Sequence record: OQ718158.1
Reading direction: 5' to 3' (one strand)
DNA: 64,000 nt
Positions 1 through 64,000 of this stretch are shown here, one piece after another. The position numbers and the translations under genes were made by a program. The notes below the pieces were generated by a model. It saw nothing but the letters and a program-made list of their open reading frames with translations. It was not told the DNA's origin and ran no database searches. Every line of letters starts with the position of its first letter. Positions within the stretch are counted from its first letter, which is position 1.

Positions 1-2215
1 AAATAAATTGTGAATCACCCGGAACAACTTTCCAATCAATTGCAGTCTTATCAACATTACCCACATTGTATGATTCTTGTGCAGTAGGTACTGGAGTACC
101 ACCTGAACGTTGTGTTCTTCTACGACGAGGGACATGACGAGAACCACGTTGAGAATACCCAGTACCGATAGTTTTAATTTTAGTTGTTACAACTAATTCA
201 TCACTATCAACAGAAGGTTGAACAACAGCTTTCGGTGCTGCTTGGTTCGTTGCTTGTCCTGCAATTAATGTTTTATTTCCCGCTTCAGAACCTGTACCAG
301 TCTGGGATGCATAGAATAATCCAGGGTCAACTGAACCACTAAATCCTAGTACGTTGGCAGAGGTAACTCTTATTTCAAATTGAATAACACCATTAGCTTT
401 ACCGATAACTTGACCTTTTTGAACAACGTCTTTATTGAGCAAATCTGATTGAATATTATAAAATACAGATTTATATCCAGACTTATGTTGAACCAATAAA
501 GCACCATTAGTGATAACAACTACACCGCCATCTGGAGCTACAACATCACCCTTGCACTGTATTTCCCAGCCACTTCTATCAGCTTTACCACCACCACTAG
601 TCGGGACACCTTTCCCCCAATAACCGTATTGGCGAATGGTTCCACTACACGGCATGAACATATGAAGACCTTCATATGTAATGCTATAACCAGTCATACC
701 AGGATCAGAAGTCATTAAATCTTGTGTTTGAACTTGTTCTGTTTCTGTTGTATAATTTACATATTGAATTGCTTCAGTGTCCTGTACTGGAGCTAAAGTT
801 GGAGCTACATCATTAGCAGGTTCAGGTTGAACTGGGGATTCACTATTCCCACTACCACCACCTTGACGTGGAGGTTCAACAGTACTGCCGTGATTCTCAG
901 CATCAACCCAAGCCGATATATCATGTATATGATCATTCAAGCCAGCAGATGGGGTGCGGAAGTTTGGTGCATTAAATTCAGCAGTACCACTATTACCACC
1001 ACTGTTAACAGTAAGAGTTTGACCACCACCACTAATAATAGCTGATGAAGAACCAATAAGATTAGCACTGGTAGCAGCAGAGATTGACGCATTAGAACCA
1101 GCAGTTATATCAGTACTGCTACCACTTTGCATACGTAATGAAGCTGCTGTTACTAAACGTAAATCTGCTCCAGCGTTAATAACAACCTGACCACCAACTT
1201 TAGCATCCAATGCACCAACCAAATCTAGTTTAGTGTTTGCACCAACACGAGCATTGAAGTCTGCTCCACTTTCAATATTATATGAGCGTCCAGCAACCAT
1301 GTTAATATCTTGACCTGCACGAATGTTAATATTCTTATCACAGTGCATTTCAATATCACCTTCACCAGTGAATTTAATACGTGCAGTACCATCACGGTTA
1401 ATTAAAAGAACATCACCAGAGGCTTCAGATAACAACAACTGTGCACCACTACGTGTTTTAATTACAACGCCTTCATTTTTACGAGAACCAACACGAGTAT
1501 CGTTCACTGGGTTATTGAATTGGGTATCCTGATAACCATCTGGATCTTGATCCCAAGTAGGTGCTGTTAATTCTTCTTCTGTGTAACCATCATCAATAAT
1601 AAAACTGTTACCACGAGGTGAGGAAAGACCATAAACAGTACTGGTGGTCTGGCGAGTACTACTACGGTTAGCAACACCCGCTTCCTCATCATAAAGTAAG
1701 TTTTGTTTTTTCAGACCTGCAATAATTGGAACGTTTGCATATTTGTCTTGAGTACTGGTAGAAATTGTATTACGGTCATAATCAGTTACGGGTAATGGCA
1801 TATCAGTACCTGCATAATTGCTTATTTCAGTAGCCATCCCAGGAACCATCGTATTCATACGTTGGTCATAAACACAACCAATCCAATACGCTTGGAATGT
1901 TCTTGCTTGTGCAAATATAACAACAACAGTACATCCGACATCAGGTGGAACCGCCCAAAAACCATATCCCTTTGGATATTGACCATAAGCATCAGCACTT
2001 GGTATCCCTGGAGTTTTACCAGCGAATGGAGACATGTATGATGCTTCAATCCATGACTCTTTTGAATTTTTATCACTTTGTGAACCTTGAATCCACACTT
2101 TTAGCTTACCGGATTTAGTTGGGTCACGGTTATCCATCACGGTTGCTAGTTGTGGATACGAAGGGTCAAAACGACCCAACTGTTGTTGGGCATATTTCTT
2201 ACTTGTATCTGCCAT
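1..2215 (-). CDS. Baseplate central spike (gp5/VgrG/gpV-like), runs off the window start
   Basis: Not in the ORF track. ATG at 2215 gives MADTSKKY...NRDPTKSGKLKVWI...GFWAVPPDVGCTVVVIF (gp5 OB-fold), then beta-helix repeats, the apex motif LNDHIHD and an M23-like domain in the same frame. Confidence 0.8.
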   Translation of the reverse strand, partial: MADTSKKYAQQQLGRFDPSYPQLATVMDNRDPTKSGKLKVWIQGSQSDKNSKESWIEASYMSPFAGKTPGIPSADAYGQYPKGYGFWAVPPDVGCTVVVIFAQARTFQAYWIGCVYDQRMNTMVPGMATEISNYAGTDMPLPVTDYDRNTISTSTQDKYANVPIIAGLKKQNLLYDEEAGVANRSSTRQTTSTVYGLSSPRGNSFIIDDGYTEEELTAPTWDQDPDGYQDTQFNNPVNDTRVGSRKNEGVVIKTRSGAQLLLSEASGDVLLINRDGTARIKFTGEGDIEMHCDKNINIRAGQDINMVAGRSYNIESGADFNARVGANTKLDLVGALDAKVGGQVVINAGADLRLVTAASLRMQSGSSTDITAGSNASISAATSANLIGSSSAIISGGGQTLTVNSGGNSGTAEFNAPNFRTPSAGLNDHIHDISAWVDAENHGSTVEPPRQGGGSGNSESPVQPEPANDVAPTLAPVQDTEAIQYVNYTTETEQVQTQDLMTSDPGMTGYSITYEGLHMFMPCSGTIRQYGYWGKGVPTSGGGKADRSGWEIQCKGDVVAPDGGVVVITNGALLVQHKSGYKSVFYNIQSDLLNKDVVQKGQVIGKANGVIQFEIRVTSANVLGFSGSVDPGLFYASQTGTGSEAGNKTLIAGQATNQAAPKAVVQPSVDSDELVVTTKIKTIGTGYSQRGSRHVPRRRRTQRSGGTPVPTAQESYNVGNVDKTAIDWKVVPGDSQFI

Positions 2216-2228
2216 CTTAAATTATTCC

Positions 2229-4484
2229 TTATTCAATTATACTATCGTGACGTTTGAGTGCACGAATTACAATTGCAGCCTGAATTTGTTGTGTAAATGA
2301 ACCACCTGCACCAAAATCATGAACAATTTTGTTAACACGATATACAGTTTGGTTAAATGTAGTTGGTGTATTAATATCAAGAACACCAGTATTATCATTT
2401 ATAGAAACCACAGGTTGTAATTTCAATAAAAGATATGCTTCAGATGTAATATAGTTAGCAACATGGTAATCTTCGGGATTAATTTCCATATCTTCCCCAT
2501 TAATTACCTGTTCAAGATATTGGATATATGAATAATCACTCCAACCCAACCAGAATGGGTCACCAACAACACGCATATCCAATTTACACAAGAATGGACG
2601 ATTGTAATAGTTGTCACGAATTTTACGGCGATCCATTTCATATGTGCTACTGTTATCGTTCAATGATGCAGACAATGTTGTTTCATTATTTGTTGCTTCA
2701 GTCGGCATTGTAAACACTTCACCATATCGATGACCAATTCCATCGGTTCCACCGTCATTTTCTTCATATGTGGTTACATAATCTTCAATATACTGTGGTA
2801 GAACGTTTACTTGATAGTTATTATAACGATCCTGTTCTTCAGCATTACCAACTTGCATTTGTTCTTTTGCTAAAGTTTCAACTTGATTGAGTAGTTGTTC
2901 CTGTGCCTGTGTTAACATACCACCAAGATCACGGGTGACGCGTAAATCACTTGTTTTTGCCCATGCATCTGGTATACTGTTGTACTGAACCCCTTGGATA
3001 TTCAATTCTTGGGAGGTGTGAGTACCAGAGTGGTTAGCAACATCCTGTATCGGTCCAGGGTTACGAGTTGTAGCTACAAAGAATTGCTGATCAAACTTCA
3101 AATCAAGGTCTAGAATCTCACTATTGAGTCCACTAAACTGATAATTGTAAGTTTTCATGTTAATCTTTGGTTTTTGGTCATTTGGGTCTACATATTTCTC
3201 GGCATTTTCAAAGAAATACTCAAATGTAAAGTTTTCTGGCTGTAAATCTGATTCATGAACAATATCACCAATTTTAAAACGAACAATATAGAAAACAACT
3301 TTATAAACTGATGTATTTCTGTAATTATCAAATCCAACATATTGTTTAAGCGGGATTATATTAACAAATTGACGAACACTAGTACTATCATCAGCCTGTA
3401 CAGTACAGGTATCTATTACGTCATCGATAATTCGAGAAATTGGAGTACTTGGATTCCATGAAAAGTTTTTAGAACCCTGTGCACCACTTTTTGTAGCTCC
3501 AGCTTCTGCCATCTGTTTAGAATCATAGTTTATAAACAAATCCTGTAAATCTGGGGCAACTTTAAATTCAAAGAACTTCCCTTCTGCTAACTCACCAAAT
3601 TTATAACGCAAATAACCATATTGCTGGTCTGCCATTTGATTCAATTTATCTTCCAAATCAAAACAAAAATCACCAAAGTTTTCTGCTGTGCAGTTAAATG
3701 GTTCTTTAAGAGTCCATTCCACATTATCCACTAGAGCCGCACGGTTATGAACAAGACTCATAGAATACATCATAGTACTACCACTTTGTGATGCACTAGC
3801 GGTAACACTGTTAATCTTCACGGACCATCTACGAGTTGTTTCTGGTATAGTTTCAGGTACACCATTAGTATTGAATCCAATAAATTTCAATTCTAATATC
3901 AAAGGTAAGTCCATGAACTTATGATACCTTAGTTTATTACTTAAAGAAATTAGTTCATCATATAAACTCATACTATTATTTTCTGAAAGGTTCAGTACTG
4001 CTGTGTTGAAGCAATAGTTGGTTGTCATCCCTGGAGTTGAAGGACCAGCTTGCGTCATCTGAACACTTGTGATATTATACTTTCCAGTTACACCACTTTC
4101 AGAGATGACATGACGTTGAACTTCAGCATCTGGGTAAAGCCAGAAGTTTTTGAAATCATCCTTGTCTAATGCGAAAAGGGAAAAGTGCCAAGTTGGATTG
4201 TCATACTTTAACAATTTATTGTCATAAGGAATAACAAACTCACTTAGATCCAAGTCTTCATACACTTGGTCAACGCTTGCACTTTGCTTTGGTAAAGACT
4301 GTACGTTACTAACCTTAGCTTTAAAATTGTTTTTTACTTTTTCAAGATCATTTTGCAAAGTATTAGCAGTGGCTTTTAAGCTTTCAATAGTACTTGTTGC
4401 AGTTTCTTTTGCTGCCTTTGCAGAACTTGTGATGTTTGAAATATCATTTTTAAAATTATCAACAGAACTTTGTAAATCTGCCAT
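2229..4484 (-). CDS. Large baseplate/hub structural protein (751 aa)
   Basis: Long ORF between the spike and gp53-like genes; the function is inferred from synteny. Confidence 0.55.
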   Translation of the reverse strand: MADLQSSVDNFKNDISNITSSAKAAKETATSTIESLKATANTLQNDLEKVKNNFKAKVSNVQSLPKQSASVDQVYEDLDLSEFVIPYDNKLLKYDNPTWHFSLFALDKDDFKNFWLYPDAEVQRHVISESGVTGKYNITSVQMTQAGPSTPGMTTNYCFNTAVLNLSENNSMSLYDELISLSNKLRYHKFMDLPLILELKFIGFNTNGVPETIPETTRRWSVKINSVTASASQSGSTMMYSMSLVHNRAALVDNVEWTLKEPFNCTAENFGDFCFDLEDKLNQMADQQYGYLRYKFGELAEGKFFEFKVAPDLQDLFINYDSKQMAEAGATKSGAQGSKNFSWNPSTPISRIIDDVIDTCTVQADDSTSVRQFVNIIPLKQYVGFDNYRNTSVYKVVFYIVRFKIGDIVHESDLQPENFTFEYFFENAEKYVDPNDQKPKINMKTYNYQFSGLNSEILDLDLKFDQQFFVATTRNPGPIQDVANHSGTHTSQELNIQGVQYNSIPDAWAKTSDLRVTRDLGGMLTQAQEQLLNQVETLAKEQMQVGNAEEQDRYNNYQVNVLPQYIEDYVTTYEENDGGTDGIGHRYGEVFTMPTEATNNETTLSASLNDNSSTYEMDRRKIRDNYYNRPFLCKLDMRVVGDPFWLGWSDYSYIQYLEQVINGEDMEINPEDYHVANYITSEAYLLLKLQPVVSINDNTGVLDINTPTTFNQTVYRVNKIVHDFGAGGSFTQQIQAAIVIRALKRHDSIIE

Positions 4485-4495
4485 ACTTTACTCCA

Positions 4496-4810
4496 TTAAC
4501 CTATGTTACGAGTACCGTTCAAATAGTTTTGCACTCGTTGATTTGAGGGAACACGAATTGTGATACCACTATTAAAATTGTATATTGGGTCTTCTCCTAA
4601 TATATCAGGATTCAATAGGGCAAATACATAATACAGACGTTCATTACCATACATTTCGTATGCTAAACGCCAAGGTTGATGCTCATACTTCAATGGAATT
4701 ACATAGAAGTCGTCAGTATCAGCAGGAACCATATCACGTGGTAAATTGTAACCAAGATACCACGTTTGTTTAACCTTTGCATAAGGAGAGTATTGACTAT
4801 AATTGGACAT
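4496..4810 (-). CDS. Baseplate wedge protein, gp53/LysM-like
   Basis: PWRLAYEMYGNERLYYVFALLNP...GITIRVPS pattern and baseplate context. Confidence 0.65.
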   Translation of the reverse strand: MSNYSQYSPYAKVKQTWYLGYNLPRDMVPADTDDFYVIPLKYEHQPWRLAYEMYGNERLYYVFALLNPDILGEDPIYNFNSGITIRVPSNQRVQNYLNGTRNIG

Positions 4811-5541
4811 TAGATAAATCCTCCATTACGTAATAGTTCACCACGCTTAAATGCATTTAGGTTGAACTTTTTAGTCATGTAATCAGATGTTGGTTGTTCT
4901 TCAAGTTGAAGCGTTACCGATATTTTCTGTGGAACCCATACCTCATCTTGTGGATTCATATATCCAGTACTTCTAAGCTGTTCGAAGAATTTACGACTAT
5001 CCATATCAGATAAATTAAAAGTACTATCACTACTATTCAATGGAACCTGAATGTAAGAAACATCATTTGGATATGTAAAATTATATGCTTTCAAAATAAC
5101 AGGAATATCATTATATGTATAACGACCATACCCACTTAATAGTAAAATTGGCGGTGGTGCACCTGCAATTGCTAGTTCGGGATTATTAGCAGATGCTGCT
5201 TGACGACCAAAGTCCATTAAGGACACGGAACGAATAAAATGAACACAAGCCAATGCATACATTGCTTCAGCAGCAGTGTTTGCATAAAACTCACCTTGGA
5301 TAGTGAAAATTGTGTTTGTTGTATTCTTGTAGTTGTTGTAGTTACTGTTAGTATGTATAGGGGACTGTGTTTCATATTGAACCGACCTTTGTTCAGTTAC
5401 AGTTGGGGTTACAGTCCAAACCAAACCATTTGTTGGACGCAGAAACGATAGCAATGTTGGCTCTGAACTGTTGCCAAAATCACCATACACATAGTTAGCA
5501 CCTGCGGTTTTAGGTCTTAATCGGATTCTACGATCAATCAT
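4810..5541 (-). CDS. Tail tube-like/baseplate protein
   Basis: Start reassigned to ATG 5541 (MIDRRIRLRPK) downstream of a late TAAATA at 5577-5582; PPPILLLSGYG motif typical of tube-initiator proteins. Confidence 0.5.
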   Translation of the reverse strand: MIDRRIRLRPKTAGANYVYGDFGNSSEPTLLSFLRPTNGLVWTVTPTVTEQRSVQYETQSPIHTNSNYNNYKNTTNTIFTIQGEFYANTAAEAMYALACVHFIRSVSLMDFGRQAASANNPELAIAGAPPPILLLSGYGRYTYNDIPVILKAYNFTYPNDVSYIQVPLNSSDSTFNLSDMDSRKFFEQLRSTGYMNPQDEVWVPQKISVTLQLEEQPTSDYMTKKFNLNAFKRGELLRNGGFI

Positions 5542-5587
5542 CTTTTTGATTCTCCATAAGAAGGGAACATTTGATGTATTTATACGT

Positions 5588-5615
5588 GGGACAAAGACGT
5601 TTTTGGTGCTATAAT
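5588..5615 (+). promoter_or_regulatory. GGGACA-N16-TATAAT promoter for the gp55-47-46 operon
   Basis: Matches a motif repeated at about 11 intergenic sites in the window. Confidence 0.7.
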
Positions 5616-5672
5616 AACATTGATGGTACAAGGAATGTACCTATTGGATTTAAAACATGGAGAGTTGAAATA

Positions 5673-6512
5673 ATGACAAATAGGCCGAAGCGTAAAAAGT
5701 ATCTTAACAATGCTGATTTACTTCGTGAGATACAAAAAAGTAAAATCTCATATTGCTGGTTACTTGATAAGTGCTACAGTATGTACGATTATATCGTTTT
5801 TGATGAATCCGAAATCACAGCAGAACTTTTAGATAAAGCTAAAGCAGCACGTATTAAACGTCTCAACAATGAAATGCTTGATGCAATTCGTGAAAAAGAA
5901 GGTATGAGTGCGAAGAAAGCGAAGGAATACGCAGATGAGCACAATTTAGTACTAACTGATGTACCTATCGATGAGGTGGTTATTCGTGTAATTACCGATG
6001 AACATATCCCAGCAGATACAAGAGTAAATTTTGAACCATTCAAACATTACATTGTAGATGAAGAAGGTATTCTGTACGAAGTTGTTCGTTCTCACTGGAA
6101 AGGTGATCTTGAAGACGGAGAATTCAGTACTGTTCATGGTAAAATCACTAATGAACTAGGTAAAATGTTCATTAAACTGGCAGAGGAAATCTCACACAAA
6201 TCCAACTATAGAAACTATACATATTTGGATGAAATGATGGGTGATGCCAGAATACAATTGGTTAAAAACGCACTTCTCTTTAAAGAGAGTATTCTTTACA
6301 AAAAAGATAAACCAGCAGTACAGTTGAATCCTTTCTCTTACTATACTTCGTTCGTTAACAATAGTTTCCGTTCGATTCTTAATAGTGAGAAAAATGTTCG
6401 TAACATCCGAGACGATTTACTTGAGATGCATGGTTTTACACCATCACACACTCGTCAAATCGAAATTGAAATGAACATGATTGAAAGGAAAAACGAAGAT
6501 GGCTCTATTTGA
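5673..6512 (+). CDS. gp55: Late-transcription sigma factor, T4 gp55-like
   Basis: YLNNADLL...LGKMFIKLAEEISHKSNYRNYTYLDEMMGD...NPFSYYT motifs; precedes gp47/gp46 as in T4. Confidence 0.8.
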   Translation: MTNRPKRKKYLNNADLLREIQKSKISYCWLLDKCYSMYDYIVFDESEITAELLDKAKAARIKRLNNEMLDAIREKEGMSAKKAKEYADEHNLVLTDVPIDEVVIRVITDEHIPADTRVNFEPFKHYIVDEEGILYEVVRSHWKGDLEDGEFSTVHGKITNELGKMFIKLAEEISHKSNYRNYTYLDEMMGDARIQLVKNALLFKESILYKKDKPAVQLNPFSYYTSFVNNSFRSILNSEKNVRNIRDDLLEMHGFTPSHTRQIEIEMNMIERKNEDGSI

Positions 6513-7530
6513 TAAAGCAATTACATTTACTGATATTCATTTAGGATTAAAGAATAACAGCAAACAGCACAACGAAGATTGTTTGAACTTCATCAAGTTT
6601 ATGATTGAACTTGCTAAGAAAAATGGTATTACTGTATGCGTGTTTATGGGAGATTACTTCCATAACCGCAGTAATATTAACATCCAAACATTAAACTATG
6701 GTTTACAAATTCTACAATTACTAAATGACAACTTTGATAAGGTTTACTTCTTAGTTGGGAACCATGACATGTATCATAAAAATAAACGTGACATTACTAG
6801 TATTAATATGGCACAAGTTTATGAGAACATCGAGTTCATTAATGAAATCACAACATTTGATGATTGTACTTTCATTCCATTTATGATTGAAGATGAATAC
6901 AAAGTTCTACCTCAACTTAAAAGTAAGTATGTTTTTGGTCACTTAGAGTTACCTGGATACTTGCTCAATAAAATGGTTGAGATGCCAGATCATGGTAAAG
7001 AGACTGAAGGTTCTTTTGGTGGTTGTGAGTATGTTTTTAGTGGACATTTCCACAAGAGACAAGCAAAAACAACATCTAAAGGAACTCGTGTAATTTACAC
7101 AGGTAACTGTTTCCCACATAACTTTTCTGATACATGGGATGATGCAAGAGGTGTGATGATTTTAGAACATGGTAAAGAACCAACTTTCCATTCTTGGTCA
7201 GAAGCACCAAAATATAGAACATTTACACTTTCAGAACTATTAACAGATCCAAGTTACTATCTTCAAGACAATACTATTTCAAAGGTTCAAGTTGATATTG
7301 CTATCACTACTGATGAGATTAGTTTTATTCGTGATACTTTTACTAAACTTTATAACATTCGTGAGTTTAACGTTGTTACTAGCAAGCAAAGTATCAAAGA
7401 ACTTATTGAAGATGGTGAAAGCTTTGAAAGTACTGAGTCAGTTGATGAGATTGTGTTACAACAAATCATGGAAATTGATTCACCTATGTTCGATAAAAAT
7501 CTTCTAATCCAAATTTACAGATCACTATAA
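6499..7530 (+). CDS. gp47: Mre11/SbcD-like recombination nuclease
   Basis: Phosphoesterase motifs DIH, GDYFH, GNHD, GHLE, SGHFH. Confidence 0.92.
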   Translation: MALFDKAITFTDIHLGLKNNSKQHNEDCLNFIKFMIELAKKNGITVCVFMGDYFHNRSNINIQTLNYGLQILQLLNDNFDKVYFLVGNHDMYHKNKRDITSINMAQVYENIEFINEITTFDDCTFIPFMIEDEYKVLPQLKSKYVFGHLELPGYLLNKMVEMPDHGKETEGSFGGCEYVFSGHFHKRQAKTTSKGTRVIYTGNCFPHNFSDTWDDARGVMILEHGKEPTFHSWSEAPKYRTFTLSELLTDPSYYLQDNTISKVQVDIAITTDEISFIRDTFTKLYNIREFNVVTSKQSIKELIEDGESFESTESVDEIVLQQIMEIDSPMFDKNLLIQIYRSL

Positions 7531-7542
7531 GGGAAATTTATT

Positions 7543-9690
7543 GTGCTAAACATTACACGTATATCAATGAGGAACTTCTTTTCATTTGGCAATGCACCAC
7601 AAGTAATTGATTTGTCTGGTGCTGATATATCGTTAGTTCTTGGTCAAAACAATGATGCAGTTATTGAAGGTGGTGATAGTTCCGGTCGCCGTAATGGTGT
7701 TGGTAAAAGTGCCATCATTCAAGGTTTAGTTTTTGGTTTGTTTGGAAAAAGTATTGGTAACGATATCAAAATTCCAAACTTAGTTAATAAAACTAATGCT
7801 AAAAACTGTGAAGTATCTGTTGAGTTCGAGAAAGATGGTGTACAATATCTCGTCGAGCGTGGGAGAAGTCCCACGTATTTCAACTTTATTACATTAGGTA
7901 AAGATAATAAGGTCGAAGATGAGTCAAGAGGGGAGAAGAAAGATACACAAGAAGATCTAAACGAGATTCTTGGGATTTCTCAACTACTATTTGAACATAT
8001 TGTAGTACTTAATGCTAACGTAGAGCCGTTTCTTGCATTATCATCACAGAAACAACGTGATATGATTGAGGAACTTCTGGGTATCACACAATTAACAGAG
8101 AAAGCTGAACTATTAAAGGATATGTATAAAGATTCTAAACGTTTAGCTGAACAAGAAAAGTTCAAAAATGAAACTGTGGCTGCAAGTAATGAACGTATTC
8201 AAAAAAGTATTGAATCATTACAAGAACAAGCTAACCAATTTGAGATTGATAAAAATAATAGAGTATCTAAGTTGACTGAAGAATTGAATATCTACAAAAC
8301 TTTAGACTTCAACGATCTCTATGATTTGGCAGAAGTGAAAGAGAAAGCTCTTATTCATAATGCTGCTCGTGATCAAATAGAAAGACGTGTGCAAGAGTTA
8401 GCTTTGAAGTATGATGCATATGACCGTGAACTAGCAACAGCAAAATTAGCATTAAATGTAAGTATTGATAAGCTAAAAACTATTGATATCAGTACTGAAT
8501 TAGAAAATCACAATGAGTTGGAGATATGGAAACAGTTGGAGGGTATTCTAAAAGAGAATAATAACCAAAAACGTTTCAAAGAACAAAAACTTAACGCATT
8601 AAAGGTGGCTTTAAATGGTCATGAGAGTTCGTTACGTGCTGAGGTGGACAAATTAGCAACAGTGGAGAGTAGTAAATGTCCACTTTGTATGTCCGAATTA
8701 GAACATAATGAACATACTTCGTCTATTAAAGATAAAATTCAAAATACTATTAATGAACTTCAATCGAAAATTGATAGTTCCACTTCTGAAATTGAAACAA
8801 TACTTCAGGAAATTGATAGTATTGAGATTTTTGATATGCCACCTAAGCCTGTGACATTCTATTCTACACTAACTGAAGCACAAATGCATGAGCATAAGCT
8901 TCAAGAACTTATTAAAAAGAGTGAAGAAGAGCAAATTAACATCTATGCTAATGAACTTATGTCATCATATGAAGAACTGAACGCACATGTTCTTCAAGAA
9001 GTACCAGATACATTGAATAAATCTGAAGTAAAAGAGTTAGAAATGACAGTAACTTCATTATCACAGCAATTAGATCGTGAATTGAAAACTACTAACACAT
9101 TTATTGGACAAATTAATACACTTACGACCGATTCATTAGTACCAATCGACTATAGTGACTATAATAACCTTGATAAGATGGCAAATCACCAAGATTTCTT
9201 GGTTAAATTGTTGTTAAACAAGGATTCTTATGTCCGTAAGCGTATTATTGAACAAAACATTTCGTATCTGAATACACGTCTTCAATATTACATTGATATG
9301 TGTGGTTCTGAACATAATGTTGTGTTCTTGAATGATTTGAGTGTAGAAATTGAGAAAAGTGGTCAGTACTTTGACTATAAACAGCTTAGTCGTGGTGAGC
9401 GTACAAGGGTAAACATTGCTTTATCTTGTGCTTTCCGTGATACATATGAGTCATTGTATCAAAGTATCAATATTCTTATCATTGATGAGATGATTGACCA
9501 AGGTCTTGATTCAAGTGGTGTTCTTCGCGTGTGGTCTATCTTCCAAGATATGGCTGCTGTGCGTGGTAAGAATGTATATGCCATTTCTCACAGAGAAGAA
9601 TTGCTTTCTAAGACTGAGAAAATCTTAAAAGTAGTTAAAGAGGATGGTTTCAGTACTGTTGAGTATACAACTCTTGATGATGTATTCTAA
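7543..9690 (+). CDS. gp46: Rad50/SbcC-like ATPase
   Basis: Walker A NGVGKS, coiled coil with CPLC zinc hook, LSRGE signature, IIDE Walker B. Confidence 0.93.
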   Translation: MLNITRISMRNFFSFGNAPQVIDLSGADISLVLGQNNDAVIEGGDSSGRRNGVGKSAIIQGLVFGLFGKSIGNDIKIPNLVNKTNAKNCEVSVEFEKDGVQYLVERGRSPTYFNFITLGKDNKVEDESRGEKKDTQEDLNEILGISQLLFEHIVVLNANVEPFLALSSQKQRDMIEELLGITQLTEKAELLKDMYKDSKRLAEQEKFKNETVAASNERIQKSIESLQEQANQFEIDKNNRVSKLTEELNIYKTLDFNDLYDLAEVKEKALIHNAARDQIERRVQELALKYDAYDRELATAKLALNVSIDKLKTIDISTELENHNELEIWKQLEGILKENNNQKRFKEQKLNALKVALNGHESSLRAEVDKLATVESSKCPLCMSELEHNEHTSSIKDKIQNTINELQSKIDSSTSEIETILQEIDSIEIFDMPPKPVTFYSTLTEAQMHEHKLQELIKKSEEEQINIYANELMSSYEELNAHVLQEVPDTLNKSEVKELEMTVTSLSQQLDRELKTTNTFIGQINTLTTDSLVPIDYSDYNNLDKMANHQDFLVKLLLNKDSYVRKRIIEQNISYLNTRLQYYIDMCGSEHNVVFLNDLSVEIEKSGQYFDYKQLSRGERTRVNIALSCAFRDTYESLYQSINILIIDEMIDQGLDSSGVLRVWSIFQDMAAVRGKNVYAISHREELLSKTEKILKVVKEDGFSTVEYTTLDDVF

Positions 9691-9698
9691 TTAAAAGG

Positions 9699-9725
9699 AA
9701 AGGGAGCCTTAGCTCCCTTTTTTTA
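9699..9725. terminator. Bidirectional rho-independent terminator
   Basis: AAGGGAGC-CTTA-GCTCCCTT hairpin with A and T tracts between convergent genes. Confidence 0.8.
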
Positions 9726-10200
9726 TATCTATCATATTTAATTTGCCTTCCTTGATAAGCTTTCTGGCTTGCTTAACACGAGCAGCATTGTTTGCACCAG
9801 GGATAACACCTAACTCTTCCAGTATTGCATTCTGTTGTCCTGCTGGGAGCCTTTTAAACTTATTCGTATCGATTGTTAGTGCAGTGTGATGTATAACTTG
9901 CTCATCTTCAGGAATGCTGTTATTACGCTCCAGATAATCCGCAAGATTTCGTAGTACCTCGTATAAGGGTTTATCGGTTAAGTGCTTCATATAGCGATTA
10001 AAGCTGTTCTGTACTTTACCTTCCCATGCGTTCACTTCGTTCTGGAGAACTTCACGACAGTGTTGATTTTCGAAGTGATAGTGATCAAGTACTGGCTTAG
10101 TTATTGGTTCCTTAATTATAGGATCAATTCCTTTTTGCTTCTTTAGTAATTCATTTCGATAGTTTGCAGCTTCTTTACTATCTTTTAATCTTTTCTTCAT
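9709..10200 (-). CDS. Endonuclease VII (gp49)-like Holliday junction resolvase
   Basis: LDHYH...CREVLQNEVNAWEG resembles the Endo VII His-Me core; most Zn-binding cysteines are absent. Confidence 0.68.
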   Translation of the reverse strand: MKKRLKDSKEAANYRNELLKKQKGIDPIIKEPITKPVLDHYHFENQHCREVLQNEVNAWEGKVQNSFNRYMKHLTDKPLYEVLRNLADYLERNNSIPEDEQVIHHTALTIDTNKFKRLPAGQQNAILEELGVIPGANNAARVKQARKLIKEGKLNMIDIKKGS

Positions 10201-10294
10201 AAATCCCCACTAAACTAATTCTTATCAAAATATTTATGCGTTACTTCAATGTTCAAGAATTATGTACTTTTTATAAATTTTTTATCATAATAGT

Positions 10295-10322
10295 GAGACA
10301 CTTTTGAATTTGGTGCTATAAT
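10295..10322 (+). promoter_or_regulatory. GAGACA-N16-TATAAT promoter driving a non-coding region
   Basis: GAGACA 10295-10300, TG-C-TATAAT 10317-10322; no credible + strand ORF downstream. Confidence 0.75.
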
Positions 10323-10328
10323 GTTAAT

Positions 10329-10781
10329 TGTAGTGATGACAATCCTGTTGAATGCAGAAATGCATATAAATTAGAACCTGATCCTATCGAAAATGTAGAT
10401 GGCAGATGAGCAGTTCAACAGTGCGATGAGCAGAAGAAACCCGTTAGATGTGGGCATAGTTTGAACCCCTCACGGCGACACGGCTCAATAAAGAACTCCG
10501 ATAAGCATACAGAGAGTTCCTCGATAGATGTATAAGGATCGCACCTTACCAGATTTGCTAAGGGAGTTTATTAAGTGATTTAATAAACAGCCTGAAGTTT
10601 GATTGTATAGACTTTCAGGTGAGTGTCAGGATGATTAAGACTGACGACCGTTGCACATGACTGCGATAGAGAGAAACAGAGCAACCCGCTTTCGTTCTTA
10701 ATGAATTTTAAGAAATTCGCAATACAATAAATGCTGAAACCATCAGCGTCAAGAATTAAGAGACTTAATTGTCTCTTTTTT
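10329..10781 (+). ncRNA. Candidate large structured ncRNA (~450 nt), family unknown
   Basis: Bounded by a promoter and a terminator, GC-richer than its flanks, with more than 10 complementary stems found by eye (see findings). Confidence 0.7.
10758..10781 (+). terminator. Rho-independent terminator ending the candidate ncRNA
   Basis: AAGAGAC-TTAATT-GTCTCTT followed by a T run. Confidence 0.75.
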
Positions 10782-11037
10782 ATTGTCTTCATTCCCCTGC
10801 GGGGGGATGAAAATGTCTTCAACAAATCCCGTCAAGTATTAAATCTTTTAAAGTTCTTTATAATTAATTATAAGAAATGAATATGAGTTACGTAGTAACG
10901 AATATTCTTCAGCTAACGAATGAAATGAGTTAGATGAGTTCACTATAAAATAATTAATTCCTTTCATAATTCAATTCAATCAATTCTGTAGTTTAAAACC
11001 AAAAAAAACCAGCAACAATGTGCTGGCTCCTTGTGAG

Positions 11038-11247
11038 TTAGTGCTTCTCGTTTTGTTTTTTAATTTTCTTATTAAAAGACTTAACTAATAAGTCTCTATC
11101 AATTAGTGGCATATTAAGTAGTGTTCCGTAATCAACACTTTCCATATAAACAGAACACTCCATTAATGCAGTTTTAATATCTGACTTATTCAACTCAAAT
11201 TCCTTAAGTACTTCTTGTATTTCTTCAGGAGATGAGTGGAGAAGCAT
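11038..11247 (-). CDS. Small baseplate hub assembly protein (gp51-like)
   Basis: Coupled to the gp26-like gene; LLNMPLIDRDLLV pattern. Confidence 0.45.
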   Translation of the reverse strand: MLLHSSPEEIQEVLKEFELNKSDIKTALMECSVYMESVDYGTLLNMPLIDRDLLVKSFNKKIKKQNEKH

Positions 11248-12083
11248 TATGCGAAAAAATGACTTGGGTCATATTTCAGTCCATTAATTTCCCATTGATG
11301 ATTACAGTCACTGCATTCAACTTCCATAGTATGGGAAACACCAATTTCAAGTACTTCATCCATTTTTTCACGAATTATTTTAAGTGTTCCTTTGGACTGC
11401 TGACCTAGCCATTCAGAAATGAATTCATTTTCAGTTACTTCATCACCTTCAGGTGTAATTACCTTAGCAATAACTCCTGCGATCATATCAAAGTTGAGTT
11501 GTGCCATACTTTCAAATACTTCACCAAACACTTTAACTTTTTCTTCCTGCTCCATTTCGGCAGTTTCAAGGAATTTAGTTTTTTGTTGTTCTGTAAACAT
11601 TCTTTCTGCGAAGTTAGAATATTCCTTCCAAGTAAGTGGTCTAAACTCTAAACTTAGTCCATTATCCAATTGTACAGTAGGAACTTCACTGAAAGTTTGT
11701 GCTGTTTCTAGTAGATATGATAAGCTACGCTCAAAACGGCCTTCTTTGTTACATTCAGGGCATGTCACATTAATATCATATGATTCTTCTTTAGAAGCTA
11801 CTTTAATAGCGATAAGTAGTTGCTCTACGTCATTTACATAAAGTTCATCTGCATCAAGTACGTTAGGTACGCAGTTTTCAATAACACGAGCAATTGCATC
11901 ACCATTTAGAAGCATATCTGGTGTATTGAGTGTCATTTCATCACGTGCACTACGAGCACAAATGCCACATTTGATACCTTTAGAGCCAAGAACTCCTTCT
12001 TTATAAGGAATCACGCCATTTGTGACCAATTTTGTACCAAGTTCTTCAATTTTAGTATACTTAGCTAGTGGGTTCATTGCCAT
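11247..12083 (-). CDS. Baseplate hub assembly chaperone (gp26-like)
   Basis: MAMNPLAKY start; LLIAIKVAS, CPEC and CSDC motifs; late TAAATA upstream (12119-12124, minus strand). Confidence 0.65.
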   Translation of the reverse strand: MAMNPLAKYTKIEELGTKLVTNGVIPYKEGVLGSKGIKCGICARSARDEMTLNTPDMLLNGDAIARVIENCVPNVLDADELYVNDVEQLLIAIKVASKEESYDINVTCPECNKEGRFERSLSYLLETAQTFSEVPTVQLDNGLSLEFRPLTWKEYSNFAERMFTEQQKTKFLETAEMEQEEKVKVFGEVFESMAQLNFDMIAGVIAKVITPEGDEVTENEFISEWLGQQSKGTLKIIREKMDEVLEIGVSHTMEVECSDCNHQWEINGLKYDPSHFFA

Positions 12084-12228
12084 TTTATTAAATCTCCATG
12101 TAATAAATGTCTCTGTAGTATTTATTACCAAAAAATGGGACAAATTGGACAAATGTTATATATGGGTCTTTTTTATTCGTTATAGATTCATAAATATTTC
12201 TATAATACATCTATTAAAAGGGAATGTT

Positions 12229-14427
12229 ATGGCTGTCAATACAAGTGATTACCTACTACAGCAGTTGGTTAATCAAACTAAAGATAACAATGATAGTTTG
12301 ACTGCTATCCGTGAGTTATTAGCTGAAAATATAAAGAATGATAAGAAAAAATCAGGTTCAAATAGTAAAAAGAATGGTTCCAGTTCCAGTTCTTCCAGTA
12401 ATCGTGGAAATCGTGGAAGTGCACAAGCCGATGACGGGAAAGCATTTGGTAAATTGTTCAAATCACTATCTTCTGAAGTTTCTAATGTAAGCAAAACAAT
12501 GATGAACTCCAGTACCAACGTAAGTACTGTAGTAAACTCATTAGGCGTTAGTGCATCATCATTTGCTGGTTCATTGGCAATGATGCCAGGTCCAATTGGT
12601 GCAGCGGCAGCAGCGTTTAAACTCGTTACTGGTGCTGGTCTTGCGGTATACAATGCCCTTAATGCACAATTGGAAGTTTATACCAGAATTAACAGTGCTG
12701 GTGTTGCATTGGCTGAAGGTTATGGCTCAGTACTGAAAGGTGCAGGTGCATCTATGTTGAGTATGGATGCATTCAGTGAAGCTCTACAAACACATAGTTC
12801 TGTAGTAGCTCAATTGGATGGGGCATATGGTGATGGTGTTGCTACCTTTGGTAAATTATTAGGAACTGTTCAACAAGCTCAAAATGAACTTGGCCTTTAT
12901 GGTATTTCTCAAAAAACATTAACTGATTTAACTGCAAGAAACATTAAGTTCCAAAAACAATATGGTGGTCGTGAAGCTCTTCGTAGTATGGACCAAGCTA
13001 AAAGTACTGAACAATTTATCATGAGCATGACTAAATTCAGTAAAAGTATGGGTGAATCCGTTGATGCATTACTAAACAAAACGCAAAACCTAGATAAATC
13101 ACTCGATACGCGTTCTATGCAAATTGCATTGCAGAACTACTCTGGACTATCCAGTAAAGCTGCTGTAGCAACATCTAAGGCGTTCAACGAAGCTGCGGGT
13201 GCAATGGGTGATGCAGGTGCAGATTTCCTCCGTTTGATATCACACAGATTGTCTATTGGTGGCGTACCGGATGACCTACTCACTCCAGTACTGAACCAGT
13301 TCGCTGATTTAGGTGAAAATCTTGTACGTAGTGGGGTAACTGATTCACAAGAAATTCGTCGCCAACAATTAGAATTCGTTAAAAAGAATAAAGAATTAAT
13401 TAAGCAAGATTTGCTTAACCAGATTCAATTAGGAAACACAACTGCTGCAACCTTCTACCAACAACTATTGGATATGGAAGCAACCGTAAATGAACCTAAA
13501 AATAATCCCGCTGATAAATTAACTCAATTTACTAACCGCTTCAATATGTGGATTAGTAAAGAATTCACTGAACCATTTAATACAATGTATGCTAATACAC
13601 AAAATTCAATTGTGGATTATCTTTCAGACATTGCAGACAGAACTGATGGTGCATGGGAGTTTATTGGGGAATTGGCTCTTGATGGATTTGGGTTAGTACC
13701 TATTGCTAAAGATGCAATTGCTTACCTTGATCGTATTGGTGCTGAATTTACAGCTTGGTTGGATGGATTGGGTGCAGATATATTCGGTTCAGGTTACTCT
13801 AAAGTGTCAGAAGCATTTGATACCTTTATGAATAACTTAATGGATTTACCTGGTAACCTATGGAATTCTGTTAAAAGTTGGTTCGGTGGTGGTTCTGATA
13901 ATGATATAAAACTCAATAACAGTACTGAAACCCCAGCAGAAAGCGTAAACAACATCATTGACAACGGTGTAAATAGTGTTAGTGATTATTTTGCAGGGAT
14001 GTGGGATAAGTTCAACAAATGGAACACCTCACGTAACTACAAAGAACCAAAACCACTACCATCTGATTATGCTGACAGTTTATTCAACCGTCCAGGAGTA
14101 GAACGTATTCGTCCTGTTATTGAAAAAACCAATAACGTTGCTCCAGAAATAACTGTATCTCGTAAAGATTTTGATAAAACTGCATGGGCACCAGGTGAAC
14201 CACCAGTTCCACCAAAACCTGACGATACAGAGGCAATTAAGAAGATGATAAATAATGGTAGTGCAGTGACATCGAGAACTGGACCACCAGCACCGATTTC
14301 TGATGAAATGAAAGAAATACTCAAAAAGCTTGCCGATGTTAATGAACAATCACTATCTGCTGTACAACAGACAAATAATTATCTAAGAACTATCTCTGAA
14401 AACACCCAAGGTGAGAGAAACAGTTAA
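12229..14427 (+). CDS. Tape-measure-like tail protein
   Basis: ATG 12229 after a late TAAATA (12191); long helical, Ala/Gly-rich protein in a morphogenesis context. Confidence 0.55.
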   Translation: MAVNTSDYLLQQLVNQTKDNNDSLTAIRELLAENIKNDKKKSGSNSKKNGSSSSSSSNRGNRGSAQADDGKAFGKLFKSLSSEVSNVSKTMMNSSTNVSTVVNSLGVSASSFAGSLAMMPGPIGAAAAAFKLVTGAGLAVYNALNAQLEVYTRINSAGVALAEGYGSVLKGAGASMLSMDAFSEALQTHSSVVAQLDGAYGDGVATFGKLLGTVQQAQNELGLYGISQKTLTDLTARNIKFQKQYGGREALRSMDQAKSTEQFIMSMTKFSKSMGESVDALLNKTQNLDKSLDTRSMQIALQNYSGLSSKAAVATSKAFNEAAGAMGDAGADFLRLISHRLSIGGVPDDLLTPVLNQFADLGENLVRSGVTDSQEIRRQQLEFVKKNKELIKQDLLNQIQLGNTTAATFYQQLLDMEATVNEPKNNPADKLTQFTNRFNMWISKEFTEPFNTMYANTQNSIVDYLSDIADRTDGAWEFIGELALDGFGLVPIAKDAIAYLDRIGAEFTAWLDGLGADIFGSGYSKVSEAFDTFMNNLMDLPGNLWNSVKSWFGGGSDNDIKLNNSTETPAESVNNIIDNGVNSVSDYFAGMWDKFNKWNTSRNYKEPKPLPSDYADSLFNRPGVERIRPVIEKTNNVAPEITVSRKDFDKTAWAPGEPPVPPKPDDTEAIKKMINNGSAVTSRTGPPAPISDEMKEILKKLADVNEQSLSAVQQTNNYLRTISENTQGERNS

Positions 14428-14439
14428 GGACGAACAATA

Positions 14440-16176
14440 ATGAGTTGGAAACGACATATGACAATGGGGAGATCGAAGTTATCGGTCGTCCCTAATCAGT
14501 CCAGTAATAGCAACAAATCAACAGGAACGAAAACCAATTTCGCTTCCTATCTTCCAGTAGTATACAATGGTTTAGCTAACCGTACTGAACGTTATAGTCA
14601 GTATGAACAGATGGACCAAGATCCTGAAATTAGAACAGCACTTAATATCATTGCTGACTTCTGTACACAAAGTACTGAAGATTTTGGTCTTCCATATAAA
14701 ATCAAATATAAAGATGATATTGGTGATACAGAAGTAACTACTATTGAAGACCGTTTGGATGCATGGACTGAACAAAATGATTTTAAAACCAGAATGTATG
14801 AAATTGTACGTGGCCTATTAAAATACGGTGACCAATTCTTCATTCGTGACCCAGAAACATTTGACTGGTACTGGGTAAGCCCAAAAAACGTTGAACAAGT
14901 ATTCGTTAACGAAGCAACCGGAAAAACCCCTGTAATTTATTATATCCGTGACGTATCTTTGAATCTTAAAGATAAAGTGTTTAGTAACTTGCAAGTTGGT
15001 TTTGACAAAACTGCATATCCTGGTGCAATCCCTACCACATTAGGTGGCGGTGGTTCAGTAGCAGCAGGTGGTGCATCTGGCTTTACTAACCAAGGAAACT
15101 CTGCTGACCCATTCAGTACTAACGGTCGTCTTGATGTTATTCCAGTTGGTGCAGAACACGTAATTCATCTAACCCTAAATACAGGACAAGATGGAGTTTG
15201 GCCTTTTGGTACTAGTATACTTGAAGATGTTTTCAAAGTCTATAAACAAAAAGAATTACTTGAAGATAGTATTATTATCTATCGTGTTCAACGTGCTCCA
15301 GAGCGTCGTGTATTTAAAATCGACGTTGGTGATATGCAAACTCACCAAGCAATGGCATACGTAGAACGATTCAAAAATGAAATTCACCAAAGACGTATTC
15401 CTTCAAATAAAGGTGGCAGTACTTCTCTAATGGATGCAGCATATAATCCATTAAGTATTCTAGAAGATTACTTCTTCCCACAAACTTCTGAAGGTCGTGG
15501 TTCAGATGTACAAACACTTCCAGGTGGTGATAACTTAGGTCAGATTGATGACTTGCGTTACTTCAACAATAAATTGATTCGTGGATTGCAAATTCCAGCT
15601 TCATATCTACCGCAAGGTCCAGATGATGGTGGTGTATCACTATTCGGTGATGGTGCAACACAAGCAATGGCAAGTGAATTACGTTTTAATAACCAATGTA
15701 TGCGTTATCAACGTTTAGTTGCAAAACTATTTGATGCAGAATTTAAACGTTTTATGGTTAAAAATGGATATAACATTAGTACTTCATCTTTTGAAGTAAT
15801 TATGAATCCACCTATTAACTTGGCTTCTTATCGTAAAGCGGAACTAGATGCTAAACTAATTAACACCTATCTCCCACTTAACGATCTGCCATATATGGCA
15901 AAACAAACTATTCTTGAAAAAATGGGCTTCTCTAAAGCTGATATTGTTAAGAATGAGCAAATGTGGCTCCAAGAAAATCCACAAGATGGTTCCGCTCCGT
16001 CAAGTGGTGAAGAAGATGCTGCTGGGTTGCAATCTGTTGGTATAGATGCTCCTAACGACCCTGGTATGGATTTAGGTATTGATGGTGACGGTAACTTAGA
16101 AAGTGCCGATGCTGAATACCAAAACCAACAAGGAAGTGCAGGTTTTAACCCGAATAATTTAGGCGATTCTTTTTAA
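14440..16176 (+). CDS. gp20: Portal protein
   Basis: LLEDSIIIYRVQRAPERRVFKIDVG, LEDYFFP, GRGSDVQTLPGG motifs. Confidence 0.93.
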   Translation: MSWKRHMTMGRSKLSVVPNQSSNSNKSTGTKTNFASYLPVVYNGLANRTERYSQYEQMDQDPEIRTALNIIADFCTQSTEDFGLPYKIKYKDDIGDTEVTTIEDRLDAWTEQNDFKTRMYEIVRGLLKYGDQFFIRDPETFDWYWVSPKNVEQVFVNEATGKTPVIYYIRDVSLNLKDKVFSNLQVGFDKTAYPGAIPTTLGGGGSVAAGGASGFTNQGNSADPFSTNGRLDVIPVGAEHVIHLTLNTGQDGVWPFGTSILEDVFKVYKQKELLEDSIIIYRVQRAPERRVFKIDVGDMQTHQAMAYVERFKNEIHQRRIPSNKGGSTSLMDAAYNPLSILEDYFFPQTSEGRGSDVQTLPGGDNLGQIDDLRYFNNKLIRGLQIPASYLPQGPDDGGVSLFGDGATQAMASELRFNNQCMRYQRLVAKLFDAEFKRFMVKNGYNISTSSFEVIMNPPINLASYRKAELDAKLINTYLPLNDLPYMAKQTILEKMGFSKADIVKNEQMWLQENPQDGSAPSSGEEDAAGLQSVGIDAPNDPGMDLGIDGDGNLESADAEYQNQQGSAGFNPNNLGDSF

Positions 16177-16249
16177 TCATAAATAACAATGTATAAGAAT
16201 GAGGGTACATTAGTTGCCCTCATTATAATGCATATTCAAAGGAGATGAA

Positions 16250-16477
16250 ATGTTAAAGGACATCTTTGAATCTAGCAGTGATTCTTTATACGACCCTGAA
16301 GATGATCAGAACGTATATAAAATTACTGATTCCAGAAAACCAAAACTAACATTACAAGTACTTAATAATTTAAGAAAGTACCGTGAATTTAAAGCTAATG
16401 AAGAACAACGACGCAAAAATGTTGTCGCTGTTGTTTATGCAGCAGCACCATCCGGTGATGGTTCAGGATTAATGTAA
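16250..16477 (+). CDS. Small hypothetical head-module protein
   Basis: GGAG RBS; late promoter at 16180. Confidence 0.7.
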   Translation: MLKDIFESSSDSLYDPEDDQNVYKITDSRKPKLTLQVLNNLRKYREFKANEEQRRKNVVAVVYAAAPSGDGSGLM

Positions 16478-16565
16478 ACAAAAATCGCACTTTTTAAAGC
16501 TTTTAAAAATGGCGAAATTTTTCAGTACTAAATAATATCATACTTTATATGAATGTAATATATCT

Positions 16566-17411
16566 ATGGAGGATATAATGGCGAATTTAAAACTACTACA
16601 AGAAGCAATTGAAGCGTTTGCAAACGGCGAACAAGATGTTGCTGATAAAAAAATGCGTAAGTACTTTGTTGAGCAAGCTCAAGAAATCAATAAAGAACTA
16701 GAAGAAAGCATGGACGAAGAAGAATGTGAAGTTGAAGTCAAAGACGAAGAAAAACTTGACGAAGACTTTGATGTTCAACCAGACGCTGGTCTAAATGCTG
16801 AAATCGAATACACCCTAGGTGAAGAAGATGAAAGTGCAGAAGAAGAAGTTGAATTCTCTGCTGATGCTGATGGCGAAGAAGTTGACGCTGAAGCAGAAGT
16901 TGGTGCAGAAGTTCCTTCCGAAGACCAATGGGAATCTATTCAAGATGCTTTCCGTGGCCTACAACAAATGTTTGACGAAATCGGTGGTGATGAAGTTGAC
17001 CTAGGTTCTGACGACGAAGAAGTTGAAGTTGGTGCGGAAGAAGAATTCGGTGCTGATGGTGAAGAATCTGAAGACGAATTTGCTGATGTACAATTCGGTG
17101 ATGAGAAAGTTGGTGAGTCTTTCAAACTTAAGCAAGTTGCTGCGGTTGATAAGAAAGAAAAAGCTGGCGTTAATACCAAGTCCCCAGTTGCTCCAGAAGC
17201 TAAATCTCCAGTTCAAGGTGTTGCTCCAGTGAAATTCGCTAAAGCTTCCGAAAAACAAGTAGATTATGATTTTGAAAACGAAGATGCTATGTCCCACACT
17301 GATGAAGACCTAGGTAAAAATGCTCGTGGCGAAATGAAAGATGTTGCGAAGCCAAAAAATACCGCTTCTAAATCTCGTTCTCCACTACCAAAATCACAAC
17401 CAAAAATCTAA
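16566..17411 (+). CDS. Highly acidic prohead core-like protein
   Basis: E/D-rich, strong codon bias, lies between portal and protease. Confidence 0.6.
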   Translation: MEDIMANLKLLQEAIEAFANGEQDVADKKMRKYFVEQAQEINKELEESMDEEECEVEVKDEEKLDEDFDVQPDAGLNAEIEYTLGEEDESAEEEVEFSADADGEEVDAEAEVGAEVPSEDQWESIQDAFRGLQQMFDEIGGDEVDLGSDDEEVEVGAEEEFGADGEESEDEFADVQFGDEKVGESFKLKQVAAVDKKEKAGVNTKSPVAPEAKSPVQGVAPVKFAKASEKQVDYDFENEDAMSHTDEDLGKNARGEMKDVAKPKNTASKSRSPLPKSQPKI

Positions 17412-17442
17412 CACTAAATAAAGAAAAGGAAAGGAGATCATT

Positions 17443-18063
17443 ATGAGTATGATTCGTGAATGGTCTTCATTCAATGATTCTAAAGTTGTTTTGGAACATC
17501 GTGATAATGGACTTGGTGGGCGTGATTGCTATCTTCGTGGTATTGCTATTCAAGCCGATCAAAGAAATTTAAATGAGAGAATTTACCCTTTAGCCGAAAT
17601 TACTAAAGCTGTTAATAATATGGCTCAACGTTTGGCTAAAGGTGAAAGTATTCTAGTTGAATGTGACCACCCTGAAACACTAACAATTAACCTTGACCGT
17701 GTAGCAGCAATGATTACTAAGGTCTGGATGGAAGGTGCTAACGGCATGGCAGAAATCAAACTACTTGATACTGCTCATGGTACTAATATTCGTAAAATGC
17801 TAGAAGCTGGTGTGAAACTTGGTGTAAGTTCTCGTGGTTCCGGTAACGTGGATTACAATGGAATAGTTTCTGATTTTGAAATTATCACAATTGATATTGT
17901 TGCTCAACCTAGTGCTCCAGAGGCATACCCTACTGCGGTTTTTGAATCTCTGATGAGTAAGTACGGATCACCTTGTAATAGTCCTAAAAAAATCACAGAA
18001 TCTAAAACAGTAAATAATGTAGATTCTGAAATTTACGATTTTTTCAAGAAATTAAAAGGTTAA
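17443..18063 (+). CDS. gp21: Prohead protease
   Basis: ECDHP, LGVSSRGSG, DIVAQPSAP motifs. Confidence 0.92.
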   Translation: MSMIREWSSFNDSKVVLEHRDNGLGGRDCYLRGIAIQADQRNLNERIYPLAEITKAVNNMAQRLAKGESILVECDHPETLTINLDRVAAMITKVWMEGANGMAEIKLLDTAHGTNIRKMLEAGVKLGVSSRGSGNVDYNGIVSDFEIITIDIVAQPSAPEAYPTAVFESLMSKYGSPCNSPKKITESKTVNNVDSEIYDFFKKLKG

Positions 18064-18129
18064 CATTTTAAAAATATAAATATTTGTATGTTGAAGTACA
18101 GATATTTCAGTACTTAAAGGAGAGAACGA

Positions 18130-19245
18130 ATGTCTAAATTAGAAAAGCTTCTAAAAGAATCATCTCTTTCTGATGAGGCAAAACAGCTAATTCAGGAAGC
18201 ATGGAATGAAGAAAAAAACACACTTGCCGCAGAAATGCGTGAAGAAATGAAAGGCCGCTACAAACAAGATTTGTCTGAGCTAACCGAAGGTCTAAATACT
18301 ATGGTTACTCAAGTTATCGCTGAAGAAATGGGTGCAGTATATGAAGAGAAAAAACGTCTTGTAGAAGATCGTGTAACTCTCCGCAAAACCCTAAGTAATT
18401 TCTCTGCGTTTTCTAACTCTGTTTTGGCTGAAGAAGTTAAACAAATGCGTAAAGAACGTAAGCATCTTCAAGAATGCATGGGTAAATTCGTTAATTTCTC
18501 TAACGGTATCCTAGCAGAAGAGCTAAAAGAATTCCACATCGAGAAACGTCAACTAGTTGAAACTCGCGTTAAACTACTAGCTGAAGGCTCCCGTCAAATT
18601 GCTGAAGCACGTAACAACTTCATCAAACGTACATCTGAAAGTGCTGCTAAATATATTGCAGAAACTACTCAGAAAAACCTATACGCTTTGAAAGAAGATC
18701 TTGTTGAAGCAAAACAAAATATGTTTGGTCGTAAAATCTTTGAAGCATTTGCTCAAGAGTTTAATGTCAAACAATTTAATGAGAATTCACTACTACGTTC
18801 CCTAACTGAATCAATCAAGTCTAAAGAAGACGAAATTGCTCAAGTTAAGAAAGAACTAAATGAAACTGTAAGTGAAGTTAAAGCTGCTAAAACCAAACTA
18901 CGTATTATGGAAGATTCACAAGCTCGTAATGCGATTATGTCTGAACTAGTTAAGCCACTAACTACACAACAGAAACAAATTATGGAATCCCTTCTAGCTA
19001 CTTCTCCTACAGAAAAGCTTAAAGACGATTTCAGTAAGTACCATAAGTCAGTACTTAACGGTACTAAAGTAAATGAATCTGCTACCACTCGTCAAGCAGT
19101 TCAGTCTTCCGCTAAGAGAACTCTTGCAGAAGGTAAAGTAATCACTGGCAACCGTCAGGCTATTGTTGAAAGCGAAGAAATGACCGCTGACGATATGGCA
19201 TTCCTAAAAGAACTCGATGTTCTTTCTGGTATCAATAAAAAATAA
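18130..19245 (+). CDS. gp22: Prohead scaffolding protein
   Basis: Coiled-coil protein between protease and major capsid genes. Confidence 0.8.
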   Translation: MSKLEKLLKESSLSDEAKQLIQEAWNEEKNTLAAEMREEMKGRYKQDLSELTEGLNTMVTQVIAEEMGAVYEEKKRLVEDRVTLRKTLSNFSAFSNSVLAEEVKQMRKERKHLQECMGKFVNFSNGILAEELKEFHIEKRQLVETRVKLLAEGSRQIAEARNNFIKRTSESAAKYIAETTQKNLYALKEDLVEAKQNMFGRKIFEAFAQEFNVKQFNENSLLRSLTESIKSKEDEIAQVKKELNETVSEVKAAKTKLRIMEDSQARNAIMSELVKPLTTQQKQIMESLLATSPTEKLKDDFSKYHKSVLNGTKVNESATTRQAVQSSAKRTLAEGKVITGNRQAIVESEEMTADDMAFLKELDVLSGINKK

Positions 19246-19285
19246 ACATTTTAAAGCATTTTAATAATCAAATTTTTCAGTTCTA

Positions 19286-19291
19286 TAAATA
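19286..19291 (+). promoter_or_regulatory. Late promoter core TAAATA (major capsid)
   Basis: TAAATA also precedes genes at 12191, 16180, 16529, 17415, 18077, 22126, 22473, 29445, 36117 and 51041; resembles the T4 gp55 late promoter TATAAATA. Confidence 0.7.
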
Positions 19292-19335
19292 ATATCATAC
19301 TGAAAAACGAATATAACATCTTTAAGGAGATAATA

Positions 19336-20511
19336 ATGTCACAACTACTAAATGAATCCAAATGGGTAGCAGTTAAAGAGAAACTAGTTGAAGGTCTACA
19401 AGGTACTCGTAAGTCCGTAATGGAAACCGTACTTGATAACCATCGTAAACTAATGCTAAACGAATCTGCTACTTCTGGTGCAACCACCGCTGGTAACATC
19501 GCTACTCTAAACAAAGTGATTCTACCAATTATGCGTCGTGTTATGCCAACCGTAATCGCTAACGAAATCATCGGTGTTCAGCCAATGACTGGCCCAGTTG
19601 GTCAGATCCACACCCTACGTGTTCAATATGCTGACAACGCTCCTGGTGTTATCGCTGGTGAAGAAATGCTTTCTCCATACAAAATCGCTAAGTCTTATAC
19701 TGGTGACCTAAACGCAGACAACAGCAACCCACAAGCTGCTCCTACTAGCCAACTAGAAGGTACTATGGGTCGTCGCGTTAACATCCGTATCCTACGTGAA
19801 ACTGTTGAAGCGAAATCTCGTCGTCTATCTGCACGTTGGACTGTTGAATCTGCACAAGATGCACAATCCCAACATGGTATCGATGTTGAAGCTGAACTAA
19901 TGGCTGCAATCGCTCAAGAAGTTACCGTTGAAATCGACCAAGAGCTACTAAGCCGTCTACGTGCACTACCTGGTGCTGCTGCTGTAACTTATGACCAATC
20001 TAAAGTTACTGGTGTTGCGACCTTCGTTGGTGACGAGCACGCTGCTCTAGCTACCCTAATCAACCGTCAAGCGAACGAAGTTGCTCGTCGTACCAAACGT
20101 GGTGCTGCGAACTGGGCTGTTGTTTCTCCAACCGCTCTAACCATTCTACAGTCTGCAACTACTTCTAGTTTTGCACGTACTACTGAAGGTACTTTCGAAG
20201 CTCCAACTAACGTTAAATTTGTTGGTACTCTAAACAGCACCATGCGTATTTTTGTAGACACGTATGCCAGCGACGTAGAAGATATTTTGATTGGTTACAA
20301 AGGTAATGCTGAAACTGATGCTGGTGTGTTCTATTGCCCATACATCCCTCTAATGGCTTCTGGTACTGTAATGGACCCTAACACTGGGGAACTCGTTACA
20401 ACTTTTCTAACCAGATATGGCTATGTACAGTTGACCGATAGCACCAGTTCACTAGGTAACGCTGCTGACTACTACAGCAAAATCGCTATCAAAAACGTTA
20501 CTTTCATGTAA
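19336..20511 (+). CDS. gp23: Major capsid protein
   Basis: IIGVQPMTGPVGQIHTLR, EAKSRRLSARWT, FYCPYIPL motifs. Confidence 0.96.
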   Translation: MSQLLNESKWVAVKEKLVEGLQGTRKSVMETVLDNHRKLMLNESATSGATTAGNIATLNKVILPIMRRVMPTVIANEIIGVQPMTGPVGQIHTLRVQYADNAPGVIAGEEMLSPYKIAKSYTGDLNADNSNPQAAPTSQLEGTMGRRVNIRILRETVEAKSRRLSARWTVESAQDAQSQHGIDVEAELMAAIAQEVTVEIDQELLSRLRALPGAAAVTYDQSKVTGVATFVGDEHAALATLINRQANEVARRTKRGAANWAVVSPTALTILQSATTSSFARTTEGTFEAPTNVKFVGTLNSTMRIFVDTYASDVEDILIGYKGNAETDAGVFYCPYIPLMASGTVMDPNTGELVTTFLTRYGYVQLTDSTSSLGNAADYYSKIAIKNVTFM

Positions 20512-20554
20512 TTATAATCGATTTAAAAGATTTAATCAAGAAATTAAAAACAAT

Positions 20555-20580
20555 AGGGACTCTTCGGAGTCCCTTTTTTT
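20555..20580 (+). terminator. Terminator after the major capsid gene
   Basis: AGGGACTC-TTCG-GAGTCCCT plus T run. Confidence 0.88.
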
Positions 20581-20590
20581 ATTAAAAACA

Positions 20591-20619
20591 TTGACATGAT
20601 GTTTTTGGTTATGTATAAT
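20591..20619 (+). promoter_or_regulatory. Canonical sigma70 promoter
   Basis: TTGACA-N17-TATAAT with TG extended -10. Confidence 0.8.
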
Positions 20620-20649
20620 ACGCACATACACAAACAAAGAGACAGAAAT

Positions 20650-21747
20650 ATGCCAAACGTAAGTATCAACAAAGAAGAGTTTATCAACCAAATGACTGCT
20701 AAGTATGGAGAATTTAACTTCAGTACTTTAGTATTCAAGGCAAGTAAAACAACAGTAAAATGTAACAAGTGTGGGAAAGAAAACACCAAGTCTGCACTTC
20801 GTCACATTGCATGTACATGTGCATCATGTTATTCAAACATGTCACAGCGTTCAAACAACGACACATTCATCAGTACTGTAGAAACTAAATTTGGTAAAGA
20901 TAAATTCAAATTTGATAAACTAAATTACACTAACGCTATAACAAAAGTAACACTATTTTGCACTGATGAAGACCATAACGATTACTTTGAAATTACACCA
21001 AACAAATTTCTTTCTGGTAGGGGATGTCCAGTCTGTAATAAAAATGAAGCATACAGTACTGAATCATTCATTGCAAAAGTAAAAGAAAACTATGGCGATG
21101 CGTTTGAATTTCCAAATACCAAATATGTTAACAATAAAACGGAAGTTACCGTATATTGCACACGCGGTAAACACGAATGGACTGTTTCAGCCCAAACTTT
21201 ATTGAAGGGTAAAACTGGCTGCGGTACATGTTCTGGTAAAGGTGGAAGAAGCACTGAACGTTTCATTGAACTTGTGTCGCCTATCCATAACCATAAGTAT
21301 GATTATAGCTTGGTTGAATATACTTTAAGCGAGAATTATATTGATATTGTATGTCCGACTCATGGTGTCTTCTCCCAACAACCAAAAGCACATATGGCTG
21401 GTAAAGGATGTCCATCATGTGGTGAATATGGATATCAACCATCAAAACCTGGATATTTCTATGTTCAAAAACTAACTAACAATGACAAGACGGTGTACAA
21501 GTATGGAATCACTGGTGATATGAAACGCCGTGTCAATGAACAAAGCCGCAATTCTGAGTTCGAGCATGAAGTACTAGTAGAACGCTACTTTGAAGATGGA
21601 AATCAACCATTACTGTTGGAAAAGTTCATAAAGAAATACATTGAAAGTGGTGTTGTAAGTACTGAAGAGTTACCTTCAGGATTTACTGAAACTTTTGATG
21701 CTAAGTATCTTGAAAGTGTTTTGGAAATTGTAAATACTTTTAAGTAA
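20650..21747 (+). mobile_element. Putative free-standing homing endonuclease (repeated Cys/His zinc-ribbon modules plus GIY-YIG-like C-terminus)
   Basis: Repeats of F...Y.....V.I.C..H...F...P..hL.G.GCP.C; C-terminal FYVQKL...YKYGITGD.KRR. Confidence 0.7.
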
Positions 21748-21770
21748 ACAACCATAAGGAGTTGACACGG

Positions 21771-22121
21771 ATGTTAACTGTATACATTTTTAAGAAAGAA
21801 GAGTACTTAAAGAGTCAGTACTCAAAAATTGAGATTAACGTTCCATACGGGACTTTAGTTGGTTATGATGAAGCTAGTGAAACTTTGTATTATAATGATG
21901 ATAGACTGGACTATAGTATTGATTCATTTATTGAAGACATACTTAATAGTAACACTGAAGATATGTTGTATGAAGAATACTTAGATAAGTACAAAGAACG
22001 TATGTCAAAGTTACATGCTGATGCTCCAGTACTGAACATTTCAAAAACTCCTTCTGAATTCGAGCCACAAAACCCATTCCAACGCCTAATTGATGCTGGG
22101 GTAAATTTCCGAATTACTTGA
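21771..22121 (+). CDS. Hypothetical protein
   Basis: AAGGAG RBS 9 nt before ATG 21771. Confidence 0.7.
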   Translation: MLTVYIFKKEEYLKSQYSKIEINVPYGTLVGYDEASETLYYNDDRLDYSIDSFIEDILNSNTEDMLYEEYLDKYKERMSKLHADAPVLNISKTPSEFEPQNPFQRLIDAGVNFRIT

Positions 22122-22160
22122 TTAATAAATATCTTCATATTACTGATGGAGATATTTTCT

Positions 22161-22469
22161 ATGTCACAGATATGTTATGTTATAGTAAATGATGCATGGC
22201 CTGATTATGTTAAGATAGGATTTACCAGTAAATCTGAAATGACAGAACGTTTAAGGACATATCAAACTGCTACACCTTTTAGAGATTTTGTGGTATACCA
22301 TGAAGTACACTTTGAAGATGCACGTTTAGCAGAGAAAGAAATTCACAAAAGACTAAAACAAATGAACGCAGTAAGGCAACCTAACACCGAGTGGTTCAAG
22401 ATGCCTAAGAAGATAGCAGCGAACATCGTTGATTCTGTTCTTGACGATATGGAAAACGACTTGCTATAG
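22161..22469 (+). CDS. T5orf172/GIY-YIG-like nuclease-domain protein
   Basis: CYVIVN...VKIGFT...RL..YQT...E..IH...TEWF. Confidence 0.75.
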   Translation: MSQICYVIVNDAWPDYVKIGFTSKSEMTERLRTYQTATPFRDFVVYHEVHFEDARLAEKEIHKRLKQMNAVRQPNTEWFKMPKKIAANIVDSVLDDMENDLL

Positions 22470-22510
22470 TAATAAATATAGTATATATTAATCATTAAAG
22501 GGATTTATAC

Positions 22511-24139
22511 ATGAGCATAAGTTTTAATAACCCACTGGATACTATGACTAGTACTGGTGCTAATGGATCTTTAGAACTAATAGTGCTTGGTGGTACACCA
22601 ACTAATCCAAGACCTATTCGTTTTAATTCATCTTCTGTCATTTTACCAGTACAGGCATTGCCAGCAGGTGAGCAAGGTGCTATGGTATTTGATAGAAATG
22701 AGTTGGTGTTGAAATACCACAACGGTACAAGTTGGATTGCAGTATATGATACTGATACAATTCTTGAACCAATCCGTATTTCACTCGATGAAGTGAACCG
22801 TAAATTGAATTTAAAAGTTGAAACAGTAACATATAGTAGTAGTGCTGTCCCAAGTGCGAGCATTAGTGGTACGAATTTAAATATTGTATTCCCTACTCCA
22901 TCAAGTAGCGGTAGTGGCCCAACAGGTCTTTACACTTCAATGAAGCCTGGTGCAATTACCCAGTACTCATTGACTTCTGGACAAACTGTTGCTAGTATTC
23001 GTGAACAGATGTCTGGAGTAACTAATGGTCAAAGTGGTCGTAATGGTACACAAGGTTCTCCGTGGAAAACTTCTGATGGTTGGTGTTTTGCTGATGGAAT
23101 GTGGTGGCAATGGGTTGGTGAAAATGGTACAATCACTAAACAAGTTCCAAATCTTAACCAAGAAGCATACTTGAAAGGCATTACCACATCAGGCGTAACT
23201 AAAACTGATAGTGTGATTGCAAGTAGTGCATCAATTAGTGGTACTGCGATATCAATTGCTCAACTTCCACCGCACTCATTTAGTTTCAGTGGAACTACTG
23301 GTGCTGCTGGTCGTCATGGTCATAGCCAAGCACTAAAAGGTATGGACAGAAGTGGTCTTAATGCGTTAACATCCAGTAACGACAACGGAATCCCAACTGT
23401 AATTAATAACATTAACGAAGCACCTGATCACGTGCATAGTTTCAGTGGTTCTACGAATACTGTTGGTAGTGGTCAAGCACACACCCACGGAATTAGCAAT
23501 ATTGACGTACCACACTTTAATGTGGCATACTTATATAACATTGCTGAGTCCAACGTTGCTTTGAGTGAAAAAGTTGCAAACACTCGTTATGTACTGAAAA
23601 CTGGTGATACAATGTCTGGTTCATTGAGTATTGCAAACAGTGCAACAATTCGTTCAGACGACACATCTTTGGTACTTTACTTCCGTAACGCGGCAGGAAC
23701 TACTGAACGTGCAGCAATTTATCATAGTTCATCAACAAATACATTACGTTTGAGAAGTAATGGTGGTTCGGAAGTTACAATTAACTCATCTGGTGTACTT
23801 TATGCCCCATCAGTAACTGGTGCATCATTGTCTATTTCTGGAAACACTGCTACTGTTGCTAGTAAAAACATCGTCAGATCTATTAATGGTAACAACGCTG
23901 ATGCAAGCGGTAACGTAACTTTAACTCTAGGTGCTGTACAAGATGTTCGTTTAAGTAAAAGAACAACTACGCGAAGTGTTCCTGATTCTTCTTGGAACTA
24001 TGTACCAGAAGGTGCTACACTTGATGGGTTGTTTATTTCAGTAAATGGTAGTTCAGGTACACACGTTGAAGGTTTGAGTTGGAGATATACACAAAAACTA
24101 GTAAATGGTGTATGGACTAACGTAGTAGTGGAGTCTTAA
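22511..24139 (+). CDS. Tail fibre protein with collar domain and HxH repeats
   Basis: DGWCFADG/VPNL collar-like segment; HSF, HGH, HVH, HTH motifs; QDVRL C-terminal domain. Confidence 0.75.
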   Translation: MSISFNNPLDTMTSTGANGSLELIVLGGTPTNPRPIRFNSSSVILPVQALPAGEQGAMVFDRNELVLKYHNGTSWIAVYDTDTILEPIRISLDEVNRKLNLKVETVTYSSSAVPSASISGTNLNIVFPTPSSSGSGPTGLYTSMKPGAITQYSLTSGQTVASIREQMSGVTNGQSGRNGTQGSPWKTSDGWCFADGMWWQWVGENGTITKQVPNLNQEAYLKGITTSGVTKTDSVIASSASISGTAISIAQLPPHSFSFSGTTGAAGRHGHSQALKGMDRSGLNALTSSNDNGIPTVINNINEAPDHVHSFSGSTNTVGSGQAHTHGISNIDVPHFNVAYLYNIAESNVALSEKVANTRYVLKTGDTMSGSLSIANSATIRSDDTSLVLYFRNAAGTTERAAIYHSSSTNTLRLRSNGGSEVTINSSGVLYAPSVTGASLSISGNTATVASKNIVRSINGNNADASGNVTLTLGAVQDVRLSKRTTTRSVPDSSWNYVPEGATLDGLFISVNGSSGTHVEGLSWRYTQKLVNGVWTNVVVES

Positions 24140-24140
24140 T

Positions 24141-24659
24141 ATGAAAACGTATACAAATTTCAAAAAATATATCCCAGTAGAAAAAAAACATGGAGATAAT
24201 GTTCTTTATCTATTGTCAGATGAGGGTGTTGACTGGTATGATTGTCAAACCGAATTCAGACAAGATACTTTAAAAGTTCAGTACTCTGAAGATGGATATA
24301 TCGCACAAGCATCATATGATGTAACATTGTTAGTACCGTATGGATACAGTGTTTCTGAGTTGGAGCATGATGGAGATGAAGATGAAGTAGTTGGTAAAAT
24401 CTATGATGGAAGTAAAATTTCTGATTATGTTGAATCTACTGATGAAAAGATCAAACGTCTATCATCTGAACACAAAGATCTAAGAACTGTAGCAATTAAT
24501 GAGTTGAATAACCTTAAGATGGCAATCGATCTTGAGGTAGCAACTGATTATGAAATAGAACTGTTTCCTAAGTTGAAAGCATATGTTCTTGAGCTATCAT
24601 CTCTAACAACATCTGAATTTAGTAAGAAGAAGTTTTCGTTCCCTGTTAAACCTGTTTAA
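24141..24659 (+). CDS. Tail fibre assembly chaperone (Tfa-like)
   Basis: LYLLSDEGVDWYD...LKMAIDLEVATD...LKAYVLEL...FPVKP; directly follows the fibre gene. Confidence 0.75.
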   Translation: MKTYTNFKKYIPVEKKHGDNVLYLLSDEGVDWYDCQTEFRQDTLKVQYSEDGYIAQASYDVTLLVPYGYSVSELEHDGDEDEVVGKIYDGSKISDYVESTDEKIKRLSSEHKDLRTVAINELNNLKMAIDLEVATDYEIELFPKLKAYVLELSSLTTSEFSKKKFSFPVKPV

Positions 24660-24668
24660 AAGTTTTTT

Positions 24669-24696
24669 GGAACAAAATCGTAAGTAGTGATACAAT
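24669..24696 (+). promoter_or_regulatory. GGAACA-N16-TACAAT promoter
   Basis: Variant of the recurrent motif, upstream of the dsbA-like and polymerase genes. Confidence 0.6.
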
Positions 24697-24757
24697 GTAG
24701 TCATCTTACAGCGGTTGTGAGATGACATTTTTTCAAAACACATGGAGAAGCAAACAA

Positions 24758-25063
24758 ATGGCAAAAGCTAAAAAAGAAGTTAAAGTTGAAATTCGTGACC
24801 TAAATGATGAACAACGTAAACGTCTAGGTGATGCACTAAACAACGCAGTAGTACAACTTACTTTTATTGACGACACCAAAGCATCCTATGCAGATTTCAT
24901 TAGTTCCATCTCTGATGAACTAGGTATTGATGCATCCGATATCAAACAAGCCGCTCAACGTATCTACAAAGGCGATTACTTTGATAAACAAAACAAACTC
25001 GATAACATCGAAACTATCCTAAGTGTTACTAACAATTTGCCACAAGCAGATGACGATTACTAA
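24758..25063 (+). CDS. T4 DsbA-like dsDNA-binding protein
   Basis: ISDELGIDASDIKQAAQRIYK resembles T4 DsbA AKDELGVDGKMFNRLLALYHK (recalled from memory). Confidence 0.55.
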   Translation: MAKAKKEVKVEIRDLNDEQRKRLGDALNNAVVQLTFIDDTKASYADFISSISDELGIDASDIKQAAQRIYKGDYFDKQNKLDNIETILSVTNNLPQADDDY

Positions 25064-25145
25064 TAAGTACTAAAAACTAAACTTTATAGCCTCCAATGAA
25101 TGGGGGCTTTATTTTTAACTTAATAAACGTAAAGGAATACAAACG

Positions 25146-28100
25146 ATGTATATCGATGCTTATATGGAACGTAAACGTACTGGTGATATTTTGCACGTAG
25201 CAGAACGTAAAAACGGTAAACGTATTCTACGTCAGTTGGACCCAGTATATGAATATTATGTTGAATCTCCTACTGGTGAACACAAAACAATTTATGGAAC
25301 TAACGCAAAGCATTTGGAGTTTGAAACTCAATCACAGATGAATAAAAGCGTTGAGCAACATAAAAATGAAGGTCTACGTATTTTTGAAAGTGATTGCAAC
25401 ATTACCTTCAAGACGTTGGCTAGAGAATACATGGGTAAAGGTTCGCCGGATTTGAACGTAGCATTTTTCGATATCGAAACCGACTTCCATAAGAAGTTTG
25501 GTTATGCTCCACCATCAGATCCATTCAACCGTGTAACTGCAATTTCTCTATATCAATCATGGACTGGTAAGGATTATGTACTTACTTTGCCACCTGCTGA
25601 TATGGAAATGTACGAAGCACAAGATATTGTTCGTCAGTTAAACGAAGAAACTAACGACCCTAACAGTACTGTCATCCTTTATACGGATGAGAAAGAAATG
25701 TTTATGGAGTTCTTTAGTCTAATCGATGACTCTGATGTAATTTCAGGTTGGAACAGTGAATTCTTTGATATTCCATATATGGTCAACCGTACCAAGAAAA
25801 TCTTCAACGAAGCAACTACTGCTCGTTGGTGTTTGTGGAATAAAAAACCAAATGCTCGTGAAGCTGATAACTTTGGTAAAACTGTAGTAACATATGATCT
25901 TATTGGTCGTGTACACTTAGACTATCTTGCTCTTTATAAGAAACATGCTGGTCAAGTTGAACAGTCGTACAAACTAGATTATATTGCTGAAAAAGTAACT
26001 AAAGAAAACAAAGTATCCTATGAAGGTTCATTGGATAAACTATACCGTGAAGATTACATTACATTCTTGCGTTATTCTAAGCAGGATAGTATTCTTCTAA
26101 AGAAAATTGATGCTAAATGTGACTTTATCAACCTGCATAACCGTCTTGCTCATAAAGAATGTGTACTAATTAGTACTACAATGGGTTCGGTTGCACTAAT
26201 CGACACTGCTATCATCAACCTTGCTCACAGTCGCGGTGAAGTTGTTTTTAACAAAGCACCGAAAGATGATATTGAGTTAGATCCAGAGATGGAGTACTAT
26301 GGTGAAGAAGGTGATGAAGAAGATGAGAAAATCAGTGCAAAAGCTGCTGGTGCATGGGTTCAAGATCCAGTTCTTGGCCTTGTTAGCGATTTGGGATGTA
26401 CAGACTTTAACTCATTGTATCCAACTGTACTACGTACACTTGGCATGAGTACTGAATGTATTCTTGGTCAACTTCGTCAAGATTACACTGATGCATATCT
26501 TGCTGCTAAAGTACAAGAACAAAAAGCTAAATCCAAATCTAAAGCGTTTGAACCTGATTGGACCGCAGCATGGCATGGTTTATTTGCTGCTGTAGAATTT
26601 ACAATGGTTCATGAAAAATCTGACAAAACTTTGATTGTTGATTTAGAAGATGGTAGTTCGTTCAATGCAACTGGTAAAGAATTGTATGATATTATCTTTG
26701 CTGAAGACAGTACTATTGTACTAAGTGCTAACGGAACACTTTTTGATAAGTCTAAGTATGGTGTAATCCCAGATATTCTTACTCAATGGTATTCTGAGCG
26801 TAAAGCACAACAAAAAATGGTAATCGACTACAAACACATGTATAGTGATGGGTGGGAATTCAATGGTTCTGAGAAGGTTGAACCTTTGCTATCTAACTAC
26901 ACAAGTGGTACAATGTTCCGTACAAACTTACATGACAATGATCCTGTTTATCTATTACGTATTGCTATTGGTAAAGGTCAATGGGAAGAAGTTGCAAAAC
27001 TCATTGTGGAAAATGGTTTAGTACTGAAAGATGGTCGTATTTTCTGTGCAACGGAAGATAAGAATTACTTCAAACAGCAAAGTGCATTCTGGAAACAGAA
27101 CCAGCAAATTCGTAAGATTCTTCTAAACAGTCTATATGGTGCACTATTGAACAAAGGTTCACGTTTCTTTGATAAGCGTTTAGGTCAGTCCGTTACCTTA
27201 ACTGGTCGTTCTATGACTAAACATATGGCAAGCCGTATCAATGAAATCACTACTGGCGTTTATAATCACCAAGGTGGCTCTGTGATTTACGGTGATACCG
27301 ACTCCGTTTATTTCAGTGTAACTCATTACCTGAAAGAACAAGGTATTCCATATAATCTTTCTAAAGAAGAAATCGTTGACATGTATATCAAAATCGGTGA
27401 TGAAGTTGGTGAATCATTCCCTTCATTCATGAACGAAATGTTCAATACTGGTATTGAGAAAGGTAAGATTGTTGGTGCAGACCTAGAGATGGTCGGTTCC
27501 CGTGGTCTATTCCTGAAGAAAAAGCGTTATGCAATTCTCAAGTACTGGGAAGATGGTTTCCGTAAAGATGTTGATGGTAAGCCTGGTGAAATTAAAGCGA
27601 TGGGTCTTGAAATTAAACGTTCAGATACGCCAAAATACATCCAGAACTTCCTAGAAGAGACTCTAATTGCATTGCTGGTGGGTGAGTCTGAAGCTCAACT
27701 TAAACAGCGTGTACGTGACTTTAAAGAGGTATTTAAAGACATGCCTGTACACGAAAAGGGTTCACCGAAAACTGTTAAGAACTATACCAACTTAGAAGCA
27801 GAATATGAAGTTTCTGGTAAATGTAAAGTTGGTCACGTATTAGCAGGTATTCAATGGAACCGTCTACGTGAAGTATATGATGACAAAACTGTACCTGAAG
27901 TAACTGACGGTACAAAAGTAATTGTATGTAACTTAAAAGATAACCCGATGGGTATCAAAGCAGTAGGTTACCCAATTGACTGTGTGGAATATCTACCTGA
28001 ATGGTTCTTAGAACTACCATTTGATACAGAGAAAATGGAAGAAATAGTTCTAACTAAAAAATTAGAAAACATTTTTGGTATTCTGGATATGGATATTGGT

Positions 28101-28151
28101 ATTCATGAGAAAAGCACAGCAGCCGTTAATAACGGATTCTTCACCTGGTAA
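25146..28151 (+). CDS. gp43: Family B DNA polymerase
   Basis: Exo motifs FFDIETD and SGWNSEFFDIPY; polymerase motifs DFNSLYP, KILLNSLYG, YGDTDS, KKRY. Confidence 0.96.
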   Translation: MYIDAYMERKRTGDILHVAERKNGKRILRQLDPVYEYYVESPTGEHKTIYGTNAKHLEFETQSQMNKSVEQHKNEGLRIFESDCNITFKTLAREYMGKGSPDLNVAFFDIETDFHKKFGYAPPSDPFNRVTAISLYQSWTGKDYVLTLPPADMEMYEAQDIVRQLNEETNDPNSTVILYTDEKEMFMEFFSLIDDSDVISGWNSEFFDIPYMVNRTKKIFNEATTARWCLWNKKPNAREADNFGKTVVTYDLIGRVHLDYLALYKKHAGQVEQSYKLDYIAEKVTKENKVSYEGSLDKLYREDYITFLRYSKQDSILLKKIDAKCDFINLHNRLAHKECVLISTTMGSVALIDTAIINLAHSRGEVVFNKAPKDDIELDPEMEYYGEEGDEEDEKISAKAAGAWVQDPVLGLVSDLGCTDFNSLYPTVLRTLGMSTECILGQLRQDYTDAYLAAKVQEQKAKSKSKAFEPDWTAAWHGLFAAVEFTMVHEKSDKTLIVDLEDGSSFNATGKELYDIIFAEDSTIVLSANGTLFDKSKYGVIPDILTQWYSERKAQQKMVIDYKHMYSDGWEFNGSEKVEPLLSNYTSGTMFRTNLHDNDPVYLLRIAIGKGQWEEVAKLIVENGLVLKDGRIFCATEDKNYFKQQSAFWKQNQQIRKILLNSLYGALLNKGSRFFDKRLGQSVTLTGRSMTKHMASRINEITTGVYNHQGGSVIYGDTDSVYFSVTHYLKEQGIPYNLSKEEIVDMYIKIGDEVGESFPSFMNEMFNTGIEKGKIVGADLEMVGSRGLFLKKKRYAILKYWEDGFRKDVDGKPGEIKAMGLEIKRSDTPKYIQNFLEETLIALLVGESEAQLKQRVRDFKEVFKDMPVHEKGSPKTVKNYTNLEAEYEVSGKCKVGHVLAGIQWNRLREVYDDKTVPEVTDGTKVIVCNLKDNPMGIKAVGYPIDCVEYLPEWFLELPFDTEKMEEIVLTKKLENIFGILDMDIGIHEKSTAAVNNGFFTW

Positions 28152-28161
28152 GGAAAATATT

Positions 28162-28302
28162 ATGATTATTGCAGACGAAACTAAACTAAAATATGACGAA
28201 GTAAATGACGTATTCTCTGATGAATCACTAGCACTGTCTGAGGACAGTGTTAACGAGGCGTGGGAACAGTACGTTTTATGGAGTGCATCCCAAGGAGAGT
28301 AA
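28162..28302 (+). CDS. Small acidic hypothetical protein (46 aa)
   Basis: AAGGA RBS before ATG 28162. Confidence 0.5.
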   Translation: MIIADETKLKYDEVNDVFSDESLALSEDSVNEAWEQYVLWSASQGE

Positions 28303-28303
28303 T

Positions 28304-28606
28304 ATGGAAAATATCTATAAGCGTGTTGGTGCAGTACTGGAAGATAGTACTATCGTAAATTCAGTACTTGCATACAATAATGATGATGAAGTTGTTCTAA
28401 TGTCTGCTGGTTTCACCAGAACTGGTTCTGTTGAAATTGACGGTGAGATTGTTGACGTCTATTCTATTGAAAAGAAACGCAAAGTTGTCATTGTTGAAGA
28501 TGTTAACACGTTAAAAGACTTAGAACATCTACGTTACAAATTCAACATTGGTGTAGGTGCAAACGCTGATAAGCCGTACCTTAAACGTTGGAACACAAAA
28601 TACTGA
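28304..28606 (+). CDS. Hypothetical protein
   Basis: AGGAG RBS before ATG 28304. Confidence 0.7.
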   Translation: MENIYKRVGAVLEDSTIVNSVLAYNNDDEVVLMSAGFTRTGSVEIDGEIVDVYSIEKKRKVVIVEDVNTLKDLEHLRYKFNIGVGANADKPYLKRWNTKY

Positions 28607-28615
28607 TAAAAAATT

Positions 28616-28643
28616 GAGACAAGCATCATTCACGAGATATAAT
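28616..28643 (+). promoter_or_regulatory. GAGACA-N16-TATAAT promoter
   Basis: Exact match to the recurrent motif. Confidence 0.75.
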
Positions 28644-28710
28644 GGTGCTTGTAGTAATCTGAAGCATACAAAAACATTTTTGATTAACAAATAAAACGGA
28701 GAATTATATA

Positions 28711-29442
28711 ATGGATCTACGCAACGTACTACGTGACCTAGTTAACACTACCAACGGCATCGACTTTTCTTGTATCGCAGTTAGCAGTGAAGACCGTGGT
28801 GATGGACAGCGTGTTTACATGGAAGCATACACCGATGACCGCACCCTAGTTATGCGTGCTCACACTAAAGAAGACGTACCAGAAGTTCAAGGTCGTTTTG
28901 GTCTTGGTAACCTAGGTCTTCTACAGGGTCTAATGTCTCTAAAAACTTATAGTACTGAAGGAACTACTATCACTTCTAATTTGAAAGATGGTGCAGTTAA
29001 GAGCCTAGCATTCAAAGCAGAAGATGCAAGTACTACTTTCATGGTTCAACCAGAAAAACTAATTCCAGCCCAGCCTCGTTTCCACGAACAACCATATGAC
29101 GTACAGGTTACACCTAGTGCAGCTAAAGTTCAGGAACTAAAAAGCTTCTCTGGTGTGTTTAAATCTTTCAGTTCTCTAGTAACTCCATACACTGAAGGTG
29201 ATACTCTTTACTTCCACGTTGGTGAGAAGAACAAAAGTAACCACGTTGGTGCACTAGCATTCTCTAAAACTGAAGGTGAACTAGGTCTTGGTTTTGGTTA
29301 TAACATTGACCGTGTTCTACAAGCTCTATCCCGCGTTTCTAACGCAGAATCTGTTACCCTTGGTATTACCAAAACTGGTATGCTAAACGTAACTCTAGAC
29401 ACTGGTATTGCGGTATACAAGATTTACGTAACAGGTTGCTAA
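28711..29442 (+). CDS. Sliding clamp (gp45-like)
   Basis: FGLGNLGLLQGLMSL resembles gp45 FAIYDLNxFLSILSL; size ~240 aa; highly expressed codon bias. Confidence 0.6.
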   Translation: MDLRNVLRDLVNTTNGIDFSCIAVSSEDRGDGQRVYMEAYTDDRTLVMRAHTKEDVPEVQGRFGLGNLGLLQGLMSLKTYSTEGTTITSNLKDGAVKSLAFKAEDASTTFMVQPEKLIPAQPRFHEQPYDVQVTPSAAKVQELKSFSGVFKSFSSLVTPYTEGDTLYFHVGEKNKSNHVGALAFSKTEGELGLGFGYNIDRVLQALSRVSNAESVTLGITKTGMLNVTLDTGIAVYKIYVTGC

Positions 29443-29509
29443 TATAAATAATGGGGAACATGGAGTTCCCCAAATTTTTGATTTAAAAATAAGTAAAGGA
29501 AGACAAAAA

Positions 29510-29716
29510 ATGCCATTATATACATATCGTTGTGAAAAAGAAGAATGTAAACACAGTTTAGAAAAGATTGTAAAAATTGCCAATCGTGAAGAACCTCATG
29601 ATTGTCCTCAATGTAATGGTGAGAAGACTATGAAGTTGGAAGTTTTTACCCCTGGTGATAAAGGTGCTAATCTTTATTTCCGTGGTAAATGGTTTGCAAA
29701 CACTGGAGGTTACTGA
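29510..29716 (+). CDS. FmdB-family zinc-ribbon protein
   Basis: MPLYTYRC...CPQC. Confidence 0.8.
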   Translation: MPLYTYRCEKEECKHSLEKIVKIANREEPHDCPQCNGEKTMKLEVFTPGDKGANLYFRGKWFANTGGY

Positions 29717-29717
29717 T

Positions 29718-30020
29718 ATGAAAATTAAAATGATTAACGATTATGTACTGGTTCGTCAAATTGAAGCACAGAATAAAAGTACTGGTGGTATTATCCTAGG
29801 AAACGTGGAACCACCATGTGTTGGTATGGTGATTTCAGTTGGTGAAGGAAAAGTACTACCTAATGGACAAATTGCAGAACATAATATTTGTGTTGGTGAT
29901 ATGATTGTATTCGGTCGTTCATCACTAAACACTCCTATCACTGAAGATCTTGGTGGTGGTGAAGACACATATTATGTGATGAAAATTGAAGAAATTTTTG
30001 GTAAGAAATCAAATGGCTAA
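29718..30020 (+). CDS. groES: Co-chaperonin GroES-like
   Basis: DYVLVR...STGGIIL...GMVISVGEGK...VGDMIVF. Confidence 0.88.
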   Translation: MKIKMINDYVLVRQIEAQNKSTGGIILGNVEPPCVGMVISVGEGKVLPNGQIAEHNICVGDMIVFGRSSLNTPITEDLGGGEDTYYVMKIEEIFGKKSNG

Positions 30021-30738
30021 AAAAAGGTTTATTCCTTTCTGGATGGTCCCCGCCCACTGGGGACTTTCTGGTAAAGCGAAAGAGATTGCGAAAGCATACT
30101 ACTATAACGATGATTATGAAGCTGATATGTTAGTTGCAGAACTTACATATCTAACACCATATGAAGTTGATGTAGCACAGTTGGATATCAAAAAGAAATA
30201 CAATGTATTAGAAACTCTTGATTATCTAATAGCACAGGCAGATGTACAATTGAAGTATTCCAAGATTACCCGTGATGAGTATAATGTAAAATTACTTGAT
30301 GCCAAATTGAGTACTGGTACAATTACTCAAAAAGAGTATGATATGGAAGTAATCGAACTAATGCCTGATGGTGATGACAAACGTCTTAAAGCTATCGAGT
30401 TTGCATATCGTTATGAAGAGATTACACAACAAGAGTATTCAAAGGAAATCTTTACTTTACGTAAAGAACCTTGGATTGATTTGGATGTAGTACTTAATCC
30501 AGAAACAAATGAAGTTGAATTTGTTTTTGATTATAATGAATACTTTTGGAAAAAGTTAAAAGCGGAAGGCCATCCAGGTAATGATGAAGAAGAAATTATT
30601 GACAACTTCGTTAGAGACATGGGGCGTAAACTAGCTACGGATGATTTCAGTGATGATTACGATGTAAAGCTAGTGAATGCGAACGAAGGGTTAGAGAATC
30701 TACCTGGTTTACCTGAAGGGTTCCGTTCATACAAATAA
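30013..30738 (+). CDS. Hypothetical protein
   Basis: Open frame with normal codon usage. Confidence 0.75.
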   Translation: MAKKRFIPFWMVPAHWGLSGKAKEIAKAYYYNDDYEADMLVAELTYLTPYEVDVAQLDIKKKYNVLETLDYLIAQADVQLKYSKITRDEYNVKLLDAKLSTGTITQKEYDMEVIELMPDGDDKRLKAIEFAYRYEEITQQEYSKEIFTLRKEPWIDLDVVLNPETNEVEFVFDYNEYFWKKLKAEGHPGNDEEEIIDNFVRDMGRKLATDDFSDDYDVKLVNANEGLENLPGLPEGFRSYK

Positions 30739-30740
30739 AA

Positions 30741-30770
30741 AAAAGGAGAGCAAAAGCTCTCCTTTTCTTT
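30741..30770. terminator. Bidirectional terminator
   Basis: AAAAGGAGAGC-AAAA-GCTCTCCTTTT between convergent genes. Confidence 0.82.
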
Positions 30771-30783
30771 TATCTTTAATTTA

Positions 30784-31473
30784 TTAAACCATCGCTGGGA
30801 TGAATTTGAATAGTTTGATACCGAAGTCACCAGCAGCATCAGCAGCTTGGGAACGTAGAACAACTTCAGTAACACCATCTTTAGCGAGTAGTGGAACTGC
30901 GGTTAGATCATCAATTAGTAGACGGCCTTCTTCGATTTCAGTACTTGGAACGCCTTGGAAAGATTGAATATCTTTATCAAATACGTTAGCACGTTCAACG
31001 AGGAAAGTAACTACTGAAGCACTAGCGATATCAACAGCACCAACACTTAGGATACCGTCAGCAGCGTTGGTAAAACCAGTAACTGCAAATGGCTCAGCGT
31101 CGTTGCCAGCGATTTCGGAAGTAGCGATGATAACTGCACGTTGTTGAACAACATCAACGATACGTTTAACGTTAGTTTGTGCAGCGTAAGCAGCGTTATA
31201 ATCAGCTTCTAGAGTTGCTGCTTCAAATGGAGTACCATCGATACGGATGATACCTTTTTCGTTTAGATATGCAACGATTTCATCAGCTACGTCAGTGTTT
31301 AGGAAACGTTGTAGACCAGCGAAAGAACCAACTGCACCAGTAACACGCACGTTAACATTACCAATTTTACTAATTGCGATAGATGCTAGGGCGTTTTTAC
31401 CACAGAAGTAACCTAGAATTTTATCAAAGGAATAACCATTGATGCGTTCAAAAGAAGTATTAGTATTAGACAT
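30784..31473 (-). CDS. Abundant virion structural protein (paralog 1)
   Basis: Capsid-like codon bias; shares QQRAV..TS and FxxERxxVFDK with its neighbour. Confidence 0.6.
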   Translation of the reverse strand: MSNTNTSFERINGYSFDKILGYFCGKNALASIAISKIGNVNVRVTGAVGSFAGLQRFLNTDVADEIVAYLNEKGIIRIDGTPFEAATLEADYNAAYAAQTNVKRIVDVVQQRAVIIATSEIAGNDAEPFAVTGFTNAADGILSVGAVDIASASVVTFLVERANVFDKDIQSFQGVPSTEIEEGRLLIDDLTAVPLLAKDGVTEVVLRSQAADAAGDFGIKLFKFIPAMV

Positions 31474-31488
31474 ATTGTAGTCCCCCTA

Positions 31489-32088
31489 TTATAGTTGTAC
31501 TGGTAGAGCAGCACGAACTTTAATTGCAACAGCGTCAGCCGCAGCAGCATCACCAACACCATCAGTACCTAGAGCAACATAAGATTTGGTACGGAAGAAT
31601 TTAGCTTGTGCAATTGCTTTAGCTAGTTCAACAGTTGGATCAACTGGAACAGAGTAAGCAGCACCTGGGCGAACTTCTTGTTTGTCAAATACGTCTTGAC
31701 GTTCACAGATGAAGGTTAGAGCAACAGAACCAGCACCACCTGCAACATCAGTACCACTAGTACCAAACGCGATTACGTTACCACCAACGGTTTTAAAGTC
31801 AGCAGGGATAACAACAGCGGTGTCTAGAGCTAGTACGGAAGTAGTAACTAGTACTGCACGTTGTTGTAGTAGTTGGGTAATCATGAATTGGTTGTATTGA
31901 GCATTACTGATTGCAGTTTGTAGTGCTTCATCTTGAATTTCGGAACCGTCAGAAGTAACAGCGGTAGTACCAACTTCAACATCTGCTGGTAGATCAACAA
32001 CGATGGTTACGAAACCATTGTTACCACCCCAGTATTCACGAGCAGTAGCAGACATACCATAGTTACGGTTAAAAGAATTAAGACTCAT
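31489..32088 (-). CDS. Abundant virion structural protein (paralog 2)
   Basis: As above; late TAAATA at 32198-32203 on the minus strand. Confidence 0.6.
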   Translation of the reverse strand: MSLNSFNRNYGMSATAREYWGGNNGFVTIVVDLPADVEVGTTAVTSDGSEIQDEALQTAISNAQYNQFMITQLLQQRAVLVTTSVLALDTAVVIPADFKTVGGNVIAFGTSGTDVAGGAGSVALTFICERQDVFDKQEVRPGAAYSVPVDPTVELAKAIAQAKFFRTKSYVALGTDGVGDAAAADAVAIKVRAALPVQL

Positions 32089-32211
32089 AAAAATCTCCTT
32101 GTCAAATTTTGTGCAGGAACACCCTGCTTAATATTATTTATCAAAAAATATAAACCACATTTAAATTTAAGGCAATATTCCCTGATCTCTATGATATTAT
32201 TTATCAAATCT

Positions 32212-37466
<5,255 letters not shown>

Positions 37467-37514
37467 GATGTTTGTCAGGGCAATGAGCCTTGACAAACAG
37501 AGTAAAAAAACCTT

Positions 37515-37542
37515 GGGACGGTTAAAAATCCCATGATATAAT
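37515..37542 (+). promoter_or_regulatory. GGGACG-N16-TATAAT promoter (ssb operon P2)
   Basis: Tandem motif match. Confidence 0.65.
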
Positions 37543-37629
37543 GTAAATTGTTGATGAGTCAATGAAGACAAATCAACGTTAATAGCCCGTTAAAACTTAA
37601 CAAACAAACTAATGACAAGGAAGCCCAAT

Positions 37630-38679
37630 ATGCAAACTCTAGCTGAAATTCGTGCAAAACTAAAAGCTGAACAAGAAAAAGCAGAAGCACAGAAGAATGG
37701 TACATTTACAGGTGAACGTAAAGCCGATTCTTTCCTAGCTTTCTGGAATGTCCCTTACAATGAACCACTAAACCTACGTTTTCTACCAGATGCTGATGAG
37801 TCTAACCCATTCTTCTGGCGTGAACGCGATATGATCAACCTAACGTTCCAAGGTATTGTTGGTATGCACACCGATAAAGTTACCGTTCAAGTACCATGTA
37901 ACGAAATGTGGGTTCCTAAATCATGTCCAATTCTTAAAGAAGTACGTCAATGGTTCCAAAGTGCGAATGAAACTGGAAACGAAGAACTGAAAGCAATGGC
38001 TGGTCGTTACTGGAAAAAGAAAACCTATCTAATGCAATGTTTCGTTGCTCCTGATAGCGTAGCAGTAAAAGACGATATTGCTCCAGAAAACCCAATCCGT
38101 CGTATCCTAGCTAACAAAGATATCTTTGATAAAGTTAAATCTATCCTGCTAAACCCAGGCATCAAAGAACTACCAACTCACTACATTCACGGTCGTGACT
38201 TTGGTATTGTTAAAACTAAGAATGGTGGTGGTTACAATAGCTATGACATGTCTCAATTCTCTATGTCCGAGCGTCCACTCAATGAAGAAGAACTGGCAGC
38301 GATTGAAAAGTTTGGTCTATATAATCTAAATGATTTTATGCCAAAACAACCAACTCCAGAAGAACTAAAAGCTATCGAAGAAATGTTCGAAGCATCTGTT
38401 GATGGTAAACCTTATGACCCTGCACGTTGGGCTTTCGCTTACCGTCCAGCAGGTGTACAAAAACCAACAACTGGTACTATTAGTGAAAACAAACCTGCTC
38501 CACAAGCTCCAGTACAACAACCTGCTCCTGTACAAACTCCTGCTCCGCAAGCACCAGTAGCTACTCCTACTCCTGCTGCTGAACCAGTAGCTGCTGCACC
38601 AGCACCAGTAGCTGAAGCTCCAAAAGAACAACTTTCTGCATCTGCACTAGTTGCTCGTTTGAAACAACAAGGTAAGTAA
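37630..38679 (+). CDS. gp32: Single-stranded DNA-binding protein, gp32-like
   Basis: LRFLP, CPI, YWKKKTY, YDMSQF motifs; precedes uvsX. Confidence 0.85.
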   Translation: MQTLAEIRAKLKAEQEKAEAQKNGTFTGERKADSFLAFWNVPYNEPLNLRFLPDADESNPFFWRERDMINLTFQGIVGMHTDKVTVQVPCNEMWVPKSCPILKEVRQWFQSANETGNEELKAMAGRYWKKKTYLMQCFVAPDSVAVKDDIAPENPIRRILANKDIFDKVKSILLNPGIKELPTHYIHGRDFGIVKTKNGGGYNSYDMSQFSMSERPLNEEELAAIEKFGLYNLNDFMPKQPTPEELKAIEEMFEASVDGKPYDPARWAFAYRPAGVQKPTTGTISENKPAPQAPVQQPAPVQTPAPQAPVATPTPAAEPVAAAPAPVAEAPKEQLSASALVARLKQQGK

Positions 38680-38697
38680 TAGTATTTGAAAAGTTAA

Positions 38698-38723
38698 GGG
38701 GCAACGGAGTTTGCCCCGTTTTA
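38698..38723 (+). terminator. Terminator
   Basis: GGGGCAA/TTGCCCC stem followed by a T-rich tract. Confidence 0.7.
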
Positions 38724-38748
38724 TTTCATAAAATTCAAGGAGCGAATT

Positions 38749-39867
38749 ATGAAAATGACAAGTGGTTTTGCAAACATTCTAAAAAATAGTACTGGTAGCG
38801 TTAAAAAGAATACTGGTGTTAGCGTAGGCTTTCATGATCCTGATACATGGATTAGTACTGGTAACTTTGCTTTGAACTATCGTATTAGTGGTTATTTTGA
38901 CCGTGGTATTCCACTAGGTAAAGTAACAATGTTTGCTGGTGAATCTGGTTCTGGTAAATCATTTATCGTTTCTGGAAACATCGCCCGTGAAGCACAACAA
39001 CAAGGTATCTTTGTTGTTATGATTGATTCCGAGAACGCATTGGATTCAGATTGGCTACAAGCACTAGGTGTAGACACTTCAGAAGAAAAACTGCTAAAAG
39101 TAAACATGGGTATGATTGGTGATGTTGCTAAATTTACCTATGAGTTCATCGAAGGGTATCGTAAAGAATACGAAAATACTCCTAAAGAAGAACGTCAAAA
39201 AGTATTATTCATTATCGACTCAATTGGTATGTTGAATACTGAAGTTGCTAATGACCAGATGAAAGCTGGTAACTTGAAAGGTGATATGGGTCACAAACCT
39301 AAACAGCTTAAAGCTTACATCACCAACTGCGTAAACTCGATTGGTTCACTTAACATTGGTATGGTTTGTGTAAACCATAGTTATGAATCCCAAGATATGT
39401 TCAACCCTGATCCAAAAGTATCTGGTGGTAGTGGTTTGATTTATGCATCTTCTATGGTTATCGCAATGGGTAAACTAAAACTTAAAGAAGATGAAGAAGG
39501 CAACAAGACTTCAGATGTAAGTGGTATTCGTTCTAAATGTAAAGTCATGAAGACTCGTTACAACAAACCATTTGAAGATGTTGAGATTAAAATTCCTTGG
39601 GATAAAGGTATGGACCCACGCAGTGGTCTACTAGATATGTTCGAGAAATATGAACTTATCGTTAAATCTGGTAACCGTCTAATGTACGTTGATATTGACA
39701 CTGGTGAACAGATTCTAAAATATCGTAAAGAATGGATGCGTAATGAAGATTCTTGCCTTGATTTAGTTATGAATCAATTCAAACGTCACCCTTTGATTGA
39801 AGAAGTCAAAGAAGAAGAAAAAGGTGATGAATCATTTGGTACTGATATTGGAAGTAGTGAGGAATAA
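38749..39867 (+). CDS. uvsX: RecA-like recombinase
   Basis: GESGSGKS Walker A, IDSE, IIDSIG, SGGSGLIYASS. Confidence 0.93.
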   Translation: MKMTSGFANILKNSTGSVKKNTGVSVGFHDPDTWISTGNFALNYRISGYFDRGIPLGKVTMFAGESGSGKSFIVSGNIAREAQQQGIFVVMIDSENALDSDWLQALGVDTSEEKLLKVNMGMIGDVAKFTYEFIEGYRKEYENTPKEERQKVLFIIDSIGMLNTEVANDQMKAGNLKGDMGHKPKQLKAYITNCVNSIGSLNIGMVCVNHSYESQDMFNPDPKVSGGSGLIYASSMVIAMGKLKLKEDEEGNKTSDVSGIRSKCKVMKTRYNKPFEDVEIKIPWDKGMDPRSGLLDMFEKYELIVKSGNRLMYVDIDTGEQILKYRKEWMRNEDSCLDLVMNQFKRHPLIEEVKEEEKGDESFGTDIGSSEE

Positions 39868-40328
39868 TGAAACCTTGGCATTGGATCATCAAAGATGATA
39901 AATCTAAAATAATCGACATGATTGAACACTTCGAAAAAGAAACTGAAGAAGCTCGTCGTGAAGTTAAAAAGATTGGCATCATTGAAAAGATTGCTCAGGA
40001 GATTCCAGGCTGGCATGAGACTCGTCTCAGTCAGCTTCAAGAACTAGAAGCGGTACTTGAAATGCTAGAAATTGAAATGCGTCAACTACAAGCTGAAAAG
40101 TTTAAATATTTCCTTGAAGCATATCGTCGAGCACTATCATCTTCTGACTGTAAAAAGTATGTTGAAGGTGATAAAGAAGTTTGTGAATTATCCGAACTAA
40201 TAAATGAAGTATCATATATCCGTAATACGTTTTCCAGTATTGTTAAATCCTTAGAGATGAAAGCTTTTCAGTTAAACAATATTGTGAGACTACGTGCTGC
40301 TGGTATTGAAGATGCACGTTTAGAATAA
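39867..40328 (+). CDS. uvsY: Recombination mediator UvsY-like
   Basis: Helical protein after uvsX; KYVEGD...FQLNNIVRLR. Confidence 0.75.
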   Translation: MKPWHWIIKDDKSKIIDMIEHFEKETEEARREVKKIGIIEKIAQEIPGWHETRLSQLQELEAVLEMLEIEMRQLQAEKFKYFLEAYRRALSSSDCKKYVEGDKEVCELSELINEVSYIRNTFSSIVKSLEMKAFQLNNIVRLRAAGIEDARLE

Positions 40329-40336
40329 CTATCCAT

Positions 40337-40360
40337 AAGGACGCATTACGCGTCCTTTTT
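40337..40360 (+). terminator. Terminator
   Basis: AAGGACGC/GCGTCCTT stem plus T run. Confidence 0.78.
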
Positions 40361-40375
40361 CTATGCGAGAATAAA

Positions 40376-41194
40376 ATGACAAAATTAGATGAGTTCCTAT
40401 CAAACGTATCAGTACTAGACACCGAAACAACTGGTGTCGAAAGTGAAGATGATATTATTGAATTTAGTATTTCATATCCTCACGATGCACATGAGAATAT
40501 TGATACTATTGATAACTACACTTTGCGTTATAAACCACTAAAAGATATACCACCAGAAGCAAGTGCTGTGCATTTTATCAGTACTGAAGATGTAGCAAAC
40601 TGCATTGGTTATAAAGATGACTTAGAAAACATTGACGCACTAATGGGGTGTCGTAATTATTTTATTGGACACAACGTTCAATTTGACCGCCGAATGATGG
40701 TAGATAACGAATATAAATATCGTAACTCAGTTTCGCAGTACTTGCTCGATGAAGATAAATGGATTTGTACCCTTCGTTTAGCTAAGAAGATGTTTGCAGA
40801 AGACACTGAATTCAAAAACTTAACTCTAAGTTATTTGTGGTATAAATTTGGTTGCTATCGTGATGTACATCGTGCAGTCAATGCTCACGCAGCAAAAGAT
40901 GACGTGTTTATGTGTTATCAAGTTCTAATCAAATTGATTGAAGTTGCGATTGAACGTGGACATATTGACCCTAATGGTGACATTGGTGAACAAATCGTAA
41001 CATTCTGTAATACACCAATGCGTTATAAATTCATGCCATTTGGTAAACACAAAGGCGAACCAATGGAAACTGTTCCATTGAACTATATTGAATGGATGAT
41101 TACTAACAGTGATATCCTTGATGCAAGTAACCCAAACTGTGATAAAGATTTAGTATATACATTTGAGTACGAATATAATACTCGAACTAATTAA
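40376..41194 (+). CDS. DEDDh 3'-5' exonuclease (ExoX/epsilon-like)
   Basis: LDTETTG, GHNVQFD, HAAKDD; C-terminal MPFGKHKG. Confidence 0.88.
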   Translation: MTKLDEFLSNVSVLDTETTGVESEDDIIEFSISYPHDAHENIDTIDNYTLRYKPLKDIPPEASAVHFISTEDVANCIGYKDDLENIDALMGCRNYFIGHNVQFDRRMMVDNEYKYRNSVSQYLLDEDKWICTLRLAKKMFAEDTEFKNLTLSYLWYKFGCYRDVHRAVNAHAAKDDVFMCYQVLIKLIEVAIERGHIDPNGDIGEQIVTFCNTPMRYKFMPFGKHKGEPMETVPLNYIEWMITNSDILDASNPNCDKDLVYTFEYEYNTRTN

Positions 41195-41209
41195 TAAAGG
41201 TATTCATGG

Positions 41210-42694
41210 ATGAAAACTTGTAAGCTAACCTTACTGGACGAGGTTAATTGTAAATTTGAGGGACTAGATCCCTCAATTCGTCAGAAGATGATTCGTGCAA
41301 CAGAATATGTACTCCCATACGCTAAGTTCACCCCTGCTGGTCGTATTGGTCGTTGGGATGGTAAGGTACAGTTTATGAACTTAGGTGGTAGTACTTACTA
41401 CCACATGTTGGATAAGTTGTTGCCAATCTTAGATGAAGCAAAAATTGATATTGAACTTGAAGATCATCGTGTCAATTATGGATTCAATTTTGAACCAATT
41501 GATGAAGATATTTTTAGTGATGTTGTGTTTGGTGCTGGACACCACATGGAAGGTAAGTCAATCAAGCTCAGAGAGCATCAGGTGAACGCAGTTAATGCTT
41601 GCCTTGCAAACCCACATGGTTTATTATTAGCAGCTACAGGGGCTGGTAAAACGCTCATCACAGCGGCATTATCCAAGAAGGTACAAGAGTATGGACGTTC
41701 TGTGATTATCGTACCTAGTACTGATTTGGTGCAGCAAACATATGATGACTATGTTATGTGTGGTCTTGACACTGGAGTGTTCTATGGTGCACAGAAAGAC
41801 TTTGGTCACCAACACACAATCACTACCTGGCAGTCATTCAACTCTTTGTGGAAGAAAACAAAGAAAGGTGAAATTGAACTGACTGAACAAGACGTTCATG
41901 ACTTTATTGATGGTGTGGTTTGTGTGATTGTCGATGAGTGTCAAGGTGCTGGTGGTGATGCATTAGTTCAAGTACTCTCTAAAGTTATGAATAACGTCCC
42001 ACTTCGCTGGGGATTAACTGGTACAATCCCTAAAGACCAAGTTGTCGCTGCGAAGATTAAATGTAACGTTGGTGATGTGATATTTAAAATCACAGCTAAA
42101 GAATTACAAGATAAAAAAATACTAAGCACATGTAATGTGAACTGTATTAAACTTAAAAGTAATTTAAAGTTCGCGTCATATGCAGAAGAATTGAAGTACT
42201 TAGTTACTGACCGTGATAGAATGGCATATGTAGCATCACTGATAGGTGCGTTAGCAGAATCTGGAAACACGTTAGTACTGGTTGATAGACTTGAAGCTGG
42301 TGAATTGCTTTGTGAATTTTTGGGTATTCCTAAGTCAGAATTTGTTCGTGGGGAAACCAAAAAGAAAGACCGTGAATCTTCATATGGTGAAATTCGCTGG
42401 GCTGATAACAAAATACTCATTGCAACCTATGGGGTAGCAAGTACTGGTATCAGTATTTCTCGTTTGTATAATGTCGTTCTAATCGAACCAGGAAAAAGCT
42501 TCGTTCGTACAATACAGTCCATTGGTCGTGGGTTGCGTCGTGCAGAAGACAAAGACCACGTGGAAATCTTTGATATCAGTGGTACAAACAAATATAGTGC
42601 AAAACACTTACGTGAACGTTTACAATACTATAAGGAAGCACAATATCCTCATAGTATCATAGATGTTAAGGATTGGGAAAATACAGCGGGATAA
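41210..42694 (+). CDS. uvsW: UvsW-like SF2 helicase
   Basis: ATGAGKT, DECQ, GLTGT, QSIGRGLR. Confidence 0.9.
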   Translation: MKTCKLTLLDEVNCKFEGLDPSIRQKMIRATEYVLPYAKFTPAGRIGRWDGKVQFMNLGGSTYYHMLDKLLPILDEAKIDIELEDHRVNYGFNFEPIDEDIFSDVVFGAGHHMEGKSIKLREHQVNAVNACLANPHGLLLAATGAGKTLITAALSKKVQEYGRSVIIVPSTDLVQQTYDDYVMCGLDTGVFYGAQKDFGHQHTITTWQSFNSLWKKTKKGEIELTEQDVHDFIDGVVCVIVDECQGAGGDALVQVLSKVMNNVPLRWGLTGTIPKDQVVAAKIKCNVGDVIFKITAKELQDKKILSTCNVNCIKLKSNLKFASYAEELKYLVTDRDRMAYVASLIGALAESGNTLVLVDRLEAGELLCEFLGIPKSEFVRGETKKKDRESSYGEIRWADNKILIATYGVASTGISISRLYNVVLIEPGKSFVRTIQSIGRGLRRAEDKDHVEIFDISGTNKYSAKHLRERLQYYKEAQYPHSIIDVKDWENTAG

Positions 42695-42715
42695 TCCCGC
42701 TGTACATGATATAAT
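42688..42715 (+). promoter_or_regulatory. GGGATA-N16-TATAAT promoter overlapping a hairpin
   Basis: Motif variant; CAGCGGG/CCCGCTG inverted repeat covers the -35 element. Confidence 0.55.
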
Positions 42716-42750
42716 GTGTCGTATGACAACAACAAGGAAGTAAAATAAAA

Positions 42751-43179
42751 ATGGAATTAAGATCTAGTATTGCTTTTATCTGTGACCAAGAAACGTTAGA
42801 TGTAATTGATGTATTGTTGAATGATGATGGTATTATGGATGACATGGTATCTTCACTTGACTATATACCTGAACTAGAAACTGACGATACTAATGTTTGG
42901 AGATGTAATATTGACACTAATTCATGGATTAATATCTATGAATTGCAAACCAGAATTGACTCGAAAGTTGAATCATTAAAATATGATATCATCTATGCAA
43001 GTACTGATACTACAACGTTTATTGATGTTGTTAGTCTTAGTGGTAATTTTGATTCTTACTTAGATACCGATGTTGATAAGATTCAAGAAATGTGTGAAAC
43101 GTATGGTCTTGAATTCTATGGTACATCCGATGAAGATGAAGAAGATTACTACGATGAAGATGAAGATTCCCAGTACTAA
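42751..43179 (+). CDS. Acidic hypothetical protein
   Basis: ORF with RBS. Confidence 0.7.
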   Translation: MELRSSIAFICDQETLDVIDVLLNDDGIMDDMVSSLDYIPELETDDTNVWRCNIDTNSWINIYELQTRIDSKVESLKYDIIYASTDTTTFIDVVSLSGNFDSYLDTDVDKIQEMCETYGLEFYGTSDEDEEDYYDEDEDSQY

Positions 43180-43188
43180 GGAGATGAG

Positions 43189-43686
43189 ATGAACGTATTA
43201 ACCCCAGAAAATAATTCATTTGATATGGATTTAGTAACTGAACACATTCCATCAGAAATGTATTGTGTTTTAGATTTGAGTCCAAACGGTGACTCTGACT
43301 TTTATTTTCGCCACATTTTGAACACTGTATCATTTAATAGTATCAGTGCTGATTTGCAGATTGGTGAAAAGGTTATCCAAGTACCATTGGGTTGGCAAAT
43401 CATGTTGGGTGATGAAGAGACGGGTATGGTTGAGATGTGTACCATTGAAAACATTCTTAATATGAAAGAACCAAAAGCTTTTGTTTACAATCCAATCCGT
43501 TCGATGTATCCTAAGTTCGAACCTGTAAAAGTACTGCGTGTATTCGCACTCACTACTAAGTGGCAGATCCCTATGCTGCCTAAGAAGAACTTACTATGTG
43601 TTCCTCTGCACAGTGGTGATAATCCACCTTGTGTTTACTTTGCAGATGAGAACGAGAAAATTCAAGATTTGTATCTAGGAGTGTAA
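43189..43686 (+). CDS. Hypothetical beta-rich protein (possible Hint-like fold)
   Basis: AGGAG RBS; the fold guess is weak. Confidence 0.6.
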   Translation: MNVLTPENNSFDMDLVTEHIPSEMYCVLDLSPNGDSDFYFRHILNTVSFNSISADLQIGEKVIQVPLGWQIMLGDEETGMVEMCTIENILNMKEPKAFVYNPIRSMYPKFEPVKVLRVFALTTKWQIPMLPKKNLLCVPLHSGDNPPCVYFADENEKIQDLYLGV

Positions 43687-43688
43687 TA

Positions 43689-44534
43689 GTGTTAGATTTC
43701 AGTAATATTAAAGCTAAGTCAGCAGACGAAAACGATAAACCAACCCAGCATACATTTTCTATTGCTGAATTTCTAAAACATATTGACCGTGCAGATTACA
43801 AATACTATAATGACATGACCGAAGATGAGCGTAAGGAATTTACGCCTTATACTGTACTTCGTTGGGTAAGTTCACTTGATGACTCACTTCAAGTAACTTT
43901 CCCTAGTAGTAAAGTGGAAAACGTATTTGGTAAGTGGAAAGCTGGTGGCAAAGAAGCACTCACTGAACTTGTCAAAGAACTCAATAGTACTGGTGTTAAT
44001 GTAACATCAGTTACTAAGTACTGTCACAGTGACTATGATTGGCGTATCAAGTTTGCCGTACAAAGCAATGATGATGCTAACAAGTTGATTGCAGCAATGA
44101 CTGAATTTAGTATTGCTGGTGGACAGATCATCTCATTGGTTGACAGTGACGTTGTACGTTATCAGTTGATTATGTTGAATGATATGGTTAATGATGGGTT
44201 CTGGGACATGAAAGAACACCCTGAACTTGTATATCAACTACTATGTTCTGTTCATGATATGTTGGGTGGTAAGGAATTGCCACGAAACTGGTTAAACTTT
44301 TCCAAGAGTTTTAAGCGTGCTAATAATGAATTATTTGAACTCATTAAAAGTACACAGCCAGATTCAATCGCAACTCAAATGAACGAAGATGAATATAAAA
44401 TTGTTTTGTTGCAATATAACAAAAAAACATTCGAGTCTTTCCTTGAAGATATAGGTTTGCAAGAGAAAGAAATGAAATCAATGATGAAATTATTTAAAGA
44501 AGAATGTAAGAAATATGGCAAAGAAATCAAGTAG
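43689..44534 (+). CDS. Possible clamp-loader small subunit (gp62-like)
   Basis: FTPYTVLRWVS motif; replication context. Confidence 0.4.
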   Translation: MLDFSNIKAKSADENDKPTQHTFSIAEFLKHIDRADYKYYNDMTEDERKEFTPYTVLRWVSSLDDSLQVTFPSSKVENVFGKWKAGGKEALTELVKELNSTGVNVTSVTKYCHSDYDWRIKFAVQSNDDANKLIAAMTEFSIAGGQIISLVDSDVVRYQLIMLNDMVNDGFWDMKEHPELVYQLLCSVHDMLGGKELPRNWLNFSKSFKRANNELFELIKSTQPDSIATQMNEDEYKIVLLQYNKKTFESFLEDIGLQEKEMKSMMKLFKEECKKYGKEIK

Positions 44535-45225
44535 TCCCGTATACAAATGTAAGTTCTGTGATAAAGAATTTAAACGCGAAGACACAGTTAACACACATAA
44601 GTGTGTTAAACGTGACCGCTATGAAGATCGTGATAGCCGCCCCATGAGGGAGGCTTTTCGCATTTATATGCAATTCATGGAGTTAAACCATTTCCCTTTC
44701 AAGAAGGGAGTTGAACCATTAATGGCTTTTATAAAATCAAAGTACTTTAGTGATTTTTATGATTTTGCAATTTATTATTTGAACAACCGTGATATTTTAG
44801 ATATTGATGGTTTTGTAAAAAGTCTAATTGTAAGAAACCGTCCTATTATAGAATGGAGTACTTATAAAGCAAAGGATGAATGGATATTAGATTGTATTCG
44901 TTCAGAATCTCCCAATGCTGCGGTTTCCCGTAGTGTTGTTGCGATGGTGGAATGGGGTCAGAATCTGAACTTGGAGTGGAATAAGTTTTTTTCCAATGTG
45001 AGTTCTGCCCGTGCAATTGCATGGATTGAGAGTGGTAAGATTTCACCTTGGATTATCTGGTTAGCACCAAAAGAAAGTACTAATAAGTTTTTCAAGAATC
45101 TCTCTAACTCTGAAATCGAGTATATACTTAAATACATTGATCCTAGTTACTTTGAGGTTAAAACTATAAAGTACAAAAAGGAATGTGATGAAATAAAAAG
45201 TATGCTACGTGAGGCTGGATTATGA
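44515..45225 (+). CDS. C2H2 zinc-finger protein
   Basis: YKCKFCDKEFKREDTVNTHKC. Confidence 0.7.
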   Translation: MAKKSSSPVYKCKFCDKEFKREDTVNTHKCVKRDRYEDRDSRPMREAFRIYMQFMELNHFPFKKGVEPLMAFIKSKYFSDFYDFAIYYLNNRDILDIDGFVKSLIVRNRPIIEWSTYKAKDEWILDCIRSESPNAAVSRSVVAMVEWGQNLNLEWNKFFSNVSSARAIAWIESGKISPWIIWLAPKESTNKFFKNLSNSEIEYILKYIDPSYFEVKTIKYKKECDEIKSMLREAGL

Positions 45226-45551
45226 ATGGAAAAAGTATATATAATAAAATACCAGAAGGGTATGTACCTGTACCAAAAGCAGATAAATCTAAATCTTTAT
45301 CATTGCTTAGACAGGGTTCTATAACTGAAATTACACTTGATGGTAAAACCTTTCAGGTGCACGATCCTGTTCGTGTAGAAAAAATTATCAGTATGGTTGA
45401 AAGACATGAGGAAAGATTCTTTGGTCTAAGTCAAGAGTTGTCAAAGACCAAACAAAAGTGTACAATGTTAGAAAATCAGGTAACCAAATTATCTAACACT
45501 GTAAACAAATTGCAGGAGCAAATCAAAAATGCAGGATTCGACAAATTCTAA
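45222..45551 (+). CDS. Coiled-coil hypothetical protein
   Basis: Translationally coupled ORF. Confidence 0.65.
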   Translation: MNGKSIYNKIPEGYVPVPKADKSKSLSLLRQGSITEITLDGKTFQVHDPVRVEKIISMVERHEERFFGLSQELSKTKQKCTMLENQVTKLSNTVNKLQEQIKNAGFDKF

Positions 45552-46167
45552 TTCGTACCGTAAAGCACGAACAGATATCGACATTGACTTCAAAGATAGT
45601 AAGTCAGTGATTGCACAGCTTCCTTGTGTGCGAAGTACAGAAAAAATTACGGAGGATGGTTTAATCCCCCATAACAGTGGTGTTCATTTTGATAATATAC
45701 CAATTGACCCTATCACTGGTTTATCCAGCATACAATATAAAGAAGCCGAACGCTTGGGGTATCAAAAGGTAGATATCCTGTCACAATCGGCTTACCAGTA
45801 TGTTCGTGATAGAGCACATTTAAAAGAACTAATGAATCAGGAACCTAATTGGGATCTTCTGTTAGAACCAGAAATAGTTGAACATCTTTCACAGATTAAA
45901 AAACACGTTACATTATTAAATGTGTGGAAACCTAAATCCATTGATGAACTTGCAATGTTTATTGCAATGATTCGTCCTGGAAAAAGGCAGTGCCAAAGTA
46001 TGAATACATGGAGTGAAGTTGAATCCACTATATGGGATTACAGTACTATTGGCACAGACCAAGCAGGAAATAAGTTACGATATTTCAAAAAGCCACATGC
46101 TTATGCATACAGCTTAATGATTGTAGTTCAACTTAACGCTTTAGTTGAACATCTTACTTCTTCTTAA
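45529..46167 (+). CDS. Minimal DnaE (Pol III alpha/C-family)-like protein, 212 aa
   Basis: TDIDIDF, HNSGVHF, GYQKVDILS, IAMIRPG, FKKPHAYAY correspond to DnaE palm/thumb motifs. Confidence 0.8.
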   Translation: MQDSTNSNSYRKARTDIDIDFKDSKSVIAQLPCVRSTEKITEDGLIPHNSGVHFDNIPIDPITGLSSIQYKEAERLGYQKVDILSQSAYQYVRDRAHLKELMNQEPNWDLLLEPEIVEHLSQIKKHVTLLNVWKPKSIDELAMFIAMIRPGKRQCQSMNTWSEVESTIWDYSTIGTDQAGNKLRYFKKPHAYAYSLMIVVQLNALVEHLTSS

Positions 46168-46507
46168 GAGCCACATTACGACGCTTGATGCGTTTTTGTG
46201 GCAAATCACTTAAAGAAACTACTGGACCACAAACGAAATTCACCGCAGGGGTATCGAATCTCTGTGTGTAAGGTTCAAATTTCTCCATCTCTTCTTGGAA
46301 GAATAGACAGACTGGAATTGACCTGTTGCTTTGCCACCACCAATCATGTGCTATACCCAACAATTCATCTTGCATTGGTTCATCCATATCATCAAAGCAG
46401 TAAAGAGTAGTATACTGTTTACTTTTTATCTTGATAATACCAATGAAAGTTTTACCATCACACTGAACTACCGTGATAAATGGTGGAATAGTATTATATT
46501 GATTCAT
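46154..46507 (-). CDS. Hypothetical protein
   Basis: Convergent ORF with plausible codon usage. Confidence 0.65.
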   Translation of the reverse strand: MNQYNTIPPFITVVQCDGKTFIGIIKIKSKQYTTLYCFDDMDEPMQDELLGIAHDWWWQSNRSIPVCLFFQEEMEKFEPYTQRFDTPAVNFVCGPVVSLSDLPQKRIKRRNVALKKK

Positions 46508-46564
46508 ATGAGTTCCATAAATATTAGTATAAATTTATACCTATTATTTATGGAAGGAAAAACT

Positions 46565-47542
46565 ATGGCTCATCACGGCGTGTTTATGTACCCTTATAAC
46601 CAAGAAGTATCATTGGGCAATTTTAATATGCCATATAGCAATGAGAAACTTACAATATACAGAGGTGCAAATAACAATTTATCATTCACAGTGCATAACG
46701 CTGATGGAAAATATACATTACTAAAAGATAACGAATATCTAACATTCATGATTTTTGATGCTAGAAACAATACTAAATTATTCGATGTAGTTTTGGATAA
46801 ACAAAAACCATCATGGCTATCAGAAAGTGGACAAGCAAGACAAACATTAGGTAATAGTAAAAAAGTATATTATGGATGTATTGTTCCTGCTGGTGTAATT
46901 CAGGATACTAGTCCTGGTTCAAAATATAGATGGAGTATTACTAAAGTAACAATGGATGGTTCCTTGATTGAACCTACACAGTACTTATACACTGGTCTTG
47001 ATTATGAAGCCTCTGCTGAATTGATCATTTCCGACCAAGCTGCTCCTGTGTTTGTGCCAAGTATTGAAGTATCTGTTAATAAAAACCCAGCATGGACTAC
47101 CATCAAACGCTTGTATCATGAACCAATCGCTCGTGGCGTTATTGGTGAATTTGATATAATGGCAACATCTCCCCTTCCTGCACAAATGCAGTACGGATTA
47201 GTTGATGGTCTTAGTACTATTGCAATGTACTTTGATAAATTCATTGGTAGAATTCAATTACAAGGATGTTTGTGTAATAACGTACCAACTGATAACGAAA
47301 ACTATAAATGGTTTATTGTTAAATTGGATGGTAAAGAATATATCGAAAATGATATTGATGAAAATGGATTCCCTAAAGCGTTAGATGGGATTCAAGCATT
47401 TAATTTTAAAGGTAATTACATGTGGTTGCGATTGGTTGTTTGTATTCATCCTAAGATCGTTCCAGTTCCTTATGACTATGCGGCAGTAAGAAAAGTCTAT
47501 GACCCACTACTGTCAGTTCCTAAAATTTTGATTCGCAGGTGA
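46565..47542 (+). CDS. Hypothetical, probably structural protein
   Basis: Start reassigned to ATG 46565 (GGAAGG RBS). Confidence 0.65.
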   Translation: MAHHGVFMYPYNQEVSLGNFNMPYSNEKLTIYRGANNNLSFTVHNADGKYTLLKDNEYLTFMIFDARNNTKLFDVVLDKQKPSWLSESGQARQTLGNSKKVYYGCIVPAGVIQDTSPGSKYRWSITKVTMDGSLIEPTQYLYTGLDYEASAELIISDQAAPVFVPSIEVSVNKNPAWTTIKRLYHEPIARGVIGEFDIMATSPLPAQMQYGLVDGLSTIAMYFDKFIGRIQLQGCLCNNVPTDNENYKWFIVKLDGKEYIENDIDENGFPKALDGIQAFNFKGNYMWLRLVVCIHPKIVPVPYDYAAVRKVYDPLLSVPKILIRR

Positions 47543-47568
47543 GACAAAACAAGTGTTTGTGCTATAAT
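47541..47568 (+). promoter_or_regulatory. GAGACA-N16-TATAAT promoter (primase-helicase)
   Basis: Exact motif match. Confidence 0.75.
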
Positions 47569-47597
47569 CATTTGTGAGAAATAACAAGGATTAAATT

Positions 47598-48653
47598 ATG
47601 AACGCTGTACAAAACATCATGGCACAAATCATGAATGACCCAGTACCAGGAATTGGTATGTGGACACATCACAATTGTCCTGCTTGTGTGTTCCGTGGTC
47701 ATTCACGCCCCGATACTAAAAATCGCGGCAATCATATGTTTAACGCAGATGGTTCTGTTTCTTATAACTGTTTTAACTGTAGTCTAAAAACTGGGTGGCA
47801 ACCTGGAAAATATATGAGCAAAGATATGGAGTCTTTGCTCATTTCTTTTGGTGCACAGGATAAGGAAATAGAACTAGCTAAATTTTACATTAAAGAAATG
47901 GTTGATAGTGGAGACTTTGCCGAACAAGAAACTACTGCATCTAAACTATATCAACGTGTAACTGTTCGTGAATTACCACCGAACTCAAAAACATTCTGGG
48001 AATGGGCATCGTTACCAGAAGAGCAAATACCACAAGAATTTATTAGTGTTCTGAATCATGTGAATGAGCGAAATCCATATCTATTAGATTTGGAATTGTA
48101 TTGGAGTCCAGCTAAAGAACATAAAATGTATGACCGATTTATCATACCATACGTTATGAACGGTAAAATTATCGGATATACTGCTAGACACAAACTTAAA
48201 GACCCAGGAAGTACCTATCGTTTTATTAATCAGGTCAGTACTAATATTCTATATAATTATGATCTGTTACAAGATGAACGAATTAAAACTATATTAGTTT
48301 GTGAAGGTCCAATGGATGCAGCACTAATGGGTGGTGTTTCTGCAAATAACTTTAAATTGTCAGCAGTACAAATAGATGTACTTAAAGCTGCACAAGAAAA
48401 AGGTAAAAAGATTGTTATCGTACCAGACCGTGATAAGGATGGGTTACAAACAATTGAACAAGCACTAGAATATGGATTTAGTGTTTCTTTCCCAGATTTT
48501 GGGGCAGTACGTGTTGGAAGTACTATACGTCACATTAAAGATTTTGACGAAGCATGTGCTAGATTTGGAAGATTATTTTGTTTACAACTGATACATGATA
48601 GTATAGTTGACGAGCCTTTCTATATTAAAGCACAAACGGATAAGTGGATGTAA
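47598..48653 (+). CDS. gp61: DNA primase (gp61-like)
   Basis: CPAC...YNCFNC zinc finger; TOPRIM motifs CEGPMDA and PDRDKDG. Confidence 0.88.
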   Translation: MNAVQNIMAQIMNDPVPGIGMWTHHNCPACVFRGHSRPDTKNRGNHMFNADGSVSYNCFNCSLKTGWQPGKYMSKDMESLLISFGAQDKEIELAKFYIKEMVDSGDFAEQETTASKLYQRVTVRELPPNSKTFWEWASLPEEQIPQEFISVLNHVNERNPYLLDLELYWSPAKEHKMYDRFIIPYVMNGKIIGYTARHKLKDPGSTYRFINQVSTNILYNYDLLQDERIKTILVCEGPMDAALMGGVSANNFKLSAVQIDVLKAAQEKGKKIVIVPDRDKDGLQTIEQALEYGFSVSFPDFGAVRVGSTIRHIKDFDEACARFGRLFCLQLIHDSIVDEPFYIKAQTDKWM

Positions 48654-48679
48654 CACAGGATATAAATGAGGGAACATAA

Positions 48680-50200
48680 ATGATTCAAAGCACAGTGGAC
48701 GTCAAACAGTATGGGATTAATGCACAACAATACTTACTATCCCAAGTTTTCAGTAATCCAGATTTATTTGTACGTTGTAAAAATATTCTAAAGCCAGAAT
48801 ATTTTGATAAAACATTTCATGAAAGTATTCAGTACGTTCATGATTATGCAGCAAAATATAGTTCATCCCCTACACTGAAAGATATCGAAGTGAAAGGTGG
48901 TTATCAGTATGATCAGTATGAAGTACAAGAACTTCATAAACAGGCAGTACTGGATACCTGTAGTGAGTTTTGCCGTCACAAAGCTCTAGCTCTAGCAGTA
49001 GAGAAAGGTATGGAATTAGTACATCAGAAAAAATATGGTGGCATCGAAGAACTCATTCGTGAAGCTATGTTAGTATCTGTACAGAATGAGTTGGGTCTTG
49101 ATATCTTTGAAAATCCAGAAGATACCATTCGTTCATTGAGCACTATGCAAGGTTCATTCAAGAGTGGATGGGAAACCCTTGACTATAAACTATTCGGTGG
49201 TTTTGGTCGCCGTGAACTTGAAATCTTTGCAGCAGCGTCTGGTGGTGGTAAATCAGTAGTACTACAGAACTTAGCAGTTAACTTTGCTAAGGCTGGTATG
49301 AATGGTGCATACATTTCACTAGAACTAGCAGAAGAGTTGGTAGCCGTTCGTATCTATGGTATGATGACTGAATCTAAGCTAAGTAACGTTAAGAACGAAG
49401 CTGAAAAGATTGGTCTACGAGTTCAAATGGAAGGCAAGGATAGTGGTATATTGCGTATTAAACGTTTACCAGAATCCGTAACAACCACTGATGATATTGA
49501 AAGTTATCTTCGTGAATTGCAAATTAAAATGGAAGTCAAATTAGATTATGTTTGTGTGGACTACCTTGACCTATTAACATCAAATCGTCTTGGTCCTAAT
49601 GATAAATCTAATACATTTACAAAAGATAAATTTGTATCTGAAGAATTGCGTGCACTAGCAACCAAAATGGATTTGACCGTATTCACTGCGTCACAGTTTA
49701 ACCGTAGTGGTATGGATGAAGATAAGAAAAGTCAAAGTCAGATTGCTGGTGGTATTTCTAAAATCTATACTGCGGATAACGTTATCTACATTGAAGCACG
49801 TAAAGAAACTGGCGAACTTTGGTTTGACTTCCAGAAAACACGTAACAGTAGTGCAGTTGGTTCACGTTTGCGTATGTCTTACGATATTGATTCACTTCGT
49901 GTTTTAGACCATGCAACAACAATCCAACAACTAGAAACTGATGGGTCAGGATTCCGTCACAGTGGTATCTCTAAGGTAGGCGGTGGTAACATGGCAATGC
50001 CACCAAGTACAATGCAAACACTGCGTCATACGCTTTCTGGTGCTCCTAAACCAAGCACTACATCAAGTGTTGAAAGCGTAACACTAAATACAGATAGTGA
50101 TCCAATCACTTCTACACAAACTGAATCCCAGCCTCAACAGCCTCACATTGGTACTGATCGTGTAAATGCAATGAAGCAATGGTTAAATCAAAGGAAATAA
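48680..50200 (+). CDS. gp41: Replicative DnaB-like helicase
   Basis: AASGGGKS, ISLEL, VDYLDL, TASQFNR. Confidence 0.92.
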   Translation: MIQSTVDVKQYGINAQQYLLSQVFSNPDLFVRCKNILKPEYFDKTFHESIQYVHDYAAKYSSSPTLKDIEVKGGYQYDQYEVQELHKQAVLDTCSEFCRHKALALAVEKGMELVHQKKYGGIEELIREAMLVSVQNELGLDIFENPEDTIRSLSTMQGSFKSGWETLDYKLFGGFGRRELEIFAAASGGGKSVVLQNLAVNFAKAGMNGAYISLELAEELVAVRIYGMMTESKLSNVKNEAEKIGLRVQMEGKDSGILRIKRLPESVTTTDDIESYLRELQIKMEVKLDYVCVDYLDLLTSNRLGPNDKSNTFTKDKFVSEELRALATKMDLTVFTASQFNRSGMDEDKKSQSQIAGGISKIYTADNVIYIEARKETGELWFDFQKTRNSSAVGSRLRMSYDIDSLRVLDHATTIQQLETDGSGFRHSGISKVGGGNMAMPPSTMQTLRHTLSGAPKPSTTSSVESVTLNTDSDPITSTQTESQPQQPHIGTDRVNAMKQWLNQRK

Positions 50201-50203
50201 TGA

Positions 50204-50476
50204 ATGTCTAGTAAATCCAATAAAAAGAATCTACTTGATAGTATAGTTGACTATACACCAGAGAAAGATACGTTACAGAGTTTTGGTAATCGTGCAGATC
50301 ATGCAATCAACTCTGTTATTCATTTATTGGAGAGTATCGAAGATGAATTTAACCAAACTGATGCTGAAGATTTGAAGAAACGTTTATTTCTTAGTATTAA
50401 GAACCGAGATTATAAAAAGTTTCAGAAGGGCTTGGAGAACATAGCACTTGATGAAAAACGTAATAAAGGGAATTGA
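50204..50476 (+). CDS. Hypothetical protein
   Basis: ORF with AAGGA RBS. Confidence 0.65.
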   Translation: MSSKSNKKNLLDSIVDYTPEKDTLQSFGNRADHAINSVIHLLESIEDEFNQTDAEDLKKRLFLSIKNRDYKKFQKGLENIALDEKRNKGN

Positions 50477-50477
50477 T

Positions 50478-50645
50478 ATGAAGAAGAAAACTAAACTAAA
50501 AGAAAATGCTTCTGCTGGTGCAACATCAGCAGGTGCAGTAGCATCAGTCAGTACTGGATTAAATTACCCATTACTTCGAAGAATGCCTCCTACAAATTTC
50601 TTTGGATATAAAGTTGTTGAGACTAAAAATAAGGATAAGGAATGA
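50478..50645 (+). CDS. Small hypothetical protein
   Basis: Coupled ORF; LKENASAGAT motif seen in head-associated proteins. Confidence 0.55.
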   Translation: MKKKTKLKENASAGATSAGAVASVSTGLNYPLLRRMPPTNFFGYKVVETKNKDKE

Positions 50646-51034
50646 AACCATATACTTTCTACACAATTAATACTGTTGTAGATATAGGTGATGGTACAAC
50701 TCCAACAATCATCGATTCTAAGTTCACTGGTGCTATGAATTTGTCGAGATTGTTGGAGGCTATTATGGCACATGATTATCCCATGATGGTAAGTGTAGTA
50801 AAAACTGAAGTAGATCTATATAAAGATAACAACGCATCTTTCTATAATCTTCCAGTTTCATGGGGTAAATGTACTCTTAGTACTTTCAAATTCGCAATAC
50901 CAATGGATGTTGACTTGCGTTTGAATGGAATACCATTAGTTTTACCGACAGAATTAAATGGTAAAAGAATTACAAAATTTATCACAACAGGTAATGATAC
51001 AAATATTAGCATCAGCAAACAGACCTTTTCTTAA
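50642..51034 (+). CDS. Hypothetical protein
   Basis: Coupled ORF. Confidence 0.65.
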   Translation: MKPYTFYTINTVVDIGDGTTPTIIDSKFTGAMNLSRLLEAIMAHDYPMMVSVVKTEVDLYKDNNASFYNLPVSWGKCTLSTFKFAIPMDVDLRLNGIPLVLPTELNGKRITKFITTGNDTNISISKQTFS

Positions 51035-51091
51035 TTGTGATAAATATCATAAAGCAAGACAGAGGTCTTTTTTATTTTATATGGAGTAATT

Positions 51092-52054
51092 ATGAATATA
51101 AACCAAACAGCAGCGGAGCTACAGAAGTTTGCTGACGCACATAATTTGAATGTTGATGTTTCTGTTGTACTGGATAATATGGATGCGGGTGATTTCATCA
51201 CACTAAATGCCGCTATGGATAATTCAGATAACCGTGAAATTTTTCAAATTCTACAAAAGTACAAAGCACAAATGAGCGAAAGTTTCTCATATTTCAGTAC
51301 TGACAATGTAACTAAACATATTGTTGAAAGTTCTGATTGGCATAAGACAGTTGATTCTATGACAATGAAAGACTTAGTTGAAGCATACAAAAGTAACTTC
51401 ACATACTCTGATGTTTCTAAGTTGAGTATTCAAGAATTAAAAACTATTGTGTTTGAAGATTTATCCTCTAACTTGGAAAATCCTGAAAACCAATTGAAAT
51501 CTACACAGATTGCTAAGATGAATGTGTCCCAGCAACAACAGCAAGTTAATCCACAAACCCAAGCAAAACTTAAACAAGCAGAACTACAACGTAATGCTAA
51601 TAACATTAAAGTTAGTGTTCCTGGTAGTCAAAGCGGTACTGATTCAATTGAACCAGTTGTTGGTATTGATGCTGGACAAAATCCACAACAATCATTAGTA
51701 GTAACCAAAAGTGGCACTAAGCCAAACGAATTGAATGTTTTCCCTTTGGATGATGTAACTCCAGTTGACAATCAAAATCAAAGTACTACAATTCGTGAAG
51801 AGAAATCACCACAAGAAATTAATAGTGAAGTTATGGGTGAGCCTGGTATGGAACCAGACGGTAATCCAAATTCACCATCTCCACTAACACAACACGCACC
51901 AGGTATGGGTGAAATGATTCATGCAATCGCTGATATCGAAAAAGAAGATGATATCTATGGTGATGAAAGTGTAATGGCAAACTCTGCACAACAAGAGAAT
52001 GATGAGATGGTAGATCAAATCATTGATTTCTGTCACCGTATGCGAGGCCGATAA
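51092..52054 (+). CDS. Hypothetical late protein
   Basis: TAAATA at 51041, GGAG RBS. Confidence 0.7.
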   Translation: MNINQTAAELQKFADAHNLNVDVSVVLDNMDAGDFITLNAAMDNSDNREIFQILQKYKAQMSESFSYFSTDNVTKHIVESSDWHKTVDSMTMKDLVEAYKSNFTYSDVSKLSIQELKTIVFEDLSSNLENPENQLKSTQIAKMNVSQQQQQVNPQTQAKLKQAELQRNANNIKVSVPGSQSGTDSIEPVVGIDAGQNPQQSLVVTKSGTKPNELNVFPLDDVTPVDNQNQSTTIREEKSPQEINSEVMGEPGMEPDGNPNSPSPLTQHAPGMGEMIHAIADIEKEDDIYGDESVMANSAQQENDEMVDQIIDFCHRMRGR

Positions 52055-52272
52055 TGAGAACTGTACCTAATGTTCATGGTCACAACACTATGGTTTCCAA
52101 CGAAGAATATCGACTATTACAGAAAATTAAGGCACGAGGTTCAGTGCCAGTTGAAAAAGTAAACGAATACTATCAGGAACTAGCGGATAAAATGGTATCT
52201 CGTGGAGTCCTAAATATTGTTGAGAAAGATGACGGTACTGAAGAGTATTCAACTGTTAGGAGTAATAAATGA
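52054..52272 (+). CDS. Small hypothetical protein
   Basis: Coupled ORF. Confidence 0.65.
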   Translation: MRTVPNVHGHNTMVSNEEYRLLQKIKARGSVPVEKVNEYYQELADKMVSRGVLNIVEKDDGTEEYSTVRSNK

Positions 52273-52946
52273 ATTACGAGTACGATCAACAATCAGTTAA
52301 TCAGATGGCTGATTTGTTAAGCGGTTTGAATGACATTGAAGCTGGTGCAACCCATAATGCGTCTGGTGTTCCTTACAAGTCAGGTGGTGATATCGGTGCA
52401 ATGACCGACATTTTGACATCATTAAATGAAGCTGGTATGAATTATGGTGTTGATCCAGAACAGACACATCCACATGTTGTTCCATTCCACGCCCCATACA
52501 ATGAACACATGCTTGGTCACCAACCAGCACAACCTGTTGTACAACGTGCACCTGCTAAACCTAAAACTAACTGGAGTTTAGTAGAAGAAAAAATTCAAGG
52601 TACTAAATCAACAAAAGTATACAGTGTTAAATGTAATCATAGTTCTCAAGTTATCATGAATAATATTATGATGTATGAAGCTGCACTAACACTAGTAAAC
52701 CTTCTCAACGAAGGAAGAATGTTGACAGATGCAAAAGTTCTTGGTATCATCAGTTCCGGTTTACAATACACCAATGTAATTACCGAAGCATTGAAGGCTG
52801 CACAGAAACGTCAACGTGTTCTGAATGAGTCGAAGTACGATGAAGCAAAAGATTTAGATATCATCATCGCTGAAAAGAAAGCTGAAGCATACAAACTCAA
52901 AGAGCGTGTACTGAACTTTCTAAAGAGTGAAGGTTATATAAAGTAA
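52269..52946 (+). CDS. Hypothetical late protein
   Basis: Coupled ORF with AGGAG RBS. Confidence 0.7.
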   Translation: MNYEYDQQSVNQMADLLSGLNDIEAGATHNASGVPYKSGGDIGAMTDILTSLNEAGMNYGVDPEQTHPHVVPFHAPYNEHMLGHQPAQPVVQRAPAKPKTNWSLVEEKIQGTKSTKVYSVKCNHSSQVIMNNIMMYEAALTLVNLLNEGRMLTDAKVLGIISSGLQYTNVITEALKAAQKRQRVLNESKYDEAKDLDIIIAEKKAEAYKLKERVLNFLKSEGYIK

Positions 52947-52979
52947 ATAAATTTAGTGATATTTTATAAGGAAATTCAA

Positions 52980-53612
52980 ATGTCTAACTACAAAAAACTA
53001 ATGGAATCTGCTTCACGTGTTGAAGCAATGAAGTTCATCAAATTGAACGAATCTAATATTGAGAAAGCTGAAATCGTTCTCTCTGTTAAAGGTGAAATCG
53101 TTGACAAACTACAACGTCAGTCTGAAGTAATCAACAACATGGGCGTTGACGTTCTAGGCCCACTACTTGACCGTATCAAAGCGGAACAAGGTCTTGATGC
53201 TGCACAGAACTTTAGTGATAGCGTTCGCCACCTACTTCAACATGCAGTTACTACTCTAATGGATGTTAAAGACAAAATCAGTACTGAAACTTTAAAACTA
53301 ACTGGTGATATCACTGATGGTCCAGCAGTTTCTGATATTGGTAGTGAAGATGTTGATATCGACATTGCTGCTGACACCCCAACGTTCGACATGGGTGCTG
53401 ATGCTGATTTCGAAGAAGATATTATTTCTGAGCCAGTACCAACTGAGCGTGAAATGAAAGAATCTGTAAAACCAACTCAAATTGGTATTAAGATGGAAAG
53501 TGTTCGCGGTACTGTAGGTACTAAATTCTTCAAAAACAAAGAAGAAATGAAAACTTGGCTATCTGAGAACGAGAAGAAAGTTAAACGTGTACTAGGATAC
53601 GTTAAAAAATAA
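52980..53612 (+). CDS. Hypothetical late protein
   Basis: AAGGA RBS before ATG 52980; high-expression codon bias. Confidence 0.7.
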   Translation: MSNYKKLMESASRVEAMKFIKLNESNIEKAEIVLSVKGEIVDKLQRQSEVINNMGVDVLGPLLDRIKAEQGLDAAQNFSDSVRHLLQHAVTTLMDVKDKISTETLKLTGDITDGPAVSDIGSEDVDIDIAADTPTFDMGADADFEEDIISEPVPTEREMKESVKPTQIGIKMESVRGTVGTKFFKNKEEMKTWLSENEKKVKRVLGYVKK

Positions 53613-53628
53613 TTAAGGATGAATCTAA

Positions 53629-53958
53629 ATGAGATTTCAAGATCTTACAGAAGAGGCTCCTGGTAAAGACATACGCAATATGATTACTACTATTGCGTTG
53701 TCTTTAGTATCATCGGGTCGCGAAGAAGTGAACCTACAATCTTTAATCGCTGAAATCAAAAAGCGAACCAACATTGATGTTCCTTATAATGTTATGATGG
53801 ATATTCTAAACTCTTTGCCATTTGTGCAAGATGCGAATTCGGATGTTGTAACATTTACTGGTAATGATTCAGAAAGTACTGGTGAAGTTGAACAGAACTC
53901 TGAAGACCAAGTTGAAGATTGGGCAACAAAAGCTGCTGTTGCAGCAAATAAACAATAA
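53629..53958 (+). CDS. Hypothetical protein
   Basis: ORF with AAGGA RBS. Confidence 0.68.
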   Translation: MRFQDLTEEAPGKDIRNMITTIALSLVSSGREEVNLQSLIAEIKKRTNIDVPYNVMMDILNSLPFVQDANSDVVTFTGNDSESTGEVEQNSEDQVEDWATKAAVAANKQ

Positions 53959-53963
53959 AAACT

Positions 53964-53991
53964 GAGACAAACAAAAATACGATGCTATAAT
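53964..53991 (+). promoter_or_regulatory. GAGACA-N16-TATAAT promoter
   Basis: Exact motif match. Confidence 0.75.
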
Positions 53992-54004
53992 TAGGAGTAC
54001 ACGG

Positions 54005-54724
54005 ATGTACACACCACCAATTGTTAGCAGATATACATACGTTGATTACAAAAGAATTGAAGGCGGCCCCGAAGGTCGCCTTTATTCAACTCCAACAGGG
54101 AATCTGCCGTCAGTAACAACAATTCTTAGTGCCACCTCTGACAATGAGGGGTTGAAAAAATGGAGAGAATTTGTTGGTGAAGAGAAAGCTAATGAGATTA
54201 CATTAGAAGCATGTACTGTTGGTACTTTTATGCACGAGAACTTAGAATATCGTCTGGATGGAAAGCCAGACCACCAAGGTGGTATGCCGATACGAGTTCT
54301 GGCCCGTAGAATGGCTGACAAAATTCAAGAAGAAGCATGGCCTAGAATCAATGAAGTGTGGGGTCAGGAAGTTCCATTATTCTATGAAGGATTATGGGCT
54401 GGAACAACTGACTTAGTTGGAGTTCATGATGGTATTCCTTCTATCATGGACTATAAGAATTCCCGTAAATTAAAGACATGGGAACATATCGAAAATTACC
54501 GTATGCAAATCGCTGCATATGCACTATCGCATAATCAAATGTTTGGAACAAATATTGAGCGTGGTGTAATTTTCATCTGTGTAAGAAAAGATCCTAACAA
54601 TTTACAATATCAAGAATTCGTTATTGAAGGACAAGACTTCAAAGATGCGGTTGATATGTGGATTGGTAGAGTTGAACAATACTATATTTTACGTGGAGAA
54701 ATTGAATCAAATGGAACAGCATAA
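54005..54724 (+). CDS. PD-(D/E)xK exonuclease
   Basis: LPSVTTIL, GTFMH, QEVPL...AGTTDL...IMDYK. Confidence 0.85.
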   Translation: MYTPPIVSRYTYVDYKRIEGGPEGRLYSTPTGNLPSVTTILSATSDNEGLKKWREFVGEEKANEITLEACTVGTFMHENLEYRLDGKPDHQGGMPIRVLARRMADKIQEEAWPRINEVWGQEVPLFYEGLWAGTTDLVGVHDGIPSIMDYKNSRKLKTWEHIENYRMQIAAYALSHNQMFGTNIERGVIFICVRKDPNNLQYQEFVIEGQDFKDAVDMWIGRVEQYYILRGEIESNGTA

Positions 54725-55268
54725 ACAAATGAAACAAGACCTATATACAATTCGTGCACTAGAAAGTAAAGGCTACTCCTTAGATGAAGTAATCAAACTA
54801 AGTGATGAAGAAATTGACAAACTACAACTTTCAAATAAACTTCTAGTTAATATTAAAGATTATAAATCTCGCGGTGCAAAACCTGTAGAAGTAATCAAAG
54901 AGAAAATTGCTGAAGATATTAGTGTTGACGAAGTATCTCGTAATGTTGCACCAGAAGTAATCGAATCATATGTAGTAGATACTGAAGAACAAATTAAAGT
55001 ATCTGAAGAAGTACAAGTAATCGCTGAAGAACTAGCACCTGTTGTTGAAGAAGAAGACGTTGTTGTTATTGAACGTGTTGAAGCTTCAAAAGAAGATTTG
55101 GATATTATCAAAGAAGCACTAAAAACCAAAGAACTAAAAAGTGTTGCAAACTATGTAAAACACTTGAAATCCCTAGTTCCTGAATCAATTCTTTCTTCCG
55201 TTGATAGCTCTGTTGTATCTCAACTAATCAATGAGCGTATTGCTGAAGTTAAAGAAAACGCTAAATAA
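54711..55268 (+). CDS. Acidic hypothetical protein
   Basis: Start reassigned to ATG 54711 (GGAG RBS). Confidence 0.68.
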   Translation: MEQHKQMKQDLYTIRALESKGYSLDEVIKLSDEEIDKLQLSNKLLVNIKDYKSRGAKPVEVIKEKIAEDISVDEVSRNVAPEVIESYVVDTEEQIKVSEEVQVIAEELAPVVEEEDVVVIERVEASKEDLDIIKEALKTKELKSVANYVKHLKSLVPESILSSVDSSVVSQLINERIAEVKENAK

Positions 55269-55296
55269 TCCTATAATACTATAGGAGATAGTTTTT

Positions 55297-55878
55297 ATGG
55301 CACAACAACAAATTGCGTTACAGCAAGTAAGAACTGGTAAGCAACGTGACTTACCAGACGCGTTGGAAAAAGGCCAGATAGGATTCAGTACTGATGTGGG
55401 TCGTGTATTCATCGGCCTACCTTCCTCATCAGACCCAGCAAGCTTAGTTGCTGGGCGTACATGGGAAACTGATCCAAACTCTGGTAAAGAGAACGTGGAA
55501 ATAATTACCGAATTCTCACCGTGGAGAACGGTATCCAAAATCATCAACCGTCCATTTGAAGTAGACATTCCACAAAACCAAGAGAGTGTTGAAGTTATTA
55601 TTGAAAGTGAAAGTCGTGTATTCATCGACTACATCGCGTATAATAGCAATGAGACTATTTTAGAATCAGGCACAGTGCAAATTGTTGCTGCTGGTTCTTC
55701 AACTATGATTGCACAGTCAAATAACACAAGCCGTACTGATGCAATTTTATCTATTCTGTTTAGTAATCCAGTTTATGATTCAAGTACTGGAAATATGCAA
55801 TTTGACATAGTTAATGCGGATTATTTAAATTCAGGATACCACATAGAATTTGTATATCGTGGGTGGGACAAACCTTAA
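55297..55878 (+). CDS. Virion protein with fibre/Mtd-like N-terminal motif
   Basis: QVRTGKQRDLPDALEKGQIGFSTDVGRVFIG resembles Mtd_N-type motifs. Confidence 0.5.
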   Translation: MAQQQIALQQVRTGKQRDLPDALEKGQIGFSTDVGRVFIGLPSSSDPASLVAGRTWETDPNSGKENVEIITEFSPWRTVSKIINRPFEVDIPQNQESVEVIIESESRVFIDYIAYNSNETILESGTVQIVAAGSSTMIAQSNNTSRTDAILSILFSNPVYDSSTGNMQFDIVNADYLNSGYHIEFVYRGWDKP

Positions 55879-55944
55879 AAGGCGTCCCGCCTTTTTCTTC
55901 CACAAAATTTAAGAACTGTATAAACAATATAACAAGGATGACAC

Positions 55945-58263
55945 ATGATTAACGTAACCAAGCGTAATGGAAAAAAAGAACCGTTATCTTTGGATAAGAT
56001 CCATCAAATTTTATTTTTTGCTGCCGAAGGGCTGAGTGGTGTATCTGTTTCCGAAATTGAAATTCGTGCACAACTTCAATTCTTTGAAGGTATTGAAACC
56101 AATACTATTCATGATATTCTGATTAAATCAGCAGCAGAACTTATTTCTGAAGATACACCAAACTACCAATACGTTGCTGGTCGCTTACTAAATTATAGTA
56201 TCCGTAAGCAAGTGTATGGCGACTATGACCCTATCAAATACACTGCACATCTACAAGAAATGGTAGATACAAAAATCTATGATCCAGAAATTCTTGAGAA
56301 ATACACACTTCAAGAAATTGAAGAGCTTGGACGTTACATCAAACATAAACGTGATGATAAATTCACTTATGTTGCTATGCGTCAGTGGGAAGGAAAGTAT
56401 CTATATAAGAATCGCGTAACTAAGAAAATCTACGAAACTCCACAAATGGCATATATGACCATTGCAGCAATCATCTTTATGGAGTATGATCGCTCTGTAC
56501 GTATGTCTTATGTTAAGAAGTTTTATGATGCTGTTAGTAACTTTGATATCAGTCTCCCGACTCCTATCATGGCTGGTCTACGTACCAATACACGTCAGTT
56601 TAGTTCTTGTGTAGTACTAAACGTTGGAGATAGTCTAGATAGTATTGGTTCTTCTAACCACGCTATACTACGTTATATTTCCCGTAAAGCTGGACTTGGT
56701 ATCAATATGGGCCGCATCCGTGCTCTGGACTCCGAGATTCGTTCAGGTGATGCAGTACACACTGGTTTGATTCCTTTCATTGCATCAACTGCTAAGACCG
56801 TTAAAAGCTGCTCTCAAGGTGGTGTACGTGGTGGTGCAGCAACAGTCCACTTCCCATTGTGGCATTTGGAATTTGACAATCTTGTAGTACTGAAAAATAA
56901 CAAAGGTACTGAGTTCAACCGTGTTCGACAACTTGACTATTGTTTCCAAGTGAACAAAACACTATATCAACGTTTAGTTGATGGCAAGAATATTACATTC
57001 TTTAGTCCTAATGAAGTTCCTGGGCTATATGAAGCATTCTGTTCTAACCAAAAAGAATTTGAAAAGCTGTACAAGAAGTATGAAGCTGATCCAAGCATTC
57101 GTAAAAAATCTGTATCTGCTGTTGAAGTATTCAGTACTCTAATGACTGAGCGTGCAGAAACTGGTCGTATCTATATTCAAAACATTGACCATGCAAACAC
57201 ACACTCAACCTTTATTGAATCAATTGCACCAATTGAACAATCCAACTTGTGTCAAGAAATCGCACTACCATCTGTGCCATTTGATGATATTAATACTGGT
57301 GAAGGTTTGATTAGTCTATGTACTTTGAGTGCAATCAACTGGGGTAACTTTGATCGTCCAGAAGATATGGAAACTGCTTGTGATCTTTCTGTACGTGCTC
57401 TTGATTCTCTATTGGATTATCAAGACTACCCAGTAGTTCATGCAGATCGTGCAACAAAAATGTACCGCCCATTAGGTGTTGGTATCATTAACTTTGCATA
57501 CTTCCTTGCTAAACGTGGTTTACGTTATAATGAAGCAGCATTAGAAACAGTTAACGAGTGGGCTGAAGCATGGTCTTACTATCTAATTAAATCTTCTGTA
57601 CAGCTTGCTAAAGAGAAAGGTAAGTGTGAAGGTTTTGACACACTAAAATATGCTAAAGGTATTCTACCAATTGATACCTATAAAGAAGATATTGATGCGT
57701 TGGTATCTCCTGAACTAAAACAAGATTGGGAAACATTGCGTCAGGATATCAAACAATATGGTATTCGTAACGCAACAACTATGGCACTGATGCCAGCAGA
57801 AACTAGTGCACAAATCAGTAACAGTACTAATGGTATTGAGAAACCTCGTTCACTTGTAACCAAGAAACTATCTAAAGATGGTATTCTTAAACAAGTCGTT
57901 CCTGAAATCAATAAGTTGAAAAACAAATATGATTTACTATGGGATCAGAAAGATAACATCGGTTATCTACAAATCTGTGGTGTTCTTCAGAAATACATTG
58001 ACCAAAGTATCAGTGTGAATACCAGTTACAATCCAGCACACTTCCCTGATGGTAAGTTGCCAATGTCAACACTACTAACTGAATTAATGTATGCATACAA
58101 AGTTGGTTTGAAAAATCTGTACTATCATAATACTAATGATGGTTCTGATGAAGTTGATGTTGAGAAAGTACTAAAAGAAGCTGCAAAACCAGAATCAGGA
58201 CAGTTTGTGTTACCTACACTACCTGACTTAGATGAAGGTGATTGTGATAGTTGTAAGATCTAA
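55945..58263 (+). CDS. nrdA: Class Ia ribonucleotide reductase alpha subunit with ATP cone
   Basis: VTKRNG ATP cone, FSSC, SNLCQE, PAETS, C-terminal CDSC. Confidence 0.96.
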   Translation: MINVTKRNGKKEPLSLDKIHQILFFAAEGLSGVSVSEIEIRAQLQFFEGIETNTIHDILIKSAAELISEDTPNYQYVAGRLLNYSIRKQVYGDYDPIKYTAHLQEMVDTKIYDPEILEKYTLQEIEELGRYIKHKRDDKFTYVAMRQWEGKYLYKNRVTKKIYETPQMAYMTIAAIIFMEYDRSVRMSYVKKFYDAVSNFDISLPTPIMAGLRTNTRQFSSCVVLNVGDSLDSIGSSNHAILRYISRKAGLGINMGRIRALDSEIRSGDAVHTGLIPFIASTAKTVKSCSQGGVRGGAATVHFPLWHLEFDNLVVLKNNKGTEFNRVRQLDYCFQVNKTLYQRLVDGKNITFFSPNEVPGLYEAFCSNQKEFEKLYKKYEADPSIRKKSVSAVEVFSTLMTERAETGRIYIQNIDHANTHSTFIESIAPIEQSNLCQEIALPSVPFDDINTGEGLISLCTLSAINWGNFDRPEDMETACDLSVRALDSLLDYQDYPVVHADRATKMYRPLGVGIINFAYFLAKRGLRYNEAALETVNEWAEAWSYYLIKSSVQLAKEKGKCEGFDTLKYAKGILPIDTYKEDIDALVSPELKQDWETLRQDIKQYGIRNATTMALMPAETSAQISNSTNGIEKPRSLVTKKLSKDGILKQVVPEINKLKNKYDLLWDQKDNIGYLQICGVLQKYIDQSISVNTSYNPAHFPDGKLPMSTLLTELMYAYKVGLKNLYYHNTNDGSDEVDVEKVLKEAAKPESGQFVLPTLPDLDEGDCDSCKI

Positions 58264-58269
58264 TTAAAG

Positions 58270-58287
58270 ATCCCGCTTCGGCGGGAT
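58270..58287 (+). terminator. cUUCGg hairpin between nrdA and nrdB
   Basis: ATCCCGC-TTCG-GCGGGAT; the U-tract is weak. Confidence 0.5.
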
Positions 58288-58315
58288 TAATCTTTCCAAA
58301 TATAAAGGAATATAT

Positions 58316-59440
58316 ATGTCAGTTTTCAAAATTAATGAGAAGTCTCACCTAGAAAAGAATATGTTTTTTGATGAAAGTGTTGATATCCAACGCTTTGAAA
58401 GTAACAAATACTCTGCACTTGAAAAACTAACTGAACAACAGAAAAGTTTCTTCTGGACACCAGGTGAAGTTGACGTATCTAAAGATAAAATTGATTTTGC
58501 TAACCTCAATGATTCTGAGAAGCATATCTTTACATCAAACTTAAAACGTCAAATCCTTCTTGATTCAGTTCAAGGTCGTGGTCCTAATCTAATGCTACTA
58601 CCATATGCATCTCTACCTGAACTTGAAAATTTTATTGAAACATGGGCTTTCTTTGAAGGTGCTATTCATAGTAAATCATATACACATATTATTCGTAACA
58701 TTTATCCTAATCCATCTGAAGTTTTTGATACTATGTTGGACATTCCAGAAATCACTGATTGTGCTGCTGATGTTTCAAAATACTATGATGACCTTGATGA
58801 ACTAGGAACATTGTATCGTGCATTAGGTGAAGGTACTCATACTGTTAATGGTAAAACTATTGAAATTAATATGTATGATCTAAAGAAAAAACTATGGTTA
58901 TGTTTGAATAGTATTAACATTCTTGAAGGTGTTCGTTTCTATGCTAGTTTTGCTTGTTCATGGGCATTTGCAGAGAACAACCTCATGGAAGGTAATGCAA
59001 AGATTATTCGTCTAATTTGTCGTGATGAAAACCTTCATCTAGCAGCAACACAAATGATTTTACGTCTTCTAAAGAAAGAAGATCCAGATATGGTAAAAAT
59101 TGCCGAAGAGTGCTATGATGAAGTACTGGAAATGTTTATGTCTGCTATTCGCCAAGAAGAAGCATGGGCAGATTTCCTCTTTAAAGATGGTTCTATTATT
59201 GGATTGAACTCTGAAATTCTTAAACAGTATGTTCGCTGGATTGGTTCTAAGCGTATGACTGCACTTGGTATCAAATGTCCATATACTGTATCCAAGAGTA
59301 ACCCACTACCGTGGACTGAACACTGGGTAAGTGGTAGTTCTGTACAGGTAGCACCACAAGAAACTGAAATCAGTTCTTATATCATTGGTGGTATTGTGAA
59401 TGATATCCAAGGTGATACATTCTCACCATTTAAACTATAA
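58316..59440 (+). CDS. nrdB: Class Ia ribonucleotide reductase beta subunit
   Basis: FFW.P.EV, LLDSVQGR, IHSKSY (radical Tyr), EGVRFY, RDENLH. Confidence 0.96.
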   Translation: MSVFKINEKSHLEKNMFFDESVDIQRFESNKYSALEKLTEQQKSFFWTPGEVDVSKDKIDFANLNDSEKHIFTSNLKRQILLDSVQGRGPNLMLLPYASLPELENFIETWAFFEGAIHSKSYTHIIRNIYPNPSEVFDTMLDIPEITDCAADVSKYYDDLDELGTLYRALGEGTHTVNGKTIEINMYDLKKKLWLCLNSINILEGVRFYASFACSWAFAENNLMEGNAKIIRLICRDENLHLAATQMILRLLKKEDPDMVKIAEECYDEVLEMFMSAIRQEEAWADFLFKDGSIIGLNSEILKQYVRWIGSKRMTALGIKCPYTVSKSNPLPWTEHWVSGSSVQVAPQETEISSYIIGGIVNDIQGDTFSPFKL

Positions 59441-59488
59441 AATAAAACTAACAGGGATTCTATGAATCCCTTTTCTTATGGAATTTAT

Positions 59489-59656
59489 ATGAGTGATATT
59501 TTTACAATTGAGCGTAATGTTATCTATGACTTCTACCTAACTGGTGGATTTAAGGTAACTGGTGCAGTATCTGATGTTTGTCCCAATGGCCTTGTACTTG
59601 TAGATGGTACTAGAGTCGTTCAGGCACACATTGTCATGTTTGTACCAACCGAATAA
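59489..59656 (+). CDS. Small Sm/Hfq-like protein (55 aa)
   Basis: YLTGGFKVTG...L...H...FVP parallels Hfq [10 protein letters not shown]...KHAISTVVP. Confidence 0.5.
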   Translation: MSDIFTIERNVIYDFYLTGGFKVTGAVSDVCPNGLVLVDGTRVVQAHIVMFVPTE

Positions 59657-59661
59657 AATTT

Positions 59662-59689
59662 AGGACAAACACCAGAACTGTGCTATAAT
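59662..59689 (+). promoter_or_regulatory. AGGACA-N16-TATAAT promoter
   Basis: Motif variant. Confidence 0.68.
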
Positions 59690-59691
59690 GA

Positions 59692-61096
<1,405 letters not shown>

Positions 61097-61099
61097 TTA

Positions 61100-62553
<1,454 letters not shown>

Positions 62554-62577
62554 AATCTTATTGTTATTTTTATAAAG

Positions 62578-62583
62578 TATTTA
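62578..62583 (-). promoter_or_regulatory. Late promoter TAAATA for the holin pair
   Basis: TATTTA on the + strand, about 40 nt upstream of ATG 62537. Confidence 0.6.
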
Positions 62584-62630
62584 CCCAAATTTACGTTTTT
62601 TTGATAGTTTATATGGAGTTAAAGTAATAA

Positions 62631-63939
<1,309 letters not shown>

Positions 63940-63961
63940 AGTGTAATAATCAGTCGAGGGA

Positions 63962-64000
63962 ATGATGAGTAAAATCAAGCTTACGGATAAGCAACAAGAA
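63962..64000 (+). CDS. Start of a truncated ORF (MMSKIKLTDKQQE, helicase-like N-terminus?)
   Basis: GAGG RBS; only 13 codons are visible. Confidence 0.35.
   Translation, partial: MMSKIKLTDKQQE

Follow-up and report, generated by a model that had tools for sequence, protein, structure and literature searches.

An intergenic gap in a jumbo coliphage genome very probably carries a functional gene for a structured RNA of a new family, about 0.5 kb in size, with at least 15 covarying helices and 4-5 copies per genome in a single clade of virulent jumbo phages. The region matches no Rfam family, its helices covary, its promoter is conserved and no open reading frame (ORF) is, and it is therefore assigned to a new class of large structured phage noncoding RNA (ncRNA). 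The first-pass annotation, made from the letters of this DNA, had suggested a large phage ncRNA that is either of ROOL/GOLLD scale or of a new class, and it is the latter reading that our analysis supports. Few large RNAs have tertiary folds that are both intricate and conserved, and those found earlier have proved to be ribozymes, cores of ribonucleoproteins or, recently, RNA cages. The present family is tractable, since laboratory E. coli is among the hosts, many isolates exist (121Q, PBECO4, phAPEC6, G17 and others) and the size of the RNA suits in vitro transcription, chemical probing, and cryo-EM.

Genomic Context and Distribution of the Family

The window, meaning the whole stretch of 64,000 nucleotides that was analysed (record OQ718158.1), comes from an Asteriusvirus (121Q/PBECO4-type) jumbo coliphage, and the region of interest is shared at 100% identity with Escherichia phages EC.P1, BF17 and others, its identity to 121Q/PBECO4 being 93-97%. 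Positions 10295-10781 lie inside an 840-bp gap with an endonuclease VII gene on one side and, on the other, a small gene by a baseplate-hub gene. The genes flanking the element on both sides are located on the opposite strand, and the element therefore constitutes a stand-alone transcription unit. GC content reaches 40% in the core compared to 23-24% in the flanks. Neither blastn nor a covariance model found a second copy inside the 64-kb window, and three paralogues of the window element were located elsewhere in the genome by way of the complete 121Q genome. Copies in 121Q are found at 90.3, 192.8, 247.5, and 326.6 kb, each on the plus strand and free of annotated genes, except for a 156-nt CDS (gene 516) annotated inside copy B.

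Seventy-two phage records match the element, at 4-5 places in each, and 4-5 diverged copies are present in every Rak2-like jumbo phage examined, with related copies in Mimasvirus, Eneladusvirus, Alcyoneusvirus, and metagenomic jumbo-phage contigs. Copy A, to which the window element corresponds, adjoins the endonuclease VII gene in G17, UE-S1, 121Q, CBB, Yen9-04, and Hallingskeid; synteny across genera holds for copy A and in part for copy D, and 121Q and K64-1 both have one copy after the sigma-factor gene. The genes beside the copies do not consistently include one for a partner protein. A metagenome scan with a specific motif yielded 45 loci, several of them on contigs of 349-371 kb with up to 4 copies. 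A motif scan of IMG/VR was far poorer, with only 121Q itself and one extra contig, and no match to the specific motif was obtained in 185,579 bacterial and archaeal genomes.

Promoter, Terminators, and Ends of the Element

The promoter that had been read as GAGACA-N16-TATAAT at 10295-10322 holds, and it gains a TG extension (Table 1), with which it scores 10 of 12 consensus matches in a consensus scan. TGRRAC is the family consensus of the -35 region; a motif of this type lies upstream in most copies, and TGnTATAAT is present in 39 of the 42 family copies, three of these having TGCTATACT. Such a host-type promoter (TGRRAC-N15/16-TGnTATAAT) would direct a plus-strand transcript with a predicted start at ~10329. 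The TGNTATAAT sites of the window, 12 in number, are all on the plus strand, against an expected 5.7. Antisense promoters were considered at TTGACG sites and rejected, as their -10 positions fall in covarying or poor sequence and are hence not conserved.

An intrinsic terminator had also been noted, and it was recovered as a hairpin at 10758-10777 with a T-run, the 2-kb scan giving six terminator-like sites against 0.6 expected. Letters for this hairpin (helix 14) exist in ~20 of the 42 sequences, with 90.7% pairing and 4/5 pairs changing on both sides. Only about half of the family has the terminator, copies C and D of 121Q being among those without it, and in C-type copies a terminator-like hairpin separates the promoter from the RNA body. 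As for the proposed limits 10295-10781, they do enclose promoter and terminator; the 3′ limit falls short, because conserved sequence extends past the terminator to ~10835. The conserved unit probably reaches the bidirectional terminator at 11003-11044, which closes an AT-rich trailer of 23% GC. This trailer (10843-11044) is probably a read-through part of the RNA unit, and its loop GAAUGAAAUGA and related downstream hairpins with compensatory changes recur in other copies. Taking the element as delimited, with its predicted ends, the RNA would be ~450-520 nt long.

Table 1. Features of the window copy, in 5′ to 3′ order; pairing values refer to the 42 aligned copies.
Feature	Position	Strand	Elements	Basis	Pairing and variation
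Promoter	10294..10322	+	-35-region motif TGAGAC; extended -10 TGCTATAAT (10314-10322)	Consensus scan	
5′ domain, P1	10345..10421	+	P1 10345-52/10414-21, enclosing P1a and P1b	Covariation	93.1% paired; both sides change in 7/8 pairs
P1a	10353-64	+	Variable hairpin, GAAA loop in window copy	Per-sequence folding	
P1b	10378-80, 10383-84, 10386-88 with 10398-10405	+		Covariation	89.8% paired; both sides change in 7/8 pairs
PK1 (helix 3)	10410..10424	+	GCA 10410-12/UGC 10422-24, across P1 3′ strand, pseudoknot with P1	Covariation	100% paired in 42 sequences; middle pair UA:24, AU:12, CG:6
P2 (helix 4)	10427..10487	+	10427-31/10483-87	Covariation	100% paired; both sides change in 4/5 pairs
PK3 (helix 5)	10478..10531	+	ACA 10478-80 (within P2)/UGU 10529-31 (in GAUAGAUGUAUAAGG), long-range pseudoknot	Covariation	97.6% paired; pair 234/296 GC:26, AU:14
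P5 (helix 6)	10493..10519	+	Hairpin GAACUC 10493-98/GAGUUC 10514-19	Covariation	95.6% paired; both sides change in 6/6 pairs
P6	10533..10566	+	Hairpin UAAGG 10533-37/CCUUA 10544-48, then AAGGGAG 10560-66	Per-sequence folding	
P8 (helix 7)	10590..10620	+	Long hairpin 10590-10600/10610-10620	Covariation	93.3% paired; both sides change in 12/12 pairs
PK2 (helix 8)	10602..10728	+	P8 apical loop AUUGUAU 10602-08/AUACAAU 10722-28, 7-bp loop-to-strand pseudoknot	Covariation	99.3% paired; 7/7 pairs change on both sides (e.g. CG:20, UA:20)
P9 (helix 9)	10624..10646	+	Hairpin UGUCAG 10624-29/CUGACG 10641-46	Covariation	95.3% paired; pair 475/494 UA:22, GC:7, AU:6, CG:6
Knotted 3′ core	10650..10721	+	P10-P13	Covariation	
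P10, P11, P12 (helices 10, 11, 12)		+	P10 10650-54/10681-85, crossed by P11 10662-66/10717-21 and P12 10669-73/10689-93		100%, 99.5%, 100% paired; both sides change in 3/5, 5/5, 4/5 pairs
P13 (helix 13)		+	Hairpin 10695-701/10708-14		96.8% paired
Motif 1	10742..10751	+	AUCAGCGUCA		Nearly invariant in 42 copies
Intrinsic terminator (helix 14)	10758..10781	+	10760-64/10771-75, extendable, with U-run	Scan; covariation	
3′ box, P15	10788..10835	+	Hairpin UUCAUUCCCC-UGCG-GGGGGAUGAA, 10788-97/10802-11		All 42 copies
3′ box after P15		+	CUUCAACAA, then motif 2 AUCCCGUCA (10826-34)		
AT-rich trailer	10843..11044	+	Hairpins 10887-91/10895-99 and 10913-17/10929-33 (loop GAAUGAAAUGA)	Other copies	

Covariation and Architecture of the RNA

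At least 42 non-redundant homologues could be collected, and they show massive compensatory covariation on the plus strand. For the test, 42 non-redundant copies were aligned with MAFFT, giving 15 helices with 89 pairs and 3467 cells. Pairing amounts to 95.0%, compared to 75.7% in shuffles and 38.5-45.6% in slid controls, and both partners change in 71 of the 89 pairs. Covariation scores are 0.06-0.10 in the controls and 0.491 for the real alignment, and none of 500 shuffles reached the observed values, the controls being shuffles and slid alignments, not a phylogeny-aware null such as R-scape. G·U exceeds A·C in the pairs about fivefold (261 vs 55), and therefore the RNA is the plus strand. 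Folded singly, the window sequence has a z-score of -2.56 relative to its shuffles, of which 1/100 folds equally well.

The first ~430 nt form a compact core of ~15 helices joined by invariant, mostly purine-rich strings, around which the peripheral hairpins P1a, P2 insert, P7, and P13 are swapped or enlarged. Compensatory changes are found in each of the core helices P1, P1b, P2, P5, and P8-P13 as well as in PK1-PK3, and several of these cross one another, forming the pseudoknots PK1, PK2, and PK3 and the knot of P10, P11, and P12. The P1b loop is a conserved 9-nt string, GAAAAUGUA (10389-97), and P2 encloses the invariant AGAAACCCGUUAG, a variable hairpin (10452-54/10466-68 in the window copy), and CACGGCRAYRCGGC. 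Register shifts left P1a, the inner P2 hairpin, and P6 unscorable on the MAFFT columns, and per-sequence folding was used for P1a and P6; for the inner P2 hairpin, where the columns are out of register, compensatory changes were seen by eye. P6 is formed by 41 of the 42 copies when each is folded alone, with the compensatory variants UAGG/CCUA, UAUGG/CCAUA, and UUGAGU/ACUCAA. The Shine-Dalgarno-like AAGGGAG that follows it is invariant in AAGGGA (42/42), and its last G is at least 90% conserved. No pairing partner for it was found within the RNA; TTCCU of P5 was tried and rejected, as that side varies while AAGGGAG is constant. The knotted 3′ core contains the invariant strings GACCGU, GAUAG, GAAAC, and ACCCGC, and the covariance model of this domain (R1) scores 118.9 bits (E = 2e-20) on the window copy, which was itself part of the set used to build the model.

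Much of the folding sketched by eye in the first-pass annotation is retained in this architecture. The stems CTGTTGAA/TTCAACAG (10345/10414), GAGC/GCTC, GAACTC/GAGTTC, CCTGAA/TTCAGG, GTCAG/CTGAC, GTTGC/GCAAC, and TTCTTAA/TTAAGAA all display compensatory changes in the 42 homologues. At the TGCA-GAAA-TGCA hairpin, 39 of the 42 copies folded alone also form a hairpin, variable in length and with a GAAA loop in 11/42; with it, eight of the stems drawn by eye are supported. CCGT/ACGG is 100% paired and does not vary in the 42 homologues, so that it is uninformative either way. GTTTATTA/TAATAAAC is specific to the window copy, other copies having a different insert at this site. Conservation does not extend to GTGCGAT/ATCGCAC, with only 44.7% of cells paired, nor to GCTGA/TCAGC, which is out of register and 27% paired, and CCTTA (10544) is only 50.5% paired with TAAGG (10559), pairing instead with the TAAGG at 10533 to form P6. 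The pseudoknots that were found (PK1-PK3, P10-P12) are other than the one proposed, CTATCGA/TCGATAG, whose covariation is no better than that of shuffles. Pooled with others tested alongside, the rejected stems and this pseudoknot are 56.9% paired, compared to 56.8% in shuffles.

The 3′ Box

Beyond the core, the 3′ part of the family is marked by a G-run hairpin and two AUCNNCGUCA motifs, which in the window copy are found at 10788-10811 and at 10742-51 and 10826-34, respectively. The 3′ box is conserved in 42/42 copies, with or without a terminator upstream. In P15 (helix 15), the arm with the G-run does not vary and its 5′ counterpart alternates only between C and U, so that G-C becomes G·U. 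In K64-1, motif 1 is altered to ACGNNCUUCA in concert with motif 2, and this joint change of both motifs points to one shared partner; no C-to-A partner column for the K64-1 change in CGUCA was found elsewhere in the RNA.

Coding Potential

The initial impression that no credible ORF is present proved right, with only an 81-aa ORF on the minus strand and a 49-aa ORF on the plus strand overlapping the region. The longest ORFs in the 42 homologues range from 41 to 106 aa and differ in strand, frame, and length, and therefore no ORF is conserved among the copies. A peptide starting from GGGGGGAUGAAAAUG was also considered; 1-nt indels shift its frame between copies, and hence the 3′ box encodes no peptide. 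Several GenBank records nevertheless place 1-4 tiny “hypothetical protein” CDSs across the element, and UE-S1 carries a repeat_region there. These annotations and the 81-aa minus-strand ORF could be taken to mean that no RNA gene exists and that the element is explained by small protein-coding genes, by a DNA repeat with dispersed copies, or by a chance fold. We regard this as scarcely credible, given that no ORF keeps its strand, frame, and length, that indels of a single nucleotide occur between conserved blocks, and that compensatory change in most pairs together with the G·U excess is a signature of selection on a plus-strand RNA and not of selection on DNA or protein. The small “hypothetical proteins” in dozens of GenBank records at these loci are thus probably mis-annotations.

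Comparison with Known RNAs

Rfam 15, with 4227 models, is taken here to include tmRNA, RNase P, group I/II introns, ROOL, GOLLD, OLE, HEARO, raiA, and 6S, and also to cover riboswitches and small ribozymes. The whole window gave no match at gathering scores, and at E ≤ 10 the interval 10100-11100 gave 10 weak matches to unrelated sRNA/miRNA/lncRNA models, far below threshold and mostly on terminators. Nothing credible was found by cmscan. ARAGORN detected neither tRNA nor tmRNA in the window, and along with the Rfam result this agrees with the earlier remark that the hallmarks of tmRNA, RNase P, and group I/II introns are missing. A group I intron in particular was considered and rejected: there is no Rfam match, the location is intergenic and the promoter is the element's own, and the candidate pseudoknot CTATCGA/TCGATAG is unsupported. 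An earlier description of the family was not found in the searched literature.

ROOL and GOLLD are phage- or prophage-associated RNAs with multiple pseudoknots. Like them, the new RNA is a free-standing, noncoding unit of several hundred nucleotides with many covarying helices. However, it is found only in virulent Rak2-like jumbo phages, always as 4-5 paralogues per genome, not beside tRNA genes, and outside the Rfam models; cryo-EM work on ROOL and GOLLD has been reported (bioRxiv 10.1101/2024.12.08.627333). With RNase P RNA and group I introns it shares covarying helices around invariant junctions, pseudoknots that span long distances, a GNRA loop that often caps a peripheral hairpin, and lineage-specific insertions at fixed sites, whereas it matches no model, has another helix order, and lacks exons and splice sites. 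The general likeness in size, GNRA-capped hairpin, pseudoknots, and phage setting might suggest that the RNA belongs, in strongly diverged form, to one of the known large families (RNase P RNA, tmRNA, group I/II remnant, ROOL, GOLLD, OLE, or HEARO). This seems extremely improbable in view of the cmscan and ARAGORN negatives and of a helix order which seems unlike the P3/P7 topology of group I introns or the P4 topology of RNase P.

Large transcripts are known from PA5oct, described as related to 121Q, RaK2, and GAP32, in which RNA-seq defined four “putative lncRNAs” of 236-619 nt on the plus strand, two of which account for ~5% of the phage reads at certain time points (PMC7318152). Abundant large ncRNAs are therefore expressed by phages of this wider group. 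Among themselves the four PA5oct RNAs show no similarity, and no homology to the new RNA was detected with nhmmer or covariance model R1; the only hint is that ncRNA004 has a P15-like hairpin at its 3′ end (E = 0.69).

Possible Function and Alternative Explanations

We lean, with a little over even confidence, towards a new-class RNA that is early, stand-alone, and compactly folded and whose action, as a ribonucleoprotein or a ribozyme, is in trans; that it acts in trans rather than in cis is likewise held only slightly above even. From such promoters, host polymerase would make the RNA early and from several loci at once, a stable species would accumulate, and it would work in trans through its three-dimensional fold. 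One option is a ribonucleoprotein in which the RNA would bind to a protein of phage or host, or to the ribosome via AAGGGAG; the other is that the RNA is a ribozyme. The two AUCNNCGUCA motifs could be recognition or processing sites of one common partner, and would then set the 3′ end in copies without a terminator. Any one specific biochemical activity is unlikely to be the right one. A more ambitious reading, a new natural ribozyme or self-assembling RNA machine, is also considered unlikely. As a ribozyme, the knotted core would be the catalytic center acting on the two AUCNNCGUCA sites or on a host RNA; no catalytic motif was recognized in the RNA. In the case of assembly, the 4-5 diverged paralogues might build a hetero-oligomeric particle, with or without protein, early in infection.

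The 3′ box past the terminator, the terminator-less copies C and D, and the 5′ hairpin of C-type copies would suit a simple stand-alone gene no better than a cis-acting leader or a DNA/R-loop element. A leader for processive antitermination, in the style of HK022 put, Bacillus EAR, or the rrn/lambda boxB-boxA, would have its nascent fold stay on the transcribing polymerase, alone or with Nus/phage factors, and cause read-through of the adjacent terminator and of the terminators in the long arrays of small plus-strand genes. In common with those elements, the new RNA lies behind a promoter (its own, directly upstream of every copy; 39/42 in the motif scan) and, in about half of the copies, before a terminator that follows right after the fold, with conserved sequence beyond; co-directional genes follow 121Q copies B, C, and D, of which C and D are terminator-less, and all non-A copies fetched from other genera. 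In the 3′ box itself, a pyrimidine-rich CUC...AACAA string comes after a hairpin, an arrangement that loosely resembles the rrn boxB-boxA order, but the counterpart of the boxA core differs from copy to copy and the boxA resemblance is therefore weak. Moreover, within 250 nt of copy A there are convergent genes as well as a bidirectional terminator, which leaves it no downstream operon and hence nothing to antiterminate into, and this layout is the same in 121Q, G17, UE-S1, CBB, Hallingskeid, and Munch; most 121Q genes are on the plus strand, so that co-directional neighbors are expected anyway. Known antiterminator RNAs are ~70-130 nt with simple stems, against which the 430-nt core with several pseudoknots is 5-7 times larger, and there is no homology. 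We therefore judge antitermination rather unlikely. A riboswitch-like attenuator, whose fold would sense a metabolite, protein, or tRNA and set termination at 10758-10781 versus read-through, is very unlikely: the terminator directly after the structured RNA in the window copy and the extra 5′ terminator-like hairpin in C-type copies would suit it, yet the terminator is missing from half of the copies and is not overlapped by any alternative anti-terminator pairing, copy A has no downstream gene to regulate, and size and pseudoknot number exceed those of known riboswitches, with no Rfam match.

It is also conceivable, but quite improbable, that each copy marks one of several replication origins in this T4-related genome, the early transcript forming a persistent R-loop downstream, near the G-run and AT-rich trailer, and after processing priming the leading strand in the manner of T4 oriF/oriG or ColE1 RNA II. 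ColE1 RNA II is a structured RNA of ~550 nt with a G-run/C-run contact. The resemblance lies in a promoter-driven, noncoding transcript of ~0.5 kb with a G-run toward its 3′ part and then AT-rich DNA (here an invariant G6 run on the RNA strand, followed by the 23% GC trailer), and in dispersed copies in a T4-related genome: 4-5 co-oriented copies, each driven by a host-type promoter, are spread across 350 kb at positions that recur between genera, in a phage that encodes T4-type replication/recombination proteins, RNase H, and a UvsW-like helicase. On the other hand, selection on RNA pairing throughout, with crossing helices, G·U-tolerant arms, and a conserved tertiary structure, goes far beyond what known primer RNAs require; for the known T4 origins a promoter and an unwinding element suffice, no iterons or initiator-binding repeats were noticed, and cumulative GC skew tracks gene orientation without inflection at the copies and is thus uninformative. 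Should a cis-acting or origin role nonetheless be true, the family would explain how early transcription is organized, or how replication starts, in 350-kb T4-related genomes.

Distribution and Paralogues

The candidate RNA at 10295-10781 lies in a gap between two genes on the opposite strand, so rightward transcription there forms a unit of its own (table below); its core has a GC content of 40%, compared with 23-24% in the flanks. The window belongs to an Asteriusvirus jumbo coliphage. By blastn, Escherichia phages EC.P1, BF17, vB_Ec-M-J, and WPEC3 match the 840 bp of 10201-11040 at 100% identity, and 121Q/PBECO4 share ~93% identity with this stretch across its length and 96-97% across the RNA itself. 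Searching phage genomes with blastn matched 72 records, each at 4-5 separate places. The whole 121Q genome carries four copies (A-D), all on the + strand and all between annotated genes except for one case with a CDS; where they align with the window copy, B, C, and D match it at ~70-82% identity. No second copy was found within the 64-kb window by either blastn or covariance model.

Searches starting from the other three 121Q copies (B-D) located further copies in other genera, at map positions that recur near 30, 174, 259, and 335 kb. Copy A adjoins endonuclease VII in CBB, Yen9-04, and Hallingskeid, and one K64-1 copy follows a sigma-factor gene, like copy D of 121Q. A specific degenerate motif picked out 45 metagenome loci, several of them on 349-371-kb contigs bearing as many as four motif matches; run against 185,579 genomes of bacteria and archaea, it matched nowhere. 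Within the material sampled, the family is confined to Rak2-like jumbo phages, and every Rak2-like genome examined retains 4-5 paralogues.

Fold and Covariation

All full-length copies were reduced to 42 sequences of <95% identity and aligned with MAFFT-based methods, in which register slips occur in variable hairpins, and helices were sought as stacks of covarying columns. The resulting model comprises 15 helices and 89 pairs. In this model 95.0% of cells are paired, vs. 75.7% in shuffles and 38.5-45.6% when the 3′ partners are slid by 1-3 columns; both sides change in 71 of the 89 pairs (47.5 in shuffles), and the covariation score is 0.491 against 0.06-0.10 for the slid controls. None of 500 shuffles attained the observed values, these controls falling short of a full phylogenetic null. 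The single window sequence also folds better than its shuffles (z = -2.56). Three pseudoknots (PK1-PK3) and the crossing helix P10 are each 97.6-100% paired with compensatory changes, and the excess of G·U pairs (261) over A·C mismatches (55) identifies the + strand as the folded strand.

Eight of the stems drawn by eye in the first-pass annotation are supported by this covariation. CCGT/ACGG is invariant in the 42 copies and, since it never varies, is evidence neither way; GTTTATTA/TAATAAAC is particular to the window copy, and the register of GCTGA/TCAGC is not conserved among copies. The proposed pseudoknot CTATCGA/TCGATAG found no support, nor did GTGCGAT/ATCGCAC and CCTTA/TAAGG (10559): the helix set containing them was 56.9% paired vs. 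56.8% in shuffles. CCUUA has its partner farther upstream, in UAAGG (10533-37), and 41 of 42 copies fold this hairpin, with compensatory variants.

Between the helices run the invariant strings GAUGAG, GAAACCCGU, CACGGC, GAUAGA, AAGGGAG, GACCGU, GAAAC, and ACCCGC; hairpins of the periphery differ in length between copies or give way to others. At the fixed sites P7 and/or P13, most copies bear a hairpin module of ~35 nt that recurs with its loop, UUUGUACAAUAUAG, conserved; the window copy lacks it and has in its place the plain AU hairpin already noted in the first pass.

Promoter, 3′ Box and Trailer

The promoter proposed earlier, GAGACA-N16-TATAAT, was recovered by consensus scan together with a TG extension. 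TGnTATAAT occurs in 39 of 42 copies, three of these reading TGCTATACT, and most copies have a TGRRAC-type motif upstream of it. The window contains 12 exact TGNTATAAT occurrences, every one on the + strand, where 5.7 would be expected counting both strands; this hints at a class of extended -10 promoters used throughout the phage. TGnTATAAT looks like a regular phage promoter class read by host polymerase, and this may be an early class. C-type copies have an extra GC-rich hairpin and U-run between promoter and RNA body, resembling a terminator or attenuator.

The intrinsic terminator was likewise found by scan, as a hairpin followed by a T-run. Only about half of the copies possess it, where it covaries (helix 14), and 121Q copies C and D have none. 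A conserved 3′ box continues in all copies; a peptide gene is ruled out by 1-nt indels, which put the copies in different frames. In the copies from Klebsiella phage K64-1 (L029 and L030) the two AUCNNCGUCA motifs are altered alike to ACGNNCUUCA (aligned to 10744, 10748, 10828, and 10831), suggesting that they have one common partner; a search of the rest of the RNA turned up no column compensating for the change. The AT-rich trailer of the window (10887-10933) has two further hairpins, and downstream hairpins show compensatory changes. In other genera a trailer hairpin with loop AACGAAGUGA is followed by CGAAAAUUCUUGAC, a covarying hairpin, and GGCAAAU. The closing terminator gave weak Rfam matches of the Arrc14 and CyaR-like kind, which were dismissed as terminator artefacts.

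Coordinates of features of the window and of family copies (L-numbers, local sequence segments; A2, alignment of copies)
Feature	Position	Strand	Remark
Endonuclease VII gene	9709-10200	-	left border of gap
Promoter	10295-10322		
PK1	10410-12 with 10422-24	+	closes over 3′ strand of P1
PK3	10478-80 with 10529-31	+	first part inside P2
PK2	10602-08 with 10722-28	+	all seven P8 hairpin loop bases paired
P10	10650-54 with 10681-85	+	crosses both P11 and P12
AUCNNCGUCA motifs	10742-51; 10826-34	+	second in 3′ box
Intrinsic terminator hairpin	10758-10777		
3′ box hairpin (P15)	10788-10811	+	3′ arm invariant G-run; 5′ arm varies only C/U
Second trailer hairpin	10913-17 with 10929-33		loop GAAUGAAAUGA common to Munch and metagenome copies
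Bidirectional terminator	11003-11044		closes unit, before convergent 69-aa gene
69-aa gene	11038-11247	-	right border of gap; precedes baseplate-hub gene
TGNTATAAT sites	5607, 10314, 32231, 34269, 37458, 37534, 42707, 47152, 47560, 53983, 59681, 63615	+	
Copy D	121Q 90.3 kb	+	follows sigma-factor gene
Copy C	121Q 192.8 kb	+	
Copy B	121Q 247.5 kb	+	156-nt CDS called inside
Copy A	121Q 326.6 kb	+	counterpart of window copy
UUUGUACAAUAUAG module	A2 columns ~360-435, 560-600		e.g., L016:700-800, L018:700-800
C-type 5′ hairpins	L006:42773-42810, L025:427-470, L021:415-460, L026:478-520		
121Q gene 516	L007:47799-47954		tiny hypothetical-protein CDS
K64-1 gp305-308, gp575-578	L030:514-1193, L029:813-1468		tiny CDSs
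Yen9-04 g347, g348	L017:803-955		72-nt CDSs

Nature and Mode of Action

Comparative analysis establishes the locus as a conserved, promoter-equipped, non-coding + strand element with a compact multi-pseudoknot fold. The earlier reading of a large phage ncRNA, possibly of ROOL/GOLLD scale or of a new class, is borne out: on sequence grounds the family represents a new class of large structured phage RNA. Our confidence in a functional RNA family is high, that in its mode of action moderate to low. We modestly favor an early, abundant RNA that would act in trans, for which the AUCNNCGUCA motifs and the invariant Shine-Dalgarno-like AAGGGAG, with no pairing partner found inside the RNA, are candidate contact or processing sites. 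The density of tertiary constraints and the invariant core with variable periphery, which ribozymes and RNP-core RNAs likewise display, argue for this reading, as does the stand-alone layout of copy A.

A cis-acting antitermination leader would account for the conserved sequence past the terminator and for the copies without one, but is at odds with copy A and with the size of the fold, and we consider it unlikely. An origin or R-loop primer is rather improbable: the scatter of co-oriented copies, together with the G-run and AT-rich trailer, fits it, but the tertiary structure is left unexplained, and GC skew was uninformative as a check. A riboswitch or attenuator seems highly improbable to us. 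Across the whole window, Rfam cmscan returned no match reaching gathering scores; at E ≤ 10 its matches did not rise above chance level, and ARAGORN found no tRNA or tmRNA, as the first reading had held for tmRNA; a diverged member of a known family is scarcely credible, and we give least credence of all to the absence of any RNA function.

Related RNAs and Annotation of Family Copies

ROOL and GOLLD are nearest in kind to the family, yet without homology (Rfam), and no earlier description was found in the literature searched. In the related phage PA5oct, RNA-seq has defined four lncRNAs (236-619 nt), and two of them reach ~5% of phage reads (PMC7318152); neither nhmmer nor covariance model detected kinship between these four and the family. 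The 3′ end of PA5oct ncRNA004 (L077:960-1040) holds a P15-like pyrimidine-arm/G-run hairpin, UUCCUUCCC-AAAC-GGGGAGGAA, a likeness that is not significant (nhmmer E = 0.69).

Only short ORFs overlap the window copy, a - strand one of 81 aa and a + strand one of 49 aa, in agreement with the first-pass finding of no credible ORF. In several GenBank records, family copies are overlaid with tiny hypothetical-protein CDSs or a repeat_region; since no ORF is conserved across copies, these tiny CDSs are probably mis-annotations. In 121Q, a ~2-kb stretch devoid of annotated genes (135194-137161; L005:35194-37161) is flanked on either side by an array of very small genes and might contain further non-coding elements.
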